Shown here piece by piece: positions 1-64,000 of a stretch of DNA of 64,000 nucleotides (within the stretch, counting starts at the first letter, position 1; each line of letters opens with the position of its first letter). This DNA comes from Escherichia coli (GTDB lineage Bacteria > Pseudomonadota > Gammaproteobacteria > Enterobacterales > Enterobacteriaceae). The stretch lies in NCBI RefSeq assembly GCF_041886205.1, contig NZ_CP169029.1. The stretch is one strand, 5' to 3'. The translations under genes and the position numbers were made by a program. The notes under the pieces are model-generated. The model was not told the origin of the DNA, did not search any database, and worked only from the letters and a program-made list of their open reading frames with translations.

Positions 1-38
1 GGTTTCATCACAACCTTCCGTTTCACACTGAGAGGTAA

Positions 39-797
<759 letters not shown>

Positions 798-868
798 TAA
801 AACTTTCTTGTCATCGGCTCCGTTCGCCGTTATGATCGGTCGTCTTTTAAGCAACTATTGACACACAC

Positions 869-2227
869 ATGAAGGCAAAAGCGATATTACTCGCCTCTGT
901 CCTGCTCGTGGGTTGCCAGAGTACCGGCAACGTTCAACAGCACGCACAGAGCCTTTCTGCAGCTGGTCAAGGGGAAGCAGCAAAGTTTACAAGTCAGGCA
1001 CGATGGATGGACGATGGGACGTCTATCGCGCCAGATGGTGACTTGTGGGCTTTCATTGGCGACGAGCTAAAGATGGGAATTCCGGAAAATGACCGGATTC
1101 GCGAACAGAAACAGAAATATTTACGCAATAAGAGCTATCTCCACGATGTAACTTTACGGGCAGAGCCGTATATGTACTGGATAGCCGGGCAAGTTAAAAA
1201 ACGTAACATGCCTATGGAACTGGTACTACTACCCATAGTGGAGAGCGCTTTTGATCCTCACGCAACGTCTGGCGCCAATGCCGCAGGCATCTGGCAGATC
1301 ATTCCGAGCACGGGGCGCAATTATGGTTTGAAACAGACCCGCAATTATGACGCGCGTCGCGATGTTGTTGCTTCAACAACTGCCGCGCTGAACATGATGC
1401 AGCGTCTGAACAAGATGTTTGACGGCGACTGGCTTCTGACCGTAGCGGCTTATAACAGCGGCGAAGGTCGGGTCATGAAGGCAATTAAAACGAACAAAGC
1501 GCGTGGGAAATCCACGGACTTCTGGTCGTTACCGTTGCCGCAGGAAACGAAGCAGTACGTGCCTAAAATGCTGGCATTGAGTGATATTCTCAAAAACAGC
1601 AAGCGTTATGGCGTACGTCTGCCAACGACCGATGAAAGCCGTGCTCTGGCGCGTGTGCACCTGAGCAGCCCGGTTGAAATGGCGAAGGTTGCAGATATGG
1701 CGGGGATTTCCGTCAGCAAGCTGAAGACATTCAACGCTGGCGTGAAAGGCTCCACGCTGGGCGCAAGTGGCCCGCAGTACGTGATGGTGCCAAAGAAGCA
1801 TGCAGATCAACTGCGTGAATCTCTGGCTTCAGGCGAAATTGCTGCTGTACAGTCGACGCTGGTTGCCGACAATACGCCGCTTAACAGCCGTGTTTACACC
1901 GTACGCTCTGGCGACACGCTTTCAAGTATCGCTTCACGTCTCGGCGTAAGCACCAAAGATTTGCAGCAGTGGAACAAACTGCGCGGATCTAAGCTGAAGC
2001 CAGGCCAAAGTTTGACGATTGGTGCAGGCAGTAGCGCACAGCGGTTGGCAAACAACAGCGATAGCATTACGTATCGTGTGCGCAAAGGCGATTCGCTTTC
2101 AAGCATTGCTAAACGCCACGGCGTGAACATCAAAGATGTGATGCGCTGGAACAGCGACACTGCGAATCTGCAACCAGGCGATAAGCTGACGTTGTTTGTG
2201 AAAAACAACAACATGCCAGATTCCTGA
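869..2227 (+). CDS. mltD: Membrane-bound lytic murein transglycosylase D (lipoprotein, two C-terminal LysM repeats)
   Basis: 452-aa ORF; lipoprotein signal LLVGC; SLT domain; two tandem LysM repeats near the C-terminus (YTVRSGDTLSSIA... and YRVRKGDSLSSIA...). Confidence 0.95.
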   Translation: MKAKAILLASVLLVGCQSTGNVQQHAQSLSAAGQGEAAKFTSQARWMDDGTSIAPDGDLWAFIGDELKMGIPENDRIREQKQKYLRNKSYLHDVTLRAEPYMYWIAGQVKKRNMPMELVLLPIVESAFDPHATSGANAAGIWQIIPSTGRNYGLKQTRNYDARRDVVASTTAALNMMQRLNKMFDGDWLLTVAAYNSGEGRVMKAIKTNKARGKSTDFWSLPLPQETKQYVPKMLALSDILKNSKRYGVRLPTTDESRALARVHLSSPVEMAKVADMAGISVSKLKTFNAGVKGSTLGASGPQYVMVPKKHADQLRESLASGEIAAVQSTLVADNTPLNSRVYTVRSGDTLSSIASRLGVSTKDLQQWNKLRGSKLKPGQSLTIGAGSSAQRLANNSDSITYRVRKGDSLSSIAKRHGVNIKDVMRWNSDTANLQPGDKLTLFVKNNNMPDS

Positions 2228-2240
2228 CAAACCAGATAAT

Positions 2241-2272
2241 AAAAAGGCACCGATTCCCCCGGTGCCTTTTTT
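2241..2272. terminator. Hairpin plus flanking A/T tracts between convergent mltD and yafE; probable bidirectional intrinsic terminator
   Basis: aaaaaggcaccgattcccccggtgcctttttta: GC stem flanked by A-tract and T-tract. Confidence 0.7.
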
Positions 2273-2274
2273 AT

Positions 2275-3045
2275 TTATGCCGCTTTATGTGCTTCTACCA
2301 TGATGATATCACTGGTGAAAGAGCCATCATTCTGCAAGGAAAAATACGTTCTCACCTCTGTCGATGCGCTCTGTTGGTAAATGCGAATAGCGTCTACTAA
2401 CGCTTCTGGCGTACGCATTCTCACGACCCATGAAGAAAATTCCAGCGGTAACTTATCTGTAATTAAATTATCAACTATCAGATTGGCTTCATTGATTAAC
2501 GTCAACCACTCACCGCTGGCGTAGTTTCGTACGTGAGAGGTATCGCGTAATGCTTCTACCGTCTGTAACCAGATGTCGCGCACTGGGTGGCCCGGAGACA
2601 TTACGTCCATCACAATCAGCCTACCGCCAGGTTTCAATATCCTATTCACTTCACGCAGTGCTGCACCAACATCATGCCAGTGATGGGCAGAATAACGGCT
2701 GATAACAATATCAAATGCGTTATCGGCAAATGGCAGACTTTCGGCATAACCCTGGCGGGTGGTGATATTTTTCAGTTGCCGGGCTTCGGCAGCTTGTGCC
2801 ACGACATCCAGCATTTGGGCAGATAAGTCATACGCCACCACCGCGCTCACGTTTTGCGCAGCGACAAAGCTGGCATGCCCTGCTCCGCAGCCCATATCAA
2901 GTACACTTGCATCAGGATAATCAGCCAGACGCACCGCCAGGCGCTGTAAATCTCGTCCGGATGCATGTACGGTACTAGTCAGATATTCGCTGGCTTGAGA
3001 GCTAAACTGCTTTTCTACGTGGTCATGGTGGGATTGTGTTGTCAT
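2275..3045 (-). CDS. yafE: Class I SAM-dependent methyltransferase (UbiE/COQ5-like)
   Basis: 256-aa ORF with SAM-binding motif I (VLDMGCGAGH); position between mltD and yafD matches yafE. Confidence 0.85.
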   Translation of the reverse strand: MTTQSHHDHVEKQFSSQASEYLTSTVHASGRDLQRLAVRLADYPDASVLDMGCGAGHASFVAAQNVSAVVAYDLSAQMLDVVAQAAEARQLKNITTRQGYAESLPFADNAFDIVISRYSAHHWHDVGAALREVNRILKPGGRLIVMDVMSPGHPVRDIWLQTVEALRDTSHVRNYASGEWLTLINEANLIVDNLITDKLPLEFSSWVVRMRTPEALVDAIRIYQQSASTEVRTYFSLQNDGSFTSDIIMVEAHKAA

Positions 3046-3122
3046 TGCGCTGTCCTTTTGTTGTTTGAGTATAAAAGGGCAGCGCCAAACGTTGGTCTGC
3101 CCTGTGGCAGACCTGACATACC

Positions 3123-3974
<852 letters not shown>

Positions 3975-4163
3975 CTACTGTTATAGGGATTTTAGCTCAC
4001 TCTTTCAACGAGCAATTGTATATTGTTATGTAAGCAAGTGCTTACACCGGTCAGAATTTTGCTCATTATTGAGAACATTAAATCGGATGACATATCACGC
4101 ATCCTGATGGTTTAATGACAAATAAATTCAAAATATCTCTTCTATTTTGCAACAGGAGCAAAA

Positions 4164-5078
4164 ATGAAAGCCACGTCGGAAGAACTCGCCATTTTTGTTT
4201 CGGTCGTCGAAAGCGGCAGCTTTAGCCGGGCAGCGGAACAATTAGGGCAAGCAAACTCAGCGGTAAGCCGGGCGGTGAAAAAGCTGGAGATGAAACTTGG
4301 CGTTAGCCTGCTTAATCGGACCACGCGACAACTTAGCCTGACGGAAGAAGGCGAGCGTTATTTTCGTCGCGTACAGTCAATTTTGCAGGAGATGGCAGCG
4401 GCAGAATCAGAAATTATGGAGACGCGTAATACACCGCGTGGACTGTTACGGATCGATGCCGCAACTCCAGTGGTGCTGCACTTTCTAATGCCGTTAATTA
4501 AGCCTTTCCGTGAACGCTATCCGGAAGTCACTTTATCGCTAGTCTCCTCCGAAACGATTATTAATTTGATCGAAAGAAAAGTGGATGTCGCGATACGCGC
4601 CGGTACGTTAACGGATTCCAGCTTACGTGCCAGACCGTTATTTAACAGTTATCGAAAAATTATCGCCTCCCCCGATTATATTTCCCGCTACGGGAAGCCA
4701 GAAACGATCGACGATTTAAAGCAACATGTTTGCCTGGGATTCACTGAACCCGCTTCCCTCAATACCTGGCCGATAGCCTGTAGTGATGGACAATTACATG
4801 AGGTGAAGTACGGTTTGTCATCCAATAGTGGGGAAACACTGAAACAGCTTTGCCTGAGTGGCAACGGGATTGCGTGTTTGTCCGACTACATGATCGACAA
4901 AGAAATCGCTCGCGGAGAATTGGTGGAGTTAATGGCAGATAAAGTGTTGCCAGTGGAAATGCCATTCAGTGCAGTCTATTACAGCGACCGTGCGGTAAGT
5001 ACGCGCATCCGGGCTTTTATCGATTTCCTTAGCGAGCATGTAAAAACAGCTCCCGGAGGAGCTGTCAGAGAGGCTTAA
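4164..5078 (+). CDS. yafC: LysR-family transcriptional regulator
   Basis: 304-aa ORF with N-terminal HTH ([23 protein letters not shown]) and LysR substrate-binding domain; divergent from yafD. Confidence 0.9.
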
Positions 5079-5878
5079 TCCCATTCAGGAGCCAGACCTT
5101 CCGGACTAACCAGGCGGTCGTTGCAATCCAGTGCGGCGATCGCTTTTTTATCTTCGACATCAAGCTGTAAATTTTGTGCCTTAAGATTACTCTCCAGGTT
5201 TTCACGTTTAGTAGAAGAAGGAATTACTGAGTAACCTTCCCCCATAGCCCACGCCAGAATCACTTGAGCCGGAGTCGCATTGTGTTTAGCTGCAATACGA
5301 GCAATAACCTCATCTTTCAGTGCCTTGCCATACGCCAGCGTCATATAGGAAGTAATATGGATGCCGTGCTGTTTAGCCCAAGCGACTACTTTACGGTTTT
5401 GCAGATAAGGAGAGAGTTCAATCTGGTTAGTAGCGATGTTTTCAGCGCCAACAGCAGCAATCGCTTTTTCCATCAACGGGATCGTGAAGTTGGAAATACC
5501 GATCTCACGCGTCAGCCCTTGTTTTTTGGCTTCCAGCAGCGCCTGCATAAACTCTTCAACAGAGACTTCATCGCTTGGTGACGGCCAGTGGATTAGCGTC
5601 AGATCAACATAATCGGTACGCAATTTTTGCAGGCTCTCTTTCAGACTCGGGATCAATTTGTCTTTGCTGAGATTTTCAATCCAGATTTTAGTGGTGATGT
5701 AGAGTTCATGACGTGGTACGCCACTTTCTGCAATCGCCTGACCTACTGCGGCTTCGTTATCATAGATTTGTGCGGTATCAATTGCGCGATAACCAAGTTC
5801 AAGCGCCGTTTTCACAGATGAAATAACAACGTCGTCTTTCAGACGGAAAGTACCTAAACCAAATGCAGGGATAGCCAT
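5075..5878 (-). CDS. dkgB: 2,5-diketo-D-gluconate reductase B (aldo-keto reductase)
   Basis: 267-aa ORF of the AKR family; recognised DkgB sequence; 4-bp convergent overlap with the yafC stop. Confidence 0.92.
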
Positions 5879-5997
5879 AATATGCCTCTTTTAATGCTAT
5901 TTTCGTTAACTGAGGTGATTATGGGCTTCAGACTGTTGCGGAAAAAGAGCGTAAAACGCAGAGGATTTTTGCGATTCTGGCAATAATAGATATCCAG

Positions 5998-6030
5998 ACG
6001 AAAAAAAACCTCGAGCGTTAACTCGAGGCT
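5998..6030 (-). terminator. rrnH operon terminator (hairpin plus T-tract on the minus strand, distal to aspU)
   Basis: Minus strand reads gcctcgagttaacgctcgagg followed by tttttttt, immediately downstream of tRNA-Asp. Confidence 0.7.
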
Positions 6031-6040
6031 TCTTAATAAG

Positions 6041-6117
6041 TGGCGGAACGGACGGGACTCGAACCCGCGACCCCCTGCGTGACAGGCAGGTATTCTAACC
6101 GACTGAACTACCGCTCC
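6041..6117 (-). tRNA. aspU: tRNA-Asp (GUC), distal tRNA of rrnH
   Basis: Exact reverse complement of E. coli tRNA-Asp including the CCA end (tggcggaacggacgggactcgaacccgcgaccccctgcgtgacaggcaggtattctaaccgactgaactaccgctcc). Confidence 0.97.
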
Positions 6118-6169
6118 ACCGAATTCTTTTACAACCACCGGTTTTATGACCGGCTTAATGCTTAATTTG

Positions 6170-6289
6170 ATGCCTGGCAGTTCCCTACTCTCGCATGGGG
6201 AGACCCCACACTACCATCGGCGCTACGGCGTTTCACTTCTGAGTTCGGCATGGGGTCAGGTGGGACCACCGCGCTACGGCCGCCAGGCA
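6170..6289 (-). rRNA. rrfH: 5S ribosomal RNA
   Basis: 120-nt exact reverse complement of E. coli 5S rRNA (tgcctggcggccgtagcgcggtgg ... ctgccaggcat). Confidence 0.97.
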
Positions 6290-6381
6290 AATTCTTTTTT
6301 ATCAGACCGCTTCTGCGTTCTGATTTAATCTGTATCAGGCTGAAAATCTTCTCTCATCCGCCAAAACACCTTCGGCGTTGT

Positions 6382-9285
<2,904 letters not shown>

Positions 9286-9394
9286 TCACAACCCGAAGAT
9301 GTTTCTTTCGATTCATCATCGTGTTGCGAAAATTTGAGAGACTCACGAACAACTTTCGTTGTTCAGTGTTTCAATTTTCAGCTTGATCCAGATT

Positions 9395-9405
9395 TTTAAA
9401 GAGCA
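9395..9405 (-). promoter_or_regulatory. boxA-like antitermination element in the 16S-23S spacer
   Basis: Minus strand reads tgctctttaaa, matching the boxA core (TGCTCTTTAACAA) used by the rrn antitermination system. Confidence 0.5.
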
Positions 9406-9468
9406 AAACTTCGCAGTGAACCTTTGCAGGTACACTCTGAAGTATTTTTTATTTAATCACTACAGAGA

Positions 9469-9544
9469 TGGTGGAGCTATGCGGGATCGAACCGCAGACC
9501 TCCTGCGTGCAAAGCAGGCGCTCTCCCAGCTGAGCTATAGCCCC
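9469..9544 (-). tRNA. alaV: tRNA-Ala (UGC), spacer tRNA
   Basis: Exact reverse complement of E. coli tRNA-Ala(UGC) with CCA. Confidence 0.97.
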
Positions 9545-9586
9545 ATAACATGTAGTTAAAACCTCTTCAAATTTGCGGTGCAAATT

Positions 9587-9663
<77 letters not shown>

Positions 9664-9731
9664 GTAGAGGTTTTACTGCTCATTTTCATCAGACAATCTG
9701 TGTGAGCACTGCAAAGTACGCTTCTTTAAGG

Positions 9732-11273
<1,542 letters not shown>

Positions 11274-11404
11274 AAAAGTTTGATGCTCAAAGAATTAAAC
11301 TTCGTAATGAATTACGTGTTCACTCTTGAGACTTGGTATTCATTTTTCGTCTTGCGACGTTAAGAATCCGTATCTTCGAGTGCCCACACAGATTGTCTGA
11401 TAAA

Positions 11405-11417
11405 TTGTTAAAGAGCA
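11405..11417 (-). promoter_or_regulatory. rrn leader boxA antitermination element
   Basis: Minus strand reads TGCTCTTTAACAA, the canonical rrn boxA, in the leader upstream of the 16S gene. Confidence 0.75.
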
Positions 11418-11457
11418 GTTGCGACGCGGCTTTCAGCTCACTGTCGCGAGGTGGCGT

Positions 11458-11485
11458 ATATTACGCTTTCCTCTTTCAGAGTCAA
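11458..11485 (-). promoter_or_regulatory. rrnH P2 promoter (-35 TTGACT, 16-bp spacer, -10 TAATAT)
   Basis: Minus-strand hexamers with 16-bp spacing, about 110 bp downstream of P1, as in E. coli rrn operons. Confidence 0.65.
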
Positions 11486-11567
11486 CCCTGAATTTCAGGA
11501 TTTTTCTCTTCAACCGAACCGGCTGTTTGTGTGAAGTGATTCACATCCGCCGTGTCGATGGAGGCGC

Positions 11568-11625
11568 ATTATAGGGAGTCGTCTCAGGAAGACAAGTGGA
11601 AAAATGCATTTTTATTTCAATCGCT
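11568..11625 (-). promoter_or_regulatory. rrnH P1 promoter (-35 TTGTCT, 16-bp spacer, -10 TATAAT) with upstream AT-rich UP-element region
   Basis: Minus strand reads TTGTCTtcctgagacgactcccTATAATgcgcc; an A/T-rich tract lies immediately upstream (11596-11625). Confidence 0.75.
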
Positions 11626-11638
11626 CATCTTTTAATCA

Positions 11639-12211
11639 TTATGCCGGTTTTTGCTGCTTTTTTATCGCTTGCGGCAGGTCTGCCAGGCTATTTAACACCC
11701 AATCCGCCGCGTTTTCTGCTTCAGGCGTAATAGGTTTACCCGTACGCACCAGCACTTTTGTTCCCACGTTCGCCGCAGCCGCTGCCTGCATATCTTCTAA
11801 TTTATCGCCCACCATATAAGAAGCGGCCATATCAATATGCAAATAATCGCGTGCTGACAAAAGCATCCCCGGATGTGGTTTACGGCAGTCGCAGACCTGG
11901 CGAAACTCTTCAACACTACCCTGCGGATGATGCGGGCAATAATAGATACCATCCAGATCGACATCTCGGTCCGCCAGCGACCAGTCCATCCACTCGGTCA
12001 GCGTTTCAAACTGTGCTTCGGTAAATTTACCGCGAGCAATGCCAGACTGGTTGGTTACTACCACCAGCGCAAAGCCCATTTTTTTTAGCTCGCGCATGGC
12101 GTCAATAACACCGTCGATAAATTCAAAGTTGTCGATCTCATGGACATAGCCGTGATCGACATTAATGGTGCCATCACGGTCAAGAAAAATTGCGGGTACG
12201 CTCTTTGCCAC
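11639..12211 (-). CDS. gmhB: D-glycero-beta-D-manno-heptose-1,7-bisphosphate 7-phosphatase (HAD family)
   Basis: 190-aa ORF with HAD motif I (FLDRDGTIN); recognised GmhB sequence; immediately upstream of rrnH as in K-12. Confidence 0.93.
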
Positions 12212-12300
12212 CTTTTATAGCTCCTTAATAAGGCATGTGACGCTAGTATCGCATGTTTCGACCTGCAAGAAAGTGCTCTTCGCATAAACCTGATTGATTT

Positions 12301-12324
12301 AGACGTCTGGATGCCTTAACATCC
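12301..12324 (+). promoter_or_regulatory. Putative MetJ operator (met boxes) upstream of metN
   Basis: Perfect AGACGTCT octamer followed by two degenerate 8-bp repeats (ggatgcct, taacatcc), about 75 bp upstream of the metN start; metNIQ is a known MetJ-regulated operon. Confidence 0.5.
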
Positions 12325-12398
12325 ATTTCATTGACGGCGTTGCCCGTTTCAGGCATTCGAGATGCCACGACTAACTTAATGACGATAATAAATAATCA

Positions 12399-13430
12399 AT
12401 GATAAAACTTTCGAATATCACCAAAGTGTTCCACCAGGGCACCCGCACCATCCAGGCGTTGAACAACGTCAGCCTGCATGTGCCAGCTGGACAAATTTAT
12501 GGCGTTATCGGTGCCTCAGGCGCGGGTAAGAGTACGCTTATACGTTGTGTAAACCTGCTGGAGCGCCCAACCGAGGGTAGCGTGCTGGTCGATGGCCAGG
12601 AACTGACCACGCTGTCAGAATCCGAGTTGACCAAAGCTCGCCGCCAGATTGGTATGATTTTCCAGCATTTTAACCTGCTCTCTTCGCGTACTGTTTTTGG
12701 CAACGTGGCTCTGCCGCTGGAGCTGGACAACACACCGAAAGACGAGATCAAACGTCGCGTGACGGAATTGCTGTCATTGGTTGGTCTTGGCGATAAGCAT
12801 GATAGCTACCCATCGAATCTTTCCGGTGGGCAGAAACAGCGTGTGGCGATTGCCCGTGCGTTAGCCAGCAATCCCAAAGTATTGCTGTGTGATGAAGCCA
12901 CCAGCGCGCTGGACCCGGCAACGACACGTTCTATTCTCGAGCTGCTGAAAGACATTAACCGCCGTCTGGGTTTGACGATTCTGTTGATCACCCACGAAAT
13001 GGACGTTGTAAAGCGTATTTGTGATTGCGTGGCGGTCATCAGCAATGGCGAACTGATCGAGCAGGACACGGTAAGTGAAGTGTTTTCGCATCCGAAAACG
13101 CCGTTGGCGCAGAAGTTTATTCAGTCGACCCTGCATCTGGATATCCCGGAAGATTACCAGGAACGTCTGCAAGCGGAGCCATTCACTGACTGCGTGCCGA
13201 TGCTGCGTCTGGAGTTTACCGGTCAGTCGGTCGATGCCCCACTGCTTTCTGAAACCGCGCGTCGTTTCAACGTCAACAACAACATTATTAGCGCGCAGAT
13301 GGACTACGCCGGTGGCGTTAAGTTCGGCATCATGCTGACTGAAATGCACGGCACACAACAAGATACGCAAGCCGCCATTGCCTGGCTGCAGGAACACCAT
13401 GTAAAAGTAGAGGTACTGGGTTATGTCTGA
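12399..13430 (+). CDS. metN: Methionine ABC transporter ATP-binding protein
   Basis: 343-aa ORF with Walker A (GASGAGKST), ABC signature (LSGGQKQR) and Walker B (LLCDE); C-terminal regulatory domain. Confidence 0.95.
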
Positions 13431-14076
13431 GCCGATGATGTGGCTGCTGGTTCGTGGCGTATGGGAAACGCTGGCAATGACCTTCGTATCCGGTTTTTTT
13501 GGCTTTGTGATTGGTCTGCCGGTTGGCGTTCTGCTTTATGTCACGCGTCCGGGGCAAATTATTGCTAACGCGAAGCTGTATCGTACCGTTTCTGCAATTG
13601 TGAACATTTTCCGTTCCATCCCGTTCATTATCTTGCTGGTATGGATGATTCCGTTTACCCGAGTTATTGTCGGTACATCGATTGGTTTGCAGGCAGCGAT
13701 TGTTCCGTTAACCGTTGGCGCAGCGCCGTTTATTGCCCGTATGGTCGAGAACGCTCTTCTGGAGATCCCAACCGGGTTAATTGAAGCTTCCCGCGCAATG
13801 GGTGCCACGCCAATGCAGATCGTCCGTAAAGTGCTGTTACCGGAAGCGTTGCCGGGTCTGGTGAATGCGGCAACTATCACCCTGATTACCCTAGTCGGTT
13901 ATTCCGCGATGGGTGGTGCAGTCGGTGCCGGTGGTTTAGGTCAGATTGGCTATCAGTATGGCTACATCGGCTACAACGCGACGGTGATGAATACGGTACT
14001 GGTATTGCTGGTCATTCTGGTTTATTTAATTCAGTTCGCAGGCGACCGCATCGTCCGGGCTGTCACTCGCAAGTAA
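13423..14076 (+). CDS. metI: Methionine ABC transporter permease
   Basis: 217-aa hydrophobic ORF overlapping the metN stop by 8 bp; recognised MetI. Confidence 0.95.
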
Positions 14077-14115
14077 CGTTCAACACAACATAAATAATTG
14101 AAGAAGGAATAAGGT

Positions 14116-14931
14116 ATGGCGTTCAAATTCAAAACCTTTGCGGCAGTGGGAGCCCTGATTGGATCACTGGCACTGGTAGGCTGCGGTCAGGATGAAAAAG
14201 ATCCAAACCACATTAAAGTCGGCGTGATTGTTGGTGCCGAACAGCAGGTTGCAGAAGTCGCGCAGAAAGTTGCGAAAGACAAATATGGCCTGGACGTTGA
14301 GCTGGTAACCTTCAACGACTATGTTCTGCCAAACGAAGCATTGAGCAAAGGCGATATCGACGCCAACGCCTTCCAGCATAAACCGTACCTTGATCAGCAA
14401 CTGAAAGATCGTGGCTACAAACTGGTCGCAGTAGGCAACACTTTTGTTTATCCGATTGCTGGTTACTCCAAGAAAATCAAATCACTGGATGAACTGCAGG
14501 ATGGTTCGCAGGTTGCCGTGCCAAACGACCCAACTAACCTTGGTCGTTCACTGCTGCTGCTGCAAAAAGTGGGCTTGATCAAACTGAAAGATGGCGTTGG
14601 CCTGCTGCCGACCGTTCTTGATGTTGTTGAGAACCCCAAAAATCTGAAAATTGTTGAACTGGAAGCACCGCAACTGCCGCGTTCTCTGGACGACGCGCAA
14701 ATCGCTCTGGCAGTTATCAATACCACCTATGCCAGCCAGATTGGCCTGACTCCGGCGAAAGACGGTATCTTTGTTGAAGATAAAGAGTCCCCGTACGTAA
14801 ACCTGATCGTGACGCGTGAAGATAACAAAGACGCCGAGAACGTGAAGAAATTCGTCCAGGCTTATCAGTCTGACGAAGTTTACGAAGCAGCAAACAAAGT
14901 GTTTAACGGCGGAGCTGTTAAAGGCTGGTAA
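14116..14931 (+). CDS. metQ: Methionine ABC transporter substrate-binding lipoprotein
   Basis: 271-aa ORF with lipoprotein signal (LALVGC); NlpA-family binding protein. Confidence 0.95.
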   Translation: MAFKFKTFAAVGALIGSLALVGCGQDEKDPNHIKVGVIVGAEQQVAEVAQKVAKDKYGLDVELVTFNDYVLPNEALSKGDIDANAFQHKPYLDQQLKDRGYKLVAVGNTFVYPIAGYSKKIKSLDELQDGSQVAVPNDPTNLGRSLLLLQKVGLIKLKDGVGLLPTVLDVVENPKNLKIVELEAPQLPRSLDDAQIALAVINTTYASQIGLTPAKDGIFVEDKESPYVNLIVTREDNKDAENVKKFVQAYQSDEVYEAANKVFNGGAVKGW

Positions 14932-14968
14932 TTTTTAGGCTGTTTCCACAATTTGTAATATCATTCAG

Positions 14969-14997
14969 GACGGGCGCTTGCCCGTCTTGTCATTTTT
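14969..14997 (+). terminator. Intrinsic terminator after metQ
   Basis: gacgggcgcttgcccgtc hairpin followed by a T-rich tract (ttgtcattttta). Confidence 0.7.
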
Positions 14998-15048
14998 ACA
15001 AGCTCCTGATTCAATATTGACGTTTTGATCATACATTGAGGAAATACT

Positions 15049-15453
15049 ATGCGTGCTTTACCGATCTGTTTAGTAGCACTCATGCTAAGCGGCTGTTCCA
15101 TGTTAAGCAGATCCCCTGTCGAACCCGTTCAAAGCACTGCACCCCAGCCGAAAGCGGAGCCTGCAAAACCGAAAGCGCCGCGCGCCACGCCGGTCCGAAT
15201 TTATACCAATGCAGAAGAATTAGTCGGCAAACCGTTCCGCGATCTCGGTGAAGTCAGTGGCGACTCTTGCCAGGCCTCTAATCAGGACTCTCCGCCGAGC
15301 ATTCCAACCGCACGTAAGCGGATGCAAATCAACGCCTCTAAAATGAAAGCCAATGCTGTATTACTGCATAGCTGCGAAGTCACCAGCGGTACGCCAGGCT
15401 GCTATCGTCAGGCTGTATGTATCGGTTCTGCGCTTAACATTACGGCGAAATGA
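15049..15453 (+). CDS. rcsF: Outer-membrane lipoprotein RcsF (Rcs phosphorelay sensor)
   Basis: 134-aa ORF; lipobox (LSGC); proline/lysine-rich linker; conserved C-terminal cysteines. Confidence 0.93.
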   Translation: MRALPICLVALMLSGCSMLSRSPVEPVQSTAPQPKAEPAKPKAPRATPVRIYTNAEELVGKPFRDLGEVSGDSCQASNQDSPPSIPTARKRMQINASKMKANAVLLHSCEVTSGTPGCYRQAVCIGSALNITAK

Positions 15454-16157
15454 GCAGTTTCCAGTTCGAGCAAATAGGCGTTATTCGCTCGCCCTATAAA
15501 GAAAAGTTCGCCGTTCCGCGCCAGCCAGGTCTGGTAAAAAGCGCCAACGGCGAACTGCATCTCATTGCTCCCTACAACCAGGCCGACGCCGTTCGCGGCT
15601 TGGAAGCGTTCAGCCATTTATGGATCCTTTTCGTCTTTCATCAAACGATGGTAGGCGGCTGGCGTCCGACTGTGCGTCCACCGCGCCTCGGCGGTAACGC
15701 CAGAATGGGGGTTTTCGCAACACGCTCTACTTTCCGCCCTAACCCAATTGGCATGTCGCTGGTAGAGCTGAAAGAGGTTGTTTGCCATAAAGACAGCGTG
15801 ATTCTGAAGCTCGGCAGTCTGGATCTGGTCGATGGTACGCCGGTAGTGGATATCAAACCGTATCTCCCCTTTGCCGAATCGCTTCCCGATGCCAGTGCCA
15901 GCTATGCGCAAAGTGCGCCAGCTGCAGAGATGGCGGTGAGTTTTACCGCAGAGGTCGAAAAGCAGCTTTTGACGCTGGAGAAGCGTTATCCGCAGTTAAC
16001 GCTGTTTATCCGCGAAGTACTGGCGCAGGACCCGCGCCCGGCCTATCGTAAAGGTGAGGAAACGGGCAAAACCTATGCCGTCTGGCTACATGATTTTAAC
16101 GTTCGCTGGCGCGTCACCGACGCAGGTTTTGAAGTCTTTGCGCTGGAACCGCGTTAA
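15450..16157 (+). CDS. tsaA: tRNA (adenine37-N6)-methyltransferase TsaA (YaeB)
   Basis: 235-aa ORF overlapping the rcsF stop by 4 bp; recognised YaeB/TsaA sequence. Confidence 0.9.
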   Translation: MSSFQFEQIGVIRSPYKEKFAVPRQPGLVKSANGELHLIAPYNQADAVRGLEAFSHLWILFVFHQTMVGGWRPTVRPPRLGGNARMGVFATRSTFRPNPIGMSLVELKEVVCHKDSVILKLGSLDLVDGTPVVDIKPYLPFAESLPDASASYAQSAPAAEMAVSFTAEVEKQLLTLEKRYPQLTLFIREVLAQDPRPAYRKGEETGKTYAVWLHDFNVRWRVTDAGFEVFALEPR

Positions 16158-16268
16158 ATTCACGCCCTTCTCTTTTGACATTTCTTTTGCACTGGTAAAC
16201 TAAATCACTTTTTTTTGTCCCAGGCTCGCCTTGAGCCTGTTCTACCTTCCAACTGGAACCGTAACAAC

Positions 16269-17987
16269 ATGCGTACTAGCCAATACCTGCTCTCCACTCT
16301 CAAGGAGACACCTGCCGACGCCGAGGTGATCAGCCATCAGCTGATGCTGCGCGCCGGGATGATCCGCAAGCTGGCCTCCGGGTTATATACCTGGCTGCCG
16401 ACCGGCGTGCGCGTTCTGAAAAAAGTCGAAAACATCGTGCGTGAAGAGATGAACAACGCCGGTGCGATCGAGGTGTCGATGCCGGTGGTTCAGCCAGCCG
16501 ATTTGTGGCAAGAGAGTGGTCGTTGGGAACAGTACGGTCCGGAACTGCTGCGTTTTGTTGACCGTGGCGAGCGTCCGTTCGTACTCGGCCCAACTCATGA
16601 AGAAGTTATCACTGACCTGATTCGTAACGAGCTTAGCTCTTACAAACAGCTGCCGCTGAACTTCTATCAGATCCAGACCAAGTTCCGCGACGAAGTGCGT
16701 CCGCGTTTCGGCGTCATGCGTTCCCGCGAATTCCTGATGAAAGATGCTTACTCTTTCCATACTTCTCAGGAATCCCTGCAGGAAACCTACGATGCAATGT
16801 ATGCGGCCTACAGCAAAATCTTCAGCCGCATGGGGCTGGATTTCCGCGCCGTACAAGCCGACACCGGTTCTATCGGCGGCAGCGCCTCTCACGAATTCCA
16901 AGTGCTGGCGCAGAGCGGTGAAGACGATGTGGTCTTCTCCGACACCTCTGACTATGCAGCGAACATTGAACTGGCAGAAGCTATCGCGCCGAAAGAACCG
17001 CGCGCTGCTGCTACCCAGGAAATGACGCTGGTTGATACGCCGAACGCGAAAACCATCGCGGAACTGGTTGAACAGTTCAATCTGCCGATTGAGAAAACGG
17101 TTAAGACTCTGCTGGTTAAAGCGGTTGAAGGCAGCAGCTTCCCGCTGGTTGCGCTGCTGGTGCGCGGTGATCACGAGCTGAACGAAGTTAAAGCAGAAAA
17201 ACTGCCGCAGGTTGCAAGCCCGCTGACTTTCGCGACCGAAGAAGAAATTCGTGCCGTGGTTAAAGCCGGTCCGGGTTCACTGGGTCCGGTAAACATGCCG
17301 ATTCCGGTGGTGATTGACCGTACCGTTGCGGCGATGAGTGATTTCGCTGCTGGTGCTAACATCGATGGTAAACACTACTTCGGTATCAACTGGGATCGCG
17401 ATGTCGCTACCCCGGAAGTTGCGGATATCCGTAACGTGGTGGCTGGCGATCCAAGCCCGGATGGCCAGGGTACGCTGCTGATCAAACGCGGTATCGAAGT
17501 TGGTCACATCTTCCAGCTGGGTACCAAGTACTCCGAAGCACTGAAAGCCTCCGTACAGGGTGAAGATGGCCGTAACCAAATCCTGACGATGGGTTGCTAC
17601 GGTATCGGGGTAACGCGTGTGGTAGCTGCGGCGATTGAGCAGAACTACGACGAACGCGGCATCGTATGGCCTGACGCTATCGCGCCGTTCCAGGTGGCGA
17701 TTCTGCCGATGAACATGCACAAATCCTTCCGCGTACAAGAGCTTGCTGAGAAACTGTACAGCGAACTGCGCGCGCAAGGTATCGAAGTGCTGCTGGATGA
17801 CCGCAAAGAGCGTCCGGGCGTGATGTTTGCTGATATGGAACTGATCGGTATTCCGCACACTGTTGTGCTGGGCGACCGTAACCTCGACAACGACGATATC
17901 GAATATAAATATCGTCGCAACGGCGAGAAACAGTTAATTAAGACTGGTGACATCGTCGAATATCTGGTGAAACAGATTAAAGGCTGA
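16269..17987 (+). CDS. proS: Proline--tRNA ligase
   Basis: Class II aaRS; true start [15 protein letters not shown] at the ATG at 16269 (572 aa); the track ORF from 16215 is an upstream in-frame extension. Confidence 0.95.
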
Positions 17988-17995
17988 TGCCAGAA

Positions 17996-18026
17996 AGGGT
18001 CCTGAATTTCAGGGCCCTTTTTTTAC
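17996..18026 (+). terminator. Intrinsic terminator after proS
   Basis: agggtcctgaatttcagggccc hairpin followed by ttttttt. Confidence 0.8.
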
Positions 18027-18040
18027 ATGGATTGTATAAA

Positions 18041-18865
18041 ATGGATAAACCAAAGGCGTACTGCCGCCTGTTTCTCCCCAGCTTTCTTTTACTTTCGGCC
18101 TGTACCGTTGATATCAGCCAGCCAGACTCATCAGCCACGGCGGTAGATGCCGAGGCGAAAACATGGGCTGTCAAATTCCAGCATCAAAGCTCTTTCACCG
18201 AACAATCAATAAAAGAAATAACGGTACCTGATCTCAAACCCGGCGATTTGCTGTTCTCCTCAAGCCTTGGGGTAACCTCATTTGGAATCCGCGTCTTCAG
18301 CACTTCCTCTGTGAGTCACGTTGCAATCTATCTGGGTGATAATAACGTTGCAGAAGCGACAGGCGCTGGCGTCCAGATCGTTTCCCTTAAAAAAGCGATG
18401 AAGCATAGTGATAAGCTTTTCGTCTTACGAGTCCCGGATCTTACCCCGCAACAAGCCACAGATATCACCGCGTTTGCCAATAAAATCAAAGATAGCGGTT
18501 ATAACTATCGCGGCATTGTCGAATTTATTCCCTTTATGGTGACTCGCCAGATGTGCTCACTGAATCCGTTCTCCGAGGATTTTCGCCAACAGTGCGTCAG
18601 CGGCCTGGCGAAAGCGCAGTTAAGCAGTGTGGGCGAAGGAGACAAAAAGTCGTGGTTTTGTTCGGAATTTGTCACTGATGCATTTGCCAAAGCCGGGCAT
18701 CCGCTTACGCTGGCGCAATCAGGCTGGATTAGCCCTGCCGATCTGATGCATATGCGTACTGGCGATGTCTCTGCGTTTAAGCCAGAAACGCAGTTACAGT
18801 ATGTTGGGCACCTGAAGCCAGGGATTTATATCAAGGCGGGTCGCTTTGTTGGTTTGACCCGGTGA
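18041..18865 (+). CDS. yaeF: Lipoprotein YaeF (NlpC/P60-like permuted papain-fold peptidase family)
   Basis: Start at MDKPKAYCRLFLPSFLLLSAC (signal peptide plus lipobox), 274 aa; the track ORF from 17987 is over-extended into the proS terminator. Confidence 0.88.
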   Translation: MDKPKAYCRLFLPSFLLLSACTVDISQPDSSATAVDAEAKTWAVKFQHQSSFTEQSIKEITVPDLKPGDLLFSSSLGVTSFGIRVFSTSSVSHVAIYLGDNNVAEATGAGVQIVSLKKAMKHSDKLFVLRVPDLTPQQATDITAFANKIKDSGYNYRGIVEFIPFMVTRQMCSLNPFSEDFRQQCVSGLAKAQLSSVGEGDKKSWFCSEFVTDAFAKAGHPLTLAQSGWISPADLMHMRTGDVSAFKPETQLQYVGHLKPGIYIKAGRFVGLTR

Positions 18866-18926
18866 TAAAAACAAGCCTCAGAGTGTTTATATAAATGCCT
18901 TATCCGCCTTAAGGTATGAGGGGGTT

Positions 18927-19009
18927 GTAGGCATGATAAGACGCGTCAGCGTCGCATCAGGCGTTGAGCGCCATTGCCGGATGCGGCGTGAACGCCTTAT
19001 CCGGCCTAC
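18927..19009. repeat. BIME: two REP (repetitive extragenic palindrome) units in inverted orientation
   Basis: gtaggcatgataagacgcgtcagcgtcgcatcaggc (18927-18962) and gccggatgcggcgtgaacgccttatccggcctac (18976-19009); canonical REP consensus. Confidence 0.85.
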
Positions 19010-19084
19010 GAAAAGCGTGTAAAATCAAAATGTTGAGATACATCCTTCTAGCCTGTTTTGCGTTTTTTTCTGCCTTAAGCAGGT

Positions 19085-19795
19085 TTACTGCCCCAAACTA
19101 CTGCAATCCTGGTTTGGGTAAAATTTCCCTACCGTATCGGGTGCCAATACTTTAGTCGGCGCACCGGTATCCGGATTAGCTTCAAGCGTAAAGTGACCTT
19201 CTACTGACAGTAACACCGGTTTTTCACTGTGGCCGCGCGCAGCCAGGTAGCCACGCTCCAGCTCTGCGTTATTCGCTACCATGAAACGTTTTCCGGTCGC
19301 GCAATCAGTGAAGGTCGCCGCATCAGCCATATAAAAATACATGCCCCGCAGGGTCATCGGCGTCAGGGGTAAACTGGATTGTGCCGGTTCCAGCGTATAG
19401 TTGAACTGCGATTCAATCGGATTGCCTTCACGATCGAGCATCTCCAGCGCATCGCCTTTCGCCCGATAATATGACTTTTCACCTTTGCTGTCGGTTAATA
19501 CCAGCTTGTCAGCGGTTCGCGCCCATGTACCGTAGGAAGCGAAGGAGGAAGGTTCTTCACGAGCACCAAGATAACGCTCATTCATCACCCATGTTCCGTC
19601 TTTTTCGAGGAACAGAGAGGTTTCGATTCCTTCGCAATCGGCACACGGTAGCACGCCGCGCCAACTTTGCGGCATCGGTTTCAGTTCGGCAGCCTGCGCC
19701 GGAGAAAGCGTATCGACTTCGGCCCGATTATTACATCCCATCAGAGTAAAAAGGCTGATTACAGCCATCGCTGTCACTATCGCTTTTTTCACCAT
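19085..19795 (-). CDS. nlpE: Outer-membrane lipoprotein NlpE (Cpx pathway activator)
   Basis: 236-aa ORF; lipobox (LMGC); CxxC motif; recognised NlpE/CutF. Confidence 0.95.
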   Translation of the reverse strand: MVKKAIVTAMAVISLFTLMGCNNRAEVDTLSPAQAAELKPMPQSWRGVLPCADCEGIETSLFLEKDGTWVMNERYLGAREEPSSFASYGTWARTADKLVLTDSKGEKSYYRAKGDALEMLDREGNPIESQFNYTLEPAQSSLPLTPMTLRGMYFYMADAATFTDCATGKRFMVANNAELERGYLAARGHSEKPVLLSVEGHFTLEANPDTGAPTKVLAPDTVGKFYPNQDCSSLGQ

Positions 19796-19808
19796 CCATT
19801 CCTTCTTT

Positions 19809-20231
19809 TTATTCCCGACCGCTGCGTACTTTGCCGCGCATCGCCTTCACGCTTGATTTTTGTGCTTTCGATGCCAGCCTGCGCTCTTTCGATGCACGGG
19901 TGGGCCGCGTGGGTCGTCGGGCTTTTTGTTCTTTTGTTAAATCTTTAATCACTGCCACCAGCCGGGCCAGAGCGGCTTCGCGGTTCAGTTCCTGACTGCG
20001 GTATTCCTGTGCCTTAATGACAATCACGCCATCACTGCTGATCAAATGATGGCTGGCGGCGAGCAGACGCTCTTTGTAATACTCTGGCAGGCTGGACGCC
20101 CGAATGTCAAAACGCAGATGAATAGCCGTTGAGGTCTTATTAACATGCTGCCCGCCAGCGCCCTGCGCACGAATGGCGGTGATCTCAAGCTCACCATCGG
20201 GAATAGCAACATGTCGGGAAATCACAATCAT
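19809..20231 (-). CDS. arfB: Peptidyl-tRNA hydrolase ArfB (alternative ribosome-rescue factor B)
   Basis: 140-aa ORF with GGQ motif ([10 protein letters not shown]) and a basic C-terminal tail. Confidence 0.95.
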
Positions 20232-20773
20232 GAAGGTTGTTGCCAGGCAGTTAAGTTAACTTCCAGATTATTCTTATCATCCGATAACCAGATCACACCA
20301 TCCTGAATCGTTGCCTGCAGCGTCATGGTACGATCGGCAAAGGCGCTTACTTTCGCCAGTTGTTCATCGTCCAGATACCAGACGGAAAGATTGGCAAACT
20401 GCACACATTTGCTCTGATTTTGCTGCCACCAGATTTGCGCCGCCCGACTATTATAGGTAAACAGCGCCACTTCTGCGGCCTGGGTGCAGGCTTTCTTAAT
20501 CCGCCGCTCATCCGGCAGCCCCAGCTCAATCCACAAATCAATGCCCAGGTGATCGTTACGCAGCCACGCTTCCGGCTCATCATCGGCACACAAACCACGG
20601 GTAAATTGCAGACGTTCATCAGCATATTTCAGCCACGCCAGCAAGCGCAGCATCATACGCTCCTGGGTTTCTGAAGGGTGGCGCGCCAGCGTCAGAGAGG
20701 CATCGAGAAACTGGTTGCGGTCGAGATCGGCCACATTAACCGTCGCTTTATAAATTGTCGCTTTAAGCGCCAT
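20228..20773 (-). CDS. yaeQ: YaeQ family protein
   Basis: 181-aa ORF; 4-bp overlap with the arfB start; recognised YaeQ. Confidence 0.9.
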
Positions 20774-20938
20774 AAGAAAACTCCTTTCGAATCAGGAGGC
20801 CATTGTAACGGAATACGTGCAGTTGCGGCGCTGATATTGCAGAAATGAGTGTGGTATAGTCACCTTGCGAAACAGAGTTTATCTTCGTAGGCTTAGACTT
20901 GCATCCACGGTTAAGTCAGAGTGCTGACAGGAGGGCAT

Positions 20939-21139
20939 GTGGAAAAATATTGTGAGTTAATACGCAAGCGGTACGCGGAAATCGCCAGCGGAGACTTAGG
21001 ATACGTTCCGGACGCGCTGGGCTGCGTTTTGAAAGTGCTGAATGAAATGGCTGCCGACGACGCCCTTTCTGAGGCTGTCAGGGAAAAAGCAGCATACGCT
21101 GCGGCAAACTTACTGGTGAGCGATTATGTCAATGAATGA
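20939..21139 (+). CDS. yaeP: UPF0253 family small protein YaeP
   Basis: 66-aa protein ([24 protein letters not shown]...) from a GTG start at 20939 preceded by AGGAGG; the track ORF from 20921 adds six upstream codons. Confidence 0.8.
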
Positions 21140-21386
21140 TACGTATCAACCAATCAATTGTGATGATTACGATAATCTTGAGCTAGCCTGCCAGCATCAT
21201 TTAATGCTGACACTTGAGCTGAAAGATGGCGAAAAATTGCAGGCAAAAGCCAGCGATTTAGTCTCCCGCAAAAATGTGGAGTATCTGGTCGTCGAGGCCG
21301 CTGGCGAAACCCGTGAGCTACGTCTGGATAAAATTACCAGCTTTAGCCACCCGGAAATCGGTACGGTGGTGGTGAGCGAGTCCTGA
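21132..21386 (+). CDS. rof: Rho-binding antiterminator Rof (YaeO)
   Basis: 84 aa from [19 protein letters not shown]; overlaps the yaeP stop (atgaATGA); an alternative start two codons upstream at 21126 is possible. Confidence 0.9.
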
Positions 21387-21394
21387 TTGACTTT

Positions 21395-21428
21395 CGCCGG
21401 ATGCGACGTTTGATGCGTCTTATCCGGC
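21395..21428. repeat. REP element between rof and tilS
   Basis: cgccggatgcgacgtttgatgcgtcttatccggc, a REP-like imperfect palindrome. Confidence 0.7.
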
Positions 21429-21434
21429 TTTCAC

Positions 21435-22733
21435 TTAACTAAGCGTTTTCTGCCAGACAAAACTTACGCCATTCTCACCTTCAGCCACACCTTCTTGCGT
21501 CACAAATACCCCTGCCGCCGCAATCAGCGTTTCGCCATAAAACAGCAGTGGCGTGGTGTCACGTAGCCACGGCGGCACGCCTAACTCTTGCCAGATTTTC
21601 TTCAGCTTACGTCCGCCGTTGCGCCCGACAATATGCAGCAATCCTGCCGCTTTGAAACGCACGCTGACCGCTTCGTCTGCACGCGGAGGGCGAATATCGA
21701 CTCCCGCAGTAAGCTGTACACTTCCCAGCCCCGCCGGTAATTCCAGCGGTTGTAGCCACGTCTGCCACGGCACAATGGTTTCGCTTTGCCCGGCAACGGA
21801 TTTAATCCACCACAGTTGCGATTGATAGCGGCGTATTTCAAACGCGCCAAAGCGTAAACAGGGGGAGGCATCTTCCCGCGCCAGCGCCACTTCCTGCCAG
21901 ATCCGCACCAGCGCGTCGCGGGAAGGCATCGGTGCATTCTGCCCTGCCAGCCAGCGGCGGATAATTGCCGCGCGACGGGCATCACTCATCGCCAGCATTG
22001 GCGCAATCTGCAGCGTCCCCTGCGGCGTTTGGCAGTGCGCTAAATCATCTGCCAGCAATTCATCCAGCAGGCTCTCTTGTTCAGCACAAAGTGCGGCGCT
22101 GCGAGCCGTTGCTTCGGCAAAATGCGGCCAACGCTGCTGCAATAACGGCACTACACGCAGGCGCAGAAAGTTACGATCGTATGAGTCGTCCTGATTACTT
22201 TCGTCTTCAATCCAGCGTAAACCATGCGCTAATGCCCACTGCTCCAGTTCCCCCCGCGTGCGGGCGAGCAACGGGCGGATAAGCCGTGTTCCGGCAAACT
22301 CCGAAACTTCCCCCATAGCCGAAAGCCCGGCAGGACCGCTACCGCGTTTTAGCGCCAGCAGAAAAGTTTCACATTGATCGTCGAGATGTTGCGCGGTGAC
22401 CAGCACTTCACCGGGCAACAAGGTGCGGGCAAATGCCTGATAACGCACCTGCCGCGCCTGGGCCTCAATCCCCAGCCCCTCTTGCGCAAGTTGTACGCGT
22501 TCGACCACCAGCGGCACCTGCCACTGTTGGCAGACGTTTTCGCAATGCGTAACCCAGGCATCGGCATTGGCACTTAAACCGTGATGCACATGAATAGCGC
22601 GCAGAGTGACGCCCGGATTTTCCGTCCGCCACTGCACCAACTGATGCAGCAGAACGGTGGAGTCAAGCCCGCCGCTAAAGGCCACCAGAATCTGGCGTGA
22701 GGTGAGAAGTTGTCTATTGAGCGTGAGTGTCAT
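21435..22733 (-). CDS. tilS: tRNA(Ile)-lysidine synthetase
   Basis: 432-aa ORF with PP-loop motif (SGGLDS); recognised TilS/MesJ. Confidence 0.95.
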
Positions 22734-22797
22734 GATGGTGCGATTTTACAGTAGCAATGCCCGGCACGTTACCGGGCAAATGCGGCGATGACAAGCC

Positions 22798-23187
22798 TTA
22801 CTGCTCATACAGTTCCAACGGCAGCCCGTCCGGATCGTTAAAGAAGGTGAAGCGTTTTTGCGTGTATGGATCGACACGGATGGCTTCACACTTCACGTTA
22901 TGGCTTTCAAGGTGCGCCACTGCCGCATCGATGTCATCAACGCTAAAAGCCAGATGACGCAGGCCGCAAGCTTCCGGTCGGCTGGGGCGCTCCGGCGGGA
23001 ACGGAAAAGAGAAAAGCTCAATCACATATTGCCCATTAAGCGCCAAATCCCCTTTCCACGAGTCGCGCGCTTCGCGATAGACTTCGCTTTGCAGCGTGAA
23101 ACCAAGAATATCGCAGTAGAAAGCTTTGCTCACCGCATAATCCGTCGCAATAATCGCAATATGGTGAACCTGTTTTAAACCCAGCAT
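22798..23187 (-). CDS. yaeR: VOC (glyoxalase/bleomycin-resistance fold) family protein YaeR
   Basis: 129 aa from MLGLKQVHHIAII; the track ORF is extended 9 codons upstream. Confidence 0.88.
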   Translation of the reverse strand: MLGLKQVHHIAIIATDYAVSKAFYCDILGFTLQSEVYREARDSWKGDLALNGQYVIELFSFPFPPERPSRPEACGLRHLAFSVDDIDAAVAHLESHNVKCEAIRVDPYTQKRFTFFNDPDGLPLELYEQ

Positions 23188-23243
23188 AACGTCTCCTTTA
23201 TTTGTTAACAGCACGTTACTCGCCCGGAAGCCGCTCTGGCAAG

Positions 23244-25385
23244 TTATCCCGCCATTTTTAGGACTCGTACGCGGTAAACGCCGTCTTCGTCCTGTTTCGC
23301 GCCGTGAATATCCGTTTCAAAACCGGGGTAATGTTGCCCTACGGAACAAAGCATCAGTAGAAAATCGAGTACCGTGCGGCTCTCTTTGGTCAGCATTTCT
23401 CCTGGCATCAACAGCGGTACGCCCGGTGGATAAGGCAGGATCATATTTGCCGATACTCTACCGACCAGTTGTTCCAGCGCAATGGTTTCTACTTCACCTT
23501 TAATCTGTCTCTGCCATGCCTGATGTGGCGTCATGATCATTTCCGGCAAAGTATCGAATGCCCGCAACATCAAACCGGGAAGATCGTGTTTACGAATCAG
23601 CTTATGGATCCCTTGCGCCAGATCCTGGATACGCATATTGCGGTAGAAATCGGGATCTTCAGCATAGAGATCGGGTAGCATATTTTTGATCCGCAGGTTG
23701 AGATCGTAAGAGCGTTTAAATTCCGTCAACCCACGCAATAATCCCATTGCTTTGGTTTTATCGATACCAATACTAAAGAGAAACAGCAGGTTATAAGGGC
23801 CGGTTTTCTCTACTACGATCCCACGTTCGTCGAGGAATTTTGCCACCAGCGCCGCCGGGATCCCCTCCTCGCTCATATTGCCCTGTTCGTCCATCCCCGG
23901 TGTCAAAATAGTGACTTTAACCGGATCGAGAAACATATGATCGGCATCCGCATCGTTAAAGCCGTGCCACTGTTCGCCAGGCGCAACGGGCCAGCATTCG
24001 GCTTCATCCACCTGCGGCGGTTGCCAGATATCGAAAAACCAACCGTCAGACTCTTCCCGCAACCGCTGGACCTCTTTGCGAAAATGCAGCGCCCGCTCCA
24101 CCGAACGGTTAATCAGCCGTTTGCCCGGATTACCACGCAGCATCGCCGCCGCCGTCTCAACCGAAGCAACAATGGGATAACTGGGCGAGGTGGTGGTATG
24201 CATCATAAAGGCTTCGTTAAACGCCTCTTCGTCATACTCGCCTTTAATGTGGATCAGCGAAGCCTGCGATAACGCCGCCAGCATTTTGTGGGTCGATTGC
24301 GTTTCGAAGATCACTTTTCCCGCAACACGCTCGCCGCTCATACCACTTTTCCCCTGGTAGATCGGATGAAAATGGGTGTACGGCACCCAGGCGGAATCGA
24401 AGTGGATCGACGGGACATCCAGCGTCTGTTTGATCCAGTCGGTGTTGTAGAGCAAGCCATCATAGGTGGAGTTGGTAATCACCGCATGAACCGGCCATTG
24501 TGCCTGCGTGGTGGCAGCGACTTTCTCTTCGATGCTGTCGCGAGTAAATTCACGGCGCGGGATCCCACCAAGAATCCCCAACGCATTACGCGTCGGTTTC
24601 AGCCAGACTGGCACTACATCGTTCATCATCAACAGATGCGCCAGCGATTTATGACAATTGCGGTCGATCAACAGCGTACTGCCGGATGGCGCGGCGTACA
24701 TACCCACAATTTTGTTCGACGTCGATGTTCCGTTGGTAACGATATAACTCTGTTCCGCGCCAAAAGTCCGCGCGATGTACTCTTCCGCTTCCAGGTGTGG
24801 CCCGGTGTGGTCGAGCAACGAACCAAGCTCGGTAACCGAAATAGAGACATCAGCCTTGAGGGTATTCCCGCCGAAAAAATCATAAAACAGACAGCCAACC
24901 GGGCTTTTTTGATAGGCGGTACCGCCCATATGCCCCGGCGTACAAAAGGTGTACTTCCGCTCTTTGACGTAGGTAAACAAGGCTTTCGTGAACGGCGGTG
25001 TAATGTTATCAAGATATTCGTCGGTGTACTGACGCATACGAATGGCGATATCTTCCGCCTGCCCCAGCGCATATTCAAAAAACCAGAGCGCCATCCGCAT
25101 ATCCTGCACGCTGACATCCATCGTCGAGTGGGTGTTGATGAAGGCATAAAGCGGGAGATATTCATTAAGCTGATTGATATCGCTACATAAATCGAGACTG
25201 TACTCATCCCAGTCAAAAATCACGCCGCAAATTCGAGGGTTATGTTCGATAAATTTCAGCAAATCAACGCTGTTTTGTGGCCAGATAATCTGAAAGCCTT
25301 GCGCCAGCAGCGCCGACTCCAGTTCTTTGATGGGCTCATCTTTATAAAAGACGCCATGCGGTCCCATAATGGCAATGATGTTCAT
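23244..25385 (-). CDS. ldcC: Constitutive lysine decarboxylase
   Basis: 713-aa ORF; Orn/Lys/Arg decarboxylase fold with PLP-lysine region (STHKML); sequence and context (yaeR-ldcC-accA) indicate LdcC rather than CadA. Confidence 0.95.
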   Translation of the reverse strand: MNIIAIMGPHGVFYKDEPIKELESALLAQGFQIIWPQNSVDLLKFIEHNPRICGVIFDWDEYSLDLCSDINQLNEYLPLYAFINTHSTMDVSVQDMRMALWFFEYALGQAEDIAIRMRQYTDEYLDNITPPFTKALFTYVKERKYTFCTPGHMGGTAYQKSPVGCLFYDFFGGNTLKADVSISVTELGSLLDHTGPHLEAEEYIARTFGAEQSYIVTNGTSTSNKIVGMYAAPSGSTLLIDRNCHKSLAHLLMMNDVVPVWLKPTRNALGILGGIPRREFTRDSIEEKVAATTQAQWPVHAVITNSTYDGLLYNTDWIKQTLDVPSIHFDSAWVPYTHFHPIYQGKSGMSGERVAGKVIFETQSTHKMLAALSQASLIHIKGEYDEEAFNEAFMMHTTTSPSYPIVASVETAAAMLRGNPGKRLINRSVERALHFRKEVQRLREESDGWFFDIWQPPQVDEAECWPVAPGEQWHGFNDADADHMFLDPVKVTILTPGMDEQGNMSEEGIPAALVAKFLDERGIVVEKTGPYNLLFLFSIGIDKTKAMGLLRGLTEFKRSYDLNLRIKNMLPDLYAEDPDFYRNMRIQDLAQGIHKLIRKHDLPGLMLRAFDTLPEMIMTPHQAWQRQIKGEVETIALEQLVGRVSANMILPYPPGVPLLMPGEMLTKESRTVLDFLLMLCSVGQHYPGFETDIHGAKQDEDGVYRVRVLKMAG

Positions 25386-25440
25386 GTGTTCCTCCTGGAA
25401 AATCCTTCCTTAATCATAGCCTGCTCAAACCGTGGCGATA

Positions 25441-25468
25441 AAAAAGGGCCACCGAAGTGACCCTTTTT
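25441..25468 (-). terminator. Intrinsic terminator after accA
   Basis: gggccaccgaagtgaccc hairpin flanked by A- and T-tracts, just downstream of the accA stop. Confidence 0.65.
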
Positions 25469-25483
25469 CAGAACTTTTGCGAA

Positions 25484-26443
25484 TTACGCGTAACCGTAGC
25501 TCATCAGGCGCTGATAACGACGATTTTTTAAATCTTCAGTGCTTAACACGTCGAGATCGGCCAGATCCGCCAACAGTTGCGCTTTCAACGATGCCGCCAT
25601 CGCTTCCGGGTTACGGTGAGCACCACCCAGCGGTTCTGGGATGATGGAGTCGATCAGTTTTAGTTCTTTCAGACGCGGAGCGATGATACCCATCGCTTCA
25701 GCCGCCAGCGGCGCTTTATCAGCGCTCTTCCACAGAATGGACGCACAACCTTCCGGCGAGATAACGGAATAGGTGCTGTATTGCAGCATATTCACTTTAT
25801 CGCCCACGCCAATCGCCAGCGCGCCGCCAGAACCACCTTCACCGATAACGGTACAAATAGTCGGTACGCTAAGGCGAGACATTTCACGCAGGTTGCGTGC
25901 AATGGCTTCAGACTGACCGCGCTCTTCTGCGCCCACGCCCGGATAAGCCCCCGGGGTGTCGATAAAGGTGATGATTGGCATCTTAAAGCGTTCAGCCATT
26001 TGCATCAGACGCAGTGCTTTGCGGTAACCTTCTGGCGCTGGCATACCAAAGTTACGGCGAATTTTTTCTTTGGTTTCACGACCTTTTTGATGACCAATGA
26101 TCATCACCGGACGACCATCGAGACGGGCGATACCACCGACGATAGCTTTATCGTCTGCATACGCGCGGTCGCCAGCCAGTTCGTCAAATTCATCAAATGC
26201 CAGGCGAACGTAATCCAGGGTATAAGGACGCTGTGGATGGCGTGCCAGTTGCGCAATCTGCCATGCACCGAGATCGGCGAAGATTTTACGTGTCAGTTCT
26301 ACGCTTTTTTCACGCAGACGATGCACTTCTTCATCGATGTTAATATCCAGTTTCTCATCCTGACGGCTAACCGCAGTCAGAGAATCGATTTTCGCTTCCA
26401 GCTCTGCAATCGGCTGTTCAAAATCAAGGAAATTCAGACTCAT
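25484..26443 (-). CDS. accA: Acetyl-CoA carboxylase carboxyltransferase subunit alpha
   Basis: 319-aa ORF; recognised AccA sequence. Confidence 0.96.
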
Positions 26444-26455
26444 AGTATTCCTGTA

Positions 26456-29400
26456 TTAGTCAAACTCCAGTTCCACCTGCTCCGAACCAATGAGGCCACG
26501 GAGATCGTTTAATAAACGATCGCTCGGAGAGACACGCCACGTCGCGCCAAAACGCAACCGCGCGCGTGCATCCGCCCTCTGATAGTAGAGATGTACTGGA
26601 ATTGTCCCAGAGCGGTGGGGTTCCAGAGACTGACGGAGTCGGTTTAAAAGCTGGTCATCAATTTGCCTGTCCGTCAGCGAGATAGCAAGCCCGCGAGCAT
26701 ATTTTTCCCGGGCTTCGTCAATATCCATCACTTCGCGAGCGGTCATTTTAAGCCCACCGCTGAAGTCATCAAAGCTGACCTGTCCGCTGACGATAAGTAT
26801 GCGGTCTTTTTCCAGCAATTGCTGGTATTTATCCAGGGCGTCAGTAAACAACATCACTTCCAGCCGCCCGGAACGGTCATCCAGCGTGCAGATACCGATA
26901 CGATTGCCGCGCTTGGTGACCATAACCCGCGCGGCAACAACGAGCCCCGCAGCCGTGATGACTTTACCACGTTCTGTCGGGTGCATGTCTTTCAGCCTTA
27001 CGCCTCCGACATAACGCTCAATCTCTTTTAAATACTGGTTGATAGGGTGTCCCGTCAGGTACAGACCTAACGTTTCACGTTCCCCATCTAATACCACCTG
27101 CTCCGGCCACGGTTGGCAGCTGGCGTAGGATTGTTCAATTTGTTCCGGCTCTTCGGCCAGCACGCCGAACATATCGGCCTGACCGATAGCTTCCGCTTTC
27201 GCGTGTTGATCTGCCGCTTTTAACGCATCGCCCAGCGAGTTCATCAGTGCCGCGCGGTGTGGCCCAAGACGGTCAAACGCCCCGGACATAATCAGTTTTT
27301 CCAGCACCCGCCGGTTTAACTTTTTGGTGTCGGTTCGGGCGCAGAGATCAAACAGTTCGCGGAAGTAGCCGCCTTTATTACGGGCTTCGATGATGGCCTC
27401 AATCGGACCTTCACCGACCCCTTTGATCGCGCCAATACCATACACGATTTCGCCGTCGTCGTTGACGTGGAAATGGTAAAGACCGGAGTTTATATCTGGT
27501 GGCAGGATTTTCAGCCCCATCCGCCAGCACTCATCCACCAGGCCCACCACCTTCTCGGTGTTGTCCATATCGGCGGTCATTACCGCCGCCATAAACTCTG
27601 CCGGATAGTGCGCTTTCAGCCATAACGTTTGATATGACACCAAAGCATAGGCCGCAGAGTGCGATTTGTTAAATCCGTAACCAGCGAATTTCTCCACCAG
27701 GTCGAAGATTTTCATCGCCAGTTCGGCGTTGATTCCGTTCTTTTCTGCACCTTCAGCAAATACAGAACGCTGCTTAGCCATCTCTTCCGGCTTTTTCTTA
27801 CCCATCGCACGACGCAGCATATCCGCGCCACCGAGGGTATAACCAGAAAGCACCTGCGCAATCTGCATGACCTGTTCCTGATACAGGATGATACCGTAGG
27901 TTGGCTCCAGTACCGGTTTCAGGCTTTCATGCTGCCACTGTACGTCCGGATAGGAGATCTCTTCGCGACCATGTTTACGGTCGATAAAGTTATCCACCAT
28001 CCCTGATTGCAACGGACCAGGGCGGAACAGTGCCACCAGTGCGATCATATCTTCGAAGCAGTCAGGTTGCAGACGCTTGATCAGGTCCTTCATGCCGCGC
28101 GATTCAAGCTGGAATACCGCCGTGGTTTCCGAGCGTTGCAGCATGTCGAAGCTTTTCTTGTCATCCAGCGGGATCGCGGCGATATCCAGCGGCGGCTCGC
28201 CATTCTTCGCCCGCCGCTTGTTGATCATCTCCAGCGCCCAGTTGATGATGGTGAGCGTACGCAAACCAAGGAAGTCGAACTTCACCAGTCCGGCGTATTC
28301 AACGTCGCTTTTATCAAACTGGGTGACCGGATGTTTGCCCTCTTCATCGCAATAAAGCGGCGCAAAATCGGTAATTTTGGTCGGCGCGATAACCACCCCA
28401 CCGGCGTGCTTACCGGCGTTACGGGTGACCCCTTCCAGTTTGCGCGCCATGTCGATCAGCGCCTTAACTTCTTCATCCGCTTCGTAGATTTCCGGCAGCT
28501 GCGGCTCGGCTTCAAACGCTTTCGCCAGCGTCATGCCAGGATCGGGCGGGATCAGTTTCGAGATACGGTCGACAAAGCCGTACGGATGCCCCAGCACGCG
28601 GCCTACGTCGCGGATCACCGCTTTCGCCGCCATCGTACCGAAGGTGATAATCTGCGATACCGCATCACGACCGTACATGTCCGCTACGTGCTCGATAACC
28701 TGGTCGCGTTTCTCCATACAGAAGTCAACGTCGAAGTCAGGCATGGAGACACGTTCCGGGTTAAGGAAACGTTCGAACAGCAGGTCAAATTCCAGCGGAT
28801 CGAGGTCGGTGATTTTCAGCGCGTAGGCCACCAGTGACCCTGCACCAGAACCACGGCCCGGCCCTACCGGTACGCCGTTATCTTTCGACCACTGGATAAA
28901 TTCCATAACGATGAGGAAGTAGCCCGGGAAGCCCATCTGGTTGATAACCTGAAGTTCAGTCTCCAGACGTTCGTCATATTCCGGGCGGCGCTTAACACGT
29001 TCTTCCTCGTCAGGGAATAAAAAGGCCAGACGCTCTTCCAGGCCCTCTTTTGCACGCTTGACCAGATAATCTTCGGTGCTCATGTCCCCGGTCGGGAACT
29101 GCGGCAGGAAGTATTCACCAAGACGCACAGTTACGTTACAGCGTTTGGCGATCTCAACGGTGTTGGCAAGGGCTTCTGGGATGTCGGCAAACAGCTCGCA
29201 CATCTCCTCTTCGCTACGCATATATTGCTGCGGCGAATAGTTACGCGGGCGTTTAGGATCGTCGAGGGTAAAGCCGTCGTGGATCGCGACGCGGATTTCG
29301 TGTGCGTCAAAGTCGCTGCTGTCGATAAAGCGCACGTCGTTGGTCGCCACGACGGGCAAACCGCGCGCTTCCGCCAGTTCCACCGCCGCGTGCAAATAGC

Positions 29401-29938
29401 TTTCTTCATCCGGCCTGCCGGTGCGGATCAGCTCGAGAAAATAGCGATCCGGGAAGTGTTCTTCATAAAACGCGACACACTCATCTACCAGCGCGCTGTT
29501 ACCACGCAAAAGACTGCGTCCGACGTCGCCCATGCGCCCGCCGGAAAGAAGGATCAACCCTTCGTTTAATTCGATAAGCCAGTCGCGATCGATGATCGGC
29601 CCGGCGGCACCGTACCCGCGCTGATACGCTTTTGAGATCAGCAACGTCAGATTCTGATAGCCGGTATTGTTCGCCGCCAGTACCGTCAGGTGGGTTAACT
29701 CATCACCCAGCAGGTCGCACTGGACATTAAAATCTGCCCCGACGATAGGCTTAATCCCTGCGCCATGTCCCGCTCCGTAGAACTTCACCAGACCGCAAAG
29801 GTTGGTGAAATCGGTGATCGCCAGTGCTGGCATACCCAACGCCGCCGCCTTTTTTACCAGCGGTGCGGTTTTGGCCAGGCCATCGATCATCGAGTAGTCG
29901 CTGTGCACCCGCAGGTGTACGAAACGTGGTTCAGACAT
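26456..29938 (-). CDS. dnaE: DNA polymerase III subunit alpha
   Basis: 1160-aa ORF; N-terminal PHP domain ([20 protein letters not shown]), polymerase core and OB fold. Confidence 0.97.
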
Positions 29939-29974
29939 CTTCAGATTCCGGTTTACTTAATCTCGACACAAGAA

Positions 29975-30571
29975 TCAGGACGCAAGTCCCAGTGCGCGTT
30001 TGACAGGCCCAAAGCTGCGACGATGATGTTCAGTCGCGCCATATTCAGCCAGTTTTTCCAGATGAAAAGCGGTTGGATACCCTTTATGTTGGGCAAAACC
30101 ATATTGCGGGAAAACAATATCCAGCGCCGCCATTTCGGCGTCGCGCGTCACTTTCGCCAGGATAGACGCGGCACTGATTTCCGGTACGCGGCTATCGCCT
30201 TTCACCACTGCCATCGAAGGCATCGGTAATTTCGGGCAGCGGTTACCATCAATCAACACATATTCCGGCGCAATATGCAGCCCAGCGACGGCTCGCTGCA
30301 TCGCCAGCATGGTCGCATGAAGAATGTTCAGCTCGTCGATTTCGTAGGGTTCCGCGCGGCCCAGACTCCAGCTCAACGCTTTCTCTTTGATCTCTTCACA
30401 GAGCGCCAGACGACGTTTTTCGCTCAGCTTTTTGGAATCATTCAGCCCGGCAATCGGGCGCGCCGGGTCGAGAATCACCGCAGCGGTGACGACCGCGCCA
30501 ACTAACGGCCCGCGTCCGACTTCATCCACACCCGCAACCAGGTGCGTGTGCGGATAAACAAATTCGATCAT
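29975..30571 (-). CDS. rnhB: Ribonuclease HII
   Basis: 198-aa ORF; N-terminal GVDEVGRG motif. Confidence 0.96.
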
Positions 30572-31716
30572 TGTGCTAACTCCAGAACGGCTTGTGCCGC
30601 CTGCTCATCGGCATTGCAGCGGATCTGCTGATGCAGTTCACGGAAGGTATCGTGCATCGCGTGGCTGGTTTTCCCGTTCGCCAACAGCGGTAACAGCGCC
30701 GCAGCCAGTTTTTGCGGCTCACACTCTTCCTGCAATAACTCTTTGACTAACTCTCTGCCCGCCAGCAGATTTGGCAGCGAGACATAATCAGTTTTCACCA
30801 GCCGCTTCGCCAACCAGAAGGTAAAAGGCTTCATGCGATATCCCACCACCATCGGGCATTTCGCCAGCATACACTCCAGGGCTGCCGTCCCCGACGCCAG
30901 TAGTGCCGCATCGCTGGCGACCATCGCCTCACGGCCCATTCCATCCAGCAAATGAACCGACAGGTCTGGCGCGACTTCAGCTTTGATGCGTTCAAACTGC
31001 TCGCGGCGTTTGGCATTCACCAGCGGCACCACGATTTCGAGATCCGGATATGTCTGGCGCAAAAGCTGGGCAGTTTTCAGGAAATCGGCACTAAGCATTT
31101 CGACTTCTGCACCACGGCTGCCCGGCAACAATGCCAGACAGTGGGCATCGTAAGGGATCCCCAGCACATCACGGGCACCATTTTTATCTGGATCTAACGG
31201 CATGGCATCAGCCATGGTATGACCGATAAAGCGGCACGGTACATTGTATTTGTCATAAAACGCTTTTTCGAAAGGCAGAAATGCGAGCACCAGATCGGTG
31301 GCTCTGCCTATTTTGAAAACGCGTTTCTGTCGCCACGCCCAGACGGATGGACTGACGTAATGAATGGTTTTGATACCCTGCTTTTTGAGGTTACCTTCAA
31401 GAGTAATATTGAAGTCGGGCGCATCAATACCAACAAAAACATCTGGCTTCAGTTCGCCAAAACGCTTTGTCAGATCGGCACGAATATGCAGTAAGCGACG
31501 CAGACGACCGAGCACTTCAACAATGCCCATCACCGCCAGTTCTTCCATTTCGTACCAGGCTTCGCAGCCTTCAGCCTGCATTCGTGGCCCGGCAACGCCA
31601 ACAAAGCGGGCGTTGGGCACACGTTCTTTCAGAGCGCGGATTAAACCGGCCCCCAGGATATCGCCGGAGGTTTCTCCGGCGACCAGGGCAATCGTTAATG
31701 GACGCTGTTCAGTCAT
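30568..31716 (-). CDS. lpxB: Lipid-A-disaccharide synthase
   Basis: 382-aa ORF; start overlaps the lpxA stop and stop overlaps the rnhB start. Confidence 0.96.
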
Positions 31717-32504
31717 TAACGAATCAGACCGCGCGTTGAGCGTGCAAAGAAATCGGTAAAAGCTTTCACTTCCGGATACGTTTCCGCCAGTTCAGCAATT
31801 TCCGGTTTCACTTCATCGAGCGTTTTACCGCTGCGATAAATCAGCTTATACGCATTGCGGATAGCGGTAATCGCCTCGCGGCTGAATCCGCGGCGCTTCA
31901 GCCCTTCGATATTGACACCGAACGGCGTTGCGTGGTTACCCTGCGCAATGACATAAGGAGGGACGTCCTGCGCCACACCGGAGCAACCGCCAACCATCAC
32001 ATGCGCACCAATGATGCAGAACTGATGGACTGCGGTCATGCCGCCGATGATCGCGAAGTCGTCAACCGATACGTGACCCGCCAGCGTTGCGTTGTTGGCG
32101 AGAATACAGCGGTTACCTACCGTACAATCGTGCGCAATGTGCGCGTTGATCATCAGTAAGTTGTCGCTGCCCACCTTCGTCAATCCACCGCCCTGGACTG
32201 TGCCACGATGAATGGTGACGCTTTCGCGAATGCGGTTACGATCGCCGATTTCCACGCGGGTCGGTTCGCCAGCATATTTCAGATCCTGGTTAACTTCGCC
32301 GATGGAGGCGAACTGATAAATCTCATTATCGCGGCCAATTTTAGTATGACCATTCACGACAACGTGAGATTTCAGTACGGTACCCTCACCAATTTCGACA
32401 TGGGGTCCAACGATACAAAAAGGACCAATGTGAGCGTTCGCGCCAATTGACGCGCCCTCTTCCACAATGGCGGTTGGATGCACAAAGGCGGATTTATCAA
32501 TCAC
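31716..32504 (-). CDS. lpxA: UDP-N-acetylglucosamine acyltransferase
   Basis: 262-aa ORF with left-handed beta-helix hexapeptide repeats. Confidence 0.96.
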
Positions 32505-32507
32505 GTA

Positions 32508-32963
32508 TCAGGCCTCCCGGCTACGAGCACACATCATCGTTGCTTCGCAAACTACTTTACCATCGACCAGAGCAACCCCTTTAAAACGGGTCAGGCCGCG
32601 GCGCGTTTTTTCGAAAGTGACTTCCATGATCATTTGATCGCCAGGCACGACCGGGCGCTTGAAGCGCGCTTCGTCAATACCGGCGAAGTAGTACAGCTCA
32701 CCCGGTTCCAGTTTTCCTACGCTTTTAAACGCCAGAATACCTGTTGCCTGTGCCATTGCTTCCAGAATCAGCACACCCGGGAAAATCGGTTTTCCAGGGA
32801 AATGGCCCTGGAAGAATGGCTCATTGACAGAGACATTTTTTACTGCGCGCAGAAAACGACCTTCTTCAAAATCCAGCACGCGATCCACCAGTAAGAACGG
32901 GAAACGGTGCGGCAGAAGTTCTAAAATCTCTTCAATCTGCAGAGTATGAGTGTTAGTAGTCAA
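32508..32963 (-). CDS. fabZ: 3-hydroxyacyl-ACP dehydratase FabZ
   Basis: 151 aa from a TTG start ([12 protein letters not shown]...) preceded by AGGAAG; hotdog fold; the track ORF (182 aa) is an upstream extension. Confidence 0.9.
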
Positions 32964-33067
32964 GATACTCTTCCTGTCAAAATATAAGAAACGACAATAA
33001 TAACACGGCCTGCCGCAATCGTAAGAATGAGACAGGCCGTAAAGTTTGGCGAACAAAAGATGGAACG

Positions 33068-34093
33068 TTAGTCTTGTTGATTAACCTTGCGCTCAAGCGA
33101 TTTCAGACGCTTGCTCATGTCATCAATGTTCATCACCAGTGCAGCGGTTTTGCGCCAGACTTTGTTGGGTTGCAGCGGAATGCCTGAGGAATAGACGCCT
33201 GGTTCAGTGATGGGACGCATCACCATACCCATGCCCGTAACCGTCACTTTGTCGCATATTTCCATATGCCCGTTGATTACGCTGGCTCCGCCGATCATGC
33301 AGTAACGACCAATTTTCAGGCTGCCCGCCATAATGACGCCACCGGCAACCGCCGTATTGTCGCCAATCACGACGTTATGTGCAATCTGGCACTGGTTATC
33401 AATGATCACGCCATTGCCAATAACAGTGTCATCCAGCGCGCCGCGATCGATGGTAGTGCAGGCACCGATCTCCACGCGATCGCCAATAATTACGCGACCA
33501 ATCTGTGGGATCTTCACCCAGTTACCACGATCGTTGGCATAACCAAAGCCGTCTGCGCCTACCACTGTTCCGGACTGGATCAGGCAATTCTGACCGATCT
33601 GGATCTCATGGTAAATGGTTACGTTCGCCCAGAGACGCGAACCTGCACCGATTTTGCTGTTTTTACCTACGAAGCAACCGGCACCGATAATCACGTTATC
33701 GCCCAGTTCAACGCCGGATTCAATCACCGCGTTAGCGCCAATCGATACGTTGTTACCCAGCTTCGCCGTCGCGTCGATCACCGCACTGGGTGCAATGTTC
33801 TGCGCGGGCTGCGGCGTGGTATCTAAAATTTGCGCCATGCGCGCGTAAGTCAGGTAGGGATTCTTCACTACCAGCGCGGCACTTTTCGCGAAAGGAAGAT
33901 CGTCCTGGGTCATGACAACCGCGGACGCCTGGCACAAGCCTAAATGCTCACGGTATTTTGGGTTAACCATGAACGTAATGTGACCTGTTTGTGCAGATTG
34001 CATGGACGCAACGCCGGTGATGACGATATCGCCATCACCGTGTAGTTCTGCATCCAACTGCTGCGCTAAATCAGCCAGTCGAATTGAAGGCAT
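33068..34093 (-). CDS. lpxD: UDP-3-O-(3-hydroxymyristoyl)glucosamine N-acyltransferase
   Basis: 341-aa ORF with hexapeptide-repeat beta-helix. Confidence 0.96.
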
Positions 34094-34096
34094 TAC

Positions 34097-34582
34097 TTAT
34101 TTAACCTGTTTCAGTACGTCGGCAGTGATGTCTTTTACATCGCTGCTGTTGTAAGCAACGGCGTTTGCATCAACAACCAGATCGATATCCTGGCTGTTGG
34201 CAACGGATTTCACAGCAGTCTGGATACGAGTAACCAGTTTGCCGCGTTCTTCGTTGGAACGACGTGCGCGATCCTGCTCAAAAGCCTGCGCTTTCTGAGC
34301 AAAAGTCTGGCGCTGAGCCATCACGTCTTTTTCCAGCTTAGTGCGATCGCTGCCCGCTTTCATGGACTGCAGCTTTTTCATTTTAGCCTGCAGATCGGTT
34401 TCCATACGCTGCAGTTCGCTGGCACGGCCTTTGAACTCATTTTCCAGCGTGTTAGAAACACCGGTTTTCTGCGCTACCTGCTGGAACAGGCTGCCCATAT
34501 TGACGATTGCAATTTTGTCAGCCGCCTGAGCAGAAGTTGCCAGTGCTAAACCGAGACCTGCCGCTAATAACCACTTTTTCAC
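34097..34582 (-). CDS. skp: Periplasmic chaperone Skp (OmpH)
   Basis: 161-aa ORF with signal peptide; recognised Skp sequence. Confidence 0.96.
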
Positions 34583-34703
34583 AATAAACTCCTTACCATC
34601 CCATTTGCACCGGAGGGTGCAGTTCTTTGCGTGGCCCGGCGATCTTATATTGATCGCCTAAAGTCATCGCTACACTACCACTACATTCCTTTGTGGAGAA
34701 CAC

Positions 34704-37142
<2,439 letters not shown>

Positions 37143-37153
37143 CTAACTAACTC

Positions 37154-38506
37154 TCATAACCGAGAGAAATCATTGAAAAGTGCAAGCCCCATTAACAGCA
37201 CCAGCAGAATCGAGCCAATGCGATAACAAAAGTCTTGAACCCGCTCGGATACCGGTCCGCCCTTGATCTTTTCGATCGCAAGGAACAGCAGATGCCCCCC
37301 GTCAAGTACGGGCAACGGAAACAGGTTAATTATCCCTAAGTTCACGCTAATAAGCGCAAGAAACGGCAGGTAATAAACTACCCCGAGTTCCGCTGTCATC
37401 CCAGCCCCCTTGGCGATAGAGATCGGCCCACTGAGGTTGTTCAGTTTCACATCACCGGTGATCAATTTTCCCAGCATACTGACCGTCAGCTTCATCAGCT
37501 GCCACGTTTTGTCCGTGGCTTCGACGATGGCGTTGAACGGCCCATACTGGCGTACAACTTTATACTCATCTGGCAAAGGAATGACTTTCGGCTCAATACC
37601 GACAAAACCAATCGCTTTACCATTACCCGGTTTACTCTCCGGGATTAATGTCAAAGACAAGGGACTCCCCTGCCTTTCGATTTCTAACGCTAAGGATTTA
37701 CCCGGGTTATCCCGGACAAGCATCACAAAGGTCACCCACTGCGTTAAGGGCTGACCATCGACTTTAACGATCCTGTCGCCTGCTTGCAAACCTGCCTTGC
37801 TTGCCGCCGAGTTTGGCTGCACATTTTCCAGTACAGGTTCAATTTGCGGCCCACGAGGACGAATCCCCAGCGAAGATACCGGATCTTCTTTATCAGGCTC
37901 AAACGCCCAGTGACGTAAATCGAGCTTTACATCCCGCCGTTGGTCGCTGCCAAATGGCGCTACTGTAATGGTGGTGCTTTCATCGCCAATTTTATCGACC
38001 AACTGCAAACGCACGGCATCCCAATCAGGCGTTTCGATACCATCTACGGCTTTTAGTTCCGTACCTGGTGCAATTTGTGCTTCCGCAGCTATCGAATTGG
38101 CTGCTATTTCGCCAACCACCGGACGTACGCCAGGCACACCAATAATAAAAACCAGCCAGTAGGCAAAGATAGCAAAAATGAAGTTTGCAACCGGACCTGC
38201 GGCAATAATCGCCGCTCGTTGGCCGACAGATTTATTATTGAAGGCATGGTGGCGGAGTTCCGGAACGACCGGTTCTGCGCGCTCATCCAGCATTTTGACA
38301 TAACCGCCCAACGGGATCAGGGCGATAACATATTCGGTGCCGAGCTTATCAGTTCGCCGCCAGAGCGCCTTACCAAACCCTATTGAGAAACGCTCAACGC
38401 GAACACCACAACGCCGGGCAACCCAGAAATGACCAAATTCATGCACGGTGATAAGTACACCCAGTGCAACGATGAACGAAGCCAAATCCCAGAGAAAACT
38501 CAGCAT
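37154..38506 (-). CDS. rseP: Regulator of sigma-E protease RseP (site-2 zinc metalloprotease)
   Basis: 450 aa from [13 protein letters not shown]; HExxH motif (VHEFGHFW); PDZ domains; the track ORF is extended 15 codons upstream. Confidence 0.95.
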
Positions 38507-38517
38507 ATTACCTTCCG

Positions 38518-39375
38518 TTAAAGCGTCCTGAATACCAGTAACAACAAGCAAGCAAAGACCGGTACCGCAGCCGTCAGGCTATCAATACGATCTAAAATAC
38601 CACCGTGTCCTGGAATTAAATGACCGCTGTCCTTAATTCCTGCTTCACGCTTAAACATACTCTCGGTCAGATCGCCGAGCACTGAGGCTAACGCTGCGAC
38701 AATAGAGCAAATGAGTAAGGTGACGGGAGCGACGTCGAGATTCGCCCACATGCCATAACCCCATGAGATTACCGCTGCAGTAGCGAGTCCACCGATAAAG
38801 CCTTGCCAGGTTTTACCCGGAGAAACCTTCGGTGCCAGCTTATGTTTACCAAACAATTTGCCAAACATATATGCGCCGGAGTCAGCGCCCCATACCAGGA
38901 TCATGACATAGAGCAGCCATATTGCGCCACTGTAATGATTCTCGTCGTAGTGCCAGGCCCGTAACGCCAGCATGCCCCAGAAGAAGGGAACAATGGTTAG
39001 CACGCCAAAAATAAGGCGCAATGTTTTAGAGTTACGCCAGATTGCTGCGGAACCTGGGTAAAACAGCACCAGCAATAGCGCGACAATCCACCAACCCAGC
39101 GAAGCCCAAAGTGAGATTTCAACCAGCGGTTGATGAATATTTCGGTGATATTCCGGCAACAGAAAAAGCATCAGCGCCAACAATAACCCGCATAACACCG
39201 CCAACCATACTCGCTGCGAACGAGTGGTAAAACCGCTAAGCTGTCCCCATTCCCACGCTGCCAGCATGCAGACCACCAGCGTTACAATGGCGAACCCCAC
39301 CGGCGGCAACAGAAACAACGCCGCGATGACGACGGGTATTAACACAAAAGCAGATATCAGGCGATACTTCAGCAA
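38518..39375 (-). CDS. cdsA: Phosphatidate cytidylyltransferase (CDP-diglyceride synthase)
   Basis: 285-aa polytopic membrane protein; recognised CdsA. Confidence 0.95.
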
Positions 39376-39387
39376 AAGCGACCCCCA

Positions 39388-40149
39388 TCAGGCTGTTTCA
39401 TCACCGGGCTCGGTGCCGCCGAAACGACGCTCTCGATTAGCAAAGGCATTTAACGCCCCTTCAAAGTCTTGTTCATCGAAATCGGGCCAGAGAACATCTG
39501 TAAAGTAAAGTTCGGCATAGGCAATTTGCCAAAGCAAAAAGTTACTTATGCGATGCTCTCCCCCAGTCCTAATTACTAAATCTACAGGGGCCAGTTCATG
39601 CATACAGACATGCTGGTTTAGCATCTCTTCATCTATCTGATCTGGTTGCAGGCTTCCTTGCTGCACCTTTTCAGCCAGTTGCCTGACTCCCTGGACTATA
39701 TCCCAACGTCCACCGTAGTTCGCCGCAATATTCAGCGTCAGACCGGTATTCCCGGCTGTTAGCGCTTCAGATTTACGAATACGTTCTTGCAAACGCGAGT
39801 TAAAGCGACTGGTATCGCCAATAATACGCAGACGCACGTTATGTCGGTGCAGACTTTTTACTTCGCTATCGAGCGCCCACACAAACAGTTCCATTAACGC
39901 ACTGACTTCCTGCGCTGGTCGGTTCCAGTTTTCACTACTAAAGGCATACAGCGTTAACGCCTCAATACCGTTGTTGGCCGCAAAAGAGACAGCCCGGCGG
40001 ACGGATTTTGCCCCGGCTTTATGCCCAAAGGCTCGAATCTTCCCTTGCTTTTTTGCCCAGCGACCATTGCCGTCCATAATGATCGCAACATGACGGCAGC
40101 CATGCGCTGGCAATTTTTCGCTAAGTGGTTGAGTAGCAGACAACATCAC
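39388..40149 (-). CDS. ispU: Ditrans,polycis-undecaprenyl-diphosphate synthase
   Basis: 253-aa ORF with the cis-prenyltransferase motif (IIMDGNGRWA). Confidence 0.96.
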   Translation of the reverse strand: MMLSATQPLSEKLPAHGCRHVAIIMDGNGRWAKKQGKIRAFGHKAGAKSVRRAVSFAANNGIEALTLYAFSSENWNRPAQEVSALMELFVWALDSEVKSLHRHNVRLRIIGDTSRFNSRLQERIRKSEALTAGNTGLTLNIAANYGGRWDIVQGVRQLAEKVQQGSLQPDQIDEEMLNQHVCMHELAPVDLVIRTGGEHRISNFLLWQIAYAELYFTDVLWPDFDEQDFEGALNAFANRERRFGGTEPGDETA

Positions 40150-40204
40150 GCGTTTTTTATTCCCTGACAGGGTTTACGGTACTCAGGAATACTGAAGCCT
40201 ATAC

Positions 40205-40230
40205 AAAAAAAAGCCGTGTAAAACCACGGC
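40205..40230 (-). terminator. Intrinsic terminator after dxr
   Basis: Minus strand reads gccgtggttttacacggc followed by tttttttt. Confidence 0.75.
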
Positions 40231-40334
40231 ATACCTGACCTTATAAAGCCAACTACTTACGATCAGATGGCGCAGACTATATCACTGAAGCCCTACGCTA
40301 ACAAATAGCGCGACTCTCTGTAGCCGGATTATCC

Positions 40335-41531
40335 TCAGCTTGCGAGACGCATCACCTCTTTTCTGGCGACTTCACGCGCGTTCGCATCAACAGATAACAC
40401 ATCGTCCACACATTGTGGTTCGCGCATATCCATTTTTTCCAGTACCGATAAATTCAACGCAGCGATATCCGTAAAGCGGATTTGTTGCGCAAGAAAAGCA
40501 GCAACGGTGATTTCGTTTGCGGCATTCAATGCTGTCGTCGCTGCCTGGCCTTGTTCGAACGCCTCCATCGCCAGTTTCAGGCATGGATAACGATCATAAT
40601 CCGGTGCGGCAAATGTCAACGCACTTAGTTTGCAAAAATCGAGCGGCTTCACGCCAGAGTTCACGCGATTCGGCCATGCCATGGTGTGGGCAATTGGCGT
40701 ACGCATATCCGGTTCCCCCAGCTGCGCCAGAACACTGCCGTCCTGATAGCGCACCATTGAGTGAATCACTGACTGCGGGTGAATCAGCACTTCCATCTGG
40801 CTGGCGCTGGCGTTAAACAGCCAACGCGCTTCAATGTATTCCAGACCTTTGTTCATCATGGTAGCCGAATCGACGGAAATTTTACGTCCCATCGACCAGT
40901 TCGGATGACGGCAGGCTTGATCGGGCGTCATTGTTGCCAAATCGCGCAATGGCGTCTCACGGAAAGGGCCACCAGACCCGGTAAGTAAAATGGACACCAC
41001 GCCATTTTGCTCAAGGTCAGCGTATCCCAGATTATGCTGGATAGGTTGCGGTAAACTCTGAAAAATGGCGTTATGTTCGCTATCGACCGGTAACAATTGC
41101 GCTTTGCTCTGCTTTACGGCGTCCATAAACAGACGTCCGCAGGTAACCAGTGATTCTTTATTGGCCAGCAAAATGGTTTTACCCGCGCGGATCGCAGCAA
41201 GCGTAGGTAACAGCCCAGCAGCGCCAACAATGGCTGCCATCACCTGATCAACATCCTCAAGCGCTGCCATATCGCAAGCGGCTTGTTGCCCACTTAAGAC
41301 TTCGGTGCGGCTACCCTGTTGCTGTAGCATCGTTTTAAGAAGTTTCGCACTCGCTTCATCGTCCATTACGGCATAGCGGGGAGAGAATTCCAGGCACTGT
41401 TCTACCATGCGAGTGACATTTTTGCCTGCCACCAGCGCAACTACGCGGAAGTGTTCGGGATTATGGCGCACCACGTCCAGCGTGCTGCAACCAATCGAGC
41501 CGGTCGAGCCCAGAATGGTGAGTTGCTTCAT
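40335..41531 (-). CDS. dxr: 1-deoxy-D-xylulose 5-phosphate reductoisomerase
   Basis: 398-aa ORF with N-terminal NADPH-binding motif (ILGSTGSIG). Confidence 0.96.
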
Positions 41532-41561
41532 GAAACATCCAGAGTTGAGACAGAATAAAAA

Positions 41562-41612
41562 GCAAAACGCCGCCAGCCGATCCGCAAGGATCTACTGAGC
41601 GGCGTTTTTGTC
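41562..41612 (-). terminator. Intrinsic terminator after frr
   Basis: Long GC-rich hairpin (caaaaacgccgc...gcggcgttttg) followed by a T-tract on the minus strand. Confidence 0.7.
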
Positions 41613-41622
41613 GTTCAAGAAA

Positions 41623-42180
41623 TCAGAACTGCATCAGTTCTGCTTCTTTGTCTGCCAGCGCCGCTTCAATTTTCTTGATTGCAGCATCAGTCAGTTTCTG
41701 TACATCGTCCTGAGAACGGCGATCGTCGTCTTCGCTGATCTCTTTATCTTTCAACAGTGCTTTCACTTTGTCGTTCGCGTCACGACGCACGTTACGTACT
41801 GCAACACGCGCTTGTTCTGCTTCACCACGAACGATTTTGGTCAGATCTTTACGACGTTCTTCCGTCAGCGGCGGCAGCGGAACACGGATGTCGCTACCCG
41901 CAGAGTTCGGGTTCAGGCCAAGATCGGACGCCATAATCGCTTTTTCAACGGCCGGAGACATTGAACGATCAAACACGTTGATTTTCAGTGTACGGGAATC
42001 TTCTACCGTTACGCTTGCCAGCTGACGCAGCGGCGTCGGCGTGCCGTAATATTCCACGACAATGCCATCCAGCAGGCTGGGAGAAGCACGACCCGTGCGT
42101 ATTTTGCTGATTTGGGTTTTGAACGCTTCTACGCATTTGTCCATGCGTACTTCAGCATCTTTTCTGATATCGCTAATCAC
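41623..42180 (-). CDS. frr: Ribosome recycling factor
   Basis: 185-aa ORF; recognised RRF sequence. Confidence 0.97.
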
Positions 42181-42329
42181 GTTACGAATCCTTGAAAACT
42201 TGTCTCAGTCAGACCAGACAGTCACACACAGTGGAAGTGTGCTAAGTATAGCCCTGATTAAACATATTACGGGTAAGATCCCCCGCGATACTTGCAAGGA
42301 ATCTTACCCTTATTTATCCATCACGGGAA

Positions 42330-57285: not shown

Positions 57286-57909
57286 ATGCTCGTCTATTGG
57301 CTGGATATAGTCGGCACAGCGGTATTTGCCATCTCCGGCGTTTTGTTAGCCGGAAAATTGCGTATGGACCCTTTTGGTGTTCTGGTACTGGGCGTGGTAA
57401 CCGCAGTAGGCGGCGGAACAATTCGCGACATGGCGCTGGATCACGGCCCGGTATTTTGGGTGAAAGATCCCACCGATCTGGTCGTTGCAATGGTCACCAG
57501 CATGCTGACCATCGTGCTGGTGCGCCAGCCAAGACGCTTACCAAAATGGATGTTGCCGGTGCTGGACGCCGTTGGTCTGGCGGTGTTTGTCGGCATTGGC
57601 GTGAATAAAGCCTTTAATGCGGAAGCCGGTCCGTTAATCGCGGTTTGCATGGGCGTCATTACTGGCGTTGGCGGCGGGATCATTCGTGATGTACTGGCCC
57701 GAGAGATCCCCATGATTTTACGTACAGAAATCTACGCAACTGCCTGTATTATCGGCGGTATTGTCCACGCTACGGCTTATTACACATTTTCCGTACCACT
57801 GGAAACAGCCAGTATGATGGGCATGGTCGTGACGCTATTGATTCGGCTGGCGGCTATTCGTTGGCATCTTAAGCTACCGACGTTTGCGCTGGATGAGAAT
57901 GGGCGTTGA
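57286..57909 (+). CDS. yadS: Inner-membrane protein YadS (UPF0126, glycine-transporter-like repeats)
   Basis: 207-aa hydrophobic ORF with duplicated GGGxIRD motif. Confidence 0.9.
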   Translation: MLVYWLDIVGTAVFAISGVLLAGKLRMDPFGVLVLGVVTAVGGGTIRDMALDHGPVFWVKDPTDLVVAMVTSMLTIVLVRQPRRLPKWMLPVLDAVGLAVFVGIGVNKAFNAEAGPLIAVCMGVITGVGGGIIRDVLAREIPMILRTEIYATACIIGGIVHATAYYTFSVPLETASMMGMVVTLLIRLAAIRWHLKLPTFALDENGR

Positions 57910-57919
57910 AGAGAGAAGA

Positions 57920-57944
57920 TGTGCCGGATAGTTTATCCGGCACA
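57920..57944. terminator. Hairpin between convergent yadS and erpA
   Basis: tgtgccggatagtttatccggcaca perfect inverted repeat with no clear T-tract; possibly a bidirectional terminator or REP-like element. Confidence 0.45.
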
Positions 57945-57955
57945 TGAACAACAGA

Positions 57956-58300
57956 TTAGATGCTAAAGGAAGAACCGCAACCGCAGGTGCTTTTCGCGTT
58001 CGGGTTGGTCACGATGAAACGAGAACCTTCCAGTCCTTCGGTGTAGTCAACGGAACCGCCGACCAGATATTGCAGGCTCATCGGATCAACCACCAGGCCA
58101 ACGCCCTGTTTTTCGATGGTCATATCGCCTTCGTTCACCTGATCATCAAAGGTGAAACCATACTGGAAGCCGCTGCAACCGCCACCGGTGATATACACGC
58201 GTAATTTCAGATTCGGGTTATCTTCGTCAGCGATCAGGCTTTTAACTTTGTTGGCTGCTGCGTCGGTAAACTCCAGCGGCAGTGCTACGTCATCACTCAT
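57956..58300 (-). CDS. erpA: Iron-sulfur cluster insertion protein ErpA (A-type carrier)
   Basis: 114 aa from [19 protein letters not shown]; C-terminal CGCG motif; the track ORF is extended 11 codons upstream. Confidence 0.94.
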
Positions 58301-58381
58301 ATTTTGCTCCAAACGACATCGGCAATTGGGCAAATTCTAACCCAATAATAATCGCCATTATCTAATACCCTGGTATTTCGT

Positions 58382-59821
<1,440 letters not shown>

Positions 59822-60027
59822 TCATACAAATAAGATGACGGCATTTTACTCGCACGTTCCATGAAAATCCTTTGCAAAGCGTAATGTTTCAAATGCACAA
59901 AACTTTTATACTCTAAGAAATCAGGATTGCACCAGTACAAGCAGCCTGATGTTTGACGAGTATTTAACTTGTTATGAATAACATAGAATAGCAGCCATTC
60001 ACTTTTTCTACGAATCAGGAACCCTCC

Positions 60028-61308
60028 ATGAGTAAGTCTGAAAATCTTTACAGCGCAGCGCGCGAGCTGATCCCTGGCGGTGTGAACTCCCCTGTTCGCG
60101 CCTTTACTGGCGTGGGCGGCACTCCACTGTTTATCGAAAAAGCGGACGGCGCTTATCTGTACGATGTTGATGGCAAAGCCTATATCGATTATGTCGGTTC
60201 CTGGGGGCCGATGGTGCTGGGCCATAACCATCCGGCAATCCGCAATGCCGTGATTGAAGCCGCCGAGCGTGGTTTAAGCTTTGGTGCACCAACCGAAATG
60301 GAAGTGAAAATGGCGCAACTGGTGACCGAACTGGTCCCGACCATGGATATGGTGCGCATGGTGAACTCCGGCACTGAAGCGACCATGAGCGCCATCCGCC
60401 TGGCCCGTGGTTTTACCGGTCGCGACAAAATCATTAAATTTGAAGGTTGTTACCACGGTCACGCTGACTGCCTGCTGGTGAAAGCCGGTTCTGGCGCACT
60501 CACGTTAGGCCAGCCAAACTCGCCGGGTGTTCCGGCAGATTTCGCCAAACATACCTTAACCTGTACTTATAACGATCTGGCTTCTGTACGCGCCGCGTTT
60601 GAGCAATACCCGCAAGAGATTGCCTGTATTATCGTTGAGCCGGTGGCAGGCAATATGAACTGTGTTCCGCCGCTGCCAGAGTTCCTGCCAGGTCTGCGCG
60701 CGCTGTGCGACGAATTTGGCGCATTGCTGATCATCGATGAAGTAATGACTGGCTTCCGCGTGGCACTGGCTGGTGCACAGGATTATTACGGCGTAGTGCC
60801 AGATTTAACCTGCCTCGGAAAAATCATCGGCGGTGGAATGCCGGTAGGCGCATTCGGTGGTCGTCGTGATGTAATGGATGCGCTGGCCCCGACGGGTCCG
60901 GTCTATCAGGCGGGTACGCTTTCCGGTAACCCAATTGCGATGGCAGCCGGTTTCGCCTGTCTGAATGAAGTCGCGCAGCCGGGCGTTCACGAAACGTTGG
61001 ATGAGCTGACATCACGTCTGGCAGAAGGTCTGCTGGAAGCGGCAGAAGAAGCCGGAATTCCGCTGGTCGTTAACCACGTTGGCGGCATGTTCGGTATTTT
61101 CTTTACCGACGCAGAGTCCGTGACGTGCTATCAGGATGTGATGGCCTGTGACGTGGAACGCTTTAAGCGTTTCTTCCATATGATGCTGGATGAAGGTGTT
61201 TACCTGGCACCGTCAGCGTTTGAAGCGGGCTTTATGTCCGTGGCGCACAGCATGGAAGATATCAATAACACCATCGATGCTGCACGTCGGGTGTTTGCGA
61301 AGTTGTGA
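60028..61308 (+). CDS. hemL: Glutamate-1-semialdehyde 2,1-aminomutase
   Basis: 426-aa ORF; class III aminotransferase; recognised HemL. Confidence 0.96.
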
Positions 61309-61315
61309 TGATTTT

Positions 61316-61336
61316 GCCTCGCCCACCGGGCGAGGC
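61316..61336. terminator. Hairpin between convergent hemL and fhuB (probable bidirectional terminator)
   Basis: gcctcgcccaccgggcgaggc inverted repeat. Confidence 0.65.
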
Positions 61337-61342
61337 ATTCAA

Positions 61343-63325
61343 TTAACGGCTCTGCTTTCTCAACAAATAGATAAAATATGGCGCGCCGATAAAGGTTGAC
61401 AGCAGCCCCGCCGGGATCTGGAATGGAAACAGCACCATCCGCCCACACCAGTCAGCGAACACCAGCAATAAACCACCCACCAGCGCCGAAATTACGATGT
61501 GCGGCATCGTCCGTCGAAAGCCCATCATCCGCGCAATATGCGGTGCCATTAAACCAACAAAACTCAACGGTCCAATAGTCATCGTCGCGGTCGCCGTCAG
61601 GCAAGCCGCTAACAGCAGCAGCGCAATTCGCGTCGGCGTCAGCGCCATTCCTACGGCTCGGGCGGTATCACCACCCAGCGGTAAAATGGTCAGCCAGCGG
61701 CGGCACAGCGGGGTAATCGCCAGCAAAATCACCATCACAATTCCGGTGCGCCAGACCTGCGCATCGGTCGCGTTGTAGGTCGAACCGGAAATCCAGGTCA
61801 GCACTTGCGCCATTCGCGGGTCACCACTTGCCTGCAACATCATCAAAAGCATGGTGAACGCGGTACTTAACGCCATCCCCGCCAGTAACATGCGGTGTGG
61901 GGAAAATCCACCGCGTCCGGCGGCGATCATAATGATCAACAGCGTCACCGCCGCCCCGAGACTGCCTGCGGGTAACAGCCAGCCAAAGGCATTACCCGGT
62001 ACCAGAAACAGCATTAACACCACACCAAACGCCGCGCCGGAGCTAATCCCCAGCACTTCCGGGCTTGCCATCGGGTTGCCGGTCAGTCGCTGAATAATAC
62101 AGCCCGCTACCGCCAGCATGACGCCCGCAAACAGCGCCGCCATAATTCGCGGCCAGCGCCAGGGCATTAAATCCTCGAGCAACGCCCCGCTCGCCCACGT
62201 CCAGCCGTGCGCATCACGACCAAACGACAGCGCCACCACCACAGCCATCAACAACAGCACGCCGCCCGCGAGGGCAAACGCCAGCACATGTTGGCGTTCA
62301 GTCGCGACACGATCGTTAACCTTCATATCCGGCGCGCTAATGCTGCGTAAACGCGGCAGCAGCCACAGTAGCAGCGGCGCACCGATCAACGCAGTGACCG
62401 AACCGGTGGAAACTTCCATCCACACGCGAGTCAGCCAGAGGATGATTTGATCAGAAAGCCACAGAATTAACGCACCAATCAGCGACGCCAGCATCAACCG
62501 TGGCAACAAACGCCGCGCCCCCAGCATTTTTGCCAGCAGCGGCGCGAACAACCCGATAAAGCCGATAATCCCTACCGCATTCACCAGCAGCGCACTGATG
62601 ACTATCGCCAGCGACAGCGCCGCCAGACGCGCGAGCGACAAGGCCAGCCCGAGATTGCGCGCCACGCCATCATCAAGCCCCATCAGGGTTAACGGGCGAA
62701 GTAGCAATAACGTCAACATCACGCCGCCCAGCAACTGCGGCCATAAACGCTCAACGCCGCCCCAGTCGGTTTGCGTCAGCGTTCCGGTGCTCCACAGGAA
62801 CATGCTTTGCAGCTGGTCGTGATGGAAGATAACCAGTAGCTGATTAATTGCCCCGCAATAAAGGCTCACCACCAGCCCCGCGAGAATAAGCGTAACCGGC
62901 GAAAGCCGTTTCCCCCACGCGACGCCAAAGACGATTAAGCCAACGACACAAGCGCCCACCAGCGCGGCAAACTGGCTCGCCATAGCACCTGGGATCGCCC
63001 AAAGTGTGGTGACGGTAATTCCCAGTTGCGCGCCTGTAGCAACGCCAAGCGTCGTCGGCTCCGCCAGCGGGTTACGCAGCACTTGCTGAAACAGCACGCC
63101 CACCAGCCCCAGGCCCGCGCCCACCAGCAGCGAAATCGCCAGACGCGGCAACAAGCTGTAGTGAAAAATCATCTGCTCGATGACGTCAATATCCGGCGAC
63201 CAGGTGGCCTGCGCCCACTGGCTGCGCGGCAGCGCCTGCGAAAAAGTCATCCAGGTGAGCGCCGTAGCGGCAATCACCAACAGCGCCAGCAATAACGCCG
63301 GAAAAAGCGCAATTCGTTTACTCAC
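61343..63325 (-). CDS. fhuB: Ferric hydroxamate ABC transporter permease (duplicated permease domain)
   Basis: 660-aa polytopic ORF consisting of two FecCD-type halves; recognised FhuB. Confidence 0.96.
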   Translation of the reverse strand: MSKRIALFPALLLALLVIAATALTWMTFSQALPRSQWAQATWSPDIDVIEQMIFHYSLLPRLAISLLVGAGLGLVGVLFQQVLRNPLAEPTTLGVATGAQLGITVTTLWAIPGAMASQFAALVGACVVGLIVFGVAWGKRLSPVTLILAGLVVSLYCGAINQLLVIFHHDQLQSMFLWSTGTLTQTDWGGVERLWPQLLGGVMLTLLLLRPLTLMGLDDGVARNLGLALSLARLAALSLAIVISALLVNAVGIIGFIGLFAPLLAKMLGARRLLPRLMLASLIGALILWLSDQIILWLTRVWMEVSTGSVTALIGAPLLLWLLPRLRSISAPDMKVNDRVATERQHVLAFALAGGVLLLMAVVVALSFGRDAHGWTWASGALLEDLMPWRWPRIMAALFAGVMLAVAGCIIQRLTGNPMASPEVLGISSGAAFGVVLMLFLVPGNAFGWLLPAGSLGAAVTLLIIMIAAGRGGFSPHRMLLAGMALSTAFTMLLMMLQASGDPRMAQVLTWISGSTYNATDAQVWRTGIVMVILLAITPLCRRWLTILPLGGDTARAVGMALTPTRIALLLLAACLTATATMTIGPLSFVGLMAPHIARMMGFRRTMPHIVISALVGGLLLVFADWCGRMVLFPFQIPAGLLSTFIGAPYFIYLLRKQSR

Positions 63326-64000
63326 GCTTTACCTCCGATGGCGTTATCCAGAACGCGCACAAAGTGCATTGCCGAGAGCGTCGCACCATAAAACCAGACT
63401 GCAGGTACGCGCTGAAAGCGTCCGGCGCGGACAAACGGCATGGCCTGCCACAGCGGCGTTGCCATTAGCGCATCCATGTCTTTGCTGTTGTCGTGATCAA
63501 AACAGAGCACATCAACGTCTTTATACGCCGCCAGACGATCGATACTGACGGCGGTACTGCCCCAGAAGTTGGTTTCCCCTTGCCAGGCATTTGGGATGCC
63601 GTACTCATCGAGAATTTCCTGAAACAAGCTGTTTGGACCGAAAACCAGCATATGGCGCGGATCGATAAGCGTCGTCAGCAATAACGGGCGTGCACCACGC
63701 TTCACAAAGCGGGGTTTCATGCTGCGGATAAAGTCTTCATATTGCGCTAAATGCGTTTCTGCTGCGCTTTGCAGGTTAAGTAAATCTGCCATTTCCGTCA
63801 GCGATTTACGCGCCATCGCCAGCGGCTGTTTGCCGTCGCTGAAGTTAAATCCGCGACCCGGTGCAATACGTGCCAGCATTTCTGGTGAAGGGCCATATCC
63901 TGCCGACCAGACCATAAACGACGGTTTCATTTCGGTCAGCAGTTCAAGGTTAGGTTCTGTACGCAAACCAACGTCAATCACTGAGTCCGGCAATAGCGGT
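63322..64000 (-). CDS. fhuD: Ferric hydroxamate periplasmic binding protein, partial (C-terminal part only; N-terminus lies beyond the window end)
   Basis: In-frame ORF running to the window edge; 4-bp overlap with the fhuB start; recognised FhuD C-terminal sequence. Confidence 0.9.
   Translation of the reverse strand, partial: PLLPDSVIDVGLRTEPNLELLTEMKPSFMVWSAGYGPSPEMLARIAPGRGFNFSDGKQPLAMARKSLTEMADLLNLQSAAETHLAQYEDFIRSMKPRFVKRGARPLLLTTLIDPRHMLVFGPNSLFQEILDEYGIPNAWQGETNFWGSTAVSIDRLAAYKDVDVLCFDHDNSKDMDALMATPLWQAMPFVRAGRFQRVPAVWFYGATLSAMHFVRVLDNAIGGKA

What the first reader, a model, noticed from the sequence alone, without database searches (positions are those of the whole stretch)
2275..3045. 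yafE encodes a full-length 256-aa methyltransferase with an intact SAM-binding motif
The ORF starts MTTQSHHDHVEKQF and includes motif I (VLDMGCGAGH) at residues 48-57. If I recall correctly, some reference annotations list this gene as a shorter product of about 207 aa, which would start inside or just after motif I and would not give a functional Rossmann fold. The sequence here supports the longer reading frame.
Basis: partly seen in the sequence, partly recalled or inferred. Interest (0 to 1): 0.2.

Follow-up and report, generated by a model that had tools for sequence, protein, structure and literature searches.

The report
Intact yafE methyltransferase; K-12 copy truncated
This E. coli strain carries the ordinary, already correctly annotated full-length (256-aa) yafE methyltransferase gene; the shorter 207-aa version in the K-12 and BL21 laboratory strains is not a mis-called start but the result of a real 221-bp deletion that removes the part of the enzyme that binds its cofactor.

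Summary
Window 2275..3045 (-) is a 256-aa ORF with motif I (VLDMGCGAGH) at residues 48-57, a strong Methyltransf_11 match, and a conserved AAGGA Shine-Dalgarno 7 nt before the ATG.

K-12 MG1655 yafE (b0210) is indeed annotated at 207 aa, but the K-12 DNA differs. It lacks 221 bp (window 2864..3084) lying between an imperfect direct repeat (TTTGGCGCTGC / TTTGTCGCTGC). The deletion removes the SD, the ATG and codons 1-~60. It fuses an intergenic ATG, 3 nt after the yafD stop, in frame to the rest (MSGLPQGRPTFG + residues 62-256).

RefSeq already annotates the intact allele at 256 aa (WP_000211708.1). Nine other enterobacterial taxa have a 256-aa yafE in the same yafD-yafE-mltD context, so 256 aa is ancestral.

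About 30% of 5,426 complete E. coli genomes carry the deletion, in two junction variants: K-12 type in 1,332 genomes and BL21 type in 270.

A 2025 paper found that purified MG1655 YafE does not bind SAM, which fits the missing strand beta-1 and glycine loop.

Verdict: an ordinary, known gene of low interest. The useful caveat is that the reference "YafE" is probably a dead remnant.

The parts
2275..3045 (-). yafE coding sequence, intact allele (256 aa plus stop)
   Evidence: ORF listing; Pfam Methyltransf_11 at 96.8 bits; annotated as a 771-nt CDS, WP_000211708.1, in the 100%-identical strain LHM10-1.
2875..2904 (-). Codons 48-57, motif I (VLDMGCGAGH): strand beta-1 plus the glycine-rich SAM-binding loop
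   Evidence: Sequence. G52 and G56 are invariant in the 14-sequence alignment. The stretch aligns to VLDIGAGAGH of YcgJ, PDB 1xxl. Strand beta-1 is residues 47-51 in the AF2 model.
3053..3057 (-). Shine-Dalgarno AAGGA, 7 nt before the ATG at 3045..3043
   Evidence: Sequence. AAGGA with a 7-9 nt spacer and the ATG are conserved in all 10 taxa compared.
2864..3084 (-). The 221-bp segment present here and absent from K-12, BL21 and about 30% of E. coli genomes. It holds part of the spacer, the SD, the ATG and codons 1 to about 60. The exact register is ambiguous within the repeat.
   Evidence: Pairwise alignment with K-12. The segment is found in 3,809 of 5,426 genomes. Junction counts are 1,332 and 270.
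3079..3089 (-). Upstream copy of the imperfect direct repeat (TTTGGCGCTGC) that bounds the deletion
   Evidence: the repeat finder family D3, spacing 221 nt, 10 of 11 identical. It is extended by family D1 to about 26 nt of imperfect repeat.
2858..2868 (-). Downstream copy of the direct repeat (TTTGTCGCTGC; codons F60-V61-A62-A63)
3040..3122 (-). yafD-yafE spacer (77 nt) and the first codons of yafE, forming a conserved, strongly folding leader. It has a hairpin at 3094..3113, a stem pairing 3073..3085 with 3047..3059 that covers the SD, and an outer stem pairing 3114..3118 with 3040..3044 that covers the AUG.
   Evidence: RNA fold -34.3 kcal/mol, z = -5.44. The consensus fold of 11 sequences has 97% of cells paired and two covarying pairs. 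This is suggestive only.
2241..2271 (.). GC-rich hairpin flanked by A and T runs between the convergent yafE and mltD genes; a likely bidirectional terminator
   Evidence: Terminator-like site in the scan; sequence.
3123..3923 (-). yafD (endonuclease/exonuclease/phosphatase family, 266 aa), the upstream neighbour and probable operon partner
   Evidence: ORF; annotation. The gene order is conserved in all outgroup loci. No promoter-like site lies in the spacer; the nearest on the minus strand is at 4093..4065, upstream of yafD.

Best explanation
Window 2275..3045 (-) is the intact, ancestral allele of yafE. It encodes a 256-aa class I (Rossmann-like) SAM-dependent methyltransferase of the Methyltransf_11 / YcgJ-BH2331 type. 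It is translated from the ATG at 3045 using the AAGGA Shine-Dalgarno and is most likely co-transcribed with yafD. By inference, the enzyme binds SAM through strand beta-1 and the GxGxG loop (residues 47-56) and the acidic residue D73 at the end of strand beta-2, and methylates a small molecule that is still unknown. The 207-aa YafE of K-12 and B strains is a different allele, not a different annotation. A 221-bp deletion between imperfect direct repeats removed the SD, the ATG and about 60 N-terminal codons. It fused a spacer ATG in frame, giving a protein without strand beta-1 and without an intact glycine loop. That protein is probably non-functional.
For: Shown directly:
- ORF, motif and SD are present, with a Pfam match of 96.8 bits.
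- K-12 has a 221-nt gap with repeat-bounded ends. The K-12 product reads MSGLPQGRPTFG followed by residues 62-256.
- MG1655 b0210 is 624 nt. The intact allele is annotated at 771 nt in RefSeq.
- Nine outgroup taxa (Salmonella, Citrobacter x2, Klebsiella x2, Enterobacter, Yokenella, Phytobacter, and an Escherichia lineage at 89% identity) all have a 771-nt yafE between yafD and mltD.
- The N-terminal 61 residues are highly conserved. Codons 1-61 change mainly at third positions, for example 7/6/27 against Salmonella, as in the rest of the gene. The SD and ATG are conserved in all 10 taxa.
- The closest solved structures are YcgJ 1xxl (E=1.6e-38) and BH2331 1vl5 (E=3.7e-31). Foldseek then ranks natural-product small-molecule methyltransferases: MitM, AtmM, RebM and TleD.

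Published experiment: recombinant YafE cloned from MG1655 showed no SAM binding and no methyltransferase activity (PMC12096079). The authors do not mention the truncation.

Signs of further decay: PGAP calls the FT130 and PSJ-12 deletion alleles pseudogenes 'missing N-terminus'. Strain 510016 has an IS1 inserted in the remnant. The K-12 haplotype carries S242F and E251D at nearly invariant positions.
Against: - No experiment on the 256-aa protein was found, so SAM binding, the substrate and the start site are inferred.
- The AF2 model is only moderate: mean pLDDT 63, with the core at 77-93 and the C-terminal lid below 50.
- The deletion ORF stays open in about 1,600 genomes. Pfam still aligns K-12 residues 4-96 to profile positions 5-95, because the fused peptide GLPQGRPTF fortuitously resembles GCGAGHASF. 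Residual function of the 207-aa form is therefore not excluded.
- The same 2025 paper saw fewer m6A peaks in the K-12 yafE knockout, from a single replicate, although it concluded there was no specific role.
Confidence: 0.88

Rival explanations
1. One reading: the reference genome has the same DNA, and annotators picked a downstream start. The 207-aa entry would then be an annotation error that this window exposes.
For: MG1655 yafE is annotated at 207 aa, and UniProt YAFE_ECOLI is that same 207-aa sequence.
Against: K-12 DNA lacks 221 bp, including the ATG at 3045 and its SD. The K-12 ORF begins in spacer sequence, not inside yafE. Intact alleles are already annotated at 256 aa.
Confidence: 0.02
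2. The real start of the intact gene is an internal methionine (M51 or M78), and the upstream 50-77 codons are untranslated leader.
For: In-frame ATGs exist at codons 51 and 78. The leader RNA is predicted to pair with the SD and the AUG at 3045, which could lower initiation there.
Against: Residues 1-47 are conserved as protein across genera, with mainly third-position DNA changes. AAGGA, a 7-9 nt spacer and the ATG are conserved in all 10 taxa. Starting at M51 would remove strand beta-1. BH2331 (1vl5) aligns from residue 20.
Confidence: 0.03
3. The 207-aa K-12/B form is still a working protein. It could be a methyltransferase using the fused GLPQG loop, or it could have a non-catalytic role. 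The deletion would then be a tolerated or adaptive remodelling rather than gene death.
For: The ORF is open and nearly invariant in about 1,600 genomes. The Pfam domain still scores 83 bits. The start sits 3 nt after the yafD stop, so translational coupling is possible. The K-12 yafE knockout had the largest drop in m6A peaks in one data set.
Against: Strand beta-1, D50 and the central glycine G54 are missing. The purified protein did not bind SAM and had no activity. PGAP flags equivalent alleles as pseudogenes. There is an IS1 insertion in one deletion allele and substitutions at conserved sites. A frameshift in motif I exists on a related haplotype.
Confidence: 0.1
4. The short form is ancestral, and the 221 bp in this window is a later insertion that extended the ORF.
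For: None beyond the bare length difference.
Against: All nine outgroup taxa have the 771-nt gene with a homologous N-terminus and spacer. The 221-bp segment varies from 94 to 100% identity among E. coli genomes, as old sequence does. The deletion alleles are nearly monomorphic.
Confidence: 0.01

Closest known systems
E. coli K-12 YafE (b0210, NP_414746.1, UniProt YAFE_ECOLI, 207 aa) and BL21(DE3) YafE (WP_000016015.1)
   Same: Same locus (yafD-yafE-mltD). Residues 62-256 are about 97% identical.
   Different: The reference alleles lack 221 bp, which covers the SD, the ATG, the N-terminal helices, strand beta-1 and the GxGxG loop. They start at a spacer ATG with 12 unrelated residues. The MG1655 protein does not bind SAM. 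The window allele is intact.
Bacillus subtilis YcgJ (PDB 1xxl / 2glu) and Bacillus halodurans BH2331 (PDB 1vl5)
   Same: These are the best solved relatives: E=1.6e-38 and 3.7e-31, about 30-34% identity, covering the Rossmann core and the C-terminal lid. Shared motifs include VLDxGxGxGH, SRY(S/A)AHH and LRDxSH.
   Different: Both are structural-genomics proteins without an assigned substrate, so they give the fold but not the function. The YafE N-terminal 44 residues are not covered by the YcgJ match.
UbiE/MenG (COQ5) quinone C-methyltransferases
   Same: Same class I fold and Pfam clan. Ubie_methyltran scores 65 bits over residues 36-152.
   Different: The score is far below the equivalog thresholds: TIGR01934 gives 78 bits against a cut-off of 158, and the PRK00216 models give 52-69 bits against cut-offs of 216-378. 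The match covers the SAM-binding core only. It is not a member.
Natural-product small-molecule methyltransferases (MitM, AtmM, RebM, TleD)
   Same: They come next in the structure search (Foldseek E about 1e-9, probability 1.00), sharing the core and part of the lid.
   Different: Identity is only 20-31%, with a different genomic context. This supports the view that the substrate is a small molecule, and nothing more specific.

Membership tests
Class I SAM-dependent methyltransferase (Pfam Methyltransf_11, PF08241) | Domain match above the curated gathering score | tested here: met
   96.8 bits against a cut-off of 21.2, E=1.2e-27, residues 49-145 aligned to profile positions 1-95 of 95.
Class I SAM-dependent methyltransferase | Motif I: strand beta-1 followed by the glycine-rich loop (hh[D/E]hGxGxG) | tested here: met
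   VLDMGCGAGH at residues 48-57. G52 and G56 are invariant. Strand beta-1 is residues 47-51 in the model. This motif is absent from the K-12 and BL21 alleles.
Class I SAM-dependent methyltransferase | Acidic residue at the C-terminal end of strand beta-2 that binds the ribose hydroxyls of SAM | tested here: met
   D73 in VVAYDLS is nearly invariant, lies at the end of the modelled strand 68-73, and aligns with the D of GVDAT in YcgJ.
Class I SAM-dependent methyltransferase | Seven-stranded Rossmann-like alpha/beta fold | tested here: met
   In the AF2 model the core pLDDT is 77-93, with strands at 47-51, 68-73, 94-98, 111-116, 137-146 and 190-194. All top PDB matches are class I methyltransferases at probability 1.00. 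The C-terminal part of the model is low-confidence.
Class I SAM-dependent methyltransferase | Binds SAM and transfers a methyl group | not testable with these tools
   No data were found for the 256-aa protein. The only experiment used the truncated MG1655 protein and was negative.
UbiE/MenG quinone methyltransferase (TIGR01934 and PRK00216 equivalogs) | Score above the curated NCBIfam cut-off | tested here: not met
   78.4 bits against 158.35 for TIGR01934, and 52-69 bits against 216-378 for the PRK00216 models.
BioC, ArsM, UbiG, Mtf2, PmtA and other named NCBIfam methyltransferase equivalogs | Score above the curated cut-off | tested here: not met
   All 25 listed hits are below their cut-offs, for example BioC at 61.6 against 342 and arsenite methyltransferase at 70.8 against 263.
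yafE orthologue group of Enterobacteriaceae | High full-length identity and conserved position between yafD and mltD | tested here: met
   73-96% identity at 100% coverage, with 256 aa the modal length. Synteny holds in nine outgroup loci.

The most novel reading that the evidence does not exclude
The protein that databases and papers call E. coli YafE (K-12 and B strains) is a dead fusion remnant. It may have been made more than once by a 221-bp deletion at an imperfect 11-26-nt direct repeat. If so, all K-12-based negative results for YafE are uninformative, and the real enzyme can only be studied in intact-allele strains. In addition, the conserved yafD-yafE leader, which pairs with the SD and the AUG, would be a genuine translational control or coupling element.
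Probability: 0.5. Interest if true: 0.3.

Novelty: already known. Interest (0 to 1): 0.2.

Why it matters
For this window it matters little. The gene is a routine, correctly annotated class I methyltransferase of unknown substrate.

The practical value is a caveat for people using the reference strains. K-12 (MG1655, BW25113 and the Keio collection) and BL21(DE3) carry a truncated yafE lacking the SAM-binding strand and loop. Knockout screens and biochemical assays done with the K-12 allele therefore cannot say what YafE does. Examples are the 2025 search for an mRNA m6A writer, which found no SAM binding, and the earlier rRNA m6A knockout panel.

About 70% of sequenced E. coli genomes, and every other enterobacterial lineage sampled here, keep the full gene. 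PGAP also treats equivalent deletion alleles inconsistently, calling some a CDS named yafE and others a pseudogene.

Tried and rejected
1. A small ORF in the spacer as a real gene or coupling device. It starts at ATG 3119, has 25 codons (MSGLPQGRPTFGAALLYSNNKRTAQ), and its stop overlaps the yafE start as ATGA. Rejected: the start is TGG in K. pneumoniae, and a 1-nt indel shifts its frame in E. coli STLIN13.

2. A terminator/antiterminator switch (CTGCC / GGGCAG / GCTGCCC followed by a T-run). Not supported. The scan finds no terminator there, and both the minimum-free-energy and consensus folds prefer the hairpin plus an SD-pairing stem.

3. A 100-nt K-12 junction query to count deletion alleles. 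The result was uninformative because BLAST joined split matches in intact genomes. It was replaced by two 44-nt junction-specific queries.

4. Literature search for a prior description of the K-12 truncation (terms yafE, yafD, pseudogene, b0210, ECK0210, JW0200). Nothing was found in the searchable library. EcoCyc, EcoGene and UniProt curation notes could not be consulted.

5. Rfam scan. No known RNA family matches the yafD-yafE spacer.

6. Single versus multiple origin of the deletion. Haplotype tables were made but do not settle the question.

7. AF2 with a 14-sequence alignment gave only a moderate model. It was used for the core secondary structure only.

Full report
**1. The observation**

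Window 2275..3045 on the minus strand is an ATG-initiated ORF of 256 codons beginning MTTQSHHDHVEKQF. VLDMGCGAGH occupies residues 48-57, which is window 2875..2904. Because ORF listing reports the first possible start after the upstream stop, no longer in-frame version exists. An AAGGA Shine-Dalgarno sequence (3053..3057) lies 7 nt before the ATG.

The product matches Pfam Methyltransf_11 over the whole profile: 96.8 bits, E=1.2e-27, residues 49-145. Related class I methyltransferase models also match. It reaches none of NCBI's curated equivalog thresholds, including UbiE/MenG, BioC and ArsM.

**2. What the reference really has**

The window is E. coli. A 1,001-nt stretch around the gene is 100% identical to strain LHM10-1 and 95-99% identical to almost all of 5,426 complete genomes. 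In LHM10-1, PGAP already annotates a 771-nt CDS, WP_000211708.1. Other intact strains are annotated the same way.

In K-12, yafE is 624 nt, or 207 aa. This holds for ER2796 and for MG1655, b0210, 231926..232549.

The DNA, however, is not the same. Aligning the two loci shows one clean 221-nt gap in K-12, corresponding to window 2864..3084. The gap is bounded by an imperfect direct repeat: TTTGGCGCTGC at 3079..3089 and TTTGTCGCTGC at 2858..2868. The spacing is exactly 221 nt, and the repeat extends to about 26 nt of imperfect similarity.

The deletion removes most of the yafD-yafE spacer, the SD, the ATG and about 60 codons. The longest ORF left in K-12 begins at an ATG 3 nt after the yafD stop. 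It reads MSGLPQGRPTFG from former spacer sequence and continues with residues 62-256. The 207-aa entry is therefore a correct reading of a different allele, not a mis-called start.

**3. Which form is ancestral, and is ATG 3045 the start?**

Homologues in Citrobacter, Salmonella, Klebsiella, Enterobacter, Yokenella, Phytobacter and others are 256 aa and cover 100% of the query. Nine outgroup loci all show the same arrangement: yafD, then a 75-92-nt spacer, then a 771-nt yafE, then convergent mltD.

The N-terminal 61 residues are among the best conserved parts of the protein. At the DNA level, codons 1-61 differ mostly at third positions. Against Salmonella the counts are 7, 6 and 27 differences at codon positions 1, 2 and 3, with 19 synonymous and 13 non-synonymous codon changes. 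This is the same pattern as in codons 62-256. AAGGA, a 7-9-nt spacer and the ATG are conserved in all ten taxa.

The 256-aa frame is therefore ancestral and under purifying selection. Its start is as well supported as comparative data allow. No start-site experiment on an intact allele was found, and K-12 data sets cannot address the question.

**4. What the deletion costs the protein**

The closest solved structures are B. subtilis YcgJ (1xxl/2glu, E=1.6e-38) and B. halodurans BH2331 (1vl5, E=3.7e-31). The latter aligns from residue 20.

An AlphaFold model has mean pLDDT 63, with the Rossmann core at 77-93 and an unreliable C-terminal lid. It places helices at residues 3-40, strand beta-1 at 47-51, the glycine loop at 52-56 and strand beta-2 at 68-73. 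Its best PDB matches are YcgJ and BH2331, followed by small-molecule methyltransferases MitM, AtmM, RebM and TleD.

K-12 YafE lacks the helices, strand beta-1, D50 and the central glycine. By coincidence the fused peptide GLPQGRPTF mimics GCGAGHASF, so Pfam still aligns the remnant to profile positions 5-95. That is probably why it is still named a methyltransferase.

A 2025 paper cloned yafE from MG1655, purified the protein, and found no SAM binding and no methyltransferase activity on RNA or nucleotides (PMC12096079). The paper does not mention the truncation. This published negative result is what the missing motif I predicts. Earlier K-12 knockout panels also used this allele.

**5. Population picture**

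- The 221-bp segment is present in 3,809 of 5,426 genomes, and the locus itself is present in 5,424. About 1,615 genomes (30%) therefore lack the segment.
- Two junction variants exist. The K-12 type...ACGTTTGGCGCTGCGC, is in 1,332 genomes. The other type...ACGTTTGTCGCTGCGC, is in 270 genomes, including BL21(DE3) and C43(DE3).
- The two types differ at the one mismatched base of the repeat.
- Their downstream haplotypes differ by 16-18 substitutions per 1,000 nt. The K-12 downstream flank matches GENOMIC22-004 (3 differences). The FT130/BL21 flank is identical or nearly identical to the intact strains 2014C-3655 and STEC17-190 (0-3 differences).
- All sampled deletion alleles share a similar upstream (yafD) haplotype.
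- An O145 strain combines the T junction with a K-12-like downstream flank.

This pattern fits either recurrent deletion at the repeat or one old deletion reshuffled by recombination. I lean towards recurrence, but the question is unresolved.

Other inactivating lesions exist. There is a 1-nt deletion inside the motif-I codons in GENOMIC22-004, annotated as frameshifted. There is an IS1 insertion in the remnant of strain 510016. There is also a 243-aa variant lacking residues 64-76.

PGAP is inconsistent. The K-12 and BL21 alleles are called CDS yafE, while the FT130 and PSJ-12 alleles are called pseudogenes 'missing N-terminus'.

**6. Surroundings**

No promoter-like site lies in the yafD-yafE spacer. 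The nearest minus-strand candidate is upstream of yafD. A hairpin with flanking A and T runs (2241..2271) sits between the convergent yafE and mltD. Co-transcription with yafD is therefore likely, but this is an inference.

The spacer RNA folds strongly: -34.3 kcal/mol, z = -5.4. Across 11 sequences the consensus keeps three elements:

- an 8-bp hairpin with one pair varying U-A, U-G and C-G;
- a stem pairing CCUU.. with the ..AAGG of the SD, with one U-A to C-G exchange;
- GUCA pairing with the UGAC of AUGACA.

In this consensus 97% of cells are paired, and the covariation score is reached by only 6 of 500 shuffles. With only two covarying pairs this is suggestive, not proof. It could be a translational-coupling or control element. 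No Rfam family matches it. The deletion destroys the SD stem and the outer stem and keeps the hairpin.

**7. Comparison with known families, and novelty**

The protein meets every sequence and fold criterion of a class I SAM-dependent methyltransferase, and it belongs to the enterobacterial yafE orthologue group. It fails the thresholds of all named equivalogs, so its substrate is unknown. The structural neighbours point to a small molecule rather than a nucleic acid.

Nothing about the window's gene is new, because it is already annotated this way in thousands of RefSeq genomes. The one point I did not find in the searchable literature is that the K-12 and B reference YafE is a repeat-mediated deletion remnant. 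Curated database notes could not be checked.

**8. Verdict**

The gene is an ordinary known gene. Interest is low (0.2), with a practical caveat for users of K-12 and BL21.

Noticed in passing
window 3040-3122 (-); L007-L016 equivalents: The yafD-yafE spacer is conserved across genera and predicted to form a hairpin plus stems that pair with the yafE SD and AUG (z = -5.4; two covarying pairs). It could be a translational control or coupling element. It has no Rfam match.
   Followed up: partly
L001 (K-12), L017 (BL21), L004/L005 (FT130, PSJ-12), L018 (O145 RM11626): The 221-bp deletion occurs with two junction bases (G in 1,332 genomes, T in 270) and on at least three combinations of flanking haplotypes. 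K-12 and BL21 carry different variants. Recurrent deletion versus a single origin with later recombination is unresolved.
   Followed up: partly
L006 (GENOMIC22-004), L019 (strain 510016), protein P0005: Other independent lesions of yafE exist: a 1-nt deletion in the GGG of the motif-I codons (annotated as frameshifted), an IS1A insertion in a deletion allele, and a 243-aa variant lacking residues 64-76 (strand beta-2 and D73), seen on 48 contigs. This suggests yafE is dispensable in part of the species.
   Followed up: partly
L001, L017 versus L004, L005: PGAP annotates equivalent deletion alleles inconsistently. K-12 and BL21 get a normal CDS named yafE, while FT130 and PSJ-12 get a pseudogene 'missing N-terminus'. 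Intact 256-aa alleles get no gene symbol at all.
   Followed up: yes
L008, L010, L011, L012, L014 (Salmonella, Klebsiella, Enterobacter, Yokenella): These genera have an MFS transporter gene (391-396 aa) between the LysR regulator yafC and yafD. It is absent in E. coli, C. koseri, C. rodentium and Phytobacter. It may hint at the pathway's substrate.
   Followed up: no
window 6044-11273 (-): A complete rRNA operon is present: 16S at 9732-11273, two tRNAs at 9472-9663, 23S at 6382-9285, 5S at 6172-6287 and a trailing tRNA at 6044-6117. A StyR-44 match lies at 9293-9401, in the spacer just upstream of the 23S gene.
   Followed up: no
window 18930-19006, 44116-44225, 45064-45150, 54021-54066 (all -): Rfam matches above the gathering score: naRNA4 (CssrE), CssrA sRNA, t44 RNA and the HtrA 5'-UTR thermometer.
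   Followed up: no
E. coli genome searches: Two of about 5,440 matches to the yafE locus are on records labelled as plasmids, and 20 genomes have two copies of the locus. These were not examined.
   Followed up: no

What the first reader, a model, noticed from the sequence alone, without database searches (positions are those of the whole stretch)
18927..19009. BIME (paired inverted REP elements) between yaeF and nlpE, plus a single REP after rof
Two canonical REP palindromes in opposite orientation lie 13 bp apart in the yaeF-nlpE gap, and a single REP-like palindrome sits at 21395-21428 between rof and tilS. These are the only repetitive extragenic elements I see. REP/BIMEs bind gyrase and IHF, act as mRNA stabilisers and are targets of the REP-associated tyrosine transposase, so their copy number and orientation are strain-variable markers.
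Basis: seen in the sequence. Interest (0 to 1): 0.2.

Follow-up and report, generated by a model that had tools for sequence, protein, structure and literature searches.

The report
Known E. coli REP/BIME repeats

Summary
Observation confirmed. Window 18927-18962 (- strand) is a Z2-type REP, 2/36 mismatches to the published consensus. Window 18976-19009 (+) is a Y-type REP, 1/34 mismatches. They are inverted and 13 nt apart. A third, Y-like REP lies at 21396-21428, 9 nt after the rof stop and 6 nt before the tilS stop. No match is expected by chance.

They are the orthologues of K-12 REP16 and REP15. The pair also hits Rfam naRNA4 at 86.3 bits, which is in effect a model of a Y-linker-Z2 unit.

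The yaeF-nlpE element is more than a pair. It is a chimeric ("atypical") BIME: decayed Y remnant, Z2, S linker, Y, L linker with a perfect IHF core (19023-19035), truncated Z1.

The locus is polymorphic in 5426 complete E. coli genomes:
- this chimeric allele: 2042 genomes
- Y-L-Z1 BIME-1 allele: about 2540
- REP-free 29-bp terminator-like hairpin: 511
- IS621- or IS1397-disrupted forms also occur

The rof-tilS REP is nearly fixed (5238/5426).

Other Enterobacteriaceae carry plain bidirectional terminator hairpins at both junctions, so the REPs are derived replacements. The most likely role is a bidirectional terminator and 3'-end protector.

Already known; low interest.

The parts
18894..18913 (+). 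Probable decayed Y palindromic unit. Only the 3' arm remains (AATGCCTTATCCGCCTTA), as if about 18 nt had been deleted internally.
   Evidence: Direct repeat of the Y 3' arm, 15/18 identical (D2). Its left flank AAATGCC is shared with the flank of the intact Y unit in allele B. Inference only; the match is short.
18927..18962 (-). Z2-type REP / palindromic unit. GTAG lies at the outer (5') end on the + strand. There is one extra stem mismatch (ATCATGC instead of ATCAGGC), shared with K-12.
   Evidence: 2/36 mismatches, 0 expected by chance. Hairpin -14.8 kcal/mol, z = -5.2.
18963..18975 (.). 13-nt short (S-type) head-to-head linker of the BIME-2 unit.
   Evidence: Same length as the 13-nt linker of the Rfam naRNA4 consensus, 8 of 13 positions identical. 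S-linker definition from PMC3333891.
18976..19009 (+). Y-type REP / palindromic unit ending in CTAC.
   Evidence: (1/34 mismatch, 0 expected by chance). Hairpin -21.3 kcal/mol, z = -4.9. The K-12 orthologue (216053-216093) is listed as REP16 and as a bidirectional terminator overlap.
19010..19045 (.). L-type long linker of a BIME-1, carrying a perfect IHF core consensus AATCAAAATGTTG at 19023-19035.
   Evidence: Aligns with the Y-to-Z1 linker of allele B genomes. WATCAANNNNTTR has only 3 matches in the 64 kb, and this is one of them. Binding of IHF was not tested.
19046..19055 (-). Remnant of a Z1 palindromic unit (TTCTAGCCTG). The remaining 22 nt or so are deleted relative to allele B.
   Evidence: Alignment of alleles A and B.
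21396..21428 (+). Single Y-like REP (K-12 REP15) between the rof stop (21384-21386) and the tilS stop (21435-21437, - strand). The tail is TTTC rather than CTAC.
   Evidence: identical in K-12. Hairpin -22.0 (+) and -19.0 (-) kcal/mol, z about -4.9 and -4.6. Listed as REP15 and as a bidirectional terminator. IS1397 is inserted in its loop in strain NCTC10444.

Best explanation
The two features are the E. coli REP elements known in K-12 as REP16 (yaeF-nlpE) and REP15 (rof-tilS).

REP16 here is a chimeric BIME. It reads: decayed Y, Z2, 13-nt S linker, Y, L linker with an IHF core, truncated Z1. REP15 is a lone Y-like unit.

Both lie in the gap between convergent genes. Neither gap holds a canonical intrinsic terminator.

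Most likely mechanism (inferred, with published K-12 support): when either gene is transcribed, the REP RNA folds into stable hairpins on either strand. These hairpins stop or pause RNA polymerase, partly with the help of Rho, and block 3'-to-5' exonucleases. The effect is to set and protect the 3' ends of both converging mRNAs and to limit antisense read-through.

The elements originated as mobile or selfish DNA handled by the REP-associated tyrosine transposase RayT, which this genome encodes. They replaced the plain bidirectional terminator hairpins that occupy the same junctions in REP-free E. coli alleles and in other genera.

For REP15 there may be an additional effect. The hairpin foot is 9 nt from the rof stop and 6 nt from the tilS stop. 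That is inside the range of fewer than 16 nt within which REPs were reported to stall terminating ribosomes and lower translation.
For: Identity:
- Consensus matches, with 0 expected by chance.
- Orthologous elements in K-12, named REP16 and REP15 in Table 16 of bioRxiv 10.64898/2026.03.23.713779.
- Multicopy in every genome.
- Full-length Rfam naRNA4 hit, 86.3 bits against a gathering score of 59.5.
- REP-specific insertion sequences use exactly these units in other strains. IS621 sits at ATCAGGCCT^AC of Z1, IS1397 in the Y loop, and IS1397 in the REP15 loop. Their target rules are given in PMC1525189 and PMC11208160.
- Architecture follows from the allele alignment, the BIME definitions in PMC3333891 and the IHF core.

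Function:
- Both gaps lie between convergent genes.
- Hairpins are stable on both strands, z from -3.9 to -5.2.
- No terminator-like site was found in either gap.
- 511 E. coli genomes have no REP between yaeF and nlpE, only a 29-bp A-tract/GC-stem/T-tract hairpin of -21 kcal/mol.
- In 80 other Enterobacteriaceae species the nlpE 3' junction carries classical bidirectional terminators such as AAAAAACCCCGC..GCGGGGTTTTTT. The rof-tilS gap carries a non-REP GC hairpin, genus-specific REPs, or in some genera only a 1-20-bp gap with no stable hairpin.
- Both K-12 elements are listed among the 78 REPs that coincide with the 306 bidirectional terminators identified by an earlier study, flagged log and stationary phase.
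- Genome-wide, REPs between convergent genes go with higher expression of both genes.
- rayT is present in the source genome.
- The stop-codon distance rule is taken from PMC12306157, which cites Liang et al. 2015.
Against: - No transcript data exist for this strain. Termination and stabilisation are inferred from position, folding and K-12 literature.
- The same preprint found no general difference in mRNA half-life for REP-flanked genes.
- The REP-free allele's hairpin was not called a terminator by the simple scan, because its 3-nt T run is absorbed into the stem. 'Terminator replaced by REP' therefore rests mainly on the outgroups.
- Three very different alleles coexist at yaeF-nlpE. This suggests the exact element matters little, which fits near-neutral selfish DNA equally well.
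- Klebsiella, Raoultella and Kluyvera have a 15-16-bp rof-tilS gap with no hairpin at all, so a hairpin there is not indispensable.
Confidence: 0.8

Rival explanations
1. Purely selfish or neutral DNA. The REPs are RayT-mobilised passengers that landed in tolerant gaps at gene 3' ends and have no host function. The terminator-like behaviour is incidental.
For: - Presence/absence and architecture are polymorphic at yaeF-nlpE: 2042, about 2540 and 511 genomes.
- Decayed units lie beside the intact ones.
- rayT is in the genome.
- Both BIME units keep the GTAG foot and the stem mismatch that RayT requires.
- REPs at the rof-tilS gap differ in type, orientation and number between Escherichia, Salmonella and Citrobacter. 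This points to repeated independent arrivals.
Against: - REP15 lacks GTAG, yet is kept almost unchanged in 96.5% of E. coli and in E. albertii.
- The gaps have no other terminator.
- Published K-12 data place transcript ends there.
- Origin as selfish DNA and present use as a terminator are not mutually exclusive.
Confidence: 0.25
2. The pair encodes a naRNA4-like nucleoid-associated non-coding RNA. This RNA would bind HU and help condense the chromosome by bridging REP cruciforms.
For: Full-length match to Rfam RF02564 naRNA4 above the gathering score on the - strand, which is the nlpE sense strand. The model comes from REP325 units of the same Y-linker-Z2 design.
Against: - The Rfam family is in effect a model of any Y-S-Z2 unit, so the hit shows architecture and not function.
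- The 2026 preprint from the same laboratories reports that neither deletion nor overexpression of REP325 changes nucleoid volume. It also reports that REP-REP contacts are not seen and that no stable HU-cruciform-naRNA4 complex forms.
- There is a single unit here, against six in REP325.
Confidence: 0.05
3. The element acts at the DNA level. It would be an IHF-binding (L linker) and gyrase-binding (Y-S-Z2) site that relieves the positive supercoils building up between converging transcription units.
For: - A perfect IHF core lies 13 nt from the Y tail, in a linker homologous to the BIME-1 L motif.
- BIME-1 L linkers often carry IHF sites.
- Gyrase cleavage of BIME-2 is cited.
- Convergent gene pairs are where positive supercoiling accumulates (general knowledge).
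Against: - The core consensus alone is weak evidence: 3 matches in the window against 2.1 expected overall.
- The partner Z1 unit is truncated.
- 511 genomes do without any REP here.
- No binding data were obtainable with these tools.
Confidence: 0.15
4. For REP15 specifically: a translational attenuator. The hairpin foot is so close to the rof and tilS stop codons that terminating ribosomes stall, which triggers mRNA cleavage and tmRNA tagging and lowers Rof and TilS output.
For: - The distances are 9 nt (rof) and 6 nt (tilS) from stop codon to stem.
- REPs fewer than 16 nt from a stop were reported to down-regulate translation (Liang et al. 2015, as cited in PMC12306157).
- The spacing is conserved in E. 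coli and E. albertii.
Against: - The primary paper could not be read here, so it is unknown whether rof or tilS was among the genes tested.
- In many other genera the non-REP hairpin overlaps the tilS stop just as closely. Close packing may simply reflect a short gap.
Confidence: 0.3

Closest known systems
E. coli K-12 REP16 (yaeF-nlpE) and REP15 (rof-tilS), as annotated in MG1655
   Same: Same genes on each side, same unit types, order and orientation. The Z2-S-Y segment differs at 4 positions (3 in the REP loops, 1 in the linker). REP15 is identical.
   Different: The window has 21 extra nt (18870-18890) next to the yaeF stop, found in only 2 of 5426 complete genomes. It also has one G fewer in the G run.
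BIME-2 (Y and Z2 units in alternating orientation with a short S linker; gyrase target)
   Same: Z2 and Y, inverted head to head, 13-nt short linker, GTAG/CTAC on the outside.
   Different: There is only one unit, not a tandem array. Its Y unit is also the Y of a BIME-1-type Y-L-Z1 arrangement, so by the published scheme the whole is an 'atypical' chimeric BIME.
BIME-1 / RIP / RIB element (Y, L linker with IHF site, Z1)
   Same: Y followed tail-first by an L-type linker of about 36 nt with an IHF core. It is orthologous to intact BIME-1 alleles in about 2540 E. coli genomes.
   Different: Z1 is reduced to about 10 nt here and in K-12.
naRNA4 / REP325 units (Rfam RF02564)
   Same: The same two-hairpin Y-linker-Z2 RNA design; 86.3 bits, full length.
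   Different: A single copy in the 3' region shared by nlpE and yaeF, not a six-unit array. The proposed HU-dependent condensation role is itself disputed.
REPINs (REP doublets forming hairpins, mobilised by RAYTs; Pseudomonas and others)
   Same: Two inverted REPs with a short spacer. On both strands the 83-nt core prefers one long hairpin, at -48.0 and -42.8 kcal/mol. A RAYT gene is in the genome.
   Different: The two arms are different unit types (Z2 and Y), so the long hairpin is imperfect. Mobility of this copy has not been shown.
Bidirectional intrinsic (Rho-independent) terminators between convergent genes
   Same: Same position and the same hairpin-on-both-strands logic. They occupy the orthologous gaps in REP-free alleles and in other genera.
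   Different: The REPs have no U tract after the stem. Any termination is expected to be partial or Rho-assisted.

Membership tests
E. coli REP / palindromic unit (Y, Z1, Z2) | Match to the 34-36-nt Y or Z2 consensus | tested here: met
   Y 33/34 and Z2 34/36 against the consensus sequences printed in PMC11208160. 0 matches in 100 shuffles. REP15 fits the degenerate pattern, with 2 mismatches confined to the tail.
E. coli REP / palindromic unit (Y, Z1, Z2) | Imperfect palindrome with the conserved internal mismatch, forming a stable hairpin | tested here: met
   Each unit folds with an internal mismatch. Energies run from -13.9 to -22.0 kcal/mol and z from -3.9 to -5.2.
E. coli REP / palindromic unit (Y, Z1, Z2) | Conserved GTAG (CTAC) tetranucleotide at the foot, required by RayT | tested here: met
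   Present on both units of the pair (18927-18930 GTAG, 19006-19009 CTAC). NOT met for the rof-tilS REP, which has TTTC / GAAA. Requirement taken.
E. coli REP / palindromic unit (Y, Z1, Z2) | Extragenic location and high copy number in the genome | tested here: met
   Both lie between stop codons of convergent genes.
BIME-2 | Z2 and Y units in inverse orientation separated by a short S linker | tested here: met
   definition.
BIME-2 | Occurs as multiple tandem copies with s, l or r flanking motifs | tested here: not met
   There is a single Z2-S-Y unit. The spacer to the decayed Y (18914-18926) was not compared with reference s, l or r motifs, which were not available.
BIME-1 (RIP/RIB) | Y and Z1 separated by a conserved long L linker with an IHF site | tested here: inconclusive
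   Y and an L-type linker with a perfect IHF core are present, but Z1 is truncated to about 10 nt. The intact form exists in other strains. IHF binding is not testable here.
Atypical (chimeric) BIME | Combination of BIME-1 and BIME-2 components (y, z1, z2, L, S) in one element | tested here: met
   Z2-S-Y-L-(Z1 remnant) from the alignment of alleles. Definition.
Rfam RF02564 naRNA4 | Covariance-model score at or above the gathering threshold | tested here: met
   86.3 bits against 59.5, model positions 1-77 of 77, - strand. The rof-tilS REP matches only half the model, at 23 bits, below threshold.
Rfam RF02564 naRNA4 | Expressed RNA that binds HU and affects the nucleoid | not testable with these tools
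   No expression or binding data for this locus. The function is disputed in the literature.
Intrinsic (Rho-independent) terminator | GC-rich hairpin immediately followed by a U tract | tested here: not met
   No terminator-like site in 18866-19084 or 21387-21434. The tails after the stems are CTACGAAAAG, TTTCACTT and GAAAGTCA.
REPIN / RAYT system | A cognate RAYT gene in the same genome | tested here: met
   rayT is annotated at 878719-879216 of NZ_CP138428.1, about 48 kb from the element and outside the window.

The most novel reading that the evidence does not exclude
The yaeF-nlpE junction is a natural allelic series. It segregates in E. coli as a plain terminator-like hairpin (about 9%), an intact BIME-1 (about 47%), a chimeric Z2-S-Y-L BIME (about 38%) and IS621- or IS1397-disrupted forms.

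At both this junction and rof-tilS, REPs of genus-specific type have repeatedly displaced ancestral bidirectional terminator hairpins in the Escherichia/Salmonella/Citrobacter clade.

If REPs preferentially home to, or are selected at, such terminator hairpins, this locus would allow a direct test of the old question of what REPs do. Isogenic natural alleles would supply the comparison.
Probability: 0.4. Interest if true: 0.3.

Novelty: already known. Interest (0 to 1): 0.1.

Why it matters
It matters little as a discovery. REPs and BIMEs have been known since the 1980s, and these two copies are annotated in K-12.

The modest value is descriptive:
- It refines the anatomy to a chimeric BIME with an IHF-type linker and two decayed units.
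- It shows that one locus is a multi-allelic marker in E. coli while the other is essentially fixed.
- It documents that REPs occupy positions held by ordinary bidirectional terminator hairpins in REP-free alleles and in other genera. This fits the current view of REPs as local 3'-UTR terminators and stabilisers.
- The REP units are also natural landing sites for IS621, the bridge-RNA recombinase element, and for IS1397.

Tried and rejected
- MG1655 RefSeq annotation shows no repeat_region features in this stretch, so the REP numbers came from a preprint supplement instead.
- Liang et al. 2015 (Mol Cell) and Boccard & Prentki 1993 could not be read. The less-than-16-nt rule is second-hand. The L-motif consensus could not be compared with a reference, only with allele B of the same locus.
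- Supplements of PMC3333891 are not held.
- A first count of allele B, using a left-flank plus Y query, was contaminated by another locus: 4527 genomes at 80% coverage or more. It was replaced by an L-linker query in distant mode, which gave 2540.
- The simple terminator scan did not call the REP-free allele's hairpin. I therefore describe it only as terminator-like.
- The weak Rfam match of the rof-tilS REP to a plant microRNA family (MIR814, 21.7 bits against a gathering score of 90) is a generic hairpin match and was dismissed.
- Chance palindromes were rejected.
- The half-site hits at 23518, 24681, 32504, 33804, 58397 and 10878 have 1-2 mismatches, have no partner arm, and lie within ORFs or rRNA. 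They were treated as chance.

Full report
1. OBSERVATION

The stretch 18927-19009 reads GTAGGCATGATAAGACGCGTCAGCGTCGCATCAGGC / GTTGAGCGCCATT / GCCGGATGCGGCGTGAACGCCTTATCCGGCCTAC.
- The first 36 nt are the reverse complement of a Z2 palindromic unit, with 2 mismatches to the published Z2 consensus.
- The last 34 nt are a Y unit with 1 mismatch, in the loop.
- The consensus sequences are those printed in the methods of PMC11208160.
- Neither pattern occurred in any of 100 dinucleotide-preserving shuffles of the window.

The second feature is GCCGGATGCGACGTTTGATGCGTCTTATCCGGC at 21396-21428.

A pattern scan of all 64 kb on both strands found only these three full REPs.

The window is 100% identical to E. 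coli strain 6EVA (NZ_CP138428.1), whose RefSeq annotation gives yaeF 18041-18865 (+), nlpE 19085-19795 (-), rof 21126-21386 (+) and tilS 21435-22733 (-).

2. WHAT IT IS

K-12 MG1655 carries the same elements at the same places.
- The Z2-S-Y segment differs at 4 positions: 3 in the REP loops and 1 in the linker. The rof-tilS REP is identical.
- In Table 16 of bioRxiv 10.64898/2026.03.23.713779 the K-12 copies are called REP16 (Y hairpin at 216053-216093, genes arfB:nlpE:yaeF:yaeQ) and REP15 (213630-213673, rof/tilS).
This is the expected multicopy behaviour.

Rfam gives a full-length naRNA4 (RF02564) match on the - strand at 86.3 bits against a gathering score of 59.5.
- That family was built from the Y-linker-Z2 units of REP325.
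- The hit therefore certifies the architecture of a BIME-2 unit and says nothing about function.
- The rof-tilS REP matches only half the model and falls below threshold.

3. FINER ANATOMY

By the published scheme (PMC3333891):
- BIME-2 is z2 plus y with a short S linker.
- BIME-1 is z1 plus y with a long L linker that often carries an IHF site.
- Chimeras of the two are 'atypical' BIMEs.

Aligning the gap with other E. coli alleles shows that the Y unit and everything to its right is orthologous to an intact Y-L-Z1 BIME-1 present in many strains.
- In the window, 19010-19045 is the L linker. It holds a perfect IHF core, AATCAAAATGTTG, at 19023-19035. This is one of only three matches to WATCAANNNNTTR in 64 kb.
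- Z1 is cut down to about 10 nt (19046-19055).

To the left of Z2, 18894-18913 repeats the 3' arm of a Y unit at 15/18 identity. It sits next to the same AAATGCC flank that borders the intact Y in allele B. I read it as a Y unit with an internal deletion. This is an inference from a short match.

The element is therefore Y'-spacer-Z2-S-Y-L-Z1', a chimeric BIME with two live and two decayed units.

4. POPULATION

The gap is polymorphic. Counts come from allele-specific queries against 5426 complete genomes.
- Allele A (window and K-12 type): 2042 genomes.
- Allele B (Y-L-Z1): 2540 at 80% coverage or more, 2668 with any match.
- Allele C: 511 genomes. It has no REP. Only 29 bp separate the two stop codons, forming the hairpin AAAGCCGGAG-AATG-CTCCGGCTTT at about -21 kcal/mol on either strand.
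- The remaining few per cent include IS-disrupted forms.

IS-disrupted examples:
- Strain Ec1119 has IS621 inserted at ATCAGGCCT^ACGCAG of Z1. This is exactly the natural IS621 target ATCAGGCCTAC.
- Strain C25 has IS1397 in the loop of the Y unit with a 3-bp duplication. This is the known behaviour of that element.

The window's own variant has 21 extra nt at 18870-18890. It occurs in only 2 genomes.

The rof-tilS REP contrasts sharply. With its flanks it is present in 5238 of 5426 genomes. In at least one exception, NCTC10444, IS1397 sits in its loop. A unit-specific transposase recognises it there, which independently confirms that it is a true palindromic unit.

5. OUTGROUPS

A YaeQ-anchored scan of one genome per species returned 80 Enterobacteriaceae loci.

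Downstream of nlpE:
- Most genera lack yaeF. proS then converges on nlpE across a classical bidirectional intrinsic terminator, for example AAAAAACCCCGC..GCGGGGTTTTTT.
- Where yaeF is present the gap is 0-77 bp in most species (184 bp in one Cedecea) and usually holds a terminator hairpin; in a few species the two genes abut or overlap.

Between rof and tilS:
- E. albertii has the same REP.
- Salmonella arizonae has one REP-like palindrome in the other orientation.
- Citrobacter species have one or two REPs of their own type.
- Enterobacter, Leclercia, Kosakonia and relatives have a 25-30-bp gap with a non-REP hairpin, AACGGGCAGCC..GGCTGCCCGTT, overlapping the tilS stop.
- Klebsiella, Raoultella and Kluyvera have 15-16 bp and no hairpin.

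The REPs are therefore derived occupants of junctions that otherwise hold plain hairpins.

6. MECHANISM

Shown here:
- The position is between convergent genes.
- Hairpins are strong on both strands, with z from -3.9 to -5.2.
- The 83-nt core prefers one long inter-REP hairpin, at -48.0 and -42.8 kcal/mol, over two separate hairpins at about -36.
- No terminator-like site is present in either gap.

From the literature:
- Both K-12 copies are among 78 REPs that coincide with the 306 bidirectional terminators identified by an earlier study. They are flagged in log and stationary phase.
- REP325 acts as a partly Rho-dependent terminator and as a stabiliser of the upstream mRNA.
- REPs between convergent genes go with higher expression of both genes, although half-lives do not differ in general.

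Inferred: in this strain the elements set and protect the 3' ends of yaeF, nlpE, rof and tilS mRNAs and limit antisense read-through.

For REP15 the stem starts 9 nt after the rof stop and ends 6 nt before the tilS stop. That is inside the range of fewer than 16 nt reported to stall terminating ribosomes (Liang et al. 2015, as cited; the primary paper was not readable).

The source genome encodes RayT. Both units of the pair keep the GTAG foot and the stem mismatch that RayT needs. REP15 does not, which fits its immobility.

7. RIVALS

- Neutral selfish DNA: supported by the polymorphism and the decayed units, and not exclusive of the main reading.
- A naRNA4-like HU-binding RNA: weak, because the Rfam hit is architectural and the role is now disputed.
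- A DNA-level IHF and gyrase site: possible but untested.
- Translational attenuation at rof and tilS: possible but untested.
- Chance: excluded.

8. VERDICT

- The element is a chimeric BIME.
- The IHF-type linker lies outside the stated coordinates.
- Only one of the two loci is strain-variable.
- A further degenerate REP is in the window at 57920-57944, K-12 REP14.

Already known; interest is low.

Noticed in passing
window 57920-57944: A perfect 25-nt palindrome, TGTGCCGGATAGTTTATCCGGCACA, lies between convergent yadS (57286-57909 +) and the ORF at 57956-58333 (-), which by K-12 synteny should be erpA (not checked). It is the orthologue of K-12 'REP14' (176961-994), also listed as a bidirectional terminator. 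It keeps only the outer GCCGGAT/ATCCGGC stem of a REP.
   Followed up: partly
L007 1184-2472 (E. coli Ec1119) and L008 980-2410 (E. coli C25): In the same yaeF-nlpE gap of other strains, IS621 (IS110 family, the bridge-RNA recombinase element) is inserted at ATCAGGCCT^ACGCAG of the Z1 unit. IS1397 (IS3 family) is inserted in the loop of the Y unit with a 3-bp AAC duplication. The window's Y tail ATCCGGCCTAC differs from the natural IS621 target only at position 4. Mismatch tolerance at that position was reported for G (ATCGGGCCTAC); C was not tested.
   Followed up: partly
L090 195-290 (E. coli NCTC10444): IS1397 is inserted in the loop (TTTGA|TG) of the rof-tilS REP. This accounts for at least some of the roughly 3% of genomes that lack the intact element.
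   Followed up: partly
window 18870-18890: A 21-nt segment (AACAAGCCTCAGAGTGTTTAT) next to the yaeF stop is absent from K-12. It is present in only 2 of 5426 complete E. coli genomes (6EVA and wlxctx60). It resembles the left flank of allele B (GCCAGCCTCGTGCAC), so it may be an ancestral stretch deleted in most allele A strains.
   Followed up: partly
window 18864-18876 and 19051-19070: Short inverted repeats with A and T runs bracket the whole BIME: GATAAAAACAAGC and GCCTGTTTTGCGTTTTTTTC. In the - strand fold they close a large multibranch structure around both REPs. They could be the split arms of an older terminator hairpin, or chance.
   Followed up: no
L009-L088 (80 Enterobacteriaceae species): yaeF is absent next to nlpE in E. 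albertii and in most other genera, where proS converges directly on nlpE. Buttiauxella, Cedecea and some relatives have about 355 extra bp between tilS and rof.
   Followed up: no
window 6044-11273, 9293-9401, 44116-44225, 45064-45150, 54021-54066: Other Rfam hits above the gathering score: an rRNA operon with three tRNAs and 5S (- strand), StyR-44, CssrA sRNA, t44 RNA and the HtrA 5'-UTR thermometer.
   Followed up: no
L089 (NZ_CP138428.1 850000-880000; outside the window): In the source strain, rayT lies about 48 kb from the BIME. A type VI secretion gene cluster, with a frameshifted tssH and IS1 and IS256 copies, lies after the tRNA-Asp that follows dnaQ, and before yafV.
   Followed up: no
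window 18832-18848: The only terminator-like hairpin the scan finds near the gap (CAAGGCGGGTCGCTTTG followed by TTGGTTTG) lies inside the last codons of yaeF. It is probably coincidental.
   Followed up: no

Follow-up and report, generated by a model that had tools for sequence, protein, structure and literature searches.

Which codons start the genes of an Escherichia coli chromosome segment in which several neighbours overlap, and are the short overlaps sites of translational coupling? The question is posed most directly by yaeP, which appears to begin with GTG and overlaps the gene of the Rho inhibitor Rof, and by fabZ, which appears to begin with TTG. Very probably the organisation is a normal one, with GUG and UUG serving as the starts of yaeP and fabZ and the short overlaps representing operon junctions with coupling.

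The window and its annotation

The window, the whole stretch of 64,000 nucleotides that was analysed, is an E. coli chromosome segment that runs from gloB/mltD through rrnH to fhuB/fhuD, in an orientation opposite to K-12 numbering. Positions 20600-21500 have matches in 5,424 of 5,426 complete E. coli genomes and are 100% identical to ATCC 8739; the rest of the window shows ~98-99% identity to ATCC 8739 and K-12 MG1655, with small indels. Two annotations were transferred by alignment: that of ATCC 8739 from RefSeq (PGAP) and the curated one of K-12. Coordinates of the features are collected in Table 1.

The 54 genes of the window have 45 ATG, seven GTG (yaeP, yafD, gmhB, lpxA, skp, frr and fhuB) and two TTG starts (fabZ and cdsA). 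Genome-wide, start usage in E. coli is roughly 83/14/3% for ATG/GTG/TTG. The mix in the window is genome-typical and nothing in it exceeds the genome norm; overlaps at nine of the 41 same-strand junctions are likewise unremarkable. A sequence-only reading of this DNA had named two of the nine non-ATG starts, yaeP and fabZ, and had warned that ATG-first calling of open reading frames mis-sets starts here. The warning was justified, as such calling is wrong for 11 of the 54 genes.

Several other features of the window were recorded. The two annotations place the start of ispU (minus strand, 40146-40151) at adjoining codons, K-12 at GTG 40149 (253 aa, MMLSATQ...) and PGAP at ATG 40146 (252 aa). 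In yafE (minus strand, 2882-3079) there are ~220 extra bases that are absent from K-12 and ATCC 8739. This long segment is found in 3,809 of 5,426 E. coli genomes, with 100% identity in LF82 and NRG 857C; an insertion was rejected, since most genomes have the long form and the short K-12 form results from an internal deletion. The convergent genes yafC (plus) and dkgB (minus) overlap by 4 nt in their stop codons (5075-5078). Two annotated proteins are very small: YadW (21 aa, 58293-58358, minus strand) and YadX (15 aa, 59815-59862, minus strand), the latter encoded just upstream of clcA. Rfam matches above the gathering score comprise, besides rRNA and tRNA genes, naRNA4 (a REP element between yaeF and nlpE, 18930-19006), CssrA (44116-44225), t44 (the rpsB leader, 45064-45150), the HtrA (degP) 5' UTR thermometer (54021-54066) and StyR-44 in the rrn operon (9293-9401). 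In this gathering scan of the whole window the yaeP-rof region had no match.

Table 1. Positions of start sites, gene overlaps and leader elements in the window
Feature	Position	Strand	Description
Promoter-like site for yaeP-rof	20831..20860	+	CTGATA, 18-nt spacer, TG-extended TATAGT; predicted by consensus scan
CCACG, putative 5' helix arm	20905..20909	+	would pair with U-GUG-G 20938-20942 and cover the start codon (RNAalifold)
Conserved 5-bp hairpin GUCAG-AGUG-CUGAC	20915..20928	+	abuts the Shine-Dalgarno sequence on its 5' side; loop holds GTG 20921-20923; 93.6% of cells paired
yaeP Shine-Dalgarno AGGAGG	20929-20934	+	4-nt spacer (GCAT) to GTG; aligned spacing D=12
AUGUG pentanucleotide	20937-20941	+	yaeP GUG plus out-of-frame AUG two bases 5'
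yaeP CDS	20939..21139	+	66 aa; GTG start, TGA stop; RefSeq and K-12 agree; NCBIfam NF003436 match
rof initiation-region footprint within yaeP	21110..21139	+	codons 58-67, TTA CTG GTG AGC GAT TAT GTC AAT GAA TGA
rof CDS	21126..21386	+	86 aa (RefSeq); K-12 start ATG 21132 gives 84 aa
metN/metI overlap	13423..13430	+	8 nt; window sequence
rcsF/tsaA overlap	15450..15453	+	4 nt, ATGA; window sequence
yaeQ/arfB overlap	20228..20231	-	4 nt, ATGA; window sequence
lpxB/rnhB overlap	30568..30571	-	4 nt, ATGA; window sequence
lpxA/lpxB overlap	31716..31716	-	1 nt, TAATG; window sequence
mtnN/btuF overlap	56448..56455	+	8 nt; window sequence
yadW/erpA overlap	58293..58300	-	8 nt; window sequence; missed by the sequence-only reading
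fhuD/fhuB overlap	63322..63325	-	4 nt, GTGA (fhuB start GTG); window sequence
fabZ CDS	32508..32963	-	151 aa, TTG start; both annotations agree
fabZ Shine-Dalgarno-like AGGAAG	32970-32975	-	6-nt spacer to TTG; AGGA(AG) D=14
cdsA	38518-39375	-	annotated TTG start

The start of yaeP and its AUGUG context

The yaeP locus was compared across 80 species-level Enterobacteriaceae genomes, which contribute 73 distinct sequences. The homologous start position is GTG in 78 of the 80 species and ATG in two, Phytobacter massiliensis (L033, Phytobacterium group) and Enterobacter sp. Bisph1 (L045). The remaining valine codons GTA, GTC and GTT are found at codon 1 in none of the 80, whereas internal valine codons are free to vary (V30: GTA 45, GTG 23, GTT 4; V33: GTG 30, GTA 24, GTT 13). 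The upstream GGAGG is invariant at constant distance in the 73 distinct sequences, and homologues are overwhelmingly called at the family length of 66 aa. AGGAGG would set GUG 20939 near the ribosomal P site. An initiation of yaeP at GTG 20939 behind AGGAGG, as the sequence-only reading had it, is thus borne out by two annotations and by the cross-species comparison.

The yaeP start lies within an AUGUG pentanucleotide, and yaeP is listed in a survey of such genes (PMC9841429, Nucleic Acids Res 2022; Table 2) as one of 18 that begin with atGTG, with the Shine-Dalgarno sequence AGGAGG, D=12, no predicted ambiguity and a PaxDb abundance of 94.5 ppm. The spacing computed here equals the published values, and there is no difference for E. 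coli. The present comparison goes beyond the survey, in whose text a search found no phylogenetic analysis: ~71 of the 73 distinct Enterobacteriaceae sequences preserve the AUGUG context. Of the 73, 72 have A(-2) and 71 have U(-1), next to variable positions -3 and -4. This strong A-U conservation before the GUG is left over by the standard-start account.

Could yaeP begin at another codon, or at two? The in-frame GTG at 20921-20923, where a mechanically called open reading frame has its first start, would give a 72-aa protein; 20921 is also the coordinate given in the sequence-only reading, and it differs from the start argued there. This codon is the first NTG past the upstream stop, and roughly one species in three has GTG or ATG there, but in most the triplet is ACG, ATA, GTA or similar and in four (L046, L051, L058 and L061) it is a TAG stop. 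In L062 a TAA immediately precedes the real start; in-frame stops just upstream are thus seen in five species. Without a Shine-Dalgarno sequence upstream, in the loop of a conserved hairpin and contrary to the 66-aa family length, the 72-aa form was rejected and has practically no chance of being the true one. Use of both codons of the AUGUG, with a mini-open reading frame from AUG 20937 that tunes or throttles yaeP-rof, is very unlikely. The conservation of A(-2) and U(-1) next to variable -3 and -4 positions speaks for it, and some AUGUG sites do allow dual initiation; an older report quoted in the same survey has GUG use cut 50-fold within an AUGUG context (PMC9841429). Against it, a Shine-Dalgarno sequence that places both codons within about D 12/14, as dual initiation takes, is not what yaeP has: GUG stands at D=12 and the AUG, with a 2-nt spacer, at D=10. 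In reporters hdhA and secF, whose AUGUG spacing is 11/13, initiated at GUG only (PMC9841429), and at a spacing of 10 the out-of-frame AUG would be too near the Shine-Dalgarno sequence to compete. The AUG-frame peptide is not conserved either, since the frame varies from one to seven codons (MWKNIVS* in the window) and consists of a bare AUG-UGA in 13 species. Conservation of U(-1) may alternatively be explained by pairing of CCACG with UGUGG. A standard GUG start of yaeP remains the preferred reading.

The CCACG/UGUGG helix over the yaeP start is itself a weak lead. RNAalifold has 97.6% of cells paired over 43 species, in a helix derived from the very sequences used to score the pairing, and there is one covarying pair, CG to UA, in eight sequences that probably form a single clade. 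The single-sequence fold of the leader is no more stable than shuffles (z = -0.83), and given this value a structured regulatory element is not claimed.

A near-consensus -35-like CTGACA lies on the 3' arm of the conserved hairpin, 16-18 nt before AATATT/TATTGT (20924-20953), and the latter falls in yaeP codons 3-5. Synonymous sites of codons 4-5 (TAT TGT) are invariant in the 73 sequences. The pattern could be an internal promoter, or could reflect selection for an AU-rich, unstructured initiation region.

The start of fabZ

A start of fabZ at TTG 32963 on the minus strand behind AGGAAG, also put forward from the sequence alone, finds support in both annotations and in comparison between genera. 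Four genera share the block GACAGGAAGAGTAT without a change, and E. coli, Pectobacterium and Leminorella have the longer GACAGGAAGAGTAT(C/T)TTG in common. The Photorhabdus codon homologous to the TTG is TAG and an ATG start follows directly, which pins the fabZ N-terminus to within one codon. Enterobacterales orthologues are called at 150-151 aa, and the FabZ entries of JGI have a literal L as first residue. The gene would be translated from UUG 32963 behind AGGAAG.

A 182-aa product from TTG 33056, 31 codons further upstream and the choice of mechanical open reading frame calling, was rejected. FabZ family profiles start at residue 39-40 of this long frame, equivalent to residue 8-9 once the annotated start is used; the 31-codon extension itself has no profile match, and no solved homologue aligned before residue 28. 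Over-extended FabZ predictions all read ...DRKSI-L-TT..., the ribosome-binding site read as protein, with a Leu-type codon after it.

A literature search for fabZ together with TTG/UUG gave a passing mention only and found no fabZ start experiment. Hikage et al. (2024; PMC11448367) name both cdsA and fabZ as TTG-initiated, as both are here, and report that several cdsA codons besides the annotated TTG are able to initiate. The single annotated cdsA start may therefore oversimplify. In the TRAINSPOTTER N-terminomics and TetRP supplements, no rows were found for N-termini or start-site mapping of YaeP, Rof or FabZ; cdsA and lpxA likewise have no rows in the TRAINSPOTTER N-terminomics supplements.

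Gene overlaps and probable translational coupling

Seven of the eight overlaps of 1-8 bp listed in the sequence-only reading are exact; the length of the remaining one, yaeP/rof, depends on the rof start, 8 nt with that of K-12 and 14 nt with that of RefSeq PGAP. Translational coupling is the standard reading of same-strand overlaps of 1, 4 and 8 nt. A ribosome that ends the upstream gene would, most likely, re-initiate at the nearby downstream start, and the outputs of the two genes would thereby be tied together; overlaps of 1, 4, 8 and possibly 14 nt would then be usual operon junctions. Such termination-reinitiation coupling is plausible for the overlaps of the window. Huber et al. (2019; PMC6728339) found termination-reinitiation in four of five native E. 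coli pairs with 4-nt overlaps. The window's rcsF/tsaA, yaeQ/arfB, lpxB/rnhB, lpxA/lpxB and fhuD/fhuB are, like those pairs, on the same strand within operons, with overlaps of 1 or 4 nt, and a further likeness is that some but not all have a Shine-Dalgarno-like motif within the upstream gene. Four pairs of the window differ from the 4-nt class by longer overlaps of 8 nt (for yaeP/rof 14 nt if the start of RefSeq is taken), and the tested set holds none of the window's pairs.

Are the overlaps instead neutral by-products of the turnover of starts and stops, with the downstream genes initiating alone and uncoupled? A mutational origin of short unidirectional overlaps has been modelled (PMC3887535), one of the five tested pairs, bioBF, is uncoupled (PMC6728339), and metI (GAGGT), rnhB (GGAG), fhuB (GGAGGT) and rof (GGTGA) have Shine-Dalgarno-like motifs of their own within the upstream gene; rof, for one, might initiate alone from its GGUGA. 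At arfB, tsaA and btuF, however, such motifs are absent or badly placed, and independent initiation would be weak. The two overlaps that were followed across species are conserved, yaeP/rof in 80 of 80 and yaeQ/arfB in ~75 of 77 (ATGA in ~70, TTGA in five), synonymous sites are frozen at yaeP/rof, and the other four tested E. coli pairs are coupled. A purely neutral origin is accordingly held to be quite unlikely. Evolutionary support for coupling comes from the kept overlap of yaeQ/arfB and, at yaeP/rof, from the invariant junction with its frozen codons 58-67.

The yaeP/rof junction and the Rof N-terminus

Essentially all 80 species share one and the same sequence, CTGGTGAGCGATTATGTCAATGAATGA, over the final 27 nt of yaeP. 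Over the 73 distinct sequences synonymous variation is near zero in codons 58-67 and free in codons 50-57; as both segments served as degenerate search patterns, the contrast is an internal control. The frozen block starts ~16 nt before the first rof ATG, where yaeP alone codes, and fits a constraint from rof initiation.

Where does rof begin? The Shine-Dalgarno-like GGUGA within yaeP stands at D=17 to ATG 21126 and at D=23 to ATG 21132. The former is kept in 80 of 80 species; the latter is absent in two (L017 and L026), through the yaeP-synonymous change of AAT to AAC. The NCBIfam model of Rof has 86 aa, and the forms in the PDB are mixed: 86 aa in 1SG5, 84 aa in 8W8D, and residues 4-86 with a tag in 8PTM. 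A protein search with Rof reached close Enterobacteriaceae relatives only. Comparison of the sequences slightly favours ATG 21126, a tilt that does not decide the matter. A third ATG (21136-21138), out of frame, makes a classic ATGA with the yaeP stop. In five proteins of 124-147 aa (P0241, P0248, P0251, P0292 and P0343) the Pfam domains of YaeP and Rof occur together; short ENA metagenome contigs are the source of all five, and a frameshift or misassembly within the overlap is a more probable cause than a true fusion.

The operon arrangement has been described before. An SgrS-terminator attenuator screen (PMC9765468, mBio 2022) noted that the yaeP stop overlaps the first rof codons, as it does here, which suggested that rof expression is modulated by yaeP. 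Said et al. (2024; PMC11018626) draw the yaeP/rof overlap at 8 nt and the yaeQ/arfB overlap at 4 nt, describe rof and arfB as lacking Shine-Dalgarno elements, and state that in Enterobacteriaceae rof always overlaps yaeP. In contrast to the 8-nt overlap, the rof start of RefSeq, NCBIfam and 1SG5 is 6 nt further upstream, hence 14 nt.

A more far-reaching reading is that the yaeP 5' region and the yaeP/rof junction act jointly as a conserved module of translational control by which the amount of Rof is set. The weak helix and the AUGUG context would throttle initiation of yaeP; Rof synthesis would depend strictly on ribosomes that terminate at the yaeP stop, within the frozen 30-nt stretch; translation of YaeP would serve mainly to gate Rof; and Rof would in truth begin as the 86-aa form does, with MSMNDTY, and not as the 84-aa K-12 form does. 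This reading is rather unlikely.

Significance

The starts of yaeP and fabZ and the overlaps are standard bacterial gene organisation, already annotated and published. What is added here is the cross-species conservation of the yaeP GUG and of its AUGUG context, the near absence of synonymous change in the last ten yaeP codons and the question of an 84- or 86-aa Rof. The significance is mainly one of annotation hygiene: open reading frame callers need GTG and TTG starts together with Shine-Dalgarno and comparative information. The frozen yaeP/rof junction supports, without proving, the published idea that translation of yaeP controls Rof. The choice between 86 and 84 aa has a practical consequence, since Rho is contacted by the N-terminal region of Rof, and either form has served in structural work.
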